Assembly (NCBI GenBank): GCA_036269115.1
Contig: DATAST010000262.1
Span: forward strand, 3,386-67,385
Direction of reading: 5' to 3'
DNA from: Verrucomicrobiia bacterium
GTDB lineage: Bacteria; Verrucomicrobiota; Verrucomicrobiia; Limisphaerales; UBA11358
Length of the DNA stretch: 64,000 nt
Shown here: positions 1-64,000 of the stretch, in pieces
Layout of the letters: each line of letters starts with the position of its first letter
Position numbering within the stretch: position 1 is the first letter of the stretch
Notes under the pieces: model-generated
Databases searched by the model: none
What the model was told of the DNA's origin: nothing
What the model saw: only the letters and a program-made list of their open reading frames with translations
Translations under genes and position numbers: made by a program

Positions 1-79
1 CGATCAGAACATTGAACGCCATGCCGTTCCTCCCTTCTTCCTTATGCTTTTGGGCGATCATGAATTCGTCTGTGAACAT
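1..79 (-). CDS. hypothetical cassette ORF, 5' part only (MFTDEFMIAQKHKEEGRNGMAFNVLI...), continues beyond the left edge
   Basis: The minus-strand ATG at 79 lies 11 nt after the attC core GTTAGGC (97-91). The frame stays open to the window edge. The fragment is too short to assign a family. Confidence 0.45.
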   Translation of the reverse strand, partial: MFTDEFMIAQKHKEEGRNGMAFNVLI

Positions 80-90
80 TGAGTAATGTG

Positions 91-195
91 GCCTAACGCG
101 CCAAAGCTGAGCCACGGCGCGAAAAATCACAAGTATGAATTTGTAACAAATGAAAAACGAAGGAGCAGCCCATTGGCTCCAGTGATGTGTTAGAC
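91..195 (-). mobile_element. integron attC recombination site (105 nt)
   Basis: Minus strand reads GTCTAAC(195-189)-ACATCA-CTGGAGCC(182-175)...GGCTCAG(113-107)-CTTTGGCGC-GTTAGGC(97-91). The ends fit RYYYAAC/GTTRRRY. The inner boxes pair except for one extra G on the left arm. It shares an identical 21-nt block and a near-identical 27-nt block with the site at 780-936. Confidence 0.8.
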
Positions 196-207
196 AACAA
201 TGTCGAA

Positions 208-762
208 TCATTCAAATGCACTCTTGAACTCATCAATAATCCTTTGGGAGTTTAGCTCCTTGACGGAAGCGAATATGATGTCGCTACCAGAATCTGAAAA
301 CCAAATCGCCAAATATGGGTCGGCGTTCGGGAAATCAAAAACTCCTTCACTTTTCAACTCTCGGAGCGCCCTGGTAAACGTGCTCCGATAGGCTCTAATA
401 TGCGCAATTTCAAACTCATCCATCACGAAATCATCGGCATCTTTTGAATGCAGACCGGAAAACTGCTGGTTGAGGACAGCGATGAGTGGGGTGACGGCGC
501 TGAGCGCCTTATGATCCCAGTGAATCCACTCATCTACACAATACCGATAATAGCTTCCGTCCTTTTTAATGTCTTGAGTTCGATTCCATGCCGCTACCAA
601 ATCTTTGATTTCATAAGTCTCGCCCGGCAAGAGTGCAAAGCCATAAATATCTGAATGCTGCGCTCTCAACTGCGCGACATATTGCCTGATGGCTTGCTTG
701 GTGCCATCAAGCAATTCGTGCCGCTCTGATGCCAGCCATTCTTTGAGTGTTTCTTTATTCAT
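208..762 (-). CDS. DUF4303-like small protein (184 aa), integron cassette cargo
   Basis: The ATG at 762 lies 17 nt after the attC core. The longer track ORF (to 858) reads through the attC and is not credible. The motifs IYGFALLPGE...YYRYCVDEWIHW resemble the DUF4303 family. GC looks lower than in neighbouring genes. Confidence 0.7.
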   Translation of the reverse strand: MNKETLKEWLASERHELLDGTKQAIRQYVAQLRAQHSDIYGFALLPGETYEIKDLVAAWNRTQDIKKDGSYYRYCVDEWIHWDHKALSAVTPLIAVLNQQFSGLHSKDADDFVMDEFEIAHIRAYRSTFTRALRELKSEGVFDFPNADPYLAIWFSDSGSDIIFASVKELNSQRIIDEFKSAFE

Positions 763-779
763 AGCATGGTGAACTTTTG

Positions 780-936
780 GCCTAACGATCCAAAGCTGAG
801 CCACGCCGATCCGTCTTCGCTCGGCTACGACGGGACAAGCCGGCGAGTGGCTCCGCAAACTCGATAATCGTTGTATAATTCAAACCGTCCATAAATTCAA
901 GGGGCAGTCGGCGTTGGCTCCAGTGATGTGTTAGGC
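780..936 (-). mobile_element. integron attC recombination site (157 nt)
   Basis: Minus strand reads GCCTAAC(936-930)-ACATCA-CTGGAGCC(923-916)...GGCTCAG(802-796)-CTTTGGATC-GTTAGGC(786-780). The outer boxes are perfect reverse complements. The helix extends (AACGCCGAC vs TCGGCGT) with a second bulged base on the same arm. Confidence 0.8.
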
Positions 937-1080
937 CACATGGCTCGTATCTCCATGCCTCTCGATTCTGCGATGCTGCTCCAGCCAAGGCATCGCCTCC
1001 GACATAGGCAAAACCAATCCAATGTCCAGCAACTGAAAATGCTCGCGAGCTATCTGCACGAACTCCTGCACATCCACCAT
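931..1080 (-). CDS. hypothetical 49-aa cassette ORF (MVDVQEFVQIAREHFQLLDIGLVLPMSEAMPWLEQHRRIERHGDTSHVA)
   Basis: It has an ATG at 1080. Its TAA stop (933-931) is formed inside the attC box GCCTAAC. It is below the ORF-track length cutoff and was found by manual translation. Confidence 0.4.
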   Translation of the reverse strand: MVDVQEFVQIAREHFQLLDIGLVLPMSEAMPWLEQHRRIERHGDTSHVA

Positions 1081-1146
1081 GGCCGCGGGTCAGATTCGCG
1101 CTGTCGCGCGGCTTCGCAGTTAGCGGCTTGATTTTTGGGGCTTTTA

Positions 1147-1186
1147 CCCAGGGCTGCGCTCACGGATTCGCTTGGCCCTGGGCTAC
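1147..1186. repeat. GC-rich palindrome followed by CTAC (possible REP-like element)
   Basis: CCCAGGGC (1147-1154) pairs with GCCCTGGG (1175-1182) across a 20-nt loop and is followed directly by CTAC. Confidence 0.4.
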
Positions 1187-1422
1187 AAATAGGTCACCCC
1201 GATGGGGTTCAGACAGCTTCGCCGACAGATAAGATCTTTCCTTCGCCTTTCCTGGAACCTAATGCAATATCTGGGTTTTAACCTTTCTACGTTTTAACCC
1301 TTTTCAACTTTTCAACAGTCACGCCTCCGCCCGTAATTCGGCCCTTCGAACCCGCAGACAAAACTTCCCCTTTATTCGCCGCTTTTTTGGGGTATTCTGA
1401 TTCCGTGACGTTAACCGAGCAA

Positions 1423-2685
1423 ATGACGCAATTGGCTAAACAGGCCAAAGCTGCGTCGCGCGAACTGGCTACGCTCTCAACTGAGGCGAAGAACCAGTGC
1501 CTGGCCGCCATGGCCGATGCCCTGGAACAGAGCGGTGACGCCATCAAAGAAGCCAACGCGCTGGATATGGAAACCGCGGCCAACCACGGTTTACCGGCGG
1601 CCATGTTGGATCGTCTTAAACTGGATGATAAACGGATTTCAGCCATGGCAAAGGGCCTGCGCGAAGTCGCCGCGCTTCCCGATCCTGTGGGCAAAATCCT
1701 GGACGAGCGTGTCCGGCCCAATGGCTTAAAACTCCAAAAGATTTCCACACCCATTGGAGTCGTCGTGATCATTTACGAGTCGCGTCCCAACGTGACGGCC
1801 GATGCCGCGAGCCTGTGCTTTAAATCCGGCAATGCGACCATTTTACGCGGCGGCAAGGAAGCCATGCATTCCAATCAGCTCATCGCGCGGGTGATGATTG
1901 ACGCCGGGAAAAAAGTGCTGGCGCATTTTCCCGAACACGCCATCCAGGTCGTGCCTGTGCCCGATCGTGAGGCCATTCCGCTCCTGCTCGGCCTCACGCA
2001 ATATATCGACCTGTGCATGCCGCGCGGTGGCGAGGGACTCATTCGGGCTGTAACTGAATGCTCCAAGGTCCCCGTCATCAAACATTATAAAGGCGTCTGC
2101 CACGTTTTTGTGGATGCGGACGCCGACCTGGCCATGGCCGAGAACATCGCCATGAATGCCAAAGTCCAGCGTCCCGCGGTTTGCAACGCCATGGAAACCC
2201 TGCTCGTGGATAAAAAGATCGCCGCGGCCTTTCTTCCCGGGATCGGCAAAAAATTGGCCGAGAAGAAAGTGGAACTGCGATGTGACTCCGCCGCTTTGGC
2301 GCAGCTTTCAGCCCTAAACGGGCAACTGCGCCTCAAACCCGCCGCAGAACAGGACTGGTTCACCGAATATAACGATTATATTTTAAACGTGCGCGTCGTG
2401 GACGACGTCGCCCAGGCGATCGATCATGTGAATCATTACGGATCGGCGCATTCGGACAGCATCGTCACCCGTAACGAAGACCACGCCCGAAAATTTCTGA
2501 GCGAAGTGGACTCTGCCACCGTTTATTGGAACGCGAGCACGCGATTTACCGACGGCGGGGAATTCGGCATGGGCGCGGAAATTGGCATCAGCACCGATAA
2601 AATCGGCGCTCGCGGACCCATGGGCCTGGCAGAACTGACGAGCTATAAGTGGGTCGGCATAGGGTCCGGGCAAATCCGCACTTAA
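1423..2685 (+). CDS. proA: gamma-glutamyl phosphate reductase
   Basis: Full-length similarity to ProA is recognisable (aldehyde dehydrogenase fold, ...IYESRPNVT..., ...HGSAHSD...). The ATG at 1423 is preferred over the TTG at 1387. Confidence 0.9.
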   Translation: MTQLAKQAKAASRELATLSTEAKNQCLAAMADALEQSGDAIKEANALDMETAANHGLPAAMLDRLKLDDKRISAMAKGLREVAALPDPVGKILDERVRPNGLKLQKISTPIGVVVIIYESRPNVTADAASLCFKSGNATILRGGKEAMHSNQLIARVMIDAGKKVLAHFPEHAIQVVPVPDREAIPLLLGLTQYIDLCMPRGGEGLIRAVTECSKVPVIKHYKGVCHVFVDADADLAMAENIAMNAKVQRPAVCNAMETLLVDKKIAAAFLPGIGKKLAEKKVELRCDSAALAQLSALNGQLRLKPAAEQDWFTEYNDYILNVRVVDDVAQAIDHVNHYGSAHSDSIVTRNEDHARKFLSEVDSATVYWNASTRFTDGGEFGMGAEIGISTDKIGARGPMGLAELTSYKWVGIGSGQIRT

Positions 2686-2753
2686 CAGCCCATTAAAAAA
2701 ACGATTTTACGGTTCGGTATTGGCAGAGAAGAATTTTAAATTAGATTTGAACC

Positions 2754-3311
2754 ATGCAAACGGCGGCAAAGAGCGATTGGACAAGCGTTGAAGATTATCT
2801 CGCCGCTGAAGAGAGCAGCGAGGTGCGCCATGAGTATCTTGGCGGCATCGTCTATGCCATGGCTGGTGAAACGCGCGCACACGGTATCATTGTGCTCAAT
2901 CTCGCGTTTGCCATTCGCGAACATCTGCGAGGCAAACCTTGCGAGGTGCATGCCAAGGACATCCGCGTGAACTTCGACATGCGCAATGACGAATACTTTT
3001 ACTATCCGGATATTGTGATTACCTGTGACAAGCGCGATAACCATCCGCGCTGGATTCGATTTCCGAAACTCATTGTCGAGGTTCTTTCCGAAAGTACCGA
3101 GCGCATTGACCGGCGGGAAAAGTTTTTCGCTTATACCAGCATGCCGTCGCTGGAAGAGTATGCGCTCGTGGGGCAAAATCAAAAGGAAGTGACCGTTTTC
3201 CGCCGTAGCAACCGCTGGAAGGCCGAGCGATTTTCAGGCTCCGGTGCAAAGGTTGCATTCGCTTCCGTTAAATTCCAGCTCCCGCTGGCTGCGATCTACG
3301 AAGGCATTTAA
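2754..3311 (+). CDS. Uma2-family (DUF820) restriction-endonuclease-like protein
   Basis: The size (185 aa) and the motifs HEYLGG..YAMAG, PDIVI and EVLSEST are typical of Uma2. Confidence 0.75.
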   Translation: MQTAAKSDWTSVEDYLAAEESSEVRHEYLGGIVYAMAGETRAHGIIVLNLAFAIREHLRGKPCEVHAKDIRVNFDMRNDEYFYYPDIVITCDKRDNHPRWIRFPKLIVEVLSESTERIDRREKFFAYTSMPSLEEYALVGQNQKEVTVFRRSNRWKAERFSGSGAKVAFASVKFQLPLAAIYEGI

Positions 3312-3317
3312 AACTCG

Positions 3318-4640
3318 ATGTCGCCCCAGGAAACAGCGACAGCCGTCCGCGACTCGCTCCCGTCTGGCGGACTTTTTGCCGGATTGAAATGGCGAACTGC
3401 CGTATCGCCGCTTGCTCTCGACCCGGAGCTTGCCAACGAACTCGAATCTCTCGGACGGGTGCTGCTCCAGTTCTATCGCGCGGTTAATCTTCTGTATCGC
3501 AAAAGCGTCGAAGGGAAGCAACCAGAATGGGTGGCTCGCTGGCTGGATCTGGGCAAGCCTCGGGAACTGATCGCCCTGCAACGCGCGCCGGCTTTCAAGA
3601 ATGACGTCCCGCGTGTTATCCGCCCGGACATTTTGCTGACGGAGAACGGTTTTTGCATCAGCGAATTGGACTCGGTCCCTGGTGGAATTGGCCTGACAGC
3701 ATGGCTGAACCAGGCCTATTCCAAATTTGATGGCCGCCCGACGATCATCGGCGGCAACGATGGAATGTTTAAGGGGTTCGACGGCATCTTCGGTGACGCT
3801 AAAAATGTCCAGGTCGTCGTCTCGGACGAAGCCGCCACCTATCGCCCGGAGATGGAATGGATGGCGGCCAGGGATTCCAGGTTCCAGGTCAGGGATTCGA
3901 AGTTTGAAGATTTTACCGAGGGCGATGCGGTTTATCGCTTCTTTGAGTTATTCGACATTGCAAACGTAGCGAATTCGAAAAAAATCTTTTCGCTGGCTGC
4001 CGAAGGTAAAATCCGGCTGACGCCACCGCCCAAAACCATTTTTGAGGAGAAGATGCTTTTTGCGCTGTTATGGAACTGGAACCTGCGCGATTTCTGGAGG
4101 CAGGAACTTGGCGAAAGCTTTTTCTCGCGGTTAAAACGCGCGGTTCCTTATACCTGGCTGCTGGATCCCGCGCCATTGCCGCAGCATGCGGCGTTTCCGG
4201 GGCTGAACCTGACTGACTGGCACCAGCTGAAAACCCTGTCGCAAAAGGAGCGCGACCTGATTTTGAAGATTTCCGGTTACTCGGAAAAGGCATGGGGCGC
4301 CCGCGGAGTATTTCTGGGCAGCGACTTGTCTCATGCCGATTGGGCCGCTGCGGTGGACCAGGCGCTCGCCGGCTTCGAAAAATCTCCATTTGTCCTGCAG
4401 AAATACGAACGCCCGAAACTGGTCGAGACAAGCTGGTTTGATTTCCAGAAAGCCGAAGTTGTCTCCATGCGAGGACGCGCGCGCCTGTGTCCTTACTATT
4501 TCGTGACCGGCGAAGGGGAAAACGCCCGACCGCACATCGGCGGCATCCTGGCCACCATCGTTCCCGCAGACAAAAAGATCATCCACGGAATGACCGACGC
4601 TGTTTTAGCGCCGTGCGCTGTCAAGCAACGAGATGGATGA
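3318..4640 (+). CDS. conserved hypothetical protein, possibly ATP-grasp-like (circularly permuted type)
   Basis: This 440-aa ORF has coding-like composition and starts 7 nt after the Uma2 stop. The segment RPDILLTENGFCISELDSVPGGIG only weakly recalls ATP-grasp/GspS-like folds. Confidence 0.35.
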   Translation: MSPQETATAVRDSLPSGGLFAGLKWRTAVSPLALDPELANELESLGRVLLQFYRAVNLLYRKSVEGKQPEWVARWLDLGKPRELIALQRAPAFKNDVPRVIRPDILLTENGFCISELDSVPGGIGLTAWLNQAYSKFDGRPTIIGGNDGMFKGFDGIFGDAKNVQVVVSDEAATYRPEMEWMAARDSRFQVRDSKFEDFTEGDAVYRFFELFDIANVANSKKIFSLAAEGKIRLTPPPKTIFEEKMLFALLWNWNLRDFWRQELGESFFSRLKRAVPYTWLLDPAPLPQHAAFPGLNLTDWHQLKTLSQKERDLILKISGYSEKAWGARGVFLGSDLSHADWAAAVDQALAGFEKSPFVLQKYERPKLVETSWFDFQKAEVVSMRGRARLCPYYFVTGEGENARPHIGGILATIVPADKKIIHGMTDAVLAPCAVKQRDG

Positions 4641-4699
4641 CGGCTAGGGCGCGCGTTGCGCCAGCGCCGCGTCCAGATCGACGGTGTGCGCGTTTCGTT

Positions 4700-4746
4700 C
4701 CGCCCGCTCTGCGCGGGCGGGGACATCGCAACGCGATGTCCCTACC
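4700..4746. repeat. two tandem GC-rich hairpins, the second ending in CCCTACC (REP-like); likely bidirectional terminator
   Basis: CCGCCCGC/GCGGGCGG forms a hairpin at 4700-4720. GGGACATCGC-AAC-GCGATGTCCC forms a second at 4720-4742, followed by TACC. The pair lies between convergent genes. Confidence 0.6.
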
Positions 4747-4747
4747 G

Positions 4748-5320
4748 TTATTTGCTTCCCGGCTTCACGGCCGGAAGCGCCTTGAGATCCGGCGGCAATT
4801 TGTCCGGCTCGAAAGCCTCGACCTTCAGCGACAGCAAACTCACAAACGGCACCCCGAATTTTACTTCGCCATTTGAGCGGTCGACGATGGCAGCCACGCC
4901 GACGACATACCCGCCGTTGGCATGAACGATGTCTAAAGTTTCCTGGACCCGGCCGCCGCGCGTGACGACGTCCTCTATCACCAGAATTTTTTCGCCGCGC
5001 TCGATCTTGAAACCGCGCCGCAATACCAGTTTGCCCTCCTCTTTCTCCACGAAAATAAAGCGCGCCCGGCGTTGTCGAGCGACTTCCTGTCCAATGACGA
5101 GCCCGCCAACGGCCGGAGCTATTACCGTGATGGCCTCGAATTTCTCAACCTTTTTTGCGAGCGCGCCCCCGAGTTGTTCCACCACGGGCATTTCCTGGAG
5201 CGCTAGCGCGCATTGGAAGAATTCCCGGCTGTGCAAGCCGCTGCGTAAAATGAAATGGCCTTCGAGGAAAGCGCCGGTGTCGCGGAAAACATTTAAAACC
5301 TCTTCTTGCGTCATGGCCAA
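4748..5320 (-). CDS. pyrE: orotate phosphoribosyltransferase
   Basis: It is 190 aa with the PRTase motif ILVIEDVVTRGG and the N-terminal segment GHFILRSGLHS. Confidence 0.9.
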   Translation of the reverse strand: MAMTQEEVLNVFRDTGAFLEGHFILRSGLHSREFFQCALALQEMPVVEQLGGALAKKVEKFEAITVIAPAVGGLVIGQEVARQRRARFIFVEKEEGKLVLRRGFKIERGEKILVIEDVVTRGGRVQETLDIVHANGGYVVGVAAIVDRSNGEVKFGVPFVSLLSLKVEAFEPDKLPPDLKALPAVKPGSK

Positions 5321-5428
5321 AGACTACGGTCAAACTTGAAAGACGGGCAATAACTTTGTTGGAAGAAACGGATTTAGACTTCAGTTTTCGGTATTTTTCT
5401 TTTCGTCCGGCGTTTAACCTTTGCCGGC

Positions 5429-6082
5429 ATGTTGAAATGGCTGAAGTTTTTCATCGCGATCCTGCTGTTGCCGGCGTGCGCCGGCCTGGCGATGGCGTTG
5501 GGAGCCGTTTTGCGCTCATGCGGCGGCGCTGACATCACATGGGTCCCATTTTTGGCCGGGGTCGCGTGCTGGTGCGTCATTTTTTTCCTTTTGCCAAAAC
5601 CGATGTGGATTTATGTGTTCGGCCACGAATTCACCCATGCGCTTTGGGCGTGGCTGTTTGGCGGACGGTTGAAAAAGATGAAGGTCACTTCCCGTGGCGG
5701 GCACGTGGTCGTGACCAAAACCAATTTTCTGATCACGCTCGCACCGTATTTCTTCCCTCTTTACGCGGTCATTGTCATCGCGATTTTTGCTTCAGGGCAT
5801 TGGATTTGGGGCTGGACGCAATTTTTCGTCTATTTCCATTTGTTGCTGGGGGTGGCTTATGCCTTTCACGTCACGCTGACGTTTGAGACGCTACAAACGC
5901 AACAAAGCGATATTACCTCGCAAGGATATTTGTTTTCCGGCGTTGTCATCTTCCTGGGCAACGCCGGCATATTGCTTTTTGGAATTCCCTTGCTGGCGGG
6001 CAACATTCGGGCCGGGACCGCGCTCAGATATTGGTTCAATGATACGGTGACAGTACTCCATTGGCTGGAAAAACTGGTGTAG
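5429..6082 (+). CDS. polytopic membrane protein with an HExxH motif (zincin-like, DUF3267/M50-like)
   Basis: It has 5-6 predicted TM segments and the motif GHEFTHALW at a membrane boundary. Confidence 0.5.
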   Translation: MLKWLKFFIAILLLPACAGLAMALGAVLRSCGGADITWVPFLAGVACWCVIFFLLPKPMWIYVFGHEFTHALWAWLFGGRLKKMKVTSRGGHVVVTKTNFLITLAPYFFPLYAVIVIAIFASGHWIWGWTQFFVYFHLLLGVAYAFHVTLTFETLQTQQSDITSQGYLFSGVVIFLGNAGILLFGIPLLAGNIRAGTALRYWFNDTVTVLHWLEKLV

Positions 6083-6293
6083 CGGCGGCCAGTCTGGCGA
6101 TGGTGACGGCGCGCGGAAAAGCCCGCGCCAACGTCCGACTACGCTCGTTGCGCCGCTACTCGCGGCGCGGACAGCGTCTTGATGCATCGGGATCCCTGCC
6201 AAGGACGATGGCAAGACGCGCCCCTCGTCCAAAATGTCAATAATTCGGTCTTGAATTCGGGCCGTTTCCGTTCAAAACTTGAAACCGTACGAT

Positions 6294-6758
6294 ATGGACT
6301 TGGCTGATATTTTGACGAAAGCGCAAATCGTCCCCGAATTGCGCGCAACCAACCGCTGGGAAGCCATTGACGAACTGATTGATAATCTCGTTTCGACGGG
6401 AAAAATTCAGCCCGCCGATCGCGATGCCGTTACTGCGGCTGTAAAGAAGCGCGAAACCTCCATGAGCACCGGGATCGGGTTCGGGATTGGCATCCCGCAC
6501 GCCTCGACGGATTTGATTTACGAGGTGGTCGGTTCCCTGGGGCGCTCCAACAATGGCGTCAACTTCGACGCTTTGGACAACCAGCCCGTCAAGCTCGTCA
6601 TGCTCTTTCTCGTGCCGCAGGGTCAGTTTCAAAAACACCTTCATACGCTGGCCAATATCGCCAAACTCCTCCATAAACCGGAATTCCGCCAGGCTCTTGA
6701 AAAAGCGCCGGACGCCGATGCCATGCTTACGGCGATTCGGGAATTTGGGAAAAAATAG
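6294..6758 (+). CDS. ptsN: PTS EIIA(Ntr)-type regulatory protein
   Basis: It carries the EIIA fructose/mannitol-type motif GIGFGIGIPHAS with the phospho-His. The ATG at 6294 is preferred over the TTG at 6279. Confidence 0.8.
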   Translation: MDLADILTKAQIVPELRATNRWEAIDELIDNLVSTGKIQPADRDAVTAAVKKRETSMSTGIGFGIGIPHASTDLIYEVVGSLGRSNNGVNFDALDNQPVKLVMLFLVPQGQFQKHLHTLANIAKLLHKPEFRQALEKAPDADAMLTAIREFGKK

Positions 6759-6848
6759 GCTCCCTCGCCAGGAACGTATACCTGGGTGGCGCTCTGCCAC
6801 ACCCGTTTCTTTCGTGTAAATTTGCGTATTTCGTGGTTAAATTTCCGC

Positions 6849-8573
6849 GTGTTGCCGCATAAACAAATTGAATTGCAGTTGCAAGCTGCTGTCCGGGAAG
6901 CCCTGCCGGACGCCAATCCCTCCGTAGTACTGGTCCGCCCTTGTCCGGACCCGAAATTTGGTGATTATCAAAGCAATGCCTTAATGTCCCTGGCAAAGGC
7001 GCGGAAAATGAATCCTCGCCAACTCGCTGAGGACGTCGTTAAAAAGCTGGATGTTTCGGCCACCTGCGAAAAAGTGGAAATCGCCGGCGCTGGCTTTCTG
7101 AATTTTCGGCTTAAAGATTCCGCCCTCGCTCAAACTCTAGAATTAATGGCCCGCGGCGGCCCTCTCTTTTTTGAAAAGGCTTCTCATCCGAAAACCGCGG
7201 TGATTGACTTCAGCTCGCCCAACGTCGCCAAGCCGATGCACGTTGGTCACATTCGATCTACCTTTCTCGGTGATACCCTCGCCCGCGCGCTCCGCCTCCT
7301 GGGCCATCACGTCATCACCGACAATCATATTGGTGATTGGGGGACACAGTTTGGAAAATTGTTGGTGGGCTGGAAGAAACATCTAAACGCTGAAGCTCTC
7401 AAGTCCGATGCGATTTCGGAATTGGAACGGCTTTACAAGTTCATCGACGCCGCCGGTAAATCGGATCCGGCTGTTTTAGAGGAAGCCCGGCTCGAATTGG
7501 TCAAACTTCAGAATAGCGATTTTGAAAATCTTAAAATCTGGCGCGATATGATCGCGCTATCCGAAAAGCGGTTTGACGAGATTTATTCGCGCCTAGGAAT
7601 CAAATTCGATTTCACCTATGGCGAGAGCTTCTACAATGACCGGTTGAAACCATTAGTGGATGAATTTCTTCAAAAGAATATCGCGCGCGAAAGCGAAGGC
7701 GCCATCGCGATCTTCTTTGACGACGATCCTCAATTAAAGGACAAACCGGCACTTATTCGCAAAAGCGACGGCGGGTTCAACTATTCAACTACAGACCTGG
7801 CAACGCTGGCGTTTCGGCTGGAAAAATGGAAACCGGACGAAATCATTTACGTGACAGATGGCCGGCAACAATTGCATTTTCACCAGATATTCACAGCGTT
7901 CCGCAAGTGGCAGACTGAATCAAAAACTAAACTTGCCCACGTTTGGTTCGGAGCGATCCTGGGCGAAGATGGCAAACCATTTAAAACCCGCAGCGGCGAA
8001 ACGGTCAAACTGGCTGATTTGCTGGATGAAGCGGAAGAACGCGCTTTCAAGATCGTCACGGAGAAAAATCCGGATCTACCGGAATCGTCGCGTCGTGAAA
8101 TCGCGAGGGTTGTCGGCATTGGCGCTGTGAAATACGCCGACCTCTTGCCGAATCGTCAGAGCGATTACGTTTTTAGTTGGGATAAAATGTTGGCGCTTAA
8201 TGGAAACACCGCTCCCTATTTACAATACGCTTATGCGCGTATTCGGAGCATTTTCAGAAAACTGGATAAGCCATTTACTCCAGGAGTGAATCAGACCATC
8301 CGGCTGGCCACTCCCGAAGAAGCTAACCTGGCGAAGCATTTGTTGAACTTCGGCCTGACGCTGGAGGCCGTTGCGGAAGAGTACCGACCAAATTTCCTGT
8401 GCATTTACCTTTACGAGCTCGCCGGTAAATTTACGTCTTTTTATGAAAACTGCCCGGTCCTCAAAGCGGACAGCGAAACCCGAGACTCTCGGCTAGTCCT
8501 CTGCGATTTGACTGCCCGTGTATTGAAACAAGGCCTGGACGTGTTGGGAATTGAAACTGTGGAACAGATGTGA
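6849..8573 (+). CDS. argS: arginine--tRNA ligase
   Basis: It has the class I HIGH-type motif PNVAKPMHVGHIRS and a full-length ArgS architecture ending in ...VEQM. The start is uncertain (GTG 6849 / TTG 6852; the track ORF begins at 6786). Confidence 0.9.
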   Translation: MLPHKQIELQLQAAVREALPDANPSVVLVRPCPDPKFGDYQSNALMSLAKARKMNPRQLAEDVVKKLDVSATCEKVEIAGAGFLNFRLKDSALAQTLELMARGGPLFFEKASHPKTAVIDFSSPNVAKPMHVGHIRSTFLGDTLARALRLLGHHVITDNHIGDWGTQFGKLLVGWKKHLNAEALKSDAISELERLYKFIDAAGKSDPAVLEEARLELVKLQNSDFENLKIWRDMIALSEKRFDEIYSRLGIKFDFTYGESFYNDRLKPLVDEFLQKNIARESEGAIAIFFDDDPQLKDKPALIRKSDGGFNYSTTDLATLAFRLEKWKPDEIIYVTDGRQQLHFHQIFTAFRKWQTESKTKLAHVWFGAILGEDGKPFKTRSGETVKLADLLDEAEERAFKIVTEKNPDLPESSRREIARVVGIGAVKYADLLPNRQSDYVFSWDKMLALNGNTAPYLQYAYARIRSIFRKLDKPFTPGVNQTIRLATPEEANLAKHLLNFGLTLEAVAEEYRPNFLCIYLYELAGKFTSFYENCPVLKADSETRDSRLVLCDLTARVLKQGLDVLGIETVEQM

Positions 8574-8585
8574 ACAACGGTTCCG

Positions 8586-9005
8586 TCAATTGGCTATAAT
8601 CAATTTCACGGCAGGGAAATATGTTTTTACCCGGTCCGGGTCGCGCGTTACCAGGGTCATTTTTTCTGCCTCTGCGTGCGCGCCTATCAGAAAATCACCA
8701 AGCGGAATCCGAGATAATGGCGCTTTACCTTCACGTTTCAAGCGTATGACATAAGTAAAATACGCCTTGGCGGCGGGAGCCGCCGATGAAATTGGCAAAG
8801 GCAATAATACCAGGCCCATTTTTTCCAGGTGCAACGGCAGTTGCTCTCGATCAACCGCTCGCACGCCTGCTTCCGCTACGACAATTGTGTTGACTGCCGC
8901 GCCACCGGTGTCGTTGGCATTTGCTATTTTTTCCTTAGCCCATTCGTGCCACGGGCTGTTAATGTCCCGCGCATCGACTATGACGCTCGTATCGAAGAGT
9001 GTCAT
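8586..9005 (-). CDS. vapC: PIN-domain toxin (VapC-like)
   Basis: It is 139 aa with the acidic PIN residues in LFDTSVIVD, and also FLIGAHA and TRD. It overlaps the upstream small gene by 4 nt. Confidence 0.8.
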   Translation of the reverse strand: MTLFDTSVIVDARDINSPWHEWAKEKIANANDTGGAAVNTIVVAEAGVRAVDREQLPLHLEKMGLVLLPLPISSAAPAAKAYFTYVIRLKREGKAPLSRIPLGDFLIGAHAEAEKMTLVTRDPDRVKTYFPAVKLIIAN

Positions 9006-9223
9006 CGAATTTCCTTTTTCAGATCATCCCAGGAAATCTCGAATCGTATTGGGCTCCTTTCTATTGCCTTCAGGATCTCCTCCCGCGTCATTCGCTTCTT
9101 TGGTTTCGGCGGCTCAACTCTACGGAGGACAATTAGATCGCGTGTTAACGTCTCAGCATGATAAACATCCTTAGGGTGAACAGCTGGAATTCTCAGACGC
9201 TTTTTTTCATCGGCTACAATCAT
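9002..9223 (-). CDS. antitoxin (AbrB/SpoVT-like) of the VapBC pair
   Basis: This roughly 73-aa ORF is translationally coupled to the PIN gene. The N-terminal KKRLRIP is a swapped-hairpin-like motif. Confidence 0.6.
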   Translation of the reverse strand: MIVADEKKRLRIPAVHPKDVYHAETLTRDLIVLRRVEPPKPKKRMTREEILKAIERSPIRFEISWDDLKKEIR

Positions 9224-9296
9224 AGTGGGAATTTCCCACCACAATGCGGGATGGTCAAGCTACTAATTTGATTCGCTGTACGAATATTTCTCGTCC

Positions 9297-10406
9297 TTAA
9301 CTCAATCGCATCGGCATGACGACGTAGAGAAACGGCCCATTGATTTTAAGCACTCCCGGGCTCAGTTCGTCGATCAACTCAAAAAACACTTCGTCTTCGG
9401 CCAGTGCGTTCAGGGCATCTATGAGGTAACGAGGATTAAACGCGATGGCCATTTCTTTTCCTTTGTAGTTCACCGCGAGTGATTCGCGGGCCTCACCGAC
9501 TTCAGGGGTGTTTGCTGTGATTGACAGGTTGTTTTTGCCAAAGCTGAGTTTCACTGAATTTGCCTTTTCACTGGTCATTATTTCAGCCCGGCGCAGCGCC
9601 TGCAAAAATTCCTCTCGAACGAGTGGAATCCGTTCTTTTGTTTCCGTCGGTATGACCTGCTTGTAATTCGGATAATTGCCCTCGATCAACTTGGTAATGA
9701 GCAATACGGAAAAGCCTTTCTCGTCTTTGAGCGCGAATGAAGCCTGGTTTTCGCCGAATTTGATTTCTGCTTCTCCTTTTTCCTGAAGCAACCTGTCCAA
9801 CTCTGTCACGGCCTTGGCCGGAACAATAAATTCGCCGCTGCTTTTCTCCGAGATATCGGCTTCCTCATCCGCCAGGGCAAGGCGCCGGCCGTCGGTCGCC
9901 ACCATTGTCATCTTGTTGTCTTTCAGGCTTAAGAAAATACCATTCAGGACATACCTCGACTCGTCCGTTGATACCGCAAATTTAGTTTTGCGCATCATCG
10001 CCTTGATGGTTTCCTGTTGGAGAGAAACCTTTTTGTCATCCTTAAACGTCGGAAGGGGAGGAAATTCATCGGCGCTCAAACCGTGAATTTTGTAATAGGA
10101 CGGCCCACAGCGGATCACTGTCACATTTTTTTCGTCAGTCTCCAGCTCGATTTCGTTCCCATTCAATTCCTTCACGATGCCGAAAAGCTTTTTGACCGGC
10201 ACGGTCGTTCCTCCGGCTTTGGTTACCTTGGCTTCGACTGCGCAAACCACTGAGACATCCAGGTCTGTAGCGGTAAACTCCACACGATCCTTTTCAGCGC
10301 GCAGCAAAACGTTCGAGAGGATCGGCAACGTTGTCCGACCGCCGACCACATTTTGCACCGCCTGGAGGCCCGTGAGAATCTGTTCCTTCGATATGGTAAG
10401 GTTCAT
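9297..10406 (-). CDS. dnaN: DNA polymerase III beta sliding clamp
   Basis: It is 369 aa with typical three-domain DnaN sequence (MNLTISKEQIL...LLRAEKDRVEFTATDL...). Confidence 0.92.
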   Translation of the reverse strand: MNLTISKEQILTGLQAVQNVVGGRTTLPILSNVLLRAEKDRVEFTATDLDVSVVCAVEAKVTKAGGTTVPVKKLFGIVKELNGNEIELETDEKNVTVIRCGPSYYKIHGLSADEFPPLPTFKDDKKVSLQQETIKAMMRKTKFAVSTDESRYVLNGIFLSLKDNKMTMVATDGRRLALADEEADISEKSSGEFIVPAKAVTELDRLLQEKGEAEIKFGENQASFALKDEKGFSVLLITKLIEGNYPNYKQVIPTETKERIPLVREEFLQALRRAEIMTSEKANSVKLSFGKNNLSITANTPEVGEARESLAVNYKGKEMAIAFNPRYLIDALNALAEDEVFFELIDELSPGVLKINGPFLYVVMPMRLS

Positions 10407-10632
10407 GTTCGGTTAATAGTAAATTCTTTTTCTAAAAACACTCTTATTATTAAGGGCTGTGAATAAAGCAAACAACCCCGCCTGTCAAGGCTGGCACAGC
10501 GTTTCTCGCCATGTCAGCCTCTGTGCAACTCAAGGTAAAGAATTGAGGAAAAATGAAAAGTTAAAGTTGTTCGCAAAATTCGCACGCAATTCACAGAGAA
10601 TTGGAAAACGATTCAGAGAGTTGTTGGTAAGG

Positions 10633-11784
10633 CTAATGGCGCCTTGAACGGGACCGTTGAATAATATCGGGAAGAGCAGCCGTTACATAGTCAACCTCTT
10701 CAGCAGAGGTTTCGCGACCGAGAGAAAAACGGACCAGAGAGTTGGCCAATTCGGCTTTTCCAACGGCTACGATAACGTGAGAGGGCTCCAGGGAGCCGGC
10801 CGAGCAAGCCGAGCCGCTGGAAGCACAGATACCTTCAACATCCAAACCCGCCAAAAGTGCTATGCTGTCGGAGCCGTTAACAGTAAAGGCGATAGTATTA
10901 GCGAGACAGCCTTGGCGAGGACTAACGATTTCGCAGCCGTCTATGGCAGCGACGCAGGAATACAATCGACCGACGAAGGGTTGCAAAAGAGAACCGTTAA
11001 AAACAGGGTTTTTAACAAATTTTTCCAACGCGGTGACGAGGCCCATCACAGCTGTGAGATTCTCTGTACCGGCGCGACGTTCATTTTCATGACTGCCGCC
11101 GAGCAAGAGCGGATCCGGATGGAGCGGGGATCTGACCCAGAGAAGCCCGGCGCCTTTCGGCCCGTGAAACTTGTGGGCACAGACGGAAACAAGATCAGCG
11201 TTAAATTGAGCGAGATTCTCAAACGGTTGCTTTCCGAACCATTGAACGGCATCGGTGTGAAAGGTTATACCGCGTCGTCGACAAATGCCGCCCAGCTCGG
11301 AAACAGGCTGAATCGTGCCAATTTCATTGTTGGCCGCCATGACAGATACCAGGACAGTATCCGGCCGAAGGGCGCGTTCCAAATCGACCGGGGAAACGCG
11401 GCCCGCCGAGTCCACAGGCAGGCGCGATACTTCGAATCCTTCACGAGTCTCAAGAAAATCGAAACAATTGAGCACAGCGTGATGTTCAACGGTGGACGTG
11501 ATCAAGTGTTTACCCCGCGATTTCATCAGGCGGGCGGTTCCGAGAACGGCGAGATTATTGGATTCAGTGCCGCCGCTGGTAAAAATGATTTCGCTGGGCT
11601 TGACCCCGAGAAAGCGAGCGGCCCTGTCACGAGCGTCGTCCAAAAGCGCCCTGGCTCGCCGGCCAATGTGATGAACGCTCGAGGGGTTGCCCCAAATTTC
11701 GCCCAAAAACGGCAGCATCGCCTCGCGCACCGCTGGATCCAGCGGCGTGGTCGCATTGTAATCGAAATAAATTGAGCGCGGCAT
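10633..11784 (-). CDS. cysteine desulfurase (NifS/IscS class V aminotransferase)
   Basis: It has the PLP-lysine motif HKFHGPKG and the active-site loop SSGSACS. Confidence 0.88.
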   Translation of the reverse strand: MPRSIYFDYNATTPLDPAVREAMLPFLGEIWGNPSSVHHIGRRARALLDDARDRAARFLGVKPSEIIFTSGGTESNNLAVLGTARLMKSRGKHLITSTVEHHAVLNCFDFLETREGFEVSRLPVDSAGRVSPVDLERALRPDTVLVSVMAANNEIGTIQPVSELGGICRRRGITFHTDAVQWFGKQPFENLAQFNADLVSVCAHKFHGPKGAGLLWVRSPLHPDPLLLGGSHENERRAGTENLTAVMGLVTALEKFVKNPVFNGSLLQPFVGRLYSCVAAIDGCEIVSPRQGCLANTIAFTVNGSDSIALLAGLDVEGICASSGSACSAGSLEPSHVIVAVGKAELANSLVRFSLGRETSAEEVDYVTAALPDIIQRSRSRRH

Positions 11785-11881
11785 AGGCGGATTTCGCCAA
11801 AAGCCCCATTGACGAGGGCATTAAATTGTAGCAGTGAACGTGAATCCGCTCTAATCTAATTTCAGGCGAATTCGCATAATC

Positions 11882-12499
11882 ATGGAAACCAAAGTAAAAA
11901 TCTGCGGTATCACCAATCCCGCCGACGCGAAGGCTGCCGTCGACGCGGGTGCGGATGCCCTAGGCTTTATCTTTTACGAGAAGAGCCCGCGGTATGTTCG
12001 ATTAGCGGACGCGGCGGCGATTTCGAAAGGATTGGCGCCATTTATCATGCGGGCAGGTGTATTCGTAAACGCGCCTGAAGAATTTGTGCTCTCTGCCATC
12101 AGGGAATGCGGGCTCACGTTGTTGCAGTTTCACGGGGACGAGGCGCCGGAATATTGCGCGCAGTTTGGACTGATGACCATGAAAGCGTTCCGCGTCCACG
12201 GCGCGGATACGCTGGAACAAATTCCACAATATGCGACCGACGCCTATTTGCTGGACGCCTATTCTTCAACCACATTGGGCGGCACCGGAGAAAGGTTCAA
12301 CTGGGACCTGGCCGTCGAGGCGCACAAATTCGGCAAACCCATCTTTCTGGCCGGCGGCCTGACTCCGGAAAACGTAGCCGGCGCCATTCGAAAAGTACGG
12401 CCGTTTGGAGTGGACGTTTCCAGCGGCGTGGAATCAGGGCCCGGGAAAAAAGACCATGAAAAAATCAGGGCGTTTATCACCGCAGCCCGAACGGTATGA
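11882..12499 (+). CDS. trpF: phosphoribosylanthranilate isomerase
   Basis: It is 205 aa with the motifs KICGIT, ADALGFIF and GGTG..FDW-like. Confidence 0.88.
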   Translation: METKVKICGITNPADAKAAVDAGADALGFIFYEKSPRYVRLADAAAISKGLAPFIMRAGVFVNAPEEFVLSAIRECGLTLLQFHGDEAPEYCAQFGLMTMKAFRVHGADTLEQIPQYATDAYLLDAYSSTTLGGTGERFNWDLAVEAHKFGKPIFLAGGLTPENVAGAIRKVRPFGVDVSSGVESGPGKKDHEKIRAFITAARTV

Positions 12500-13068
12500 A
12501 AAACGATAAACACCGATGCCCGTGGCCAACGGATGAAATGTATATCCGCTACCACGACGAGGAATGGGGCGTACCCGTCCATGACGACCGGTTATTGTTT
12601 GAGTTTCTCATCCTGGAAGGAGCGCAGGCCGGCCTGAGCTGGCGGACGGTTTTGAACAAGCGCGAAAACTATCGGAAAGCATTCGATCAGTTCGACGCTG
12701 AGAAAATCGCCCGGTACAATCAGGCGAAAAGAGAAAAGCTGATGAACGACGCGGGAATCATCCGAAATCGGTTGAAAATTGAATCTGCGATTCAGAATGC
12801 CAGGGCGTTCCTAAAAGTGAGGGATGAATTCGGCAGTTTCGACGCGTACCAATGGCAATTTGTGGAGGGCAAGCCCATCATCAACCATCACAAAAGCATG
12901 AAAGACGTCCCGGCGCATACGAAAATTTCCGACGCCATGAGCAAGGACCTGCTTAAGCGCGGATTTAAATTTGTGGGTTCGACGATTTGTTACGCGCACA
13001 TGCAGGCGGTGGGGATGGTGAATGACCATTTAGTAAGCTGCTTCAGGCATCGGGAACTATTGAAATAA
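12496..13068 (+). CDS. tag: DNA-3-methyladenine glycosylase I
   Basis: It has CPW...[31 protein letters not shown]. It overlaps the trpF stop by 4 nt. Confidence 0.88.
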
Positions 13069-13106
13069 GACTTTGCGCCTTCGCACCTTTGCGCGAAAAT
13101 AGGCTT

Positions 13107-14321
13107 ATGAGTTCAATTGCCGCGGAAACATTGCCGGATGCGCAGGGTCATTTTGGTCCCTATGGCGGGCGGTTCGTGCCCGAAACGTTGATGCATCCAT
13201 TGATGGAATTGGAGGAGGAATATTTCCGCGCGCAACAGGACCCGGAATTTCAGCGCGAGCTTTCGTATTACCTCACAGAGTTTGTTGGACGCCCGACGCC
13301 GCTGTATTTTGCCGAGCGCCTGACGCGCGACCTGGGCGGCGCGAAAATATATCTTAAGCGCGAAGATCTGAATCATACCGGCGCCCATAAAATCAACAAT
13401 GCGATGGGCCAAATCCTCCTGGCCAAACGGATGGGCAAAACGCGCATTATCGCCGAAACTGGAGCCGGCCAGCACGGCGTGGCCACGGCCACAGTCGCTG
13501 CGATGTTTGGCTTGAAGTGCGTGATTTATATGGGCGCGGTGGATTGTCGAAGGCAGGAGCTGAACGTGTATCGCATGAAAATGCTCGGCGCGGAAGTTGT
13601 GCCCGTCCAGGCCGGTCAAAAGACGCTCAAGGAAGCAGTCAATGAAGCGATGCGCGATTGGGTCACGAACGTTCGCAGCACTCATTATATTCTCGGGACA
13701 GCCTACGGCGCGCATCCGTACCCCGTGATGGTCCGCAATTTTCAACGCGTGATTGGAGACGAGGCGCGGGCGCAAATTCTGGAAAAGGAGGAATGCCTGC
13801 CGGATTTGCTGATTGCCTGCGTGGGTGGCGGGTCAAACGCCATCGGGTTGTTTTATCCATTCCTCGAGGACAAGCCTGTGAAGATGGTGGGAGTGGAAGC
13901 CGGCGGCCTGGGGATCAAACCGGAGCGTCATGCGGCGCGGTTTCAGGGCGGTTCGCTCGGTGTCTTGCAAGGCACTCGCAGTTACATTTTGCAGGATAAA
14001 CACGGCCAGATTCAGCTCACGCACAGCGTTAGCGCGGGCCTGGATTACGCTGCCGTGGGCCCGGAACACGCATTCCTGCGCGACGAAAACCGCGTGGAAT
14101 ACACCTATGCTACCGATGACGACGCTCTCAAGGCCTTCATGAAACTGGCGCGGCTGGAAGGAATCATACCGGCCTTGGAAAGCTCCCACGCCGTGGCTGA
14201 AGTTATCAAGCGCGCTCCGAAGATGAAGAAGGATTCGCTCATTATCGTGAACCTTTCAGGGCGCGGCGATAAGGACGTGGCCCAGGCAGCGGAGAAGCTT
14301 AAGTTGCAAATGCCGGAGTGA
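13107..14321 (+). CDS. trpB: tryptophan synthase beta chain
   Basis: It has [15 protein letters not shown], the PLP-lysine segment HTGAHKINN and GGGSNAIG. Confidence 0.93.
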
Positions 14322-14689
14322 AGGTGAAATCAACATTCGCCTTTCGCCTTTCCGCCCTAATGGGCTTTCTCGCTGTGGCTTTGGGAGCGTTCGGCGCACA
14401 CGGCATGAAGGCAATTCTTGCTCAGAATGGCACCACAGCGATTTGGGAAAAGGCGGCATTTTATCATTTTATCCACGCGGTCATGCTCTTTGTTGTGGCG
14501 GGCCGAAAACCGTTTCAAGCCGGACCGTGGTGGTGTTTCCTGGCTGGCATATTTTTCTTCTCTGGTTCGCTGTATTTGCTGGCGGCTACGAATGTTCTTT
14601 GGCTCGGCGCGGTTACGCCTATAGGTGGTGTATGCTTCCTGGCCGGGTGGGCGTGGCTGTTTTTCAAGCCTGGGGTGCCGAAGGATTGA
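14318..14689 (+). CDS. DUF423 membrane protein
   Basis: It has four TM segments and the GAFGAHG motif. Its GTG start overlaps the trpB stop. Confidence 0.75.
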
Positions 14690-14728
14690 AGCTTGAAAAT
14701 GCGGTCTTCACAGATAGGCTGTAACTGA

Positions 14729-16669
14729 TTGATTCAGGAAAACCATTTCTTACCAGCGGCGGCTGCCAGGGCTTTGAGACTGGGGCGGGTGTTTTTCGCA
14801 CTTTATTTGACGGTTTTGGCCATTCAGAAAGGTAGTGCGCAAACATCGAATGAAGTCGAAACGGCCTCCACAAAGCATGTGTTGATGATATTCAGCGAGG
14901 CCAGGGACTTGCCCGGAAACGTATTGATGGAACAGGGCGTCAAGCAGGAACTGCTGGCGGGCTCGACCGACAACGTTGAATTCTTCACCGAAAGTCTCGA
15001 CACCAGCCGATTTCCCAATCCTGAATATTTTCAAATTTTTGGAGATTATATCCGGAACAAATATTCGGGACAGAAATTGGACCTGGTCATGATGTTCATG
15101 GCCCGGAACCTCGCGCTGGCCCGCGCCATGAATACGGCCCTGGCGACCAATATACCTTCAGTCTACGTGGAACTGAATGACCTGGATGATTCGCTTTCGT
15201 CGACCGGCCGGCCTTACACCGGGATATTTCAATGGCCCGATATTCGGGGAACGTTGAAATTCATCTTCCGGTTGCAGCCTGAGACGCGCCGGGTTGTCGT
15301 CATGGGTGGCGTATCTGCGAACGACCAGAAGACATTAGGACAAATCGCGGACGTGGCGCGAACCGTGGACGGCATAAAATTCGAATTTTGGACGAATCAG
15401 CCCGTGGACGAGTTGTGCCGGACTGCGCATAAACTGAGCGCAGGCACGGTCATCATGCTGGCCGCCTGGCAGCGTGACGCGGCGGGCCAGCCCTTTAATA
15501 CGATCGAAGTAGCCCAATTGCTGGCGCCACGGGCAGGCGTGCCGATCTATGTGTTGGGCGAGGGTTCCATCGGCACCGGCGCGCTGGGAGGAAGTGTGGT
15601 GAATTTCGACGCACTTGGGGAAGAAGCGGGCAAGCTGGCCTTGTCCGCGCTGAACGGCAAGCCTGTGAGCCAAATCCCGATTGAAGTGCGGACCAATGGG
15701 ACGCCGATGGTGGATTGGCGGGTGTTGGAGAAATGGCACATCAAGCAAAGCCGATTGCCAGTGGGTTGCGAGATACGTTACCAGCCTCAATCGTTGTGGG
15801 AAGAGCATAAAAAATTAATCGTGTTCGTAGGGGCAGGTCTGCTCGCCCAGGCCATCACGATTGTAGCGCTGCTGATTCAACGCAGGCGGCATCGCCGGGT
15901 CCAGGCGCAGGTCGAACGGCAGCGCACTGAGCTGGCCCACGTCTCACGGGTGTCAACCATGGGCCAGCTCGCTTCGGCTCTCACTCACGAACTCAACCAG
16001 CCGCTGGGCGCAATTTTGAGAAATGCCGAAGCCGCGGAACTTTTTCTCCAGAGCACCCCCCCGAATTTTGAAGAAGTGCGCGCGATCCTTACCGACATCC
16101 GGAGAGACGATAAACGCGCGGGAAACGTGATTGACCGGATGCGATCCCTTTATCAGCGCCGAAGCCTGGTGCTGGGTCCGCTGGACTTGAGCGACCTGGT
16201 CACAGACACCGTGGCCCTGACGCAGACCGATGCGGCGGCCCGGCACGTGAAAGTGAACGCGGAACTGCCGCAACAGTTGCCCTCGGCGCACGGTGATCGC
16301 GTGCATCTGCAACAGGTGTTGTTGAACCTCATTCTGAACGGAATGGATGCGATGACTGCAGTGCCGAAAGCCCGGCGAGTGCTGACCATCCGGGTGTCGG
16401 AAACAAAAAACGGAAATCTCCGGGTGGCCGTAATTGATCACGGTACCGGGATAGCGCCAGAGGACGCAGTCCGCGTTTTTGAGCCTTTTTTCACAACAAA
16501 AATGAACGGCATGGGCATGGGGCTGGCGATTTCACAGACGATCATCGAGGCGCATGGAGGGGATATCTGGGTAGAGAGCAAAGGGACCGACGGGACGACG
16601 TTTACATTTATTCTGCCGCCGACGGGGCGGCCCAGGGTTAAAGATGGCGACTTGCCGGAAAACATTTGA
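14729..16669 (+). CDS. sensor histidine kinase with a periplasmic ABC-substrate-binding-like domain
   Basis: It has an N-terminal signal/TM, a roughly 300-aa periplasmic domain, a TM, the H-box THELNQPLGAI and a HATPase region (GMGMGLAISQTIIEAHGG). The start codon is uncertain (TTG). Confidence 0.85.
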   Translation: MIQENHFLPAAAARALRLGRVFFALYLTVLAIQKGSAQTSNEVETASTKHVLMIFSEARDLPGNVLMEQGVKQELLAGSTDNVEFFTESLDTSRFPNPEYFQIFGDYIRNKYSGQKLDLVMMFMARNLALARAMNTALATNIPSVYVELNDLDDSLSSTGRPYTGIFQWPDIRGTLKFIFRLQPETRRVVVMGGVSANDQKTLGQIADVARTVDGIKFEFWTNQPVDELCRTAHKLSAGTVIMLAAWQRDAAGQPFNTIEVAQLLAPRAGVPIYVLGEGSIGTGALGGSVVNFDALGEEAGKLALSALNGKPVSQIPIEVRTNGTPMVDWRVLEKWHIKQSRLPVGCEIRYQPQSLWEEHKKLIVFVGAGLLAQAITIVALLIQRRRHRRVQAQVERQRTELAHVSRVSTMGQLASALTHELNQPLGAILRNAEAAELFLQSTPPNFEEVRAILTDIRRDDKRAGNVIDRMRSLYQRRSLVLGPLDLSDLVTDTVALTQTDAAARHVKVNAELPQQLPSAHGDRVHLQQVLLNLILNGMDAMTAVPKARRVLTIRVSETKNGNLRVAVIDHGTGIAPEDAVRVFEPFFTTKMNGMGMGLAISQTIIEAHGGDIWVESKGTDGTTFTFILPPTGRPRVKDGDLPENI

Positions 16670-16688
16670 GGCGTAGAATTTGATTGCG

Positions 16689-17363
16689 ATGCCTACCACA
16701 CCCCGCGACTCAGCCGCTGTATTTGTCATCGATGACGATGCGTCTTTTCTAAAGTCGGTATCCCGGCTTCTGAGTGCCGTTGGCTACCGGGTCCAGTCAT
16801 TTGGTTCGGCGGAGACGTTTCTGGGCCAGCTTTCGGCTGAAATGGCGGGTTGCATCGTGGCCGATTTGCAAATGCCCGGGATGGACGGGTTAAAGCTGCA
16901 GCAGGCGCTGGCGAAAACAAGCAATCCGCTACCCATTATTTTTCTGACCGGCCAGGGCGACATCCCGACGTCTGTCAGCGCGATGCGCAGCGGCGCCGAG
17001 GATTTTCTGACCAAGCGCGCCCCCAAAGAAGATTTGATGGCGGCGATCGAACGGGCGTTGGAACGCGACCGGGTGGAGCGGCAGGAACGCGGTCGCATGA
17101 AAGATTTGCGCCATCGCTTTGACGATCTGAGCGAGCGCGAACTGGAAGTCCTGGGCCACGTTGTGCGAGGCAAGATGAACAAGGAAATCGCCGCTGACCT
17201 GAACATCAATGAACGGACCGTCAAGCTGCACCGAACCAATATTACCAGGAAATTAAGGGTGCACTCCGTCGCAGAACTGACGCGTCTGGCCGACGAGGCG
17301 AGGCTTTTTCAACAGGCTGGTAGCCGCTCACAGCAATCCGGAGGCCCGGGAGACCTGCCCTAA
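16689..17363 (+). CDS. response regulator, REC + LuxR/FixJ-type HTH
   Basis: It has the receiver motifs VIDDD and ADLQMPGMDG, and a C-terminal ERELEVL...NKEIA...TVKLHR. Confidence 0.88.
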   Translation: MPTTPRDSAAVFVIDDDASFLKSVSRLLSAVGYRVQSFGSAETFLGQLSAEMAGCIVADLQMPGMDGLKLQQALAKTSNPLPIIFLTGQGDIPTSVSAMRSGAEDFLTKRAPKEDLMAAIERALERDRVERQERGRMKDLRHRFDDLSERELEVLGHVVRGKMNKEIAADLNINERTVKLHRTNITRKLRVHSVAELTRLADEARLFQQAGSRSQQSGGPGDLP

Positions 17364-17435
17364 AGGGCAGTGGTTAAAGACACTTGCTTCAGGTAATGTT
17401 GTTGCTGCCGTCCGTCCAATGGCGTTGCTTCCGGT

Positions 17436-17927
17436 ATGCTCAACTCTCAACTGGAAGGCGGACGGCAATTTCTTCCCCTTTGGGCAGTTGTTCAATTCAT
17501 TGCGCGTCCATATGTTGGTGCAATGACGAATAGCGTTACAGTTCAGAAGGCAGATCGATCTTCAGAAAGTACTGAACTCGTGACCTGTAAATGCCCCGCT
17601 TGCGGAATGTTTTCCTGGCACAAGAGCCAATCCACAGAACGGAGGGTTTGCCCTTTCTGCTCCAGCTCCCAGCCAGATTATTTAACAAAAATCGTCGGTG
17701 AATCTGTGACGAAGTGCGAGAGACCCAATGGAGAAATCCGGTTCTTTTCCGCCACGCAGGATTCGGGACACGCGGGTGAATGCGATCATGTCTCGCCGTT
17801 TGTACTGGAGTTTTTCATGGTCCAGGGAAGCGGATTCCGCTGCATGGCCTACCGCAACCAGGATGGCAAATGGCGTGGAGCTTTTGACGACGAGGTATTG
17901 CCCGGCGCGATCCGCGTTCTAGCATAA
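17436..17927 (+). CDS. hypothetical protein with a CPxC...CPxC zinc-ribbon-like motif
   Basis: CPACG and CPFC are 21 aa apart. No family is recognised. An alternative ATG lies at 17523. Confidence 0.4.
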   Translation: MLNSQLEGGRQFLPLWAVVQFIARPYVGAMTNSVTVQKADRSSESTELVTCKCPACGMFSWHKSQSTERRVCPFCSSSQPDYLTKIVGESVTKCERPNGEIRFFSATQDSGHAGECDHVSPFVLEFFMVQGSGFRCMAYRNQDGKWRGAFDDEVLPGAIRVLA

Positions 17928-17974
17928 ACTTTTCAATTCAACGGATGTCGGTGACGTTTGCACCAAATCAGAAA

Positions 17975-18000
17975 GAGGCCGGACCGCTAGGTCCGGCCTC
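17975..18000. terminator. strong hairpin, probable terminator (U-run on the minus-strand side)
   Basis: GAGGCCGGACC-GCTA-GGTCCGGCCTC forms an 11-bp stem. On the minus strand it is followed by TTTCTGATTT. It lies between convergent genes. Confidence 0.6.
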
Positions 18001-18207
18001 TCATAGTGATGAGGTTTATACGCCGTCACTCCGGCGCTCAGAAGGGCGACATGGCCTGTTTTGGGGGTCGCTGTCCCGGCCACGCCGCGAGCAAAACCTC
18101 TCTGCCAACCCTAAACGGACAGCGAAATTCAAACATCTACCTAATAGACCGTTCAGGGATTAAAACCGAATGAACGGCATATTAAAAATTGTTCACAATT
18201 TTTTCCG

Positions 18208-20430
18208 TTAGTGTGCCGGCGCGAGCTGGTACTTTTGCAATCTGGCCCTGATGGATTCTTCCAGCTCGGTATTGTTTCCGGCCCTTGCCAACACCAAAGC
18301 CTGCTGCAAATTCTCGATGGCTTCAGCCGTTTTTCCCTGGCTGGCCAGTGTAATTCCTAGATTATTGTAAGAAGAAGCGTCATTGGGATTCAATTGAATG
18401 GCCCGGTTGAAGCATTCGACGGCGTCGTCCAGCTTGCTCTGCCTTGCCAGAATGACGCCCAGGTTATTGAGGGTATTTGGATCATCGGGCTTGAGGGCAA
18501 TGGCCTGCTGATAGTAATCGGCGGCGGCGCTGGTATCGCCCTGCGCCGCCAGGGCGCCGCCAAGGTCATTCAGGGCATCAAGGTAATGAGGTTTGAGCTG
18601 AATCGCCGATTCATATTGTTCAATGGCCTGGTCCAATTTTCCCTGCCTGGCCAGAATCAACCCCAAATTGCAATGCGCTTCGGCAAAGTCCGGATTGATC
18701 TGAAGGGCCTGCTCGTAACTGGCGGTTGCGCCGTCGTAGTCGGCGTGAGCGGCGTAGATATTGCCCAGGTTATAGCAGGTGTCGGCGTCTTCGGGATTTA
18801 GTTGCAGCGCGTGATCCAGGCCCTGCACGGCATCGTTCACTTTGCCCTGGCTGGCGAGGGCCACGCTTAAATTGTTGAGAGCCCCGACGTTATCAGGTTC
18901 GAGTTGGAGCGCCTGGTGAAAATCCTGAATGGCCGCATCCAGTTTCCCCTGTGTGATAAGCACTTTGCCGAGATTATTAATGGATTTTGCGTCCTGAGGA
19001 TTATATCGGAGCGCCTGGTCAAATTGTTCGACGGCAGCCTTGGCGTTTCCCTGGTACGCAAGCGCGATGCCTAAATTGCAATGCGCGATATGACTCTGGG
19101 GCCAGAGCGAAAGCGTCCGCGTCCAAATTGAAATGCTGTTCTTCCAGTAGCCAGTCTGGACATATGCGACAGCTGAAAGCACGAGCAGGACAATTCCCGC
19201 GGTGCAGGCCAATACAATTCTTCGGAAGGGCAAAGACCGCAAGAGTTCCGCCATGCCCCATGCGATGAGAATCAGCAAACCAATCTGTGGGAGATAAGTA
19301 TAACGGTCCGCGCGCGATTGGTCGCCGGTCTGCATGATATCTATGACCGGCAAAAACAGGATTAAATACCAAAGCCAGCCGGCCAGGAAGTAAGGATGTT
19401 TTCGCCGCGCCAGCACAGCGCCAGCGGAAATTCCCAACAATACCAGGAGGGACAAACAAAGCTTCAGTATCGGTAATTGGCCGGGAGGACGGGGATAGAG
19501 CAGGGCCAGTCCCGCCGGATAAATCATGTGCCCCAAATAATCCATATAAGCCATGAGCGCATTGCCCAGCCGCCAGGGCCATGAAAAATGGTGAACCGCA
19601 AGGACGACGTGCCTTTGGGTCAATAATGTTACAGCGCAGCCTGCGGCGCTAAGCAAAAAGAATGGCCATTTTTCCAGGAGCAAGATCAGAAAAGAGAAAG
19701 TTTTAAACCGTTCAAGTGGCCAAAAGTCCAGAAGCAGTAAAACGACAGGCAGCGTGACGATCATTGACTTGGACAAAAGTCCTAGAAGGAAAAAAACCAA
19801 TGCCCAATAGTAAAGAGCCGGCCAATGACTTGGATCGACGACGGCAATCACAGATGAGGGTTTTGAGGGGGGCGGCTGGTTTCGGACGTGGCGAATCCAT
19901 GTCCAAAGCGCCAGCATAAAGAATAAACCGCTCAACACGTCCTTGCGCTCGGCGACCCACGCGACCGATTCTACACGGAGGGGATGCACGGCGAATGCTG
20001 CCGCGACAAATGCACTGCGCCAGAACGAGCGGCTCATTTCCTGGAGGACCAGAAATAGAAAAATCGCCGTCGCCGCGTGGAGCAGAACATTGGTCAGGTG
20101 ATGGCCGCCCGCATGAGGTCCGTAAAGCTGCCAGTCCAGCATGTGCGAGATGTCGGTGATGGGAAACCAGGAATCCCGGCCGCTATTTTGGGTAAACACA
20201 CGGCCAATCTCGTGCAGGTCCAGTCCCCGCGTGACAGCAGGGTTTTCGTACACGATGGCATCATCGTCGTAATTGATGAAGTCGAAGCGAACGGTCTGGC
20301 CAAAAACGATCCAAACGGCGAGGGCGAGAAGCAGGCAAACTGCGGTAGATTTCCAGATAGCATGGGAGCGCGCCTTCCCTCCGGACGCATATTGGTCCCG
20401 GACAGTTGGAGCAGCATCCCCGGCCGTCAT
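18208..20430 (-). CDS. TMTC-like membrane protein (O-mannosyltransferase-like N-terminal half) with C-terminal TPR repeats
   Basis: The N-terminal roughly 420 aa are polytopic (FDFINYDDD...). The C-terminal roughly 300 aa contain at least 8 canonical TPR units (A..y..AL.l.P....a..nLG). Confidence 0.75.
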   Translation of the reverse strand: MTAGDAAPTVRDQYASGGKARSHAIWKSTAVCLLLALAVWIVFGQTVRFDFINYDDDAIVYENPAVTRGLDLHEIGRVFTQNSGRDSWFPITDISHMLDWQLYGPHAGGHHLTNVLLHAATAIFLFLVLQEMSRSFWRSAFVAAAFAVHPLRVESVAWVAERKDVLSGLFFMLALWTWIRHVRNQPPPSKPSSVIAVVDPSHWPALYYWALVFFLLGLLSKSMIVTLPVVLLLLDFWPLERFKTFSFLILLLEKWPFFLLSAAGCAVTLLTQRHVVLAVHHFSWPWRLGNALMAYMDYLGHMIYPAGLALLYPRPPGQLPILKLCLSLLVLLGISAGAVLARRKHPYFLAGWLWYLILFLPVIDIMQTGDQSRADRYTYLPQIGLLILIAWGMAELLRSLPFRRIVLACTAGIVLLVLSAVAYVQTGYWKNSISIWTRTLSLWPQSHIAHCNLGIALAYQGNAKAAVEQFDQALRYNPQDAKSINNLGKVLITQGKLDAAIQDFHQALQLEPDNVGALNNLSVALASQGKVNDAVQGLDHALQLNPEDADTCYNLGNIYAAHADYDGATASYEQALQINPDFAEAHCNLGLILARQGKLDQAIEQYESAIQLKPHYLDALNDLGGALAAQGDTSAAADYYQQAIALKPDDPNTLNNLGVILARQSKLDDAVECFNRAIQLNPNDASSYNNLGITLASQGKTAEAIENLQQALVLARAGNNTELEESIRARLQKYQLAPAH

Positions 20431-21968
20431 GGCGTCGCTTCAATATTGATGCCGAGGCGGTCGAGCGTGCTGCCTTCCTGGGAATAGAGATTCGCCAGGG
20501 ATTCTTCGTAGTTGGCCAGCGCGCGGATTTCCTGGCCGCGCGCCACCGTCAGGTTATTCTGGTACGTCAACACTTCAAAGGTAGTGGCTTTGCCCACGGC
20601 GTAAGTCTTGAGCTCGGCATCGAGCGCGGCTTCAGCGTAAATGCGGGCCTGTCGCGTCGCATCCACACTTTCGTAGTCCGATTGGGCGGTCTTTACGGCG
20701 TTATCAATCGCCACCATGATGCTTTGCTCGAGTTGTTTGAGAGTGAGGATTTTTTGTTGCCAGGTGACTTTGTCAGATTTGAAGACATTGCGAGCGCTGG
20801 CATTTGCCAATGGAACGGTCAATTCGGCGCCGTACTTGTAATAAGGAGCGCTGCCTTGCCTCAGTTGGGTCCAAGAATCATTGTAACCGCCAACAGGCTT
20901 TGGGCCGGTGCCGCTCCAGCCGTAGGAGCCGATAAGATCGAGTTCTGGATAAAGCTGATTGCGATCGAACTTGAGCGTAATGCCCGCGGCTTCGACATCC
21001 AATCGGCCTTGGATCAAGTCGGGCCGTTCGCTCAAACCCCGGCCCCAGCTGTCCTGGAGGTCGAACAGAACCAGGGGCGCTGAGAGAGTTTCCTTTGGCT
21101 GAATATCCGTGGCGTGCCAGGCTGAATAGTTATCTGTAATCAGGGTCTTCAAAGCGTTCTGGTCGGTCTCGAGAGCGCTTTGCGCGGTGATGAGGCTGGC
21201 CTGGTTTTGAGCAACTTGCGAGTTGTCCTGTTCTACGCTCAATTGGGCAACCGTGCCAATGGTCAGCCGCTGCTGGTCCTGGTCCAGCTGGGTCTGGGAA
21301 AGATCGAGGGCCTCCTGCTGGACTTTCAGGAACTCCAGCGCATAAATCAATTCGTAATAGGCATTCTCCACCGAGGTCACGCTGGCAATAACCTGCTTGC
21401 GAAAGTCCTGCTGATCGTATCTCAGCGTGTTTTTATCCAGGAGAATGGTCATCCGGAGCTTGTCAATCCAAGCGCCTTTAAGTAACGGTTGCGTTAGTTG
21501 AATCCCGACCTGGCCGCCGCTTTCCGTCGTCTCAACTGGTCCATTTGTCGTGAAATCCAAAAAATGTGATTTATTAATGTCGGCGGTCAGATCGTATTGC
21601 AATCCGGTGAATGGCAACGAACCTTTGAGTTCGGAGCTGAAATCGTTCTCTTTAGTTGTTTCGTTCGGCAAAGTGATCCCTTCAAGAATGCCGCCCGACT
21701 GAACGTCAAAAGTATGTGTGCCAGAGACGTTGAAGGCGGGGTCATAAGCCGCGCCGTAACCGGCGCGCAGGTTATAAAGCGCCAGTGCCGGATTATAACG
21801 ATGGATTTGTACGTCCAGGTTGTGCTTGAGAGTCTCAGCAATGCAATCCTGCAACGACATCAGGCGGCCGTTGGGCACGACGTTGGTGGCCTCCAGGCTG
21901 GGATTGGTCTGCGCCCCGGCTGAGACCGCGAGCAGGAGACACAGGAAGGCTGCGCCAAAGTGTTTCAT
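20427..21968 (-). CDS. TolC-family outer membrane channel
   Basis: It has a signal peptide and two OEP repeats rich in coiled-coil Q/L/A. It overlaps the downstream gene by 4 nt. Confidence 0.8.
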   Translation of the reverse strand: MKHFGAAFLCLLLAVSAGAQTNPSLEATNVVPNGRLMSLQDCIAETLKHNLDVQIHRYNPALALYNLRAGYGAAYDPAFNVSGTHTFDVQSGGILEGITLPNETTKENDFSSELKGSLPFTGLQYDLTADINKSHFLDFTTNGPVETTESGGQVGIQLTQPLLKGAWIDKLRMTILLDKNTLRYDQQDFRKQVIASVTSVENAYYELIYALEFLKVQQEALDLSQTQLDQDQQRLTIGTVAQLSVEQDNSQVAQNQASLITAQSALETDQNALKTLITDNYSAWHATDIQPKETLSAPLVLFDLQDSWGRGLSERPDLIQGRLDVEAAGITLKFDRNQLYPELDLIGSYGWSGTGPKPVGGYNDSWTQLRQGSAPYYKYGAELTVPLANASARNVFKSDKVTWQQKILTLKQLEQSIMVAIDNAVKTAQSDYESVDATRQARIYAEAALDAELKTYAVGKATTFEVLTYQNNLTVARGQEIRALANYEESLANLYSQEGSTLDRLGINIEATP

Positions 21969-22049
21969 GAGCGGAAAGTATTGCGTCTTTGCGCAATCTT
22001 CGTCAACTCAAGACGTCTCTGGTAACCGGGCGGTTACCAGGCCAACTCT

Positions 22050-23357
22050 TTATTTTGCCGGGACGGCTTCGATTCTGGCGTTCGTCTCCAAAAAGTCCAT
22101 GACCTTCTCGTGCAGCGCCTGGTCGTAAAGTTCGTGAACCGCATCGCGCTTTTGCAAATCCTTCAAGAGTTGATCGATCGGGATTTGGTGCGTCGCGGAG
22201 ATCAGCCTGGCCTGGTTCAAAGCGTCCTCCTGGGTGACGTTGATCTTTTCCTTTTCGGCGATGCGCTGGACCAAAAATGAGAGCCGGACGCGTTCTTTGG
22301 CATTCTCCGCGGCGCTCGAGTAAATGGCGTCTTTCTGTTCCTCGATCATTTCGCGGGAAATACCGCGCCGGGTATTGTCGCGGACAATGTCATAGACGAC
22401 ATTTCGCGTGACGTTAGCCACCGGCGTTTCCGGCAGCTCAAACTGGGCGCGTTCGAGCAAGGACTTCACAACCTGCCCGCGGACAGACCGTGACTGGGAG
22501 TATTTCAGCTCCTTTTCGAGGTCAACCCGCACGCCGGCGCGCAGTTTATCAAGGTTCTCCGCGCCGTATTTTTTCGCAAATTCATCGTCAATGGGAGGCA
22601 GGATCTTTTCTTTCACCTCGAGAATTTCGACTTCGAAAACTCCCTTTTTGTTTTGCAGTTCTTTGGTGACGAAATCCGCCGGGAAATCCACATTTACTGT
22701 CCGTTTATCCCCGGCTTTGGCCCCGGTCATTTGGGCGGCAAAACCCTCGATGAAGGCGTTGGGCTCGATATCGAGCCAGAAATTCTTCTTTTCCGTCAAA
22801 CCGCGCGCCGTTGGGGCGGTATCGGTGATGGGCTTGCCGTCGGATGTGCCGGTGTAATTGACCACAGCGATATCGCCCATGCGCAGCTCGCGCTGCACGG
22901 TTTCGAATTTCACATGCTGCTGCGCCAGCATTTTGAGCGCGCGTTCCACGTCCTCGTCCGTCACGGTTTTTTCTTCACGTTTGGCGGGCACGCCTTTGTA
23001 TTCGGGCAGCTCAAATTCCGGCGCGGTTTCGACCGTGGCGGCAAATTGCAGGTTTTGGCCGCGGCCGAACGTGATTTCTTCGATGTCCGGGTAGCCGATG
23101 ACGTTCAGCTTCTTCTCTTCAAGGGCTTTGCGGTAGTTTTCTCCGATCAATTTGCGCTTGGCCTCGTCGGTGATTTCGGCGTTGTATTTTTTTACGACAA
23201 GATCGCGCGGCGCTTTGCCGGGGCGAAAGCCCGGCAGCGAGGCCTGCTTTTGAAATTCCTTTGTTACGGAGTCAAAGACGTCATCCACGGCCTTTGCTTC
23301 CACTTCCACCCGCATCAATTTTTTGCACGGGGCCAGATTTTCAACGGAAATATTCAC
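22050..23357 (-). CDS. tig: trigger factor
   Basis: It is 435 aa with an N-terminal ribosome-binding segment (GFRPGKAP), an FKBP-like middle domain and a C-terminal arm. Confidence 0.92.
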   Translation of the reverse strand: MNISVENLAPCKKLMRVEVEAKAVDDVFDSVTKEFQKQASLPGFRPGKAPRDLVVKKYNAEITDEAKRKLIGENYRKALEEKKLNVIGYPDIEEITFGRGQNLQFAATVETAPEFELPEYKGVPAKREEKTVTDEDVERALKMLAQQHVKFETVQRELRMGDIAVVNYTGTSDGKPITDTAPTARGLTEKKNFWLDIEPNAFIEGFAAQMTGAKAGDKRTVNVDFPADFVTKELQNKKGVFEVEILEVKEKILPPIDDEFAKKYGAENLDKLRAGVRVDLEKELKYSQSRSVRGQVVKSLLERAQFELPETPVANVTRNVVYDIVRDNTRRGISREMIEEQKDAIYSSAAENAKERVRLSFLVQRIAEKEKINVTQEDALNQARLISATHQIPIDQLLKDLQKRDAVHELYDQALHEKVMDFLETNARIEAVPAK

Positions 23358-23480
23358 AATAAATTCTCGTCAAACGAGCCGTGCAAGATAACAGAAGCAC
23401 CGTGATAGCGTCAATGGCGGGAATGTAACAACTTTTGGGCAGGAGCGCAGACATTCCAACAGGTCGTTCGACGTCCCTTT

Positions 23481-23505
23481 GGTAGGGCGGAAGTGCCCTT
23501 CCGCC
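23481..23505 (+). repeat. REP-like element: GGTAGGG head plus 8-bp GC hairpin
   Basis: GGTAGGGCGGAAG-TGCC-CTTCCGCC is followed by more GC-rich palindromic sequence up to about 23550. Confidence 0.55.
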
Positions 23506-23568
23506 AGGGCACGCGCCCCCGGCGCGCGCCATTCAATCCGCGGCGGCGCCACATTGAGAGCCCAACCC

Positions 23569-24117
23569 TTAACGCGCCGCCACGGCGGCTGGCTTGGCTT
23601 CCACTACGGATTTCATTTTAGCCAGGCCTTTTTCGAATTGGCACCCGATCATTTTGTCGCAGTTCAGAAACAAGCCGAACAATTTACCGGGAAAATTGCA
23701 TTTCCCGGACATGGACCAGGTGACGACGGTGCCGGAGGCGCTGGATTTGAACGCGAACTCGGCGGTGTTTGTGGCGGCCATGGGTTTCACAAAGTCGAGT
23801 CGCAGGCCCACCAACTCATTGGGCGTGCTTTCGGTGATGGTATTGCGCCCCGCGCCAATTTTATTGTTGCCGGCCCATGAGTAACTGGCGCCCACTCCGG
23901 AAGGCGGGCCGTCGTAGGTCATTTTGCAATTGGGGTCCAGCGGGGCCCAGGGATTCCAAGCCTCCCAATTGTGGAGTTCGTTGACATGTGGAAAAACTTG
24001 TTCTGCCGGCGCGTTGATCCTGATCTGGCGCGAAACGCCAAATTCGTTTGATTGACCGAGGATGACGACGAGTAGAATGATGGTGATAAACGCGAGTGCG
24101 AGGAGGATAGGAAGCAT
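23569..24117 (-). CDS. SRPBCC-family protein with an N-terminal TM anchor
   Basis: It is 182 aa with a hydrophobic N-terminus followed by polyketide-cyclase/START-like sequence (I.APAEQVFPHVNELHNW). Confidence 0.65.
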   Translation of the reverse strand: MLPILLALAFITIILLVVILGQSNEFGVSRQIRINAPAEQVFPHVNELHNWEAWNPWAPLDPNCKMTYDGPPSGVGASYSWAGNNKIGAGRNTITESTPNELVGLRLDFVKPMAATNTAEFAFKSSASGTVVTWSMSGKCNFPGKLFGLFLNCDKMIGCQFEKGLAKMKSVVEAKPAAVAAR

Positions 24118-24138
24118 ATGATTACCTTTCTCTTTGGT

Positions 24139-24525
24139 TTAGTTGAGCAGACCGGAAAATTTGTTTCGTGCATTCCACAGGAGGAACAGCGCGCACACGA
24201 TGATGATGTCCAGCATCGGATTCTTCGTGAGATGTGCCGGATTGTCTACCAGCACGGTAAACGCGATGATGTTGATGATAACCGGCCCGAGCAGGAGCAG
24301 GCCAATGTTGCGCAGGCGCGGCACGAGGACGACCAGGCCGCCGATGAACTCGAACATTTTCACAAACTTTACGTAGCCGGTCGGGACAAACGCGGCCATA
24401 AAGTGGGCGATCGGTGTGCCTTCAGGCATTTTAGGAAAGGGTACCAGGTTAAGCAGCACCGGGATGCTGGCCGCCAGGAAGCAGAGCCCCAGAAGGGTAC
24501 CGGCAATGGTTGGGAGATATTTCAT
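24139..24525 (-). CDS. DoxX-family membrane protein
   Basis: It has four TM segments and typical DoxX length from MKYLPTIAG. The longer track ORF start is unlikely. Confidence 0.65.
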   Translation of the reverse strand: MKYLPTIAGTLLGLCFLAASIPVLLNLVPFPKMPEGTPIAHFMAAFVPTGYVKFVKMFEFIGGLVVLVPRLRNIGLLLLGPVIINIIAFTVLVDNPAHLTKNPMLDIIIVCALFLLWNARNKFSGLLN

Positions 24526-24581
24526 AAATAATAATAGAGTTATGAGTTTCAATAACAGTGAGTCGCAATCCCTAAGCCGTG

Positions 24582-25024
24582 TCAACCCGGGATTTCCGCT
24601 TCAACGAGTTTCGCCAAAAGCGCCAGCGATTCCTGCCAGCCGAGATAGCAGGCCTCAGCGGGAATGATGTCAGGAATGCCTTCCTGGACCACATTCAGGT
24701 CGGTGCCGCAGAAAACTTGTTTCAGGGTAATGGTCGTTTGCATTTCACCGGCCATTTTCGGATCGTCGAATTTATTCGAGTACCGAATACGCTCATGCGG
24801 TTTGAGTTCGAGATACGTCCCACCGAAAGAATGGCTCTGGCCGTTCCCAAAATTCGTAAACGACATTTGGTAACCGCCGCCTACGTGGGGGTCGATCCGG
24901 TGGACTTTGCCGGTGAACCCGTTTGGTGGCAGCCATTTGGCCATGGCATCGGCATCCAGAAAGGGCGATAAATTTTCTCCGGCGAGGCGCGGAGCACTCG
25001 ATGTAAGCGGATGGTATTTGGCAT
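24582..25024 (-). pseudogene. SRPBCC/AHSA1-domain gene with a 1-nt frameshift near codon 20
   Basis: The span from ATG 25024 to the stop is 443 nt, which is not a multiple of 3. The upstream frame reads MPNTIRLHRVLRASPEKIYR and the downstream frame reads FLDADAMAKWLPPNGF.... Together they give a normal AHSA1 N-terminus if one base is restored around 24960-24966. Confidence 0.6.
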
Positions 25025-26154
25025 ATTCTCTTTTGGTTATCGTTTTTGTTTATATTGTCGTTTCATAGGTAAGACGAACCGATTAGGGCGGAAAGGACAA
25101 ATATTTCGGTTTTCTTCCAGTGTGTTTATCTATCAGATGGAAGGGGCATTGTCGTCTCCGCCATCGGACGCAGGGCCTATACGGATATTGGATCGAGGCT
25201 ACCTTGCGCCGCTGAGCCAAGTCGCGTGCAAGCACCGAATCTTGATCTCTATCCGTCCGTTCCGATGCGTTTTGGACGCGGAAAAAGGACAGATGGGATG
25301 AACGGGAAGGGATGGGAGCGAAAATGCCTTGTATTTGCGATTTTGGCAGGAGGCTTTGGGAGGGGAACTGTCCCCCCACCAAGAGGGATTGTTTGGAACA
25401 ATTGAATTGTTCTGTGTCTGCGTAACGTATTATGGCCATGATTCTTGTGACGGAATTGAATTGTCCATTGCATTTTGCCCGGAGACAGTTCGGTGCGGGC
25501 CATTGAAGCGTTGAAACGGATTGGTCGCGCGAAGGCCGCGAAGAATGCGAAGGGTCTGATCCAAAAGCGCGCAGAGAACATAAGAACTCTATTTTTCCGA
25601 CATCCTGTTCCAAGCCGCGTGCGGGCAAAAGCACGAAACACGTGAAAGATACGGAGTACGAAGATGATGCCTCTTAGCCCGCGTCGAGGACGATGACGAT
25701 GACGAAGAGGATGACCAAACTTCGCCAAGGCTTCCACCGTTGCCGTTGCGGCTTCCTCGTTCGCCAAGCCTACGGCGGACGGGATGGCGGACAGGACGAT
25801 GGGCAGGCGATGGTTCCCCCTGGCCCTGTGAAACAGGCGATGGGCTCGGTTAGGTACACTGCCGGTGATAGTATCCTTCACAGTGGCATTTTCTCACGCG
25901 TTAGCGACGTGTTCAACCGGTTTATTTGCCACCTTTTGACACTTTTTAGAACCTTTTGGAACCCTCCTACGCGCAAGGCTACGGTGGGCTTGCCCGCCTT
26001 CGAGAATCGGGGAAAAACGGAAGCGCAGGCGCACAAAATGCTTGCAAAATCTTGGAGCGTGTGTAGAATCGTCTGCAACAGCAGCTGTCGTGGGTAATGT
26101 AATAGATCCGGGCGGAAAATATTAGATAATAGCCTCCGAACACGATTTGTCTGT

Positions 26155-28023
26155 ATGCGCCATAACCTCTCAATTCGAACTCGAACCGCAAAATTTCTAT
26201 TTGCCTTCCTGGTTTCCATACTGTCATGGCAATACACACCGCAGGCGGCTCAAGTCCTGCCAAACCGTGTCCCCGGCGCCGTTAACAGATTGCATTTAAG
26301 GGCGTCTGGTCAACTGCCCAATGCTACGCCCATCAACCTGGTCATCGGGCTTCCGTGGCGTAATCGCGAGGCTCTGACCAACTTGCTTCAGGACCTTTAC
26401 AATCCGGCCAGCCCGAATTTCCATCACTATCTGACGCCAAAGCAATTTGCGGATGAATTCGGACCCTCGACAAATGATTACGAAACGCTCACCGTGTATG
26501 TTCAGGGCCAGGGCTTTACGGTTACGCATCGTCATCCCAATCGAATGCTATTGGATGTCAGGGGACCGGCTTCGGCGGTGGAAACCATGTTGCACGTGCA
26601 TTTGCTCACATATCGGCATCCGACCGAATCGCGAAACTTCTATGCGCCAGATGCCGCTCCGTCTCTTGATTCACCTGTACCGGTGCTGGATATCAACGGA
26701 CTGGACAATTATTCGACGCCCTCATCCTATGTCCACAGCGACACCAATTTTCCGTCGGGTGCCGACGGACCGATTCCTTACGGCGGGTCAGGACCTCTCG
26801 GCTACTATTCGGGCTACGATTTTCGCGACGCTTATTTTCCGCATGTTACGTTGACTGGCGCCGGGCAGACGGTCGGTCTATTTGAGATGGACGGTTATTA
26901 TACCAACGACGTCATCAACTACGAGCAACAGGCCGGCCTGCCGAATGTGCCGTTACAAAACGTTTACCTCGATTCCATCACAGCCAATGTTCCTGGACCG
27001 AACAATCTTGAAGTATCGCTCGATATTGACCTGGCCATAGCGATGGCGCCGGGATTAACGAGCATAATTATCTATCACGGGACCAATAGTGCAGACATTT
27101 TAAACCGAATGGCTACCGACGACCTGGCCAAGCAATTGAGTTCTTCATGGAAACCGTTCGACGCTTCAGCGCTCACCGACCAGGCTTTGCAGGAACTGAT
27201 GGCGCAGGGCCAGTCCATGTTCCAGGCTTCCGGCGACAGTGGCGCGCAGCCTTCCCTGGACATCAGCCAGCCGAGTAGTCCGTATGAAACGCTCGTGGGC
27301 GGGACAACGCTGACCACTACCGGTCCAAAGGGTTCGTGGGTTTCGGATTCGGTATGGAATCCCAGCGCCGGATCGGCCAGCGGCGGAGGTATCAGCACAG
27401 TTTATCCCATTCCTGATTGGCAAACCAATGTGAGCATGGCCGGCAACCAGGGTTCGTCATCCTATCGAAATTCGCCTGACGTCTCGCTGGTGGCAAATAT
27501 GGTCAACGTAATCGCAAACAACGGACTTGGCTTTCGCGCTTTTGGGACCAGTTGTGCCGCGCCGCTGTGGGCGGGCATAACCGCCTTGATCAACCAAAAA
27601 GCCGCCCAAAACGGTCTTCCACCCGTAGGCTTCCTGAATCCTGCCTTGTATGGCATCGGGCTGAGTTCGTACTACCATTCCTGTTTCCATGACGTCACCG
27701 TGGGCAACAGTTTTACGCCCACAAGTCCCACCGAGTTTTCCGCGGCGCCGGGCTACGATCTCTGCACCGGGTGGGGCTCGCCCAATGGTGAAAGCCTCAT
27801 TGACGCTCTCATGCCCACGTTGACGATAGCGTCGTCGGCAAATCAAATAGTCATTTCGTGGCCGGTCATTTGGACGAACGCGGTATTGCAGCAGAGCTGG
27901 AACCTGTCGCCGGTCCAGTGGAACGCCGTGACGAATGCGATCTCTGTAGTCAAGGATGTGAACCAGGTCATCGTCACGCCGGCGACGGGCACGAACGATT
28001 TCTTCCGGCTGGCATTGCCGTAA
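26155..28023 (+). CDS. secreted S53 (sedolisin/kumamolisin-type) peptidase with pro-domain and C-terminal beta-domain
   Basis: It has a signal peptide, a pro-kumamolisin-like activation region, SGDSG, and the catalytic Ser in GTSCAAPLWAG. Confidence 0.82.
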   Translation: MRHNLSIRTRTAKFLFAFLVSILSWQYTPQAAQVLPNRVPGAVNRLHLRASGQLPNATPINLVIGLPWRNREALTNLLQDLYNPASPNFHHYLTPKQFADEFGPSTNDYETLTVYVQGQGFTVTHRHPNRMLLDVRGPASAVETMLHVHLLTYRHPTESRNFYAPDAAPSLDSPVPVLDINGLDNYSTPSSYVHSDTNFPSGADGPIPYGGSGPLGYYSGYDFRDAYFPHVTLTGAGQTVGLFEMDGYYTNDVINYEQQAGLPNVPLQNVYLDSITANVPGPNNLEVSLDIDLAIAMAPGLTSIIIYHGTNSADILNRMATDDLAKQLSSSWKPFDASALTDQALQELMAQGQSMFQASGDSGAQPSLDISQPSSPYETLVGGTTLTTTGPKGSWVSDSVWNPSAGSASGGGISTVYPIPDWQTNVSMAGNQGSSSYRNSPDVSLVANMVNVIANNGLGFRAFGTSCAAPLWAGITALINQKAAQNGLPPVGFLNPALYGIGLSSYYHSCFHDVTVGNSFTPTSPTEFSAAPGYDLCTGWGSPNGESLIDALMPTLTIASSANQIVISWPVIWTNAVLQQSWNLSPVQWNAVTNAISVVKDVNQVIVTPATGTNDFFRLALP

Positions 28024-28051
28024 AGGCGGAGGCAGCTTCACTTGTAATCTA

Positions 28052-28534
28052 TTGCGGGAGCGTTATGCTCGCCATGTGAGCGCTGCCGAATTGTCCCTGG
28101 TGCCCATCACCGACGTCGCTTTAGCCTGCAATTGGGTACGGCAATACTATGCCTTCGAATCTCTTCCTTTCAACGCAACCGTCGAGGCAGCTGTGGCGCG
28201 GTTGCTGGAATCTTCACGATTTGGCTGGTTCTTCGAGTTGACTCGGGATCGAGAAGCCATCGGCTATGCTGTTCTTACCCGGGCCTTTGACCATGAGATT
28301 GGCGGCGAATACGGTATTCTGACCGACTTCTTTCTTCTTGAGCCGTACCGCCGGCAAGGACGCGGTTCTCGGGCCTTGGAATTGATCGAGGAATTTGCCA
28401 GATCCCATGGATTTCGGGACCTGCAACTTTACGTGCTCGAACATAATGCCGCGGTTCGAGGATTCTATAAACGTCATGGATTTCGGGAATTTGCCGACCG
28501 GCGCCCGATGACCAAATCTATCCGTCATCACTAA
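28052..28534 (+). CDS. GNAT-family N-acetyltransferase
   Basis: It has motif A RRQGRGSRALELIE and a C-terminal GFYKRHGF. The start is uncertain (TTG 28052 / GTG 28076). Confidence 0.8.
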   Translation: MRERYARHVSAAELSLVPITDVALACNWVRQYYAFESLPFNATVEAAVARLLESSRFGWFFELTRDREAIGYAVLTRAFDHEIGGEYGILTDFFLLEPYRRQGRGSRALELIEEFARSHGFRDLQLYVLEHNAAVRGFYKRHGFREFADRRPMTKSIRHH

Positions 28535-29060
28535 CCGATTGGATTTTACGATCGGTTGGGAAGATCTTTTTTATAATCCGAATGAAAGCCGCGCTACTCC
28601 GATCGAAGTTGGTTGGAATATTTTTCACAATCATGATTTTGCATTCGAAGCAGAAAAATACGTCCACACTCTTGTCGCCTTGTGAAAACGTGAAAACTAC
28701 CGAGGGCTCAGGAAAACAATTTTTCTGCCAAAGCCCTGAAGGATAGCTATTTTTGTCCAACAATAGTTTACTCAACTGCGTTGCCAGATTGGTTGAGACC
28801 AGAATTGGCTGGCCTGTTTTTAAGGAAAAATCCGTGAAATCGAATTTGGCTTTCCGTCCCTGCTCATGTTCTTCCTCTTCCACCGAACCCAAAGTCCTCC
28901 ATGCCTTCACGGAATCCGCATTCGCAATAACAGCAGCATTGGCGCTCCCGCCGAAGACGTTGGTTATGCTGGTGTTGTCGTTCGCAGAGCATCCAATAAC
29001 AATCAAAAACATTGCGGCGAGGAAAATAAGGCAGGACTTCCTAATTCGTTGGTTGTTCAT
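28518..29060 (-). CDS. hypothetical lipoprotein (180 aa)
   Basis: The ATG is at 29060 and the lipobox is LIVIGC. No family is recognised. The region is AT-richer than its surroundings. The longer track ORF (to 29504) runs antisense into the WYL gene and is not credible. Confidence 0.55.
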   Translation of the reverse strand: MNNQRIRKSCLIFLAAMFLIVIGCSANDNTSITNVFGGSANAAVIANADSVKAWRTLGSVEEEEHEQGRKAKFDFTDFSLKTGQPILVSTNLATQLSKLLLDKNSYPSGLWQKNCFPEPSVVFTFSQGDKSVDVFFCFECKIMIVKNIPTNFDRSSAAFIRIIKKIFPTDRKIQSVSDDG

Positions 29061-29198
29061 GGTCAAATCGAATTTCCCGGTCATTTCCGCGATTATCTTA
29101 TGAACACTGGGATTGGCAACCTGTTTCACACGAGCAGCGACAGCAATTTTCCATTTTTTCCTTTCTCCTTCTAACTTGTTCTGTCTTTCTGGCATCGA

Positions 29199-30191
29199 AT
29201 GAACGCGGCGAATAAATCTCCTTCTTTGCATTCGCGTCCGCCTTTGGAGCGGATGTTGCGGATTCATCAGGCATTGCAGACCGGCAACTTCCCAAACGCC
29301 TCGAAGCTTGCGCAGGAAATCGAAGTGGCCCCCAAGACGATTCACCGGGACATGGAATTCATGCGGGACCGGATGAACCTGCCCATCGAATTTGACGCAT
29401 CGCGCAACGGTTATTTCTACGACGGCGAGGTCAGCGCCTTTCCCACGCTTCAAATCACCGAAGGCGAGCTGTTTGCCCTTGTCGTGGCTGAAAAAGCGCT
29501 GCAACAGTATCGTGGCACTAGTTTTGAGCGGCCGCTTCTCTCAGCAATCAAAAAAATGGAGCAGTCCCTGCCGGACACCATCTCGCTCAACCTCGCCGAC
29601 GTGGGCCGTGCGATTTCTTTTCGCACGAGCGTCGAGCCTATTTTGGATTTGAAAATTTTCGATACCCTGGCCCGGGCGGTGGCCGAGCACCGCCAGCTCG
29701 AGCTGGATTATCGCAAGCCCGGGTCGAAAGGACCTGAGACACGCACGGTAGACCCGTATCACCTGGCCAATGTGAACGGTGAATGGTTTTTGTTTGCGTT
29801 CGACCATAAACGCAAGGACATCCGTAAATTCGCGCCGAGTCGCATCCGGGCCATCAAGCCTACCGGCAAGATGTTCGAACGATCCGGCAAATTCTCGCTG
29901 GAAAAGCAATTACGCGACAGCTTCGGCGTTCATTCCGGCCAGGGCCAATTCGACGTCGTGATCGTGTTCAACCCCCGTGCCGCTGACTACATCCGCGAAA
30001 AGAAATGGCACGATTCACAGCAACTGCGCGAACTGAAAAACGGCAAAGTGGAACTGAAGCTGAAACTGTCGAGCCTTGTCGAGATTGAACGCTGGATTTT
30101 AAGCTGGGGCGGCGACGCCAAAGTCATTAAGCCCCGGGAACTGGCGGACGCAGTGCGCCATTCAGCGGAAAAGATTCTGCAACCGCGATAG
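29199..30191 (+). CDS. HTH-WYL-WCX transcriptional regulator
   Basis: It has an N-terminal wHTH (LERMLRIHQALQ...KTIHRDMEFM) and a central WYL-type domain (YHLANVNGEWFLFAFD). Its C-terminal extension has the same length as in the PafBC/CapW/BrxR type. Confidence 0.8.
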   Translation: MNAANKSPSLHSRPPLERMLRIHQALQTGNFPNASKLAQEIEVAPKTIHRDMEFMRDRMNLPIEFDASRNGYFYDGEVSAFPTLQITEGELFALVVAEKALQQYRGTSFERPLLSAIKKMEQSLPDTISLNLADVGRAISFRTSVEPILDLKIFDTLARAVAEHRQLELDYRKPGSKGPETRTVDPYHLANVNGEWFLFAFDHKRKDIRKFAPSRIRAIKPTGKMFERSGKFSLEKQLRDSFGVHSGQGQFDVVIVFNPRAADYIREKKWHDSQQLRELKNGKVELKLKLSSLVEIERWILSWGGDAKVIKPRELADAVRHSAEKILQPR

Positions 30192-30394
30192 TGGCAGGCA
30201 TTGCATGGCCAAGTTTCGGGTAGTGGTCCGATGCCGAAATGTGGGACAAAGGCCAAACCTATACCAGGTTCTGGAGAACAGGAAGATAAGCGCCAACGGC
30301 GCGGCTTATGGTTGGTTTGGAAGACGTCGCCGGAGCTAATGGTTGCTTGACAAACAACGTTTCTAATGTTTCGTTAAGCCAGCCAGACTGATTT

Positions 30395-30643
30395 ATGTAT
30401 TTCGTCGGTTTCATCCTGTATCTGATCGGGCTGATAGTCTCGGCAATTGGCAACATCATGTTTTTGGCCGTGGTTTTTCGCTACAGCACGGCTTGGTTCT
30501 TCGGTTGTCTCTGGATTCCCTTTGCCAGCTGGGTTTATTTCCTCTTGTATACGAAGCAGACTTGGAAGCCGATGTTGTTATGCGCCGCTGGATGCGTGGC
30601 AGCCTCGACGGGCGTTTGGATCATGGCGTCCTTTGCCGTGTGA
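30395..30643 (+). CDS. small membrane protein (82 aa, 3 TM)
   Basis: It is a hydrophobic ORF with an ATG start. No family is recognised. Confidence 0.4.
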   Translation: MYFVGFILYLIGLIVSAIGNIMFLAVVFRYSTAWFFGCLWIPFASWVYFLLYTKQTWKPMLLCAAGCVAASTGVWIMASFAV

Positions 30644-30673
30644 TGGCGACATCAATAGCACACTCTCAACGTT

Positions 30674-30853
30674 AGAGCGGTTTAAAAAATACTGTAGCCA
30701 TTCGGGAAGAAAAAGAAGGGAAGCGGTCTTTTTGGGTTTTGGCGTCGTTTCAGCTTCAGTCACAGGGTTTTCAAACATGCTCCTTCGCTGAGGCCTCGCC
30801 AAAACACCAAAAATCCTCGCTCCGAACGGCCACATTATTTTTTAAAACGCTCT
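30674..30853. mobile_element. MITE-like element, copy A (180 bp, 32-bp imperfect TIRs)
   Basis: The left end is AGAGCGGTTTAAAAAATACTGTAGCCATTCGG and the reverse complement of the right end is AGAGCGTTTTAAAAAATAATGTGGCCGTTCGG (28/32 identical). The interior is itself palindromic. It is flanked by TA/TTA. Confidence 0.7.
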
Positions 30854-31110
30854 AAGCATTTTCAAAAGACAGCCCCGATCCATATTGTTTCCCGGATTGC
30901 CGCTCCTTAGAGTCAAGGGCGGGACAGCCTGTCCCCGCAAAAGCTTACTGGGCGTGGGAGACGAGGCGCCCCACGCCGGTTCGTCATCCCAATTCATCGA
31001 TTCACTCAATGTTGCCAAATTTTTATCAATTCACGCACTCTGGGCGAAATGAGTTAGAAAGGAGGCGGACAAGCCGCCCGGCAAATGCGCGGCGCAAATG
31101 AAAGGCAACT

Positions 31111-31797
31111 ATGAGAATGCTCGTTCGATTGGCGGCGGTCGGGGCGGTAACGTGTTTGCTGGCTGGTTGTGAGACCACCGGTCTTTCGCCCCGTGAGGTG
31201 TCTGGCGTTAGTTACCCCAATTACATCTTCAGTCTGCAATCCGGGACTAATGGCCCATCGCAGAAAATCGTCGCGCCCGTTCGATTGGTTGTCGCGCAGA
31301 TTGGCGAAGATGCGCCGGCCGCAGCTTTGCTGGACAAATTGGCAGCGGATAAAATGCTTGTGGCTTCCGTCGGTGGTTTGCCCGTTCCCGATGAAGGTCA
31401 AGTCGGGCTGAACCAGCCGGATTATGCCAGTCGGGTGAAAACAGTTTGTGGCCTGGCGCAAGCTGCCGGAGCTGATTATGTCTTTCTCATCGGCGGTCGC
31501 CTGGATACCTGGCAACAACACGATTTTCTGAGTCTCCTGGATTTCACCATTGTGGGCGGCACAATCCTGCCGGGCACGAGAATCCACGTTGAAGGACGAG
31601 GGGCGGGCACCCTGATTTCCACGGCCACTTGCCGCCCAGTGCTGTTTGTAAGCGCCGATACGCGCACGGTAGCGCTGTCACCCGATTTTTTGGATGATGG
31701 CAAAACTGTAACGTTGCAAGCGCGGGTTCGAGACGAACTGGCCGGGAAATTGGCCGACCGGTTCTTAGAACGGCTCACTGCTTGCGCCGGTCAATAA
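31111..31797 (+). CDS. hypothetical lipoprotein (228 aa)
   Basis: It has a signal peptide with the lipobox LLAGC. No confident family is recognised. Confidence 0.55.
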   Translation: MRMLVRLAAVGAVTCLLAGCETTGLSPREVSGVSYPNYIFSLQSGTNGPSQKIVAPVRLVVAQIGEDAPAAALLDKLAADKMLVASVGGLPVPDEGQVGLNQPDYASRVKTVCGLAQAAGADYVFLIGGRLDTWQQHDFLSLLDFTIVGGTILPGTRIHVEGRGAGTLISTATCRPVLFVSADTRTVALSPDFLDDGKTVTLQARVRDELAGKLADRFLERLTACAGQ

Positions 31798-32054
31798 CAG
31801 CGCATTGCACCTTCTTGTTGGTCATTCAACGTTGAAGGCCCGCTGCAACTTTGAGTATTGAGACGCTTAGTACGGTGACCTGATTTGTTTGAATTCTTTT
31901 GAGACATTGCCCGAAAGATCAATGTTGTCCGGATCCAACGCCATGACGGGCGAACCTGGTGTGAGTGAGAATCAACCAGGGTTCAAACGCTTTTTCGGGT
32001 CTGTGGACCTAACCTTTTTTGGCGCGGCGCGAAGGCTGGATTTCCGGTCCCGGG

Positions 32055-32075
32055 TGTGAGATAATATCTCTCACA
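32055..32075. promoter_or_regulatory. candidate operator: TGTGAGA-N7-TCTCACA
   Basis: This perfect 7-bp inverted repeat lies 35 nt upstream of the 32110 start codon. Confidence 0.3.
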
Positions 32076-32109
32076 TAGTCAAACCCATTCACTGAAATCC
32101 GCCTTTAAG

Positions 32110-35100
32110 ATGTTCCGATCGAAATATTTGGCAGTATGGTTTTCGCTTTTGCCGTGGCTCAGTTTTTTCTTCGCAAGCGACTCAACCTTTGGCGCGACCA
32201 CCAATTTTAGTTGGATCGCTACTTCGCCTGCGGACTATTCGGTAGCGGGCGATTGGGACCAGGGAACCGTGCCTGGCGGAAACGCGCCGGGATTCAACTA
32301 CGCGGCGCTGTTTACCAACAATGTCGCCTGCAATTACTACAGCAATTCCAGCGCTGTCCTGGACAACGACTGGGTAGGCCAAATGTCATTAGGCGCATGG
32401 AACAACAGCACGGGCGCCTTCGTCATGAACGGCGGAACGCTTTTGGTCAGCAACGCGCCCAATAGCTACGCCGTGACGATCGGCGGACGTGACGGTGCGA
32501 ATGGCGCCGGCGGCGCGTCATTGTCGCCGTCCTCAGGCGCCAACAGCGTCGGCAATTTCACAATGAATGGCGGCACACTGACCGTTTCGCGGGCAGACAC
32601 CGCCTATTACAAGGACTCCTTTATCCTCGGCCTGGGCACAAATTCCACCGGCACCTTTACCGTCAATGGAGGCGTGGCGAATTTTTTGTGCGGCATTGAG
32701 TTAGGCATCTACGGCGCAGGCACGGTGACCGTCAGCGGCGGCGCAATCGTGGATAACGGCTGGTTTGGCGTCGGACGTGGCAATGGCGTGCCGATGGGTT
32801 CTGGAACATTTAATTTAACGGGTGGCGCGGTGTATATTCTGCCCAATTTTACCGGCGGCACAGCCGGGGGTACCGGTGGTTTATATCTAAACCAGGGCGG
32901 CACGAACGCCACAGTCAATATCAGCGGCGGCTCGGTATATGTTTCAGCCATCGGATTTGCCGGCACCAGTTATACTTCTCTTCCAAAGGATACCCTCAAT
33001 ATCAGCGGCGGTTCGCTTTACATCGGCTTTAACGGAATTTACACCACCAGCGGTTCGGAAAGCCCATCCGTTAATATTTCCGGTGGAACATTTCATACGG
33101 TGCACATGCTGGGGGTCGGCGGCGGCGGTGCGGCCGGTTCCACGAACGTGGACCTTTTGTCCGACGGCACGAATTGGGAATGGACAGCACCCTCCGTAAA
33201 TTTGACCAACAATTCATTCCTGGTAAATGGAGTGAGTGGGCCCGGTTACGTGACCTTTGCGCCGGAGCCTGGACGGGTAATTATCCTGGCAAACACCTGG
33301 AGCGGAGTTGGTGGCCTGATGGTGAATGGTCCGGGCACGGTGGGCATCACCTCGAACAATCTCTACACCGGCAACACGACCATCACCCAAGGCACCCTCG
33401 CTATGTTAGGCGGCTCAATTGGCGGCAGTCCAAACATTATCGTCGCGCCAGGAGCAGCGCTGGCTGGTCCCTCCAGTGGTCCTGCTTTTACGCCGGCTGC
33501 CGGCCAAATCGTGAGCAACAGCGGTTCTGGAGCGATATTTGCAGGCCAGATTAACACTGGCCCGTCAACGGTCGTCCTGAATTATTCGTCCGGAGCACCT
33601 GCATTTACGGTCATCGGTGGCGTGCTGGGCTTGTCATCCGGCACCCTATTTGAAGTCAACAATACTGGACCTGTTTTGACTGCCGGGAATTATGAGATCA
33701 TTTCCGCCGGCGCAGGAGGGGTTGTTGCCGTACCGGGCGGTTTGCCCGCAGTAACCGTCACAGGCAATGGTATTGCGGCCGGTGAAAACGCATTTCTCAC
33801 GATTTCGAACAATAATTTGTATCTGGAAATGGGGACTGGCCAACCCCCGCAAGTCGCGAACATCATAACCAATACGCTCTATTTTGGTTCAACGTGGCAA
33901 ATCGCGATTACGAACCTCGCGGCTTTGGCTGGCTGGAGCGATCCGAATGGCCAGCCCGTTGGTCTGGCCGGCGTCGGTCCGTATAGCGGCAATGGAACCA
34001 ATGTCTTCACCGACGGCACAAACATTTACTACAACGGTTTGCTAACGTCCGATGACTTGTTCACGTACACCATTACCAATGCGACACTGTCCGCCGTGGG
34101 GCAGGTCCAGTTGATCGGCATCGACCCGACCGCCGCTATCCCCGCCGATGCTGGCGATTCGATGTCTCTGGATGGCACCTGGCGATTTTATTTTGAAAAT
34201 ATCAATTACGATTTTGGCTCGCCGCCAAACGTTGCACTGCCGCCTCCGAGCCAGCCGACATTCCAGCAAGTGAATTACGTCGAAAGTTCCGGCTGGACGA
34301 ACCTGCCCGTGCCCGGCAATTGGGAAATGTACGGGCTATCACCTTGCACATACTATGTGAATGATAATACCAGCGGCCTTTACCGGTATTGGTTTCAAAT
34401 TCCGCAGTCATGGCAGGGCCGTCGTGTCTATCTCTATTTCGACGGCGTGCAAAACGGTGCAGAAATTTGGCTCAACGGCCAGCCCGTGCCGGTGAATGAG
34501 TCGAGTTGGAATATCAACAACTACCACGAAAGCGGCTGGACAGGCTTTCAGGTGGACCTGACGTTGCAGGCCAACTTTGGCACCACAAATTTACTCGCCG
34601 TTCGGGTCATTAAAAATACTCCGTCGAATGATTTAGACACTGGGGATTATTTCATGCTCGGCGGTATCGATCGGCCAGTCACGCTGTATTCGGTTCCACA
34701 AACCAACATCGCTGACGTTCAGGTAAGCACATATGTGACCAACGGTGTTGGCACCGTGGACGTGCTGGCGGACATTAACGGCGGAAATTCCACAACACCG
34801 GTCTCGATGCTTCTGGACGGAGTGGAAACGGACACGATGGCAACCAACGGCATAGCCGTTTTCAGCCAGGTCATAAACCAGGCGAAACTCTGGTCGGCCG
34901 AATTTCCCAATCTCTATACTTTGACCGTGCAATTGAAAGACACGAACGGACAGGTTGCTGAAACTGTGACGAACCGCATCGGCATCCGCCAGATTACCAT
35001 TACCAACGGTGTATTGTTGGTAAACGGCGTGCCCGTCAAATTCGCCGGCGTGGGCGACCACGATTCGTCGCCAACCAACGGCAGCGCCGTTCCGCCTGGC

Positions 35101-37149
35101 TTTTGGTATAACGAATTCAAATTGATGAAGGCGGCGAATATCAATGCCTTCCGGCCCTGTCATTATCCTTATGATTCCGCCATGTATGATGCCGCCGATG
35201 AGGTGGGCATGTACGTTTCGGACGAGTTGCCCTATTGCTGGTGCACTCCGGAAACGCCTGACCCAAATTATCAACCGGCCTTTACCCAACGCGCCGAGGA
35301 AACCGTGCGCCGGGACAGAAACCATCCGTCGGTCATGATTTGGGCCATCGGCAATGAAAATGGCGCCGGCAACAATCTCCAGGTCGTCGCCGACGAGGTC
35401 CATTTGCTGGATCCCACCCGGCCGCGCCTGGTTTCAACCTTCAACGCCTCGAAATACAACACCGAACTGTCGGATGCCCACTATCCGAGCCTCGCTACAA
35501 TGCAGTCAGACGCAGCGAACGGTGCATCCACCGGGCATCCGTTCATTTTCATGGAGAATCCAAACACCTGGGACGAGCGTCTGGGCGCCGATGCGAGTAT
35601 GTGGGAGGATTGGGGCGTTTGCATGCAACGTTGTTGGAACATCTGTATAGCGTCCAATACTATTCCAGGCACATTCCCATTTGAATGGTCGGACCGCGCC
35701 GTCCGGGACCCCAATTCCGCCGCCAGCTATACGAATGACCACGCCCAGCTGCTCACCTATTACCCCGCCACAGGTATTCGCCTGCTCAAGTTGAAAGGCA
35801 TGGTGGACGCATTCCGCAACTTGCGCCCAAGCGTGTACGAACTCCAAATGATTTATTCGCCGGTCCAAATCAGCAACTCATTGACCGTTTCATCCGGCCA
35901 GGTTTCTTTCCCCATTCAAAATCGCTATTCCTTCACCGACCTCTCATATTTGGCGACAGAGTGGCAACTGGAACGGAACGGCATGACCATCGCGTCCGGC
36001 AGCACAAACCTGGAGATGCCGCCCCTGAGCAGCGGAACCGCGCAGCTTTCATTGCCGTCAAACGCACTGGCCTACGCAGATACGTTGCGCCTGGATTTCA
36101 TCCACCCGAATGGCAACGACGTTTATGCTTATCAATTCGCGTTGTCGAGCCCCTCGCTGGTTTCCACGATTAATACGAATCTCCCCGCCGGGCTTCCAAT
36201 CCCGCAATTTAATCTAATCACACAGACGAATCACAGCGACCCGGTTTATTGGGAGGAGAGCATTCGTTTTCCGGCCACGCTCACAAGCGTCGTCCTTGTG
36301 CCGGCCAATGCCACGAATCTGGCTCAACTGAATTCGCTTTCAGCAACCGTGATGGGCGGCATCAACGGAGCGCAGGTCCTTGGAACCCTTCAGGCCGGTT
36401 TCACAAATAATGTCTTTTCATACACTCTCCATTGGACCGGCTCTTCCTGGCCGGTCCAGGAGGTCGGCTGGACATTCCAAATGCCGGGCAACTACAGCAA
36501 TTTCTCCTGGAGCCGCAATGGACGCTGGACGGTTTATCCAAACGACGACATCGGACGGGCTTCCGGCACGGCGACGCCGGACACAACCAACGTGGACGTC
36601 ACGGACATGGATATTCCCAACGCCTTCGATTTCAATTCAACGAAATATAATTGCTTTTGGGCCAGTCTCACCAGCCCGGCAGGCGACGGTCTTCGGCTTT
36701 CGTTCAATACGAATCAGCTCTTTGATTGTCGTGCCACAGGAACGCCCGACGGCACTGGCTATTTGCTCTATGCCAATCAACAAGTGAGCCCGGCCAATGA
36801 TATCAGCGCCAACACAATTCCAGACTTATTCCTGACACTGAAAAGCGGGAATGTCCTTTCGGGCAGCTTCACCGTAGGGTCGAATTCCAATCTGGTTTCC
36901 GGCGCCGTTGGCAGCCTGAATGGCCCGATTAACGTTGTGACGTCGCCAAACGGTGGGCTCAATGGAAATCAGGTGGAATTGAACTTCAGCGCGAATGCCG
37001 CAACGGGCTATAGCATCTGGTCCTCAACCAACCTGCTCACTTGGCAATGGGATGGAACAGCCACCGAGGCGACCGCTGGTCAATACGAGTTCATCGACCT
37101 CCTGGCCACGAATGCTCCGTGCCGATTCTATCGAATCACATCACCTTGA
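32110..37149 (+). CDS. giant secreted protein: autotransporter-associated beta-strand (PATR) repeats + GH2-type glycosidase core + C-terminal beta-domain
   Basis: It has a signal peptide and repeated G(G)TL.V...G...TG.T.I..GTL units. GH2 motifs are present (NAFRPCHYPYD, RDRNHPSVMIWAIGNENG). The protein is 1679 aa. Confidence 0.8.
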   Translation: MFRSKYLAVWFSLLPWLSFFFASDSTFGATTNFSWIATSPADYSVAGDWDQGTVPGGNAPGFNYAALFTNNVACNYYSNSSAVLDNDWVGQMSLGAWNNSTGAFVMNGGTLLVSNAPNSYAVTIGGRDGANGAGGASLSPSSGANSVGNFTMNGGTLTVSRADTAYYKDSFILGLGTNSTGTFTVNGGVANFLCGIELGIYGAGTVTVSGGAIVDNGWFGVGRGNGVPMGSGTFNLTGGAVYILPNFTGGTAGGTGGLYLNQGGTNATVNISGGSVYVSAIGFAGTSYTSLPKDTLNISGGSLYIGFNGIYTTSGSESPSVNISGGTFHTVHMLGVGGGGAAGSTNVDLLSDGTNWEWTAPSVNLTNNSFLVNGVSGPGYVTFAPEPGRVIILANTWSGVGGLMVNGPGTVGITSNNLYTGNTTITQGTLAMLGGSIGGSPNIIVAPGAALAGPSSGPAFTPAAGQIVSNSGSGAIFAGQINTGPSTVVLNYSSGAPAFTVIGGVLGLSSGTLFEVNNTGPVLTAGNYEIISAGAGGVVAVPGGLPAVTVTGNGIAAGENAFLTISNNNLYLEMGTGQPPQVANIITNTLYFGSTWQIAITNLAALAGWSDPNGQPVGLAGVGPYSGNGTNVFTDGTNIYYNGLLTSDDLFTYTITNATLSAVGQVQLIGIDPTAAIPADAGDSMSLDGTWRFYFENINYDFGSPPNVALPPPSQPTFQQVNYVESSGWTNLPVPGNWEMYGLSPCTYYVNDNTSGLYRYWFQIPQSWQGRRVYLYFDGVQNGAEIWLNGQPVPVNESSWNINNYHESGWTGFQVDLTLQANFGTTNLLAVRVIKNTPSNDLDTGDYFMLGGIDRPVTLYSVPQTNIADVQVSTYVTNGVGTVDVLADINGGNSTTPVSMLLDGVETDTMATNGIAVFSQVINQAKLWSAEFPNLYTLTVQLKDTNGQVAETVTNRIGIRQITITNGVLLVNGVPVKFAGVGDHDSSPTNGSAVPPGFWYNEFKLMKAANINAFRPCHYPYDSAMYDAADEVGMYVSDELPYCWCTPETPDPNYQPAFTQRAEETVRRDRNHPSVMIWAIGNENGAGNNLQVVADEVHLLDPTRPRLVSTFNASKYNTELSDAHYPSLATMQSDAANGASTGHPFIFMENPNTWDERLGADASMWEDWGVCMQRCWNICIASNTIPGTFPFEWSDRAVRDPNSAASYTNDHAQLLTYYPATGIRLLKLKGMVDAFRNLRPSVYELQMIYSPVQISNSLTVSSGQVSFPIQNRYSFTDLSYLATEWQLERNGMTIASGSTNLEMPPLSSGTAQLSLPSNALAYADTLRLDFIHPNGNDVYAYQFALSSPSLVSTINTNLPAGLPIPQFNLITQTNHSDPVYWEESIRFPATLTSVVLVPANATNLAQLNSLSATVMGGINGAQVLGTLQAGFTNNVFSYTLHWTGSSWPVQEVGWTFQMPGNYSNFSWSRNGRWTVYPNDDIGRASGTATPDTTNVDVTDMDIPNAFDFNSTKYNCFWASLTSPAGDGLRLSFNTNQLFDCRATGTPDGTGYLLYANQQVSPANDISANTIPDLFLTLKSGNVLSGSFTVGSNSNLVSGAVGSLNGPINVVTSPNGGLNGNQVELNFSANAATGYSIWSSTNLLTWQWDGTATEATAGQYEFIDLLATNAPCRFYRITSP

Positions 37150-37203
37150 CACAGGGAAAGGGGAAATCCTTGTCATCTTTATCCTCATCCTCAAAATTGG
37201 GGC

Positions 37204-37220
37204 GGGGACAGCTTGTCCCC
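37204..37220. terminator. short GC hairpin between convergent genes (terminator candidate)
   Basis: The hairpin is GGGGACA-GCT-TGTCCCC, with an A/T run (TAAATAAAAAAAT) 10 nt downstream on the plus strand. Confidence 0.4.
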
Positions 37221-37313
37221 GGTCCCTCTAAATAAAAAAATCCGCTGGATATTTCAGATCCGTCAGATCAATCCCACACACCCACAATGACCGTGGACTC
37301 CGGACTGCGTATT

Positions 37314-37937
37314 TCACCGCCCTTCCGCAATATCCGCAAAATTCTTCAACAATTGCAGCCCGGTTTTTTGGCTTTTTTCCGGGTGAAATTGCGTGGCGAA
37401 CACGTTGTCCTTCCAAATCGCCGACACAAAAGATTGGCCGTACTCTGTGCGCGTGGCGGCGATTCCCTGGTCTTCAGGTTTCGGGAAAAAGCTGTGAACA
37501 AAATAAACGTAGCTGCCGGTTTCAATCCCACGAAACAACGGACAATCCGGCCGAACAATATCAATCTGGTTCCAGCCTATCTGCGGAATCTTCAGGCCGT
37601 CCGATTTCGAAAAGCGGACGACGCTCCCCTTGAATATCCCGAGCCCCGCCGCGCACGAGTTAAATTCTTCGCTCCGTTCAAATAGCGCCTGGTAGCCCAC
37701 ACAAATTCCCAGGAACGGTTTGCCGGTCTTAATAAACTCGCGGGACGCTTCAAACAGCTCCTGCCGCTGCATCGCATTCATGCAATCGTCAAAGGCACCG
37801 ACGCCAGGCAGCACAACCCCGCTCGCCCCTCGCATTTCCGCCGGGATCTTCGCTACGCGGACGTCCGCGCCAACCTTGAGCAGCGCCTTCTGCGCGCTGC
37901 GCAGGTTGCCGGAGCCGTAATCCAAAAGCGCAATCAC
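37314..37937 (-). CDS. hisH: imidazole glycerol phosphate synthase, glutamine amidotransferase subunit
   Basis: It has IALLDYGSGNLRS, the catalytic Cys in LGICVGYQ, and the FHPEKS motif. Confidence 0.92.
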   Translation of the reverse strand: MIALLDYGSGNLRSAQKALLKVGADVRVAKIPAEMRGASGVVLPGVGAFDDCMNAMQRQELFEASREFIKTGKPFLGICVGYQALFERSEEFNSCAAGLGIFKGSVVRFSKSDGLKIPQIGWNQIDIVRPDCPLFRGIETGSYVYFVHSFFPKPEDQGIAATRTEYGQSFVSAIWKDNVFATQFHPEKSQKTGLQLLKNFADIAEGR

Positions 37938-37994
37938 GCTGTATTTTAAACTTTTCGGTTTGACGTTTCACGAAAATTCGGCGTAGCTGATAGA

Positions 37995-38684
37995 ATGAAT
38001 ATGCCTGCTTTATTTGGCCAATTTCAACGCGCGCAATGTTGTCGTTTGGCAGTCCTTTTTCTGACAGGCCTGTGTCTCGCGGGCCTCGTCGGTTGCGCCT
38101 CAACCCAGGATGAGCTGGACGAAGCGGTCAGTGACAGCAACCTCCAAAAAGTTTCCGCCCTCCTTCAATCAAATCCCTCGCTGGTTTCCAAAACCGACAA
38201 AGGCGGGGACACGCTGTTGCACTGGGCCGCTTCGCACGGTTATGAAGGGCTCGCCGAACAGCTCATTAGCGAAAAAGCCGATGTGAACGCCAAAAACATC
38301 CAGGGCGTTACCCCGCTTCATCTGGCAGCGGGCAACGGCCACGGCGATCTCGTGGAATTGTTGCTAAACCACAATGCGGCGGTGGATGCCAGGGACGAGG
38401 GCGGCGCTACCCCCCTGGAAAAAGCCGTTCAATTCGACCGGCCCCGCCAGGCGGAGGTATTACTGGCGCGCGGCGCCGATGTCGGGGCGAAAGATAAAAA
38501 CGGCGATACTCCCCTGCATTATGCGGCAATGTCAGGGAGCAAGGACACGGTAGAATTGCTTCTGGACCATGGCGCCGCCGTCAACGCCGAGAACAGCGAC
38601 GGCATGACCCCTATTCACCAGGCCATTCTGAACGGCCACGCCAACATTGCGGTATTATTGTCGCAGCATGGCGCCCACGAATAA
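37995..38684 (+). CDS. ankyrin-repeat lipoprotein
   Basis: It has the lipobox LVGC and about 5 ankyrin repeats (G.TPLH.AA..GH..lv.lLl..gA). Confidence 0.85.
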   Translation: MNMPALFGQFQRAQCCRLAVLFLTGLCLAGLVGCASTQDELDEAVSDSNLQKVSALLQSNPSLVSKTDKGGDTLLHWAASHGYEGLAEQLISEKADVNAKNIQGVTPLHLAAGNGHGDLVELLLNHNAAVDARDEGGATPLEKAVQFDRPRQAEVLLARGADVGAKDKNGDTPLHYAAMSGSKDTVELLLDHGAAVNAENSDGMTPIHQAILNGHANIAVLLSQHGAHE

Positions 38685-38707
38685 TCGCGGCTGATTGGAT
38701 CAGCGGC

Positions 38708-40846
38708 ATGATTTCGATCATCGAACAACAGCCTCTCGCCGAGGCGGATTTTGTGGCCCAGATAGCCGAAATTTTTTCGGCCGATGGCGTCCTTTCCCAC
38801 GCGAGCAACTTTGAATTCCGCCCACAACAGCAGGAAATGGCCGTGGCCGTGGCGCGGGCGCTCCAATCTGGACAACACCTCGCTGTGGAAGCCGGGACAG
38901 GCGTCGGCAAATCGCTCGCTTATCTGATTCCGTCCATTTTGTTCGCCGTGTCGCGCCGGAAAAAAGCCGTCATTTCCACTCACACCATCAATTTGCAGGA
39001 GCAGCTGACCGAGAAGGATTTGCCCATGCTCCGAAACGTGCTGGACCAGTTGCCCGTGCCCGTCAAATTCAGCTTTGCTATGCTCAAGGGTCGCGCCAAT
39101 TACCTTTGCACCCGGCGCTTGCACAAAGCGATGCAACAAAGCGACGGCCTCTTTACCAGCTCCGAAGCGGCGGAATTGCAGCGCATCTATGAATGGTCGA
39201 AAACGACCGCCGACGGCAGCCTGTCGGATTTCGATCATGAGCCGGATGCGAAAGTATGGGCGCAAGTCTGTTCAGAACGCGGCCTTTGCTCGCCCAAAGT
39301 TTGCGGGCACCCCTCGGATTTCGCCAGGGACCATGGCGTCTGCTTCTTTCAGCGCGCGCGAAATAAAATCCTTTCGGCAGACGTATTGATCGTAAACCAC
39401 ACGCTGTTTTTCACGATGCTGGGCGGCGTGGACGCGGAGATGGAAGGCGGAATCCTGTTCAAAAACGATTTCGTCATCTTTGACGAGGCGCACACGATGG
39501 AACACGTCGCATCACGCCATATCGGCCTGAGCGTTTCCAGCGGCCAAATGAGATTCGCCCTGAATCGTCTATGGAACCCGCGCACCCAGAAAGGGCTCTT
39601 GGGCGCTTTGCGCGGCGGAAACGCCGTTCGACTTGCCGCGGACATCCTGACGGAGGGCGAGAAGTTTTTCGAAAACGTGGAGTTCGCCTGCGATGAAATC
39701 CAACGGACCATCAAAAAGAAGGGCCCGGGCGGGACAGAATCATCCGCGGCACGGCACTGGTCAGAATTGCGCATTCGCCGCACCCAATTGGTGCAGGACA
39801 ATGTCACCCTGCCGATTCAACGGCTGCGCGACGCCATCAGCGAGCTCATCAAAGCCAGCGACGATAAAGAAATGGGCCAGGAATTGCTGGAGTGCAACCG
39901 GCGGCTGGCGGAATTGCGCGATGAAGTGAAGCTGTTTTTGGAGCAGGGCGCTCCCGAGCATGTGTACTGGGTGGAGCGGGCCGGCAAGACAGGAAAGAAT
40001 CTTTCGCTAAACGCCGCGCCGGTGGACGTGGCTGATTATTTGCGGCAAACCCTGTTTCAGAAAGAAACGAGCGTGATCATGGCCAGCGCGACGCTGGGGA
40101 TGTCGAGTTTCAAGGGTCATGCTTCAGCCCCCGCGCGGCTTCCCGCTGGAAACCCAAAACTGAAGGGCGAGAACTCCCTTTCCTATTTCACCAAACGCGT
40201 CGGCGCGGAATCCGCAATCCAACTTCAAGTGGGCACGCCGTTTGACTACGAACGACAGATGAAGTTGTTCGTGGCAAAAAAAATGCCCGACCCGCGCGAT
40301 CCCGCTTATCGCGACGCGCTGATTCATTGGATTGAACATTTTGTCACCATGACGCATGGCAAGGCGTTTGTTCTCTTCACGAGTTACAAACTGATGCTTG
40401 AAGTGGGCGAAATGATGCAGCCTGTCTTCGACCAGCTCGGCGTGGCCTGTTTCGTGCAGGGCACCGGTACGCCGCGCTCGACCATGCTGGAAAAGTTCAA
40501 AGACGATGTGGATTCGGTGCTCTTTGGGACGGACAGCTTTTGGCAGGGCGTGGATGTCCCCGGAGAAGCCCTTTCAAACGTCATCATTACCCGCCTGCCG
40601 TTTGCCGTGCCGGACCATCCGCTCATCGAGGCTCGCATCGAAGCCATTGAAGCCCGCGGCGGAAATTCCTTCAGTGAGTTTTCTTTACCCGAAGCGATTT
40701 TGAAATTTCGCCAGGGCGTCGGCCGGCTCATCCGTACCAGGACGGACACCGGCATCATCGTCGTCCTCGACAACCGCATTCTGACGAAACAATACGGCCA
40801 GGCTTTCCTGGATGCTGTGCCGAAGTGTCCGATAGAAGTGATTTAA
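38708..40846 (+). CDS. dinG: DinG/XPD-family Fe-S ATP-dependent DNA helicase
   Basis: It has Walker A AGTGVGKS, the DEAH box FDEAH, four Cys between motifs I and II, and C-terminal helicase motifs (FWQGVD, GRLIR). Confidence 0.85.
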   Translation: MISIIEQQPLAEADFVAQIAEIFSADGVLSHASNFEFRPQQQEMAVAVARALQSGQHLAVEAGTGVGKSLAYLIPSILFAVSRRKKAVISTHTINLQEQLTEKDLPMLRNVLDQLPVPVKFSFAMLKGRANYLCTRRLHKAMQQSDGLFTSSEAAELQRIYEWSKTTADGSLSDFDHEPDAKVWAQVCSERGLCSPKVCGHPSDFARDHGVCFFQRARNKILSADVLIVNHTLFFTMLGGVDAEMEGGILFKNDFVIFDEAHTMEHVASRHIGLSVSSGQMRFALNRLWNPRTQKGLLGALRGGNAVRLAADILTEGEKFFENVEFACDEIQRTIKKKGPGGTESSAARHWSELRIRRTQLVQDNVTLPIQRLRDAISELIKASDDKEMGQELLECNRRLAELRDEVKLFLEQGAPEHVYWVERAGKTGKNLSLNAAPVDVADYLRQTLFQKETSVIMASATLGMSSFKGHASAPARLPAGNPKLKGENSLSYFTKRVGAESAIQLQVGTPFDYERQMKLFVAKKMPDPRDPAYRDALIHWIEHFVTMTHGKAFVLFTSYKLMLEVGEMMQPVFDQLGVACFVQGTGTPRSTMLEKFKDDVDSVLFGTDSFWQGVDVPGEALSNVIITRLPFAVPDHPLIEARIEAIEARGGNSFSEFSLPEAILKFRQGVGRLIRTRTDTGIIVVLDNRILTKQYGQAFLDAVPKCPIEVI

Positions 40847-40849
40847 CCT

Positions 40850-40874
40850 GGTAAGGCGCTGCTGCCGCGGCGCC
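40850..40874 (+). repeat. REP-like element (GGTAAGG head plus GC palindrome)
   Basis: GGTAAGGCGC-TGCTGCCGCG-GCGCC is followed by CAAATCTCAAT. It is paralogous to 41018-41052. Confidence 0.45.
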
Positions 40875-41017
40875 CAAATCTCAATCGGTTTCTTTCCTTA
40901 GCTGCGGAGCAGCGCACGGTAGTAGCCCACGGTGATAACCGTAGGAAACCGAGTGGAATGTTTGTTCAGCTCCGGACGGAGCGACAGAGTCTTCCTCGAC
41001 AGCGGGACCTCGTTACT

Positions 41018-41041
41018 AGTAGGGCGGCGCTGCCGCGCCGC
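41018..41041 (+). repeat. REP-like element (AGTAGGG head plus 7-bp GC hairpin)
   Basis: AGTAGGGCGGCGC-TGCC-GCGCCGC is followed by TCAAACTTCAAT. Confidence 0.5.
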
Positions 41042-41092
41042 TCAAACTTCAATTTGGTCTGCGACCCCATTAGGCCGTATTCAATCATTGTT

Positions 41093-43888
41093 CTATTGAA
41101 ACAATCCTTTCAAATCTGGAGCGCTCAACTCTTTCCGCGGTTCAAACCTTTTCCCCCCCATATAACCCAAAATGCTCCTGCGCAATTGACGCGCAACAAT
41201 TCGTGAGTCCAGATCGCTGCTGATATCGAGCGTACAGACCAAAAGCCTTCCCCTGCCAACTGTGGCTTCGAAAATCGCGCACGGCATGGCGTTCCGGTTG
41301 AACTTGTCTACAAAACGGAGCGGCATTTCCACCTTCTCGGGCAACGCATCCAAATCAATCGAGAAAGAGCGATGGAACAGTTCCCACCATTGCCAATCTG
41401 TCCAATCATCCGTTGGAAAATCGGCAAAGACCGGATTTCGCGCGTCAATCATAGCGCCCATCGTGCCGGGCTGGTTCGGAAACATGACAGGATTCCAGAA
41501 TACAGGGGTGAATTGGGCCGCTAGTGGTGACTTCACGCTGCCCCGGCCTGGCAGCAGAAGAACACGTTTTCCATCTTGTAACGCTTTGAAAAAGTCCGCG
41601 CCGTCCGTTTCAAAAATTTCAATGTCGTTTGTTTGCGGGCCGGCCTCATCCTTCGGGTACACCCAAACGTTCCAATCATTGGCTATAGATGTGCCGGCGA
41701 TTTTTACCGTCACTTTAAGCCTGGCCGCCTTGGATACGAGCAATAGCGGTTGCCGGATACGGCCGATTTCGCCGTTATGTCCAAGAGGGATGGCGGACAC
41801 TCTGAGACGTCCGGATCCAATCTTTTTTTGTCCTTCAAAAATATTCCAAATGACCGTTACATTGGTCATTGGCCCGGCGCTGAAATTGGCGATTTCGATT
41901 CCGGCATCAAAAATTTCGTCATTTTGATAAACCAGCCTGGGCATGAGAAGCAGGGGCACGACCGGGCAGCAAAACTTCCGAAATTGCGCTGGCGTAATCA
42001 ATCCTTTGCTGTTCCAGAATGCGTCCAACAGCCCGACAGTTGAAGTGCCCTGTCCGGGGAAGTCATTCAACTGTAGCAGTTGAAATCCGGCCTGATTGGT
42101 CGTGCGCAAGGCGCGCTCGATTTCTTCCTTGTAGAGCAGAGCGGCGAGTTCCCCGGAATCGTGTACATAAATAGGCGCTTCCCCCAGCCGGCCTTTTTTC
42201 TTCAAGTCAGTGCGGATGGCTTCCATCGCCGTCGAGCGCAACACGCCATCATACTTTGGTAATTCGGCCAGGTTTGGGTATACACAATATTGTCCGACTT
42301 CATGGCTTATGAATGGAACGGGAATTGGCGAAATGGCCCATGCGAAATTCGTTTCAGTATTCGGAACGTTATTTTCAAAAATGTCCTGTCCGCGCGCGCG
42401 GCCATTTTTTGTGTCCTGCGAAATATAATAATCATCGGCCGGTTCAGGCATTTTGCCCCGCTCGTGTGATGACGGATACGTCGTGCTGTCGTAAAGCAAC
42501 TGTGGATCAAGTTGGCGGAAATGATTTTCTAGTCCGTCCAACACAGCGTAGCGCCCTTTCAATTCATTGCCCATGGTGAACATAACCCATGAAGGATGGT
42601 TGCCATATTCTTGAATCATGCGTTCACCTTCATCGCTAAAGAAATCCGTCACGGCCTGGTCACCGCCAATGTCGAAACTCCAATCCGGCAGTTCGACCTC
42701 GAGATAAATGCCCATCCGGTCCGCGGTCGCAAAAGCAACTTCAGGCGGGCACCACGTGTGAAATCGGACGAGGTTCAGCCCAAACGCTTTCACTGCGGAA
42801 AAGATTTTTTCCCATTGCTTGCCGGTCATATCCGGATAACCGGTTTTTGGAAACTCACAACAATTGACCGTCCCGCGAAGAAACGTCGGTAGACCGTTGA
42901 TCGTGAACTGACGGCCATCGGCCTTGAACTGACGCATCCCAAATGTGTCGCTGATTTTCGTATGAAAATCGTTCCCATCCAAAGCGGCCCTCATTGAATA
43001 CAGTTTCGGAGAAAATTCGGACCACAAGGCATAGTTGGTCCCCATCGCATATGAAACCGTCTGCGTGCTGTCGCCCGGCGGCAATGCAACGTGCAGCTTT
43101 AGGGGCGGCAATTTCGCCGCTGAAAAATTGTCCGCCATGGCCTGGAGGGACAGCTCTGCTGCGGTCGCTTTTCCAGTCCCGTTGTGAAAGGTCACCGTGA
43201 CATCGACGGTCCCGCGACCCAGGTCAGGGCGCAACACCAGGCCATCCACGCGGACTTTGTCCCGCGCGACCAAAGCGACCTGCCCGATAATTCCATTCCA
43301 AATGGTCTGAGATTGTTCCGTGTAGGCGTGAGGATCGCCGATGGCCAGCTGCCTTTGATTATCCACGCAAATCGTGATTTGATTACGGCCCGGTTTCAGC
43401 GCGGCGCTGATCTCGTAACGGTGCGGCGTCGTCAGGCTGTTTCGCGCGCCAATAGATTGGCCGTTGACCCACACCTGCGATTTCCACATCACGCGGTCAA
43501 GCGATAGCTCGACATCCTTTCCCGCCCAGCGTTTCGGAATATTGACCTCCCTGCGATACCATGCGGGCCCAATGTAAGAAAATCGCTGCTGCAACCGCAT
43601 AAGCACAAGATCCTCTTTCGCGTAGTTGGTTGACCGGCCAAACAGGATCCCTTTGCTTGAGACAAATTTTTCGGGCGGCAAGGCGGGCAATTCGGATTGC
43701 GCCGTGAATGGCGTTCCTTTACCTGCCTGAGAAATAGTCCCGGGCAGATGAATGGTGTCCGTAAAGGGACTGGTGACCGTCCCACCCATTTGAAAATTCC
43801 ATTTACCCGAAAGATCAATTGTTTCCGCACCGGAAATGTACGACGAGATTATTAATCCTGTCGCAATGGTTAGCCAAAGGCCGGCCAT
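41093..43888 (-). CDS. GH2-family glycoside hydrolase (beta-galactosidase/glucuronidase-like), secreted
   Basis: The signal peptide starts at MAGLWLTIATG. It has a sugar-binding N-domain and TIM-barrel motifs (VRFHTWCPP, NHPSWVMFTMGNEL). The track ORF start at 44023 is unlikely. Confidence 0.7.
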   Translation of the reverse strand: MAGLWLTIATGLIISSYISGAETIDLSGKWNFQMGGTVTSPFTDTIHLPGTISQAGKGTPFTAQSELPALPPEKFVSSKGILFGRSTNYAKEDLVLMRLQQRFSYIGPAWYRREVNIPKRWAGKDVELSLDRVMWKSQVWVNGQSIGARNSLTTPHRYEISAALKPGRNQITICVDNQRQLAIGDPHAYTEQSQTIWNGIIGQVALVARDKVRVDGLVLRPDLGRGTVDVTVTFHNGTGKATAAELSLQAMADNFSAAKLPPLKLHVALPPGDSTQTVSYAMGTNYALWSEFSPKLYSMRAALDGNDFHTKISDTFGMRQFKADGRQFTINGLPTFLRGTVNCCEFPKTGYPDMTGKQWEKIFSAVKAFGLNLVRFHTWCPPEVAFATADRMGIYLEVELPDWSFDIGGDQAVTDFFSDEGERMIQEYGNHPSWVMFTMGNELKGRYAVLDGLENHFRQLDPQLLYDSTTYPSSHERGKMPEPADDYYISQDTKNGRARGQDIFENNVPNTETNFAWAISPIPVPFISHEVGQYCVYPNLAELPKYDGVLRSTAMEAIRTDLKKKGRLGEAPIYVHDSGELAALLYKEEIERALRTTNQAGFQLLQLNDFPGQGTSTVGLLDAFWNSKGLITPAQFRKFCCPVVPLLLMPRLVYQNDEIFDAGIEIANFSAGPMTNVTVIWNIFEGQKKIGSGRLRVSAIPLGHNGEIGRIRQPLLLVSKAARLKVTVKIAGTSIANDWNVWVYPKDEAGPQTNDIEIFETDGADFFKALQDGKRVLLLPGRGSVKSPLAAQFTPVFWNPVMFPNQPGTMGAMIDARNPVFADFPTDDWTDWQWWELFHRSFSIDLDALPEKVEMPLRFVDKFNRNAMPCAIFEATVGRGRLLVCTLDISSDLDSRIVARQLRRSILGYMGGKRFEPRKELSAPDLKGLFQ

Positions 43889-44013
43889 ACCGCCGCACGG
43901 TCTTGGAGTGCGATGGCAAGCGCCTTTCGATTTGAACGTGTTAACCGATTCCAAAGCAATGTCACAACCACTGTGGATCCAACGCTCGCAAGAGCGGTAT
44001 AGTTTCGTACCCA

Positions 44014-45183
44014 TTACTTCCATCCGTACTCCCTTGCCCCGTTCCCAATCTGGCGACGGACAAATTTATTTAAATCAATCGCCTCGCCGCGAGTTGCGCC
44101 TGTTGCGATTTTCTTCCCTTGCTTAAGGCTGCGTTCCGCTGCTTCCACAATCACAGTTGTGTAAAAATCCAATGGTGTTTCCGTGTTTTCAGACGTCGCC
44201 CCGTTTTGGCGGGCCAGGACCTCCTGGTAAAGCCGCCCGGGATTGCTGATGCCGTAGCCAGTCACCTTCCCGCTCTTTTCAAAATTGCGGAACAGCGGAT
44301 TTGCTTCAATGACTCCATCCGCATGAATTTCCCGAAAACCCGGTGTATCGATTCCCAGGTCCAATAGTCCGTCGGAGCAAATCATACGGCCCGATTGGAC
44401 GGCCACGGCCCATGCGGTGTTCGGCAGCGCCCAGCCGGTAATGACATGCGCCACCGCGCCGCTCTCGAAGACGATTTCCGTGTCCACCAGGTCGTAGCCT
44501 TTGACAGCGCGCGGTTTTAGCGACGGCAATTTGTGCGAATAGCCGGTCGCGCGCACTTCCGCAGGCATGAGGCCCGTAATCTTCATGAGCGCATCTGCCA
44601 TATGGACAGTCAGAAATGAAACGGGTGTGTTTTGTTCCGCGTAATCCTCTAACGAGAAGAATCGCGGCGAATGGTTCGGATCCGACACCAGCAATTTATC
44701 GATCATGTAGAAAACCCCGGTTTGAAACCTGCCATAACGTCCGTTCTTAAATCGCGCCTCGGCTTCCTTGATCCGCGGGTCATCCCGTTTGTGAAAATCC
44801 ACGCCCAAAAATCGCCCGGCCTTTTTCGCGGCCTGGATCATCGCATGCGCCTCCTTGATTGTGGCGGCGGTTGGCTTCGGCAAAATGACGTCCAAACCCG
44901 CGGCCAGCGCGTCGAGCGTTGGCTGGAGATGCAGATTATCGGGCGTATTGATTTGGACCGCATCCAGGTCAACTTTCGCCAGCATTTCCCGATAGTCGGC
45001 GAAACGCCGGTTGCGCGGCAGGCCCGCCAAATCGCCGAACCAGTTCCGGTTCTTTGTGCCAGGATTGGCAACGGCGCAAATCTCCAGCATGGGCGAATAC
45101 TCGCTGCGAAAATAGAGATATTGATAAATCTCGCGAACCACTGCGCCTGCGCCGATAACACCAACTCGAAGTTTCTCTTTCAT
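44014..45183 (-). CDS. Gfo/Idh/MocA-family oxidoreductase
   Basis: The Rossmann N-terminus is KLRVGVIGAGAVV. The ATG at 45183 is 2 nt after the upstream stop. Confidence 0.8.
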   Translation of the reverse strand: MKEKLRVGVIGAGAVVREIYQYLYFRSEYSPMLEICAVANPGTKNRNWFGDLAGLPRNRRFADYREMLAKVDLDAVQINTPDNLHLQPTLDALAAGLDVILPKPTAATIKEAHAMIQAAKKAGRFLGVDFHKRDDPRIKEAEARFKNGRYGRFQTGVFYMIDKLLVSDPNHSPRFFSLEDYAEQNTPVSFLTVHMADALMKITGLMPAEVRATGYSHKLPSLKPRAVKGYDLVDTEIVFESGAVAHVITGWALPNTAWAVAVQSGRMICSDGLLDLGIDTPGFREIHADGVIEANPLFRNFEKSGKVTGYGISNPGRLYQEVLARQNGATSENTETPLDFYTTVIVEAAERSLKQGKKIATGATRGEAIDLNKFVRRQIGNGAREYGWK

Positions 45184-45184
45184 T

Positions 45185-46978
45185 TTAAATTGTTCCGGTT
45201 TGCCGCAACAAAAACAGCGCCAGAAATTCAGCCGCCCTGGCGATATCGCGCAAAGCAATTTGTTCCTGGTCCGAATGGGCATACGCCAATTCACCGGGCC
45301 CGAATGTTAGCACAGGCATGCCTGGATATTCAGTCGCAAATAACCGGGCATCGCACGAAACCGTCCAGCCGGCGACAGGTTCGTCGCGCCAGATGCCGGA
45401 CATTTTGGCGACGGCAATGGCGTTGCGCATGGCCCGTGAATTTGGGTCGCCGTCGAAGGCTGCATTGTGCAATTTTTCGTAAACCACCGTGACGATTTCC
45501 TCGCCGGATTCAGAGCGTCCGCATCGGCCGAGATATTGTTCCGCACCATGTTGTGCCGCCTGGCGCATTCGAGTCATCACTTCATCGATACTGTGCGTCG
45601 GCACAAATCCCTGGCCGCCCTCCAATATGAGGCTCTCGCCGGTGGTAGGGACGGCGCGCTGCGCCGTCCGCGCCGCGTTTAGCGGCGCAATCCGCCTCGC
45701 CGTCTCGCCCAGATCCAATCGCATCCGACCGGCAAGAGCGGTCAGTTTCGATCTTGAAATAACGAGGCTCCGAACCAGATGCGCCATTTTGGTAATCGCC
45801 CCGTCTCGTTCACGAATCGCGCCCATGTGGCCTGTCGCGCCATGCACGGCCACCTCAAAACCGTTGCCACGGCGTTTCAAATCGTAATGACGCGGAACCA
45901 TCGGTTTGCCGGTCGCGGAGTTCGTGACCTTCGATTTGTCCCCGTAGAGGCCGATGTATTGCGCCAGTCCGCTTTCGAGGCAATCGCGCACAAGCGCCTC
46001 AGTTTTCGCATCAGGTTTTCGGTCAAATTGAATGACGAAGCGCGTCTCGCCGCAAATTCGGCTGGGATGCTCGCCGAAGGGGCCAATGATGCCATGACAG
46101 GTTTGGACGGGGCGTTGCGGAAAAAGGTTGTGCCGGCTCTCAGCGCGGATGGCCGCGCCCTCTTTTTCCATTTCCTCAATAACAAAAGCAGACATCTCAA
46201 ACGCCGAAACACCGCCCGGCGGTTTCAGTTCAGCCTTGTACCAGACCGCGCCACGATTGGCCGGATAAATATTCAGCCCGGCGCATTCACCGATCAGGAC
46301 TGAATCATAGAGTTTTTTAAGCTCACGATCGATCGCCAGTGAGAGAGAGCCGTTTCCGCCAGTTTCTTCTTCCACCACGAACATCGCCACGACGTTGCGG
46401 TTCCACGACATGCCGGCCCGGGACATGACCTCCGATAAAATTCGAAGCGCGGTGACAAACGCGACTACGGGCCCCTTATCATCGCATGCGCCCCGGCCAA
46501 AAACGATGCCACCCTTGCTCCGGGGCGGAAAATACGGATGCACGACGTCCACGTGCGCATTCAGTGCCACCGATTGCCCGCGCCCTTTGTCGTTTAGTCC
46601 GGGCGCGACATAGACAAGATTCGATCGGTCGGTATAGACGTCTTCCGGCGCGAGACCCTCGGGTCGTTGGAGCGTCTTGGTAAAGTGGGGCAGAGAATAG
46701 TTGGGATGCGATTGGATCGCCGGATTGATAGGGCGTCGCTCCATGCTGCCGCCGGCAAATGACAATGTTGCAAGTTCGCGTTCCAGGATTCGAAAACAGC
46801 GGTCTTCCGCGTCACGCATCACGGAAACTTCTGAATTGGGAGTCGAGTCAACCCTGCACAGCTCCACAAGCAGTTTTTGAATGTGGTCAGCGGTATTTTT
46901 GCTTCTCGCCAGCGCCGTGATTTTCTTAATCACGGCGGCGGTTGATTTAGGTTTTTGACTTTTTGCCTTTGAATTCAC
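45185..46978 (-). CDS. M20-family metallopeptidase/deacylase (ArgE/DapE-like) with extra insertions
   Basis: It has the metal-ligand motifs NAHVDVV, GRGACDDKG and EEETGGNG. It is 597 aa, which is long for the family. Confidence 0.7.
   Translation of the reverse strand: MNSKAKSQKPKSTAAVIKKITALARSKNTADHIQKLLVELCRVDSTPNSEVSVMRDAEDRCFRILERELATLSFAGGSMERRPINPAIQSHPNYSLPHFTKTLQRPEGLAPEDVYTDRSNLVYVAPGLNDKGRGQSVALNAHVDVVHPYFPPRSKGGIVFGRGACDDKGPVVAFVTALRILSEVMSRAGMSWNRNVVAMFVVEEETGGNGSLSLAIDRELKKLYDSVLIGECAGLNIYPANRGAVWYKAELKPPGGVSAFEMSAFVIEEMEKEGAAIRAESRHNLFPQRPVQTCHGIIGPFGEHPSRICGETRFVIQFDRKPDAKTEALVRDCLESGLAQYIGLYGDKSKVTNSATGKPMVPRHYDLKRRGNGFEVAVHGATGHMGAIRERDGAITKMAHLVRSLVISRSKLTALAGRMRLDLGETARRIAPLNAARTAQRAVPTTGESLILEGGQGFVPTHSIDEVMTRMRQAAQHGAEQYLGRCGRSESGEEIVTVVYEKLHNAAFDGDPNSRAMRNAIAVAKMSGIWRDEPVAGWTVSCDARLFATEYPGMPVLTFGPGELAYAHSDQEQIALRDIARAAEFLALFLLRQTGTI
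45644..45669 (+). repeat. REP-like GTAG-headed hairpin embedded in-frame in the M20 CDS
   Basis: GGTAGGGACGGCGC-GCT-GCGCCGTCC has a 9-bp perfect stem. On the coding (minus) strand it encodes ...ARTAQRAVPTT.... Confidence 0.55.
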
Positions 46979-47007
46979 TGCTCAGAGGCGACAAACTAAG
47001 CGAGTAG

Positions 47008-49878
47008 ATGAAGCGAAAAAAGACAAATAAACCATACTCCGCCGCGAAAAATCCGTTTTCCCGCCGCGATTTCCTGAAACTCGCCGGCGCCGGCGCGGCA
47101 ATGGTCTCTTTGCCGAATCCGGCGTTTGCTGGAATTTTCGGGGAATCCGGACCACATTTTAATTTTAAACAACTCGCGCAAACACACGACCTGCCATCAT
47201 TGCCCCAATGGGGGCCCTATTCGAAGAAATATTTTGGCACTTCTCATATTCCGGACGTGCAACGCGGTCTCGCTTTCGATTTTAGCATTTTCCCTTTGTT
47301 ATCAGACACTTCGGCGAAGAAACAATTGCCTTCGGTGACAGACGATTCAGGCGTTCATCCCTGGGAAGCGGCGCCGAACATGCGTTTTTATTCGATGCGG
47401 TTCGAATCCATTTGGAAGGACCAGTTTTATACTGACGTTTCCTACTCGCAATTGTCTCCCGGCAGCCGGCTCATTCGGCTCGAATGCGTCAATCGAACTG
47501 CCGCGCCGCAGCATATGACGCTAAACTGCCTGTCTCAGCTCGTCTTTCCGCCGTTGCATGAATTGAGTACAGAGCCGATTCGTGTTTGCGATGTGCAATT
47601 GCCGTCGGGCGCGATTTGGGTTCACGCCCTCGATTATGCCGATTTGCGATACGCCATATCGCGTCCGACCGATAACCTGGTTACAGACGGCCAATTTCGT
47701 GGTGAAGAGCGTCGGCACGATTCCGTGGGCGGTTCCGTCGTCGCCCGGGATTTCGGGGCGGATTTCGGCGACACCGTCATCTATCGCCTGAATCTTGAGA
47801 AACCTTTCTCCAATGCCACTCTCGTCTGGCGATACCAAATGGACAAAGGCCAAAGTGTCACGTTTCAACTCACCGGGTCGGCCAGCGGAGAGGTTACGTT
47901 TGGTGGTGGAAAAAGTTTTGCGACCGTGGCCCTCCCATTGGGCAAATTGGAAGACGGAAAGCTCGAACTCCGATTTGCGTCGCGCGGTGGAGCAGCGGCG
48001 GCATTGAACGGGTTCGCGTTGGTTGAGTCCGGGCAAGCCAATGAGATTCGTTTTGTCGAAAAACTATGGCATCCCATCCCAAATATAGAAGCCCTCTCGA
48101 ACGGCCTGATTTTAAAATACGACGATGTCCCAAACGCCTATGGGTTCGCCATCGGTGTTCCGATAGCCGGTCATCGGAATTTGAAATGGTCCGGCCTGGA
48201 TGCCGCGTTTGGCACGGAACCGGGTCCATACACGCAGCCGCGCATCTTTGGCGATGCCCGGCGCAAGCGCGCCGGCGATCCTGATTCCCTTTTCGTTCAC
48301 GCAGCGTCACAACCGCTGACGATACCGCCTGAGGGCACTCAGATCATCTACGGCCTGATTTGCACCGGCAAAGAATCCGAAGTGCGGCGAAGTCTCGCGG
48401 ATTTCGATCCGGGGATATCCGGGAATGAAAAGTCCTATCATTCAGCAAAGCAAAGCGCGTTTAAAGTCAGCACAACGCCCGCTGGCGAAGATTTCAAATT
48501 CGGCCAGCAGCTCCTGGCCACCGTGACCCTGTCGAATTTGGTCTATCCCATGTACGCCCAGCGCAGCTATATCCGGCACTATTCACCGGGGCGCATCTGG
48601 GATTGCCTTTACACCTGGGACTCTGGATTTATCGGACTGGGACTGCTCGAACTCGATTTGCAAAATGCCGTGGAGATTCTCAATGCCTACCTGACGCCTC
48701 CGGGCGCGCAATCGGCGTTTATCCATCACGGCTCGCCAGTGCCCGTGCAAATCTATCTTTTTTGGGAATTGTGGAACCGCACGCAATCGCGCGAGTTGCT
48801 CGCGTATTTTTATCCGCGCCTGCGGCAATACCATGCCTTTCTCGCCGGGCGATTGGGCAGTTCCACGACCCGGCGTCACCGCGACCATCTCATCTGCACG
48901 TGGGACTATTTCTATAATTCCGGCGGCTGGGACGATTACCCGCCGCAAAAATACGTCCACGCTAACAATTTGGAAGCCAGTGCCGCGCCCGTGGTGAACT
49001 CGGCGCACACGATTCGATGCGCCAAACTCCTGCGCGCCGCGGCGGCGGTATTGGGACATACGGAGGATTTTGCTGAGTATGACCAGGACATCGCCGAACT
49101 TTCTGCTTCACTCCAAAAATATTCATGGGACCCATCTTCAGGCTATTTCGGTTATGTGATGCACGACAGCCATGGCGAACCAACAGGCATTTTACGCCAT
49201 GAAAGCGGGGCCAACTTTGACATGGGTCTGGATGGCGCGTATCCGCTGGTGGCGGGCATCTGTTCAGGCGCCCAGGAAGGACAAATCCTTGATCGTTTGT
49301 TTTCGCCTCAACATCTGTGGATGGACATCGGAATTACGACCGTTGACCAATCCGCTCCCTATTTCAGCCCCACTGGTTATTGGAACGGCAGCGTCTGGCT
49401 GGCCCATCAATGGTTTTTCTGGAAAACCATGCTCGACCTCGGGCGCGGCGACCTGGCGGTTCGGATAGCTCGGGCCGGACTGGACGTCTGGAAGAAGGTG
49501 ACCGATTCGACATACGATTGTATGGAGCATTTCCAACCGCGCGAACCATTCGGCGCCGGATGGAGCCAGTTCAGCAGCCTTTCGTCCCCGGCGTTGTCCT
49601 GGTTCGCGGCCCTCTACACACCGGGCCGGTTCACCTGTGGTTTCAATGCCTGGATTGAAAGTTGTGAGTTTAGCCGAGACGATCGCAGGCTCCGGGTCAA
49701 ATTGAAGCCGCTGCACGGCGCCGAGCGGGATTTCAGCGTCCTGGCCTGCATGAATCCCAAGTCCCGTTATCGGGTTTTATGGAATGGCAAACCCGCCGCC
49801 GCCACAACCCCGCATGACGGCCTGTTACAAATCCAACTGCCCGCCGGACCGGGGGAACTCCATGTTATTCCACTTTGA
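47008..49878 (+). CDS. TAT-signal (alpha/alpha)6-barrel glycoside hydrolase (GH63/MGH1-like)
   Basis: It has the twin-arginine motif SRRDFLKLAGAGAA and C-terminal motifs (YTWDSGF, GGWDDYP, YWNGSVW). Confidence 0.6.
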   Translation: MKRKKTNKPYSAAKNPFSRRDFLKLAGAGAAMVSLPNPAFAGIFGESGPHFNFKQLAQTHDLPSLPQWGPYSKKYFGTSHIPDVQRGLAFDFSIFPLLSDTSAKKQLPSVTDDSGVHPWEAAPNMRFYSMRFESIWKDQFYTDVSYSQLSPGSRLIRLECVNRTAAPQHMTLNCLSQLVFPPLHELSTEPIRVCDVQLPSGAIWVHALDYADLRYAISRPTDNLVTDGQFRGEERRHDSVGGSVVARDFGADFGDTVIYRLNLEKPFSNATLVWRYQMDKGQSVTFQLTGSASGEVTFGGGKSFATVALPLGKLEDGKLELRFASRGGAAAALNGFALVESGQANEIRFVEKLWHPIPNIEALSNGLILKYDDVPNAYGFAIGVPIAGHRNLKWSGLDAAFGTEPGPYTQPRIFGDARRKRAGDPDSLFVHAASQPLTIPPEGTQIIYGLICTGKESEVRRSLADFDPGISGNEKSYHSAKQSAFKVSTTPAGEDFKFGQQLLATVTLSNLVYPMYAQRSYIRHYSPGRIWDCLYTWDSGFIGLGLLELDLQNAVEILNAYLTPPGAQSAFIHHGSPVPVQIYLFWELWNRTQSRELLAYFYPRLRQYHAFLAGRLGSSTTRRHRDHLICTWDYFYNSGGWDDYPPQKYVHANNLEASAAPVVNSAHTIRCAKLLRAAAAVLGHTEDFAEYDQDIAELSASLQKYSWDPSSGYFGYVMHDSHGEPTGILRHESGANFDMGLDGAYPLVAGICSGAQEGQILDRLFSPQHLWMDIGITTVDQSAPYFSPTGYWNGSVWLAHQWFFWKTMLDLGRGDLAVRIARAGLDVWKKVTDSTYDCMEHFQPREPFGAGWSQFSSLSSPALSWFAALYTPGRFTCGFNAWIESCEFSRDDRRLRVKLKPLHGAERDFSVLACMNPKSRYRVLWNGKPAAATTPHDGLLQIQLPAGPGELHVIPL

Positions 49879-49918
49879 AAACATTGATCGTTACAGCGTA
49901 AGCCGGTAAGATTCACAA

Positions 49919-50983
49919 ATGACGACTGCGGCGATTAGCAAGGCTCCTTTTGGCACCACCCCCGATGGAAAACAGGTGGATATCTACACGTTACGCAACA
50001 GCAATGGATTGGAAGCCCGCATTATGACCTATGGCGGCATTGTGGTGTCCCTCAAAACCCCCGACAAATCAGGTCGATTTGACGATGTCGTCCTCGGTTA
50101 CGATTCCCTCGACGGATACCTAAAACGCAATCCCTATTTTGGCGCGTTGATTGGCCGCTGCGGCAACCGGATAGCGAAGGGAAAGTTTTCGCTCAATGGA
50201 AACACCTATTTGCTGGCTACCAACCAGGCGTCCAGGAACCATTTGCACGGCGGGATCAAAGGATTTGATAAAGTCGTTTGGACCGCAAAGACATCTGAGA
50301 CATCAAATGGTCCGGCGCTTGAACTTAGCTATTTGAGCAAAGATGGTGAGGAAGGCTATCCCGGAAATTTGTCTGTGACGGCGACTTATACCCTTACCGC
50401 CGACAATGGATTGAAACTCGATTTTACCGCCACTACGGACAAACACACCATTTGCAATCTGACCCATCATTCCTATTTCAATTTCCACGGCGGCGGCGAC
50501 GTTCTGGATTATGTTGTCCAAATCAACGCGGAACAATTCACGGCCGTCAACGCTGATGTAGTTCCCACCGGGGAAGTGCGGTCCGTCAGCGGCACCCCTC
50601 TGGATTTTCGAAAGCCCACGCAAGTCGGTGCGCGCATCAACAACCAGGATGAGCAACTTCAACTGGCCGGCGGCTACGACCATAATTGGGTTTTCAGCAA
50701 GCCGGCGGGCCAGCTAGCCAGCGTCGCGCGCGTAGCGGACAAAGTCAGCGGCCGCTGCATGGAAGTTTTTACCACCCAACCGGGGATGCAATTCTACTCG
50801 GGAAATTTCCTCGACGGCACAATCATCGGCAAAAGCGGCCAAAAATATAATCGGCGATATGCTTTCTGCATGGAACCGCAGCATTTCCCCGACGCCCCCA
50901 ATCATCCCCACTTCCCCTCAATCGAACTACAACCCGGACAGGTGTACAAAAACACCATCATCTACAAATTCTCTACTGAATAG
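49919..50983 (+). CDS. galM: aldose 1-epimerase (mutarotase)
   Basis: It is 354 aa with the motifs GRCGNRIA, NHLHGG, THHSYFN and CMEPQ. Confidence 0.9.
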   Translation: MTTAAISKAPFGTTPDGKQVDIYTLRNSNGLEARIMTYGGIVVSLKTPDKSGRFDDVVLGYDSLDGYLKRNPYFGALIGRCGNRIAKGKFSLNGNTYLLATNQASRNHLHGGIKGFDKVVWTAKTSETSNGPALELSYLSKDGEEGYPGNLSVTATYTLTADNGLKLDFTATTDKHTICNLTHHSYFNFHGGGDVLDYVVQINAEQFTAVNADVVPTGEVRSVSGTPLDFRKPTQVGARINNQDEQLQLAGGYDHNWVFSKPAGQLASVARVADKVSGRCMEVFTTQPGMQFYSGNFLDGTIIGKSGQKYNRRYAFCMEPQHFPDAPNHPHFPSIELQPGQVYKNTIIYKFSTE

Positions 50984-50995
50984 TTCGTCCGCTTC

Positions 50996-51241
50996 GAGCG
51001 TTTTAAAAAATAATGTAGCCATTCGGAGCGAGGATTTTTGGTGTTTTGGCGAGGCTTCAGCGAAGGAGCATGTTTGAAAACCCTGTGACTGCCTGTCCGC
51101 TGTAGCTCCGATGGTTTGAAAATGAGTTTTCACACAATCGCTTCCGAGCGAAGGCGGAAGCTGAAACGACGCCAAAACCCAAAAAGACCGCTTCCCCTTC
51201 TTTTCCCTCCCGAATGGCTACAGTATTTTTTAAACCGCTCT
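50996..51241. mobile_element. MITE-like element, copy B (246 bp; inverted relative to copy A, with a 66-nt internal insertion)
   Basis: It has the same TIRs and core as 30674-30853 in reverse orientation. The extra block lies at about 51098-51163. Confidence 0.7.
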
Positions 51242-51284
51242 AAATGTCCGTTTGTCTTCTCCGCTTGCTCACGCGCGCGGCTCA

Positions 51285-51487
51285 GCCGCTCGTTTCCATG
51301 GAATCTGCGAAATCCCCAATAAAAGCGATGTTTTTGGCTTCGTTTCCTTTTGCATTCCCTATGCCCAAAAAATGTGTAACGCACCTCTTACCGCAGCAGC
51401 GCCACGCCTGTCCGCCGTAGCTGCCGTTGAGCGAAGGCGGAAGGGTTCCATGTTGGGTGTTCGATTGACCGGTGGGGTTGCCACCCA
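51285..51487 (-). repeat. direct repeat, copy 1 (downstream flank of the SMI1 gene)
   Basis: Block 1 (51285-51383) is about 95% identical to 52181-52278. Block 2 (51431-51487) matches 52397-52453. The middle section is variable. Confidence 0.8.
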
Positions 51488-51490
51488 GTT

Positions 51491-52168
51491 CTAATGCTGA
51501 TCATTTGCCTCCCACGGCAATGGGATCCCTTTGCATTCAACAATTTTCGGATCTATCGCGACGACCTTTTCCTTATCAAACGGCCAATAAGACAGTTGTT
51601 TTCGCTGATAAAAGCGTTCGTTTTCCAAGAAGAAAAACAGGAACCTCCAAACTCCCGAAGCAACCACATAAGTCGGAGCATCTTCGGCCTGATCTAAGAA
51701 AAAAACGGGATGCGTACCTGTCGATGGAATTAAAAGTGAGGTCGCAAGGATGAAAACATCCCCGCAGCCATCGTCTGCAATTGGCATCCATCCTTTTTTT
51801 GACCATTCCGGGCGTTCTCTCAAGTACCAATCCATTGAGCAATCATCCTTACTTTTTGAAAATAACGGATAAAAAGTACTCGGACCCAAACTAATTCCGT
51901 TATAGCACTTTAGCAATTCACGGATCTCACAAGGAAGTTTCAATTCGTGGATCCTTTCGAATTTGATGATTTGCTCATCTGTTGCAGGTGCTGCGGCAAC
52001 GCGCTCCCCTTTAAAGTCGGAAAGATTGTTAACTAGTTCAAGAACTTTATCCTCAATAGTAATCATATATCTGTCACCGCTCCGCCACCCATTCCCGTAT
52101 TTATATTCACAAAGTTTTATCTCTTCAATCTGGCGAACAGCGGTGGCCGCAGTAGGCCAATGTCCCAT
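51491..52168 (-). CDS. SMI1/KNR4 (SUKH-1) family protein, immunity-protein-like
   Basis: It has the typical SUKH pattern (IIKFERIHELKLPCEIRELLKCYNG ... IADDGCGDVFIL ... VFFLDQ). The ATG at 52168 is preferred. The track start at 52264 is a TTG inside the repeat. Confidence 0.75.
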   Translation of the reverse strand: MGHWPTAATAVRQIEEIKLCEYKYGNGWRSGDRYMITIEDKVLELVNNLSDFKGERVAAAPATDEQIIKFERIHELKLPCEIRELLKCYNGISLGPSTFYPLFSKSKDDCSMDWYLRERPEWSKKGWMPIADDGCGDVFILATSLLIPSTGTHPVFFLDQAEDAPTYVVASGVWRFLFFFLENERFYQRKQLSYWPFDKEKVVAIDPKIVECKGIPLPWEANDQH

Positions 52169-52180
52169 CCCAGGTGCTGG

Positions 52181-52453
52181 GCCGCTCGTTTCCATGAAAT
52201 CTGCGAAATCTCCAGTAAAAGCGATGTTTTTGGCTTCGTTTCCTTTTGCATTTCCTATGCTCAAAAAATGTGTACGCAGGGAAGGGGGGAATCATTCTCA
52301 TTCTCATCGTCATCGTCATCGTCACTTGGCGCCGTTGGGCTCACTCTCACTCTCGTCGCCCTGTCTCGCCTGCTCACGCTCTCAGTGGAAGCCTCGGCGA
52401 AGGCGGAAGCGTTCGATTTTGGGTGTTCGATTGGCCGGTGGGGTTGCCACCCA
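52181..52453 (-). repeat. direct repeat, copy 2 (upstream flank of the SMI1 gene)
   Basis: See copy 1. The middle section here carries the (TCATCG)n / CTCA-rich filler. Confidence 0.8.
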
Positions 52454-52587
52454 TTTACACCCCCGGAACGCTTAAAACACCAATGACCACAGAGGTTTTC
52501 CGCCAAAAAACTCGCGCCGTTTACTGTTTACTTTCCTATATACAAAAAATGTGTGGTGGCTAGCCCGGCCTCGAACGTTTTGCCGCT

Positions 52588-53712
52588 TTACTTCGACAGG
52601 GCTTCCGACTGCTTCACGAACTCCTCGCCGGTCCACTCGCCGTCGCTCTTGACGACTTTGGCCGCGGCAGCCGCCTTTTGTGCGGATTTGCGTTCATTCT
52701 GCCGCTTCACTAAATCCGCGTGCGTGGTAAAATAATCCAGGCTCTTTCCTTTGAAATCCCCGAGGGTTTCAAATTTGTGTTTATCCATGAATGCCAGCAA
52801 TTGCTCGCACATCGGTTTGATGTGTTCATAGCCAAATTTCATCACGCCGGTGCAAATCTGTACCGTATCGCCGCCCAATAAGATAAATTCCGCCGCGTCA
52901 TTTCCACTCTCGATACCGCCAATGGCTGAAAGCGAGCGCCCGGGAAATTCTTTGCGAATCACCTGAGCCACTTCCATTACCATTCGCAGGGCGATCGGCT
53001 TTACCGCGCGACACGAGTAGCCGCCCGGCGTTGTATAACCTTCCACCGACGGCTCGGGCCGGAGTGTTTCCAGATTCACGCCCATCACGCTCCGAATTGT
53101 GTTGATGGCGCTGATGCCCGTTGCGCCGGCCTTAAGCGCGGCACGGCTGGGGTCTTCGATGTGGGTTACATTCGGCGTCATCTTCGCCCATACAGGTTTC
53201 TTCGCCGCGCTCATCACCCAGCCGACAACCTCCTCGAGAATTTCAGGGTTTTCGCCCATCGCCGCGCCCATCTTGCGCTCAGGCAATCCATGCGGGCAGG
53301 AAAAATTCAGTTCGAATGCGTCCACACCACAAGCCTCGCATCGCTCGACAATCTCGACCCAGGCGTCCTTGCGATATTCCTCCATGATGGAGGCAATCAG
53401 CACGCGGTCGGGGAACATGTCCTTGCACTTCTTGAATTCATCTTCCCATATCTTAAACGGACGATCGCTGATCAACTCGATATTTTCCCATCCAATGATT
53501 TCCTTGCCGTCCGCGGAATGCAATTTGGCATAACGCGGCGTTACATTGATCACCTTCGACGCGTCCAGGCTCACGGTCTTTGCGATTACCGCGCCCCAGC
53601 CTTCGCGAAAGGCCTTGATGATGACGTTCAAATTTGTTCCCGGCGGTCCGGAAGCGATGATAAACGGATTCGGCAATTCCAGGCCGTCCACGGTGGTTTT
53701 TAAAGTCGGCAT
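52588..53712 (-). CDS. dihydropyrimidine/dihydroorotate dehydrogenase-like flavoprotein (PreA-like, without the C-terminal ferredoxin Cys clusters)
   Basis: It has the FMN TIM-barrel motifs (NPFIIASGPP, ELNFSCPHG, GGIESG). The C-terminal 45 aa are Lys/Ala-rich with no Cys. Confidence 0.75.
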   Translation of the reverse strand: MPTLKTTVDGLELPNPFIIASGPPGTNLNVIIKAFREGWGAVIAKTVSLDASKVINVTPRYAKLHSADGKEIIGWENIELISDRPFKIWEDEFKKCKDMFPDRVLIASIMEEYRKDAWVEIVERCEACGVDAFELNFSCPHGLPERKMGAAMGENPEILEEVVGWVMSAAKKPVWAKMTPNVTHIEDPSRAALKAGATGISAINTIRSVMGVNLETLRPEPSVEGYTTPGGYSCRAVKPIALRMVMEVAQVIRKEFPGRSLSAIGGIESGNDAAEFILLGGDTVQICTGVMKFGYEHIKPMCEQLLAFMDKHKFETLGDFKGKSLDYFTTHADLVKRQNERKSAQKAAAAAKVVKSDGEWTGEEFVKQSEALSK

Positions 53713-53844
53713 AACGTTACATCAAATCATTCCCCAACTCCGATTTTATACAAGCTACGCGGCGGGTTGTCACAATAATTTTGCAGAGTGATTATTATTC
53801 TATAATCTTGTCGGGCAGCATTGATGGGATTGTAATTTGAAACT

Positions 53845-55080
53845 ATGGCGCTCAATCCAAAACGTACCATCGCTGAGCTCAAAGAATTGCGGGCCCTTAC
53901 CGCAGACGAAAACGGAGCGCAACGCATTGCGTTCACAAAGACCTGGCTGGCCGCCCGCGAATGGCTCCGCGAAAAACTCAAAGGTCTTCCGCTCGAAATC
54001 CATAATGACGCCGCCGGAAACACATGGTTCACCCTGCCCGGCACTTCTAATAAGTGCCTGCTCATCGGGGGGCACATGGATTCCGTTCCCAATGGCGGCT
54101 GGCTCGACGGTTCCCTGAACGTCCTCGCCGGCCTCGAAATCCTGCGCCGCATCAACGACCAATATAACGGCAAACCTCCTGTGACTGTCCGTCTGGTGGA
54201 TTGGGCCGACGAAGAAGGCGCCAGATTCGGCAAGAGCCTGTTTGGCTCCTCCGCCTGCTCCGGCAACCTGAACCTGGACGAAGCACGAATCTTAAAAGAC
54301 AAAGACGGCGTCCGCCTTCCCGACGCCCTCCGCGATGTAGGCATCGAATTCGAACGCGTCAAAGATAGCGGGATAGAATTGAAGAACGCCGCAGCCTATC
54401 TCGAACTTCACATTGAGCAGGGCCCGGTGCTTTTGGATTTGGATCTGCCATTGGCCGCCGTATTGGGAACATTTGGAGTGGAAAGGCATGCGATTAACTT
54501 TCATGGCCAGGCCGCGCATTCCGGCAGCACACCAATGAACCGCCGCAAAGATGCTTTCCTGGCTGCGGGACGAATGGCGCAGGAAATTTATCGCATTGCG
54601 GGCCGTAGCGGCAACGGCGTTTGCACCATCGGCTCGTGCGTCACCCGGCCGGGCATCGTCACCAGCGTGGTCGAGGACTGTCGCATTACCCTGGACCAAC
54701 GGCATCTCGATCCTGCCGCCCTCGCGATCATGCTCGCCGATGCCCGAGCGGCCGCCGGTCAATTTGCAACCGAAGGGGGCGTCACCGTCTCGTGGGAACG
54801 TCTTTGGCATATCGCACCGCGTCCATTTCATAACGAGCTAATTGCGCTTTGCGAGGAGGCCATCCATGAAACCTGCAGCAAAACTCATCGCATGCCAAGC
54901 GGACCGCTTCACGACGCCGCCGAGGTCGCCGCAGCCGGCGTACCCACGGTAATGATGTTTGTCCAAAGCCTGCACGGCATCAGCCACAATAAAATAGAAG
55001 ATACGAAAGAAGAGCATCTTGAGTTGGCGGTTATTGCGTTTGATAAGTTGGCAGAGAAAACGATGCGGTGGATTAAATAA
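53845..55080 (+). CDS. M20-family amidohydrolase (N-carbamoyl-amino-acid / beta-ureidopropionase / allantoate amidohydrolase type)
   Basis: It is 411 aa with the motifs IGGHMDSVPNGG, WADEEG and HAGSTPM. Confidence 0.78.
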   Translation: MALNPKRTIAELKELRALTADENGAQRIAFTKTWLAAREWLREKLKGLPLEIHNDAAGNTWFTLPGTSNKCLLIGGHMDSVPNGGWLDGSLNVLAGLEILRRINDQYNGKPPVTVRLVDWADEEGARFGKSLFGSSACSGNLNLDEARILKDKDGVRLPDALRDVGIEFERVKDSGIELKNAAAYLELHIEQGPVLLDLDLPLAAVLGTFGVERHAINFHGQAAHSGSTPMNRRKDAFLAAGRMAQEIYRIAGRSGNGVCTIGSCVTRPGIVTSVVEDCRITLDQRHLDPAALAIMLADARAAAGQFATEGGVTVSWERLWHIAPRPFHNELIALCEEAIHETCSKTHRMPSGPLHDAAEVAAAGVPTVMMFVQSLHGISHNKIEDTKEEHLELAVIAFDKLAEKTMRWIK

Positions 55081-55084
55081 AGCA

Positions 55085-55435
55085 CCAACTTTCCAAAGCA
55101 CCAAGCTTCAATATCCAAGCACCAGAGAAAATCCAATCACCAAGCTCCAAGCTCCAGAGAAACAGGGGAAAGCCCCAAACGCCAAACTCCAAGCCCCAGA
55201 GAAACTTCAAGCTTCAAGCTCCAATATTGAGCGTTCGACTTTGAAGGTTCTTCTGAAAAAAGCGCCAAAGGACGATGGATTTTTGTGAATATTCTCCACA
55301 TGTGAAGCGCCGGAAAAATTCCAAATGTCGATGCCAGGACTTGATAGTTGCTGCCTGGAGTTTCTCTGATGCTTGGTGCTTGGAGTTTGGTGCTTTATTG
55401 GATTCTCTGTGCTTGGTGCTTGGGATTTGGAACTT
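55085..55435. repeat. large imperfect inverted repeat built from periodic CCAAGC.CCAGAGAAA units
   Basis: CCAGAGAAA occurs at 55122, 55154 and 55196 on the plus strand. Its complement (T)TTCTCTG occurs at 55360 and 55393. The arms are about 80 nt and the central spacer about 150-190 nt. It lies between convergent genes. Confidence 0.7.
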
Positions 55436-56034
55436 TACCTACGGTATTCCACCAACCACGCCGGCCCCGGTCCATTTCCGCGTACGGACGTGTCTTCCCG
55501 CCGTTGCAGCCTGATGGTTCGCGCCAGGGCGAATTCCATACCAGTCCAAAAATGCATTCTGTCCAAAAACGGATTCAATACGTTGGTCATGGTGCAATAA
55601 TGGCTTTCTTTCGGGTCGGTGTGATGACGCGCGTGGTGTCTGGCTGTTTGCAACAGCCGGATGTCCTGCAAAAATGAAATCAGCCGTCCATTCTCCTTGC
55701 GGGTTCGATGCGCCCATTTGTGAAATTCATTCGCGTTGGCACTCAGAATCGCAAACAGCCACACTTCCCAGGTGAGCAATCCTGCAAACCATGCCGCAAT
55801 GACCATAACCGCCGAGAGTACCGCCAGGTTCCATGATGTCTGCCACCAGCTATGCCGTATCATGTAACGCGGATAATGATGGTGAACGATGTTTGGCCGC
55901 GCGACAAGCCGGCCAATCAATGGCGTGTTCTCGCGCACATACGCGTCCTCAAACCAATGCACGAGCCCGCCGACAAAGTCCGCGGCAAGAACAGTTGCGG
56001 CAAGTTTTAGAAGAACAAGCAGTGCGGTTTTCAT
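55435..56034 (-). CDS. CarF/TMEM189 (Kua-domain) type membrane desaturase-like protein
   Basis: It carries the histidine clusters HWFED, HHHYPRYM, HKWAHR and HHARHH within 4 TM segments. The ATG at 56034 is preferred. Confidence 0.65.
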   Translation of the reverse strand: MKTALLVLLKLAATVLAADFVGGLVHWFEDAYVRENTPLIGRLVARPNIVHHHYPRYMIRHSWWQTSWNLAVLSAVMVIAAWFAGLLTWEVWLFAILSANANEFHKWAHRTRKENGRLISFLQDIRLLQTARHHARHHTDPKESHYCTMTNVLNPFLDRMHFWTGMEFALARTIRLQRREDTSVRGNGPGPAWLVEYRR

Positions 56035-56210
56035 TGGATTCCTTAGGTGTAACGATTGGGGTTGGTTGTACCGGGCGGGACTGGAGGGACAGGTCCAATT
56101 CAGCCTGCACGGTTGATGTTGTTGCAAATTCCGTTTGCATGCTGTCCTTTTAACTCACCTTGCCTTGGAGGCGTTAATTGATAAAACTTTGACCGACATC
56201 GACCGGCTCA

Positions 56211-57098
56211 ATGAACGTCCATCATCTCGAACTGTTTTATTACGTTGCCCGGCATGGAGGCATCATGCCCGCCGTGCGAAATATTCCCTACGGCATCCAG
56301 CAACCCGCCGTCAGCTCGCAGATCGCCCAACTGGAAGAGTATCTGGGTGCGGTCCTTTTCCAGCGAAGGCCGTTCGCCCTGACCGCCGAAGGCCAAAAAC
56401 TGTTCGAATTTATCCAGCCCTTTTTTTCGAACCTGAATAAAATTGCGACCGACCTCCAGGGTGGCCAGACGCGACAGATTCGCATCGGCGCATCCACGAT
56501 CGTTTTGCGGGATCATTTGCCAGAGGTTTTTCATACGATCCGAAAGAAATTTCCCGGCCTCAAACTTTCGCTCCGCGAGGGTTATCCCGCGCAACTTGAG
56601 CAAATGCTCGAACAGGATGAAGTAGACCTTGTGTTCACGGTCATTGAAAAGAAGGCCCCAGCCGGCGCCCAGTCGACGACCATGCTTGAATTGCCGCTGG
56701 TGCTGCTGGTGCCAAAGGAAAGCCGCTACCAGTCAGCGGGGGAGCTCTGGCGGCGTGATAAAATTGACGAACCCCTCATTTGCCTGCCCGCCGCCGAAAG
56801 CATCTGCAAAAAATTTCAAGATGAACTGCAAAAGCGCGGCGTGGATTGGTTTCCGGCCATCGAGGCCAGTTCCGTGGATTTGATTGAAGCCTATGTGGCC
56901 AGCGGTTTGGGCTTTGGCGTATCCATCGCTATTCCACGCAAAAGCCTGTCGCCCGCCGTGCGCGCCCTGCCCCTGGATGGATTTCCCCCGCTCGTCATCG
57001 GCGCCCTTTGGCGTGGCCGGAAAAACTCTTTAATCGACACCTTCCTTACCGAAGCCCACAAACGCGCCAAACAAGTTTGGGGAGCTGGGAAAAAGTAA
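56211..57098 (+). CDS. LysR-family transcriptional regulator
   Basis: It has the N-terminal wHTH LELFYYVARHGGI...A.....QPAVSSQIAQLE and a substrate-binding domain. It is 295 aa. Confidence 0.88.
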   Translation: MNVHHLELFYYVARHGGIMPAVRNIPYGIQQPAVSSQIAQLEEYLGAVLFQRRPFALTAEGQKLFEFIQPFFSNLNKIATDLQGGQTRQIRIGASTIVLRDHLPEVFHTIRKKFPGLKLSLREGYPAQLEQMLEQDEVDLVFTVIEKKAPAGAQSTTMLELPLVLLVPKESRYQSAGELWRRDKIDEPLICLPAAESICKKFQDELQKRGVDWFPAIEASSVDLIEAYVASGLGFGVSIAIPRKSLSPAVRALPLDGFPPLVIGALWRGRKNSLIDTFLTEAHKRAKQVWGAGKK

Positions 57099-57101
57099 AA
57101 G

Positions 57102-58184
57102 CTATTTTGCAGCCGCCGCATTCTCCGGCCGAAGAATCACTTCCCGGCCTTTCCAACTGGGCCGGCCGATGTGGCTGAAACCACCCAACCGATAGCGCCA
57201 TGAAACTCCATAAAAAGGATTGCCCGTGGGCCAAAATGAAATCATGTCCACGCCAATTTCCTTTGCCATTTCGATGGCTCGTTGGATTGTTTTGGGAGAA
57301 TCATTCCAGTTAAACAGCAGGTATTTCCATTCCAAAATAGGCATCTTCAAGCCGCGCGCGTCACGATAGGCCGCCATTTGCTTCATCGCGTCGTAAGCTT
57401 TTTCAAAACTGCCGCGCTTCATGTATTTGCCGCACATATCGTCGCTGATGCCATGGACGGAAAATTGGATGTCGCTCAAATTCAGCGCGGCTTCGCGCTT
57501 GGCCTCCGTGTTCAATAAAACGCCGTTGGTCGATATACGAATGTAAGCATTCGGGTTTTTTGAGCGGAGCAGCGGCAGTTCCTGGCAGACGCCTGGCGAT
57601 AGAAACGGTTCGCCCAGGTTCAAATAAAAGATTCGCTGCATTCCCAGCCGCGCGGCAATATCGGCCATTTGCCCCAGTTCATTCAGGGGCATTGTTTTCC
57701 GGGTCCGGATGTCCGCTGCCCCCTCACGCGCGCAGCCGATGCAATCCACGTTGCAGATGACGGTGTTCTCCAAAAGCATCCCGCGATAGGGCAAACGCGG
57801 TTTTGCCGGCGTCTCCCCGCGTTTCAGCTGGCGCAATTCACAGCGCGAGCAAGTTGGAATCGGAATTTTTCCCCGGGCCAGTTCGTCACGAAATTTCTGC
57901 GCCGTCTCGCCAAAAAAGATTTCCTCAAAGGTATTCTTTCTCAAGTCGCCAATGTGCCCGCTGCCGTCGTAGTCCTGGCAATTGCATGAAACGGTCAAAT
58001 CCGAATTGATGGTCATGTTATACTCCGATTCTCCCTGGAGAACCGTGCAAACATATTTTCGGCCCGTGATTTTCGCGCGGATTTCGAGCCAGCGCGACAT
58101 CGTCCACCGAAGGACCTTGCTCACGCGCCAGTTCAGGCGTGTTTTGGGGTCGCGGATGGATCGTGATGTAGGCGAAGCCGCCAT
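57102..58184 (-). CDS. radical SAM protein with an N-terminal SPASM/twitch-like Cys-rich module
   Basis: The CNVDCIGC (CxxxCxxC) motif lies at about residue 130 of the 360-aa version. It is preceded by SCNC...GHIGDL..NTFEEIF......FR......C..C. The start is uncertain (GTG 58289, ATG 58184 or ATG 58100). Confidence 0.7.
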   Translation of the reverse strand: MAASPTSRSIRDPKTRLNWRVSKVLRWTMSRWLEIRAKITGRKYVCTVLQGESEYNMTINSDLTVSCNCQDYDGSGHIGDLRKNTFEEIFFGETAQKFRDELARGKIPIPTCSRCELRQLKRGETPAKPRLPYRGMLLENTVICNVDCIGCAREGAADIRTRKTMPLNELGQMADIAARLGMQRIFYLNLGEPFLSPGVCQELPLLRSKNPNAYIRISTNGVLLNTEAKREAALNLSDIQFSVHGISDDMCGKYMKRGSFEKAYDAMKQMAAYRDARGLKMPILEWKYLLFNWNDSPKTIQRAIEMAKEIGVDMISFWPTGNPFYGVSWRYRLGGFSHIGRPSWKGREVILRPENAAAAK

Positions 58185-58261
58185 GGAAACAGAATACCAA
58201 AGACATTGGGAGATTCCAAGCACCAACCTGCCAATTGCGGAATCTGAGGTTCGCTTTCCGC

Positions 58262-60208
58262 TTACTTTTTCATTTCTGCCACGTACCACTCCTGCGGCCC
58301 TTCTGCGACCTTCACGGTCTCATTTGTCTCGGCGACAATTTTCGCGCCCGTCCGTTGCAACCAATCCTCCAGCGTAATGCCGCGCAATTTCAAATTCAGC
58401 CCGCCAACCACGGCGTAATCAACCTTTTCCTTTCGAAAAAGGTCCGGAGGATCGCTCAACAAAAAATGTTCCACCCGCCGCGAACCGAACGGCAGCCATA
58501 ATGATATATCACAATCGTCCTCCGCGCCGATGAAACCGACCACTTGAATGCCCCCGGGCAACAGAGTTCGCACATCGGCCAGTGGATCGGAGCGCCTGGC
58601 ATAGACGGCGTACACATGTTGCGCGCGCACAACCAGATGGCTGGACGGGTGCCGCGCAGCCAGCCAGCCCAAAACTCTTTGCGCGGGCCACAGAGGCCGG
58701 TCAGGCACCAATACCAGGACCATCAACGCCAGCACCATGACGCCGCCCGCCAGCGCGCGCCACCAGGCGCGGCCAACGAGATCTGACTGTCCACGGCCGA
58801 TCAGCAAAAGAGGAGCCAGCAAGGGATAATACGGGGCAATCAGGCGATCGGGCGTCACCATCCCCGTTTTCATACAGTACGCCAGCAACGCCGCCCACGG
58901 CGCGAGCATGACAAGTGTGGTAAATACACCGCGCCGCGGTGTGCGCGTTTGCGCTGAATTGGCAGTCCGGTCACCATGCGATTTGCGCCTGGCAGCAAAA
59001 CCGCCAATGACTGAAATTACCAGCAAGAGGCTCACACCAAATCCAATTCCGCTCCAGTCCTCGGTGGGCAATTCACCCAACCATAAAAAACCATCCTCAA
59101 AGTTCCGGACCATCGGCGCGCTCAGCCAGTGTGGCAGCGCCAACAACGCATTTTGGTTCCACCAACCTGCAAAGGGAAAGAACGGCGGTGTGAAATTGTC
59201 CAAAAGAAGCAGAAACGCATTGCCCCAAATACCGACAAAAGGATTTTTCATGTTCATCCCTTCCTGTTCGATAGACAATCCCGACCAATCATGGCCTGGA
59301 ATGTAATACCAGTTCAGGATGGCGCTGGGCAAAAATGACACTACCGCCGCGATCACCAACACCGCCCCGGTGCCAGCGACATTTCGTTTGAACACAGGAA
59401 GGCAAGGCACCATGGCAATCGCCCAGGGCAACAGCAAAGGCAGGTTGCTCGCTTTAGCGCCGGTCAGCAATGCCGCCGCCAAAATTGAGAGCCACAAATC
59501 TCCAATCGCTGTGGGGGACGCCGCCGTGCCGTCTTTGCCACTGGCCGCGCCGCGCAAGGCAAAATAGATGGCTGCCAGCGCGTAAACCGTTGGAAATGTA
59601 TCATTGGCATTGCCGCCGGCCTGCAGCAGAAACGTATAGCCGCTCGGCAGGATCCACATCCAATGCCACGCAACTCGTGCGCGCACTCCCAACTGAATAA
59701 AAACACTGTAAATCAGTCCGGGTAAAAGCAGAAATGGCAGAAAATTGAGCAGGAACAAACCGCGCGTGGAATTGGTGAACAGCAATAACGGCGCCGACAG
59801 CCATTCTATGCCGCAAGCGCGATCGTTCATCCGATAATCGGTCGTGTGCACCCATATCCAGTGCCCGTGCGAAAGCCACTGCAATACCCGCCCGGCACGA
59901 TACGTCAATCCGGTATAATTAGCGGGCGGGTAAATTGCCCCGCCGATAAGCACCAAAACCGCCAGCACGAGAAAGCAAAATGGCAAAGGACGGCGAAAAC
60001 GGCGAAACGCCTTTTGCACAGCCAAAGAGAGCCTTTCGACCGAAAACCCAAAACTCTCTCGTTTTAGAAAAATAAAAACCGCGAATAGCGCAAACGCGGC
60101 CGTGTAACCAATTCGGTTTAGCTCACCGAACACCGAAAGGAGCCAACCCGCAACCGTGGCGAAAACCGAAATCCAAATCCAAAGCTGAAGAATTGGCCGA
60201 TAAGACAT
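58262..60208 (-). CDS. large polytopic membrane protein (GT-C/O-antigen-polymerase-like) with a C-terminal soluble domain
   Basis: It is 648 aa with at least 12 TM segments and a roughly 130-aa hydrophilic tail. No confident family is recognised. Confidence 0.5.
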   Translation of the reverse strand: MSYRPILQLWIWISVFATVAGWLLSVFGELNRIGYTAAFALFAVFIFLKRESFGFSVERLSLAVQKAFRRFRRPLPFCFLVLAVLVLIGGAIYPPANYTGLTYRAGRVLQWLSHGHWIWVHTTDYRMNDRACGIEWLSAPLLLFTNSTRGLFLLNFLPFLLLPGLIYSVFIQLGVRARVAWHWMWILPSGYTFLLQAGGNANDTFPTVYALAAIYFALRGAASGKDGTAASPTAIGDLWLSILAAALLTGAKASNLPLLLPWAIAMVPCLPVFKRNVAGTGAVLVIAAVVSFLPSAILNWYYIPGHDWSGLSIEQEGMNMKNPFVGIWGNAFLLLLDNFTPPFFPFAGWWNQNALLALPHWLSAPMVRNFEDGFLWLGELPTEDWSGIGFGVSLLLVISVIGGFAARRKSHGDRTANSAQTRTPRRGVFTTLVMLAPWAALLAYCMKTGMVTPDRLIAPYYPLLAPLLLIGRGQSDLVGRAWWRALAGGVMVLALMVLVLVPDRPLWPAQRVLGWLAARHPSSHLVVRAQHVYAVYARRSDPLADVRTLLPGGIQVVGFIGAEDDCDISLWLPFGSRRVEHFLLSDPPDLFRKEKVDYAVVGGLNLKLRGITLEDWLQRTGAKIVAETNETVKVAEGPQEWYVAEMKK

Positions 60209-60294
60209 TTTTTGAATAGCCCACGCTATTTAGATTTCAAATCGCGGTCAAACTGAATGTCATGAATCGCGAATCCATTCCACGGCAATTTATT

Positions 60295-61425
60295 TCACGG
60301 CCGGAATTTCCAATATTCGTCAGGCGCGGTCCCGACGCGTTCCATCCCCGCGCGCCGAAATTGTTCGAGCGACTCTCCGGTCTGGAGCAAATAGTAGAGG
60401 TCGGAAATCACCGACCGCTCATCTCCAATGTAAGTATGACCAAAAAAGCTGGTGTCTACCGCGGTCGCGTCAATCGTGTCTGTGCCGGGAATCACGGTGG
60501 GCGATGGGAAACTTTCACCCAGCCGTTGATGCCCGTTATAAAATGACCTTGATACAGCCAGCGCTTTGTCGTTTGAAGAAGCATAAATGGTAACAAAAGG
60601 CGAATTGGTGGAAACGATTTGCGGCGCGATTTGCGTTTTAAAGACCACAGAATCAATGTCCGGCGCCGCCAGAATGATTTCTTTGAATCGTCTTGCGGCG
60701 GCGGGATGCGTCGCGGCCAAAGAGGCAAAGGCCATGGCCAGCGCGTGGCAGCCCATACTGTGCGCAATGACATAGATATTCGTCGCGCCGCAATTGACCG
60801 CAAAATCGTTCAAGAATTCTTCCAGATGGCTTTCCGAATACTCAATGCTCTGCTCGTCCCGGGTGTATCCGAATACATTGCCCTGCGAGGGCCAACTGTA
60901 AAAAACCGGGGCGCCGTCAAAGCCAAGATCGTAGGAAAGCTGCGCCGTTCGGCGCGCAGCCTCGGCAAAACTGATGTTGAATCCGTGGATGAAAACAAAG
61001 GCGCGCTTTCCGGGCGCGCTGTTAACATCGCCATTTATCGCGTCAAAAAAGTTGGTTCGGGCCTGTGGGATAATTTGCAACAGAGCCACATTCTTATTGG
61101 GGTCTGAATGAACTTCGAGCTTCCAAATCAAAGGAGATTCAAGCTCGCCCATGCGATGGTCGCGCGGAATACTCACCAGGCAGGTCCCGTAACTGAGGTC
61201 TCCATAGTCGGCGCCGAACATCCGTGCCGGGGATTCGCTCGAAGTGAGATTTCGATCGGTCGCATAAAACACCCGGACCAATGCGTATTTCTTTTTTGAA
61301 ACCCATTTGGGCGAAGACTGGTGCCCGTGCTTTGGCGTGTGTGCGCATCCCTGAACCAGAAGCAAAAGAACTCCAAAACTTAAGAAGAGCTTTCGCATAA
61401 TTCTGTTTCTCAAAATAATCGGCAA
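60295..61425 (-). CDS. DUF900-type alpha/beta hydrolase lipoprotein
   Basis: It has the lipobox LVQGC, FIHGFN, and the nucleophile elbow AHSMG. The start may be the ATG at 61398. Confidence 0.7.
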   Translation of the reverse strand: MPIILRNRIMRKLFLSFGVLLLLVQGCAHTPKHGHQSSPKWVSKKKYALVRVFYATDRNLTSSESPARMFGADYGDLSYGTCLVSIPRDHRMGELESPLIWKLEVHSDPNKNVALLQIIPQARTNFFDAINGDVNSAPGKRAFVFIHGFNISFAEAARRTAQLSYDLGFDGAPVFYSWPSQGNVFGYTRDEQSIEYSESHLEEFLNDFAVNCGATNIYVIAHSMGCHALAMAFASLAATHPAAARRFKEIILAAPDIDSVVFKTQIAPQIVSTNSPFVTIYASSNDKALAVSRSFYNGHQRLGESFPSPTVIPGTDTIDATAVDTSFFGHTYIGDERSVISDLYYLLQTGESLEQFRRAGMERVGTAPDEYWKFRP

Positions 61426-61465
61426 GCGTCGGTTTCTAAATTGCTTCGATGCTTAAACAATCGTA

Positions 61466-61490
61466 TTGTGAATGGCAACATTTTTCACAA
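61466..61490. promoter_or_regulatory. candidate operator TTGTGAA-N11-TTCACAA in a divergent promoter region
   Basis: This perfect 7-bp inverted repeat lies between the DUF900 gene and the exosortase gene. Confidence 0.3.
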
Positions 61491-61621
61491 GCCGCCCGGC
61501 CGGTTCCGGATCACGTCCTTGTCCGGGTCCATGCGGGCGAAATCAGGCCCAATTGGCTTAGTGCGTTAACGTTTTTTTATTGAATCTTTTGGGCTTTTTG
61601 GCAGTCTAATGTCGGATTTGC

Positions 61622-62632
61622 GTGTCAATGAACGGACCTCAACCCATAAACAATTTTGACGATTTCTGGCGGGATACAGCCGACTGCTGGCAAAGGCTGC
61701 CAAATAAAGCTTTCTTCTTCGTCCTGCTGGCGGCGTGGCTGGGGCTATTTCATTTTCTCGGGAATTCCATTTTAGGCTACGTCCATACACCATCGCTGTT
61801 CCAATGGATGTACCACGCCTACAATGGCACCTCGAATGAGAGTGCGGTGGACGACAAACACGGAAATATAATCCCGTTTCTGGTTGTGGGACTGTTTTGG
61901 TGGAAGCGCCACGAATTGCTCAATTCCCGACTGCAATTCTGGGGGCCCGGTTTGGTGATCCTGATCTTCGCGATGGTGCTACAAGTGCTGGCTTACGCGA
62001 TCCAGGTGCCGCAAGTATCTATCGTGGCCTTATTTGCAGGAGTTTATGGATTGATGGCCCTCGCCTGGGGGACGGAATGGCTTCGCAAAAGCTTTTTCCC
62101 TTTCTTTCTTTTCGCCTTTTCGGTCCCGCTCGGCGCCCACTCCACTTTCATAACTTTTCCGTTGCGACTCCTCGTGACCTGGCTGGTTGAGGTTATTTCT
62201 CACATTTTTGGCATCGATGTCATCCGCGTGGGCACTCAATTGATCGATCCCAGCGGCTCATTCCAATACGATGTCGCGCCGGCTTGCAGCGGCATTCGCA
62301 GCCTGGTCGCCATATTTCTGTTGGCGACTGTTTATGCGTTTTTCATGTTTCGGTCCGCCTGGAAACGAATCCTCCTAATAGCGCTTGCCTGCCCGTTTGC
62401 GGTTTTGGCAAACATGTTGCGCCTTTTAATGGTCATTATTGCCGCTGAAATAGGCGGCCAAAAAGTGGGAGATTGGGTCCATGACAATTGGTTTACCAGC
62501 GTTCTGCCGTATGCACCCGCCTTTATTGGGTTTCTCTTTGTCGGACAAGTGCTTGAAAAATCTGAGGCAAAATCAGTAGTTGCGGAAAAGGACGAAACCG
62601 GCCCGGAAGTTGCATCAAAGCCGATAATATGA
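61622..62632 (+). CDS. exosortase (EpsH/Xrt family)
   Basis: It is a polytopic protein with the catalytic-type motifs APACSGIRS and ANMLR plus a conserved His. The start is GTG 61622 or ATG 61628. Confidence 0.82.
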   Translation: MSMNGPQPINNFDDFWRDTADCWQRLPNKAFFFVLLAAWLGLFHFLGNSILGYVHTPSLFQWMYHAYNGTSNESAVDDKHGNIIPFLVVGLFWWKRHELLNSRLQFWGPGLVILIFAMVLQVLAYAIQVPQVSIVALFAGVYGLMALAWGTEWLRKSFFPFFLFAFSVPLGAHSTFITFPLRLLVTWLVEVISHIFGIDVIRVGTQLIDPSGSFQYDVAPACSGIRSLVAIFLLATVYAFFMFRSAWKRILLIALACPFAVLANMLRLLMVIIAAEIGGQKVGDWVHDNWFTSVLPYAPAFIGFLFVGQVLEKSEAKSVVAEKDETGPEVASKPII

Positions 62633-63342
62633 AACATCCGAAATGGACATTTCTGGTTGTGGCACTGGTCCTGATTGCCGGGACCGCCGCCGCGTTGGCG
62701 TGGCTGCGCGCCAATCAGAAGCTTGGTGAACCCGGTGTCATAGCCACGCAGATCCCCGGGCAGGTCCAAATGCAGATCGCCCTGCCCGAACACGTATTAG
62801 ATTTCACGTCCACAAACATCCCGGAACCAGCCGTTGTGCTCGGTTATTTGCCGCCTGATACCAGCTACGCTGAACGCATGTATTCCGCCCCAAACGGCTT
62901 ACGGATTCAATCCACGGCGATTTTGATGGGTGCCGACCGCACGAGCATTCATCGCCCGGAATATTGCCTGCCAGGCCAGGGCTGGAGGATAGACAAAAAG
63001 GAGACCGCGACGATTCCCATCATTGATAAAACGCCTTATCAATTGCAATTGGCGAGATGGAATCTCAGCACGTCCATCCAGCAACCTGACGGCAGCAAAG
63101 CCACAGCTTTCGCGGTCTATGTTTATTGGTACGTGACCAAAGATGACGAAACTCCCGACCACGACAAAATGCTGGAGAAAATGACTCTTCATTTATTCCG
63201 CACCGGCGATTTGCAGCGATGGGCCTACATCTCCTATTTTACCGTATGCGGACCGGAACAACAGGACGCAGCCTTCAGCGAGATTAAACGATTCATCATC
63301 GCCCAGGTCCCGCAATTTCAGCTGCCGCTACCTGCAAAATAA
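62629..63342 (+). CDS. exosortase-associated EpsI-family protein
   Basis: It has an N-terminal TM and the motif HRPEYCLPGQGW. It overlaps the exosortase stop by 4 nt. Confidence 0.8.
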   Translation: MKHPKWTFLVVALVLIAGTAAALAWLRANQKLGEPGVIATQIPGQVQMQIALPEHVLDFTSTNIPEPAVVLGYLPPDTSYAERMYSAPNGLRIQSTAILMGADRTSIHRPEYCLPGQGWRIDKKETATIPIIDKTPYQLQLARWNLSTSIQQPDGSKATAFAVYVYWYVTKDDETPDHDKMLEKMTLHLFRTGDLQRWAYISYFTVCGPEQQDAAFSEIKRFIIAQVPQFQLPLPAK

Positions 63343-63345
63343 GAA

Positions 63346-64000
63346 ATGCTCCGACGTGACCAACATATCCGAACGCAACTGAATCAGATTGCGGACGCGT
63401 GCATTTTCTCAGCCAGCTTCCTCTTCGCCTACCTCCTGCGCTCTGACCCGCGGATCATCGATGCCCTGGGCCTGATCCCCGCAACTCCGTTTAACGATTT
63501 TGCGAAGCTGTTTTTTGTGCTCTTTCCCGGGGCGCCGCTGATTTTGGAGTGGCAGGGATTTTACAATCGTGCGCCCCTGGCGCCGCGATCGGCAGTTCTT
63601 TGGCCCCTATTAAAGGGTTGCGCCGTTGCGACCCTGGGATTGATCGCCGTTGGTTACGTTTTTCAGCTGCAAGTGGCCCGCACCATCATGATCGCATTCG
63701 GCTGCATTTCTTTTTTCGCCGTATTTGCAAAGGAAGAAATCGTTCGATTGTTTCTTAAGAGCAAAATGGCGCAATCGCAATACCGCCGGCGTTTTATCGT
63801 TGCCGGAAACGACAAGGAAATTGCCAAAATGCGGCAGGAGATAGAGGCCCAGGGAGACGAAGGGATCGAGATTGTCGCCGAACTGAACATGAATCAAATG
63901 GGCGCTCAGGAATTGATCCAATTATTGCATGAGCATTCCGCCTACGGTGTCATTTTGAGAGCGCGCCACACCTATTTCGAGCAAATCGAAAATGTAATCA
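63346..64000 (+). CDS. polyprenyl glycosylphosphotransferase (WbaP/EpsB-type initiating sugar transferase), N-terminal part, runs off the right edge
   Basis: The manually translated frame-1 ORF from ATG 63346 has no stop up to the window end. It has N-terminal TM segments followed by RRFIVAGNDKEIAKM (Rossmann-like linker domain). Confidence 0.7.
   Translation, partial: MLRRDQHIRTQLNQIADACIFSASFLFAYLLRSDPRIIDALGLIPATPFNDFAKLFFVLFPGAPLILEWQGFYNRAPLAPRSAVLWPLLKGCAVATLGLIAVGYVFQLQVARTIMIAFGCISFFAVFAKEEIVRLFLKSKMAQSQYRRRFIVAGNDKEIAKMRQEIEAQGDEGIEIVAELNMNQMGAQELIQLLHEHSAYGVILRARHTYFEQIENVI

Follow-up and report, generated by a model that had tools for sequence, protein, structure and literature searches.

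The left end of the 64,000-nt stretch of DNA analysed here (the window) very probably belongs to a CALIN, which comprises four attC sites, two of them inside the window, and lies in a variable 3.9 kb segment of the chromosome of an uncultured soil bacterium of the Verrucomicrobiae. As defined by Cury et al. 2016 (PMC4889954), the term CALIN (cluster of attC sites lacking an integrase) applies to two or more attC sites that are spaced by 4 kb or less and have no integron integrase in their vicinity. This is the arrangement found on the source contig, where all four sites fit within 2.1 kb and no intI gene is close to them. An earlier note on this DNA had described an integron-type array. The cassettes and the attC sites stand, but neither the window nor the remainder of the contig encodes an integrase, and the array is thus a CALIN rather than an integron. 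Both CALINs and integrons have already been described in Verrucomicrobia, the latter also in the survey of Cury et al. 2016 (PMC4889954), and the present array is a further instance. What is mildly unusual here is the presence of a C at the first unpaired position of the attC sites, a spacer arm of 9 nt, and the near-identity of the attC arms across many soil genomes.

On the minus strand, small co-directional ORFs alternate with the two attC sites, for both of which the minus strand is the top strand. Site 1 covers positions 780..936 (157 nt) and site 2 positions 91..195 (105 nt). The most proximal ORF (cassette 1, 931..1080 on the minus strand) encodes 49 aa and its TAA stop codon lies within the R'' box of site 1. 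It is called as a gene (1080-931) on the source contig but may not be a real one. Cassette 2 spans 785-97 (689 nt) and contains an ORF of 184 codons (208..762, minus strand), which starts 17 nt past the R' box of site 1 and ends 12 nt short of the R'' box of site 2. The ORF of cassette 3 begins within the window (1..79, minus strand), with its ATG 11 nt past the GTTAGGC of site 2. It encodes 219 aa in full, most of them beyond the left edge, and terminates within attC site 3. The spacing of 17 and 11 nt between GTTAGGC and the next ATG had been pointed out before and is confirmed in the sequence, as are all the boxes listed at that time for two attC elements on the minus strand.

The window corresponds, in reverse orientation, to a portion of a JGI metagenome contig of 68,893 nt (3300036818, Ga0376688_0000265), which provides another 3,371 nt beyond the left edge. 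The suggestion that the array continues past this edge proved correct: sites 3 and 4, of the same kind, are found in the flank, bringing the total on the contig to four, each of them located after an ORF on the same strand. Their lengths range from 99 to 157 nt. Site 4 is followed by a 215-aa membrane-type ORF positioned like a cassette ORF. No attC site was detected after this last ORF, which lies outside the window, and a possible truncated site there is not picked up by the covariance models. Elsewhere in the 64 kb window neither of the two family covariance models (see below) found any further copy. The array is present, unchanged, in three samples (3300036818, 3300036786 and 3300035704).

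On its proximal side the array is separated from the chromosomal flank by a leader (1081..1349), which extends from the first ORF to about position 1350, where similarity to related genomes resumes, as determined from the synteny breakpoints. The leader contains neither an attI-like GTTRRRY core nor an integrase remnant. When compared by BLAST with related loci, including those that do carry integrase remnants, it gave no match, and the idea of an attI remnant is accordingly unsupported. A promoter scan of the leader remained at chance level, and the array lacks a Pc promoter platform. Moreover, the proximal cassette has no recognisable 5' boundary. A direct repeat, GGTTAAAAC, is present in the leader at 1275-1299. 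Beyond the leader, and outside the element, the conserved chromosomal gene proA (1423..2685, plus strand; 420 aa, Pfam Aldedh) is transcribed divergently from the array, whose proximal boundary it marks.

The functional anatomy of attC sites has been worked out in detail (Nivina et al. 2016; Bouvier et al. 2009). It is the bottom strand that recombines, with the RYYYAAC box on the 5' arm of the hairpin and the unpaired bases facing it on the other arm. Position 16, within L'', is the first of these bases and usually a G; a conserved T at position 23 or 24, 6 bp away from it, is the last. The spacers usually measure 5-6 nt and the terminal structure is variable. The two sites in the window broadly follow this plan. 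In site 1 (minus strand) the boxes are R'' GCCTAAC (936-930), L'' CTGGAGCC (923-916), L' GGCTCAG (802-796) and R' GTTAGGC (786-780), with spacers ACATCA (929-924, 6 nt) on the R''-L'' arm and 795-787 (9 nt) on the R'-L' arm. In site 2 they are R'' GTCTAAC (195-189), L'' CTGGAGCC (182-175), L' GGCTCAG (113-107) and R' GTTAGGC (97-91). Pairing in the R box is complete in site 1 (7/7 between GCCTAAC and GTTAGGC) and affects 6 of the 7 positions in site 2 (GTCTAAC and GTTAGGC). In both sites, a single additional base in L'' interrupts the pairing between CTGGAGCC and GGCTCAG. The central spacer is unpaired and asymmetric: the R''-L'' arm contributes 6 nt and the R'-L' arm 9 nt, compared to the usual 5-6 nt. 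In site 2, the stem beyond the L box is weak. By analogy with known sites, crossover in site 1 would take place between positions 786 and 785.

Counted from the 3' end of the bottom (plus) strand, the unpaired bases are a C at position 16 (921 in site 1, 180 in site 2) and a T at position 23 (914 and 173, respectively). They are 6 bp apart and both reside on the 3' arm of the plus strand, so that their positions are exactly canonical for attC. An extra G had originally been regarded as the orientation-determining bulge. There is indeed an extra base on the RYYYAAC-side arm, at position 16, but the G belongs to the top strand, and in both window sites the recombining strand carries a C instead of the usual G. 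The second bulge proposed on the same arm corresponds to T23 (914 in site 1) on that same 3' arm of the bottom strand. In a VCR site, replacing G16 by C lowered recombination only 2.7-fold (Bouvier et al. 2009); C16 is therefore a variant and not a disqualification. The register of the bulge could be verified at a related locus, L118 (see below), whose first site has another L box, CTGCAGGC with GCCTGAG. This difference fixes the bulge at position 16 without ambiguity.

Several searches single out the two elements. The 21-mer CTAACACATCACTGGAGCCAA, which represents the shared 21-nt end noted previously, occurs exactly twice in the 64 kb, compared to an expectation of 0.00 from 100 shuffles. 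A strict attC rule was formulated that uses no family sequence but requires complementary RYYYAAC and GTTRRRY boxes together with two inner boxes, of 8 and 7 nt, whose pairing is perfect save for one bulge. It picks both sites in the window, where 0.01 matches are expected per shuffled window. Of about eight or nine genuine class 1 attC sites from 8 loci, most of which are aadA-type sites, attC_aadA2 alone satisfies the rule, which is thus specific and conservative but not sensitive. In attC_aadA2, which comes from a real class 1 integron, the unpaired positions match those of the window sites. Two covariance models were also used, R1 built from the family sites described below and R2 from metagenome sites only and hence independent of the source contig. 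On the plus (bottom) strand, site 1 and site 2 score 79.7 and 66.2 bits with R1, and 79.5 and 61.1 bits with R2, the corresponding E-values being rough. For comparison, R2 gives 16.6 bits for site 1 when the other strand is scored, and no more than 11.3 bits at any unrelated position of the window. Neither element matched any Rfam family at the permissive or at the gathering threshold; Rfam holds no attC family.

The conserved arm is by no means confined to this contig. Among species-representative genomes, 40 stretches contain exact copies of the 21-mer, and 86 more such stretches come from metagenomes. Most of the 40 genome stretches belong to MAGs named Verrucomicrobiia, Limisphaerales or Verrucomicrobia, and a few are labelled Pirellulales, Sulfotelmatobacter, Angelobacter, Acidobacteriota or other taxa, bearing in mind that such labels can be wrong. 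The attC family spans more than 120 public loci, mainly in Verrucomicrobiia MAGs and soil metagenomes. An alignment was assembled from 75 distinct sites, complemented by a second set of 136 metagenome sites, and a model derived from the 75 sites retrieved 213 sites in 80 metagenome loci outside the training set. Family members measure 90-157 nt and in most of them the R'-L' spacer is 8-9 nt long. The unpaired T is invariant (75/75 and 136/136, i.e., 211/211 family sites) and the unpaired C is conserved almost as strictly (71/75 and 132/136, i.e., 203/211). In related arrays, the longest ORF lies on the attC top strand in 86 of the 103 intervals between sites, the median cassette measures 504 nt and the ORF starts at a median distance of 12 nt past R'. 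We found no published description of this particular attC type in a non-exhaustive search of the literature.

Within the family the hairpin is kept by selection, with compensatory changes in the stem. Over the two boxes (R and L) and the 5 bp of stem that follow the L box, 95-97 % of the cells in the alignment are paired (96-97 % for the R box alone). GC/CG swaps occur at four stem pairs, one of which is represented by 35 CG and 33 GC, and the same covariation is present in the metagenome sites. The covariation score amounts to 0.158-0.175 compared to 0.06 in shuffles, none of which reached the observed value (0/500), and to at most 0.07 when the register is slid; pairing in the slid registers falls to 13-44 % (to 23-44 % in the alignment of 75 sites). 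Counts of G-T versus A-C mismatches did not indicate any preferred folding strand (27 vs 39 and 38 vs 27).

Ends that are highly conserved in sequence across many genomes are also found in REP families, and many 8-kb stretches contain just a single exact copy of the 21-mer. One might thus be tempted to see in these elements a dispersed palindromic repeat of the REP, MITE or terminator-like kind, unrelated to integrons. We consider this most improbable. The copies are organised in co-oriented arrays, each after an ORF on the same strand, and their unpaired bases occupy precisely the positions expected for attC. In three of the loci the array begins beside a genuine integron integrase, in one case with GTTAGGC at the attI position. 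Terminator-like T-runs are missing, and no copy is found elsewhere in the 64 kb window.

The best characterised of these loci, L118, encodes a full-length IntI homologue that is 53 % identical to IntI1, has kept the IntI-specific insertion and scores 435.7 bits with TIGR02249, the NCBIfam integron-integrase model (cut-off 265). The gene is divergent from an array of 10 family sites, and a GTTAGGC core is present at the attI position, 14 nt ahead of the ATG of the first cassette. Intact integrases, 66-68 % identical to that of L118, are also encoded in L143 and L142, which are located on chromosomal contigs (132 and 219 kb). Here, too, the integrase gene is divergent from the array, which comprises 7 and 2 family sites, respectively. 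One related integrase is named by NCBI as originating from a Verrucomicrobiia MAG. Moreover, short integrase remnants flank the arrays in L008, L024, L004 and L037, and the same match was obtained in L063 and L087. The family is thus an attC type genuinely tied to integron integrases in the canonical divergent layout. Taken together with the stem covariation and the canonical anatomy, this bears out the original identification of the two elements as genuine integron attC sites in a cassette array.

Nothing comparable was found here. Two tblastn queries, IntI1 (a sequence confirmed to be 100 % identical to the authentic protein) and the L118 integrase, detected no integrase in the 64 kb window and 3.4 kb of left flank, the best E-values being 2.2 and 1.8, respectively. 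Pfam scans of the long ORFs did not yield a Phage_integrase domain, i.e., a tyrosine recombinase. No intI gene is thus present within 64 kb on one side of the array or within 2.2 kb, up to the end of the contig, on the other. It could be argued that the integron is in fact complete and that only its distal part is seen here, with the integrase and attI situated just outside the examined region, and the arrays of the same family in L118, L143 and L142 do adjoin an integrase. This reading is very hard to sustain: the place where the integrase should be found (beyond 1080) is occupied by proA and conserved syntenic genes, and it also conflicts with the negative tblastn and Pfam results.

The genomic setting places the array in a variable part of the chromosome. 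The ProA protein is 100 % identical to one named from a 'Verrucomicrobiae bacterium' MAG, where it is encoded on a contig of 137.8 kb, and homologues that are 90-93 % identical are encoded in syntenic loci of three relatives. None of the three has an attC site at the proA locus. In the first relative (93 % identical proA, on a contig of 3.3 Mb) a flavin reductase gene directly adjoins proA; in the second, the two are separated by an acyltransferase gene; in the third, a PemK toxin-antitoxin pair is located upstream of proA. Similarity to these genomes ends at about position 1350 of the window and restarts only 2.56 kb outside its left edge, with the flavin reductase gene. Since the array segment is missing from close relatives, it constitutes a lineage-specific segment of 3.9 kb at a variable spot between proA and the flavin reductase gene. 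The GC content of cassettes 2 and 3 (0.45-0.50) is lower than that of the flanks (0.55-0.60), which fits a foreign origin. Neither the synteny comparison nor BLAST with the leader allowed a clean insertion junction to be defined. Candidate origins for the array are a secondary-site insertion, a rearranged fragment or the loss of an integrase.

The cassettes themselves reveal little about what they do. The 184-aa protein of cassette 2 belongs to DUF4303 (Pfam PF14136, E = 1.1e-12), a family of unknown function, and the other cassette proteins match no Pfam family. No cassette protein has a counterpart in NCBIfam or PADLOC, nor are there homologues in about 490 kb of related arrays. With one DUF4303 protein and the rest unmatched, the cassette contents offer no functional lead.

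Recombination at the sites would depend on folding of the bottom strand. In an unconstrained DNA fold of the plus strand of site 1 (780-936), both boxes (R and L) as well as the stem form, and the attC hairpin anticipated in the earlier note is obtained. The same expectation is not borne out for site 2 (91-195): whichever strand is folded without constraints, no attC hairpin results. Sites 1, 3 and 4 have predicted probabilities of 0.20, 0.21 and 0.15 of adopting the recombinogenic fold, in which the R and L boxes form (DNA energy parameters), and are thus near the median of the family (0.20). In site 2, by contrast, the recombinogenic fold lies 7-8 kcal/mol above the minimum-energy fold and its probability drops to about 7e-6 to 4e-5, the second lowest among the 75 family sites. 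Site 2 is predicted to fold badly because the stem beyond its L box is degraded, and as a consequence cassettes 2 and 3 may now act as one unit.

These observations raise the question of whether the array is a fossil, in which the sites are attC by descent but are no longer recombined and the segment amounts to a few fixed accessory genes. The fold probability of site 2 (about 1e-5 against a family median of 0.2) would fit such a state, as would the lack of an integrase on the contig, an array that is the same in all three samples and proximal and distal ends without clean boundaries. In addition, the integrase remnants beside related arrays show decay to be common in the lineage. Sites 1, 3 and 4, however, fold like the family median and have retained both unpaired bases along with intact R and L boxes, and intact integrases of the family exist in the same type of environment. 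On balance a fossil array is a possibility to be taken seriously, though not the probable one. Rather doubtful, if conceivable, is a different proposal according to which we are dealing with an undescribed soil type of attC, whose C as the strand-selecting base and 9-nt spacer arm could reflect a shifted recognition of the fold by its integrases; the array would then be the product of an off-target insertion at a secondary site, in a variable hotspot beside proA, and not a decayed integron.

Viewed as a CALIN, the array is quite ordinary. CALINs are common, contain five sites on average, and 95 % of them have no recognisable intI pseudogene nearby (Cury et al. 2016, PMC4889954). The present array resembles them with its four sites, its non-resistance cassettes of unknown function and the lack of a recognisable intI pseudogene; it differs in nothing essential, except that close relatives without the array allow the locus to be compared. 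A complete integron would look different: neither intI nor an attI core nor a Pc promoter adjoins the array, and its upstream neighbour is proA. Nor does it resemble a sedentary chromosomal integron, since it has only four sites and no integrase, and the locus is not conserved in the three relatives. With the VCR arrays of Vibrio cholerae it shares a chromosomal location, near-identical arms, sites of more than 100 nt and cassettes of unknown function. In contrast to VCR-type sedentary arrays, however, it consists of four sites without an integrase and is absent from relatives with 90-93 % identical proA, and thus does not represent a conserved platform of the species.

At the level of the individual site, the window elements have much in common with class 1 attC sites such as attC_aadA2 and attC_aadA7. 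Both kinds possess R boxes of the GTCTAAC or GCCTAAC / GTTAGnn type and an L box in which a single base of the R''-L'' arm remains unpaired; in both, positions 16 and 23 are the unpaired ones, with 6 bp in between. They also share a variable stem and loop and a location after a promoterless ORF. The differences concern the first unpaired base (C here, G in class 1), the spacers (6 and 9 nt instead of 5 and 6) and the overall length (99-157 nt compared to 60-72 for many class 1 sites); moreover, the arms are conserved in sequence across the present family. In this last respect the sites are reminiscent of the taxon- and environment-specific attC types described by Ghaly et al. 2021 (PMC8352920), which likewise constitute conserved types that can be captured by a dedicated covariance model. 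As with those types, the present one is shared between soil bacteria, including MAGs labelled as other phyla. Verrucomicrobia are not among the 11 taxon models of that study, in which attC sites were also found to group according to environment (Ghaly et al. 2021, PMC8352920). The near-identical arms found across soil genomes, even in those bearing labels of other phyla, agree with such a clustering.

How the cassettes might move can be outlined from what is known of integrons in general. When single-stranded, the bottom strand (the plus strand of the window) would fold into a hairpin composed of the 7-bp R box, the spacer and the L box, with C16 and T23 bulging out and the variable stem-loop on top. 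[quoted passage not shown] Recombination between two attC sites would then excise a circle consisting of an ORF plus one attC site, and this circle could be inserted at an attI site. Since no integrase is encoded in cis, any such movement requires an integrase acting in trans, which might be supplied from elsewhere in the genome or by an incoming element of the same attC family. Without it, the cassettes would simply be stored genes.

This array does not change our general understanding of integrons. What it provides is a documented cassette array without an integrase in an uncultured member of the Verrucomicrobiae, at a locus that can be compared directly with that of relatives lacking the array. 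Moreover, the C16/T23 type of attC site turns out to be widespread in soil metagenomes, and the intact integrases that accompany it share about 53 % identity with IntI1. This type could possibly be used for building taxon-specific attC models and for tracing the flow of cassettes in soil.

A strict generic attC rule, which asks only for complementary RYYYAAC and GTTRRRY boxes and for an 8-nt inner box that pairs with a 7-nt one around a single bulge and which uses no family sequence, is expected to match 0.01 times per shuffled window. Its third match in the window lies at 57183-57287 on the minus strand (ATCCAAC ... GTTGGGT), within a radical SAM/SPASM gene on the same strand (57102-58289), towards the 3' end of that gene. 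The inner boxes of the match, CATCGAAA and TTTCATG, pair around one bulge. The second bulge and stem are absent from this match, nor do the covariance models trained on attC sites of the array's family pick it up. It is probably a chance occurrence in coding sequence.

The locus that carries the array (L001, with its own coordinates) extends past the left edge of the window. About 1.87 kb past this edge, a called gene of 80 amino acids that reads in the opposite direction to the array has its TAA stop within GGCTAACAC (L001 12632-12640), the same 9-nt start as that of some R'' boxes (the RYYYAAC-type outer boxes) of the family, and this stop is positioned as in cassettes 1 and 3. The models found no full attC site at L001 12632-12640. 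The end of the gene is possibly all that is left of a cassette that was inverted; if so, the distal part of the array may have undergone a rearrangement. The interval that separates this gene from a 71-aa ORF contains some eight copies of GTAACA or TGTAACA, clustered within 120 nt (L001 12800-12920); inside the window the motif occurs at chance frequency only (4 found vs 2.9 expected). Another repeat, some 90 nt long and dispersed, has copies at L001 13063-13153 and in the window at 52232-52323, 52518-52559, 51336-51377 and 25689-25714, the longest pair being 81% identical. It appears to span a leader together with the beginning of a small hydrophobic ORF (MLIVIVILAFAF...), and copies surround an SMI1/SUKH gene (window 51491-52264).

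At the other end, the non-syntenic leader that lies upstream of the first cassette contains two direct-repeat copies of GGTTAAAAC, 16 nt apart (window 1275-1299). Direct repeats are present in attI1; no attI core and no similarity to related loci were found around these copies. Close relatives differ in small accessory genes throughout the proA/argS region. The Uma2-family endonuclease gene adjoining proA (window 2754-3311) is also found in one relative (L132) and is missing from two others. A PIN toxin gene and its 73-aa partner lie beside argS (L001 1540-2177).

Among the related loci, a 108-nt attC class (GCCTAACACATCACTGGAGCCAACGCCGGTTACGCC...) is found in L006-L008, L011, L013, L019, L023, L024, L031 and L037. 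It is near-identical across MAGs labelled Verrucomicrobiia, Pirellulales and Candidatus Angelobacter (in the Pirellulales MAG, its contig is 772 kb long), which points either to recent cassette exchange between phyla or to mislabelled bins. Next to attC arrays of the same family in L004, L008, L024, L037, L063 and L087, integron integrase genes survive as short fragments of the N- or C-terminal part (e.g., ...RRLLDQVRDRVRLKHLALSTERSYVAWIRRYILFH... and ...QIYTHVMQKPGVGARSPLD). Integrase decay seems to be frequent in this lineage.
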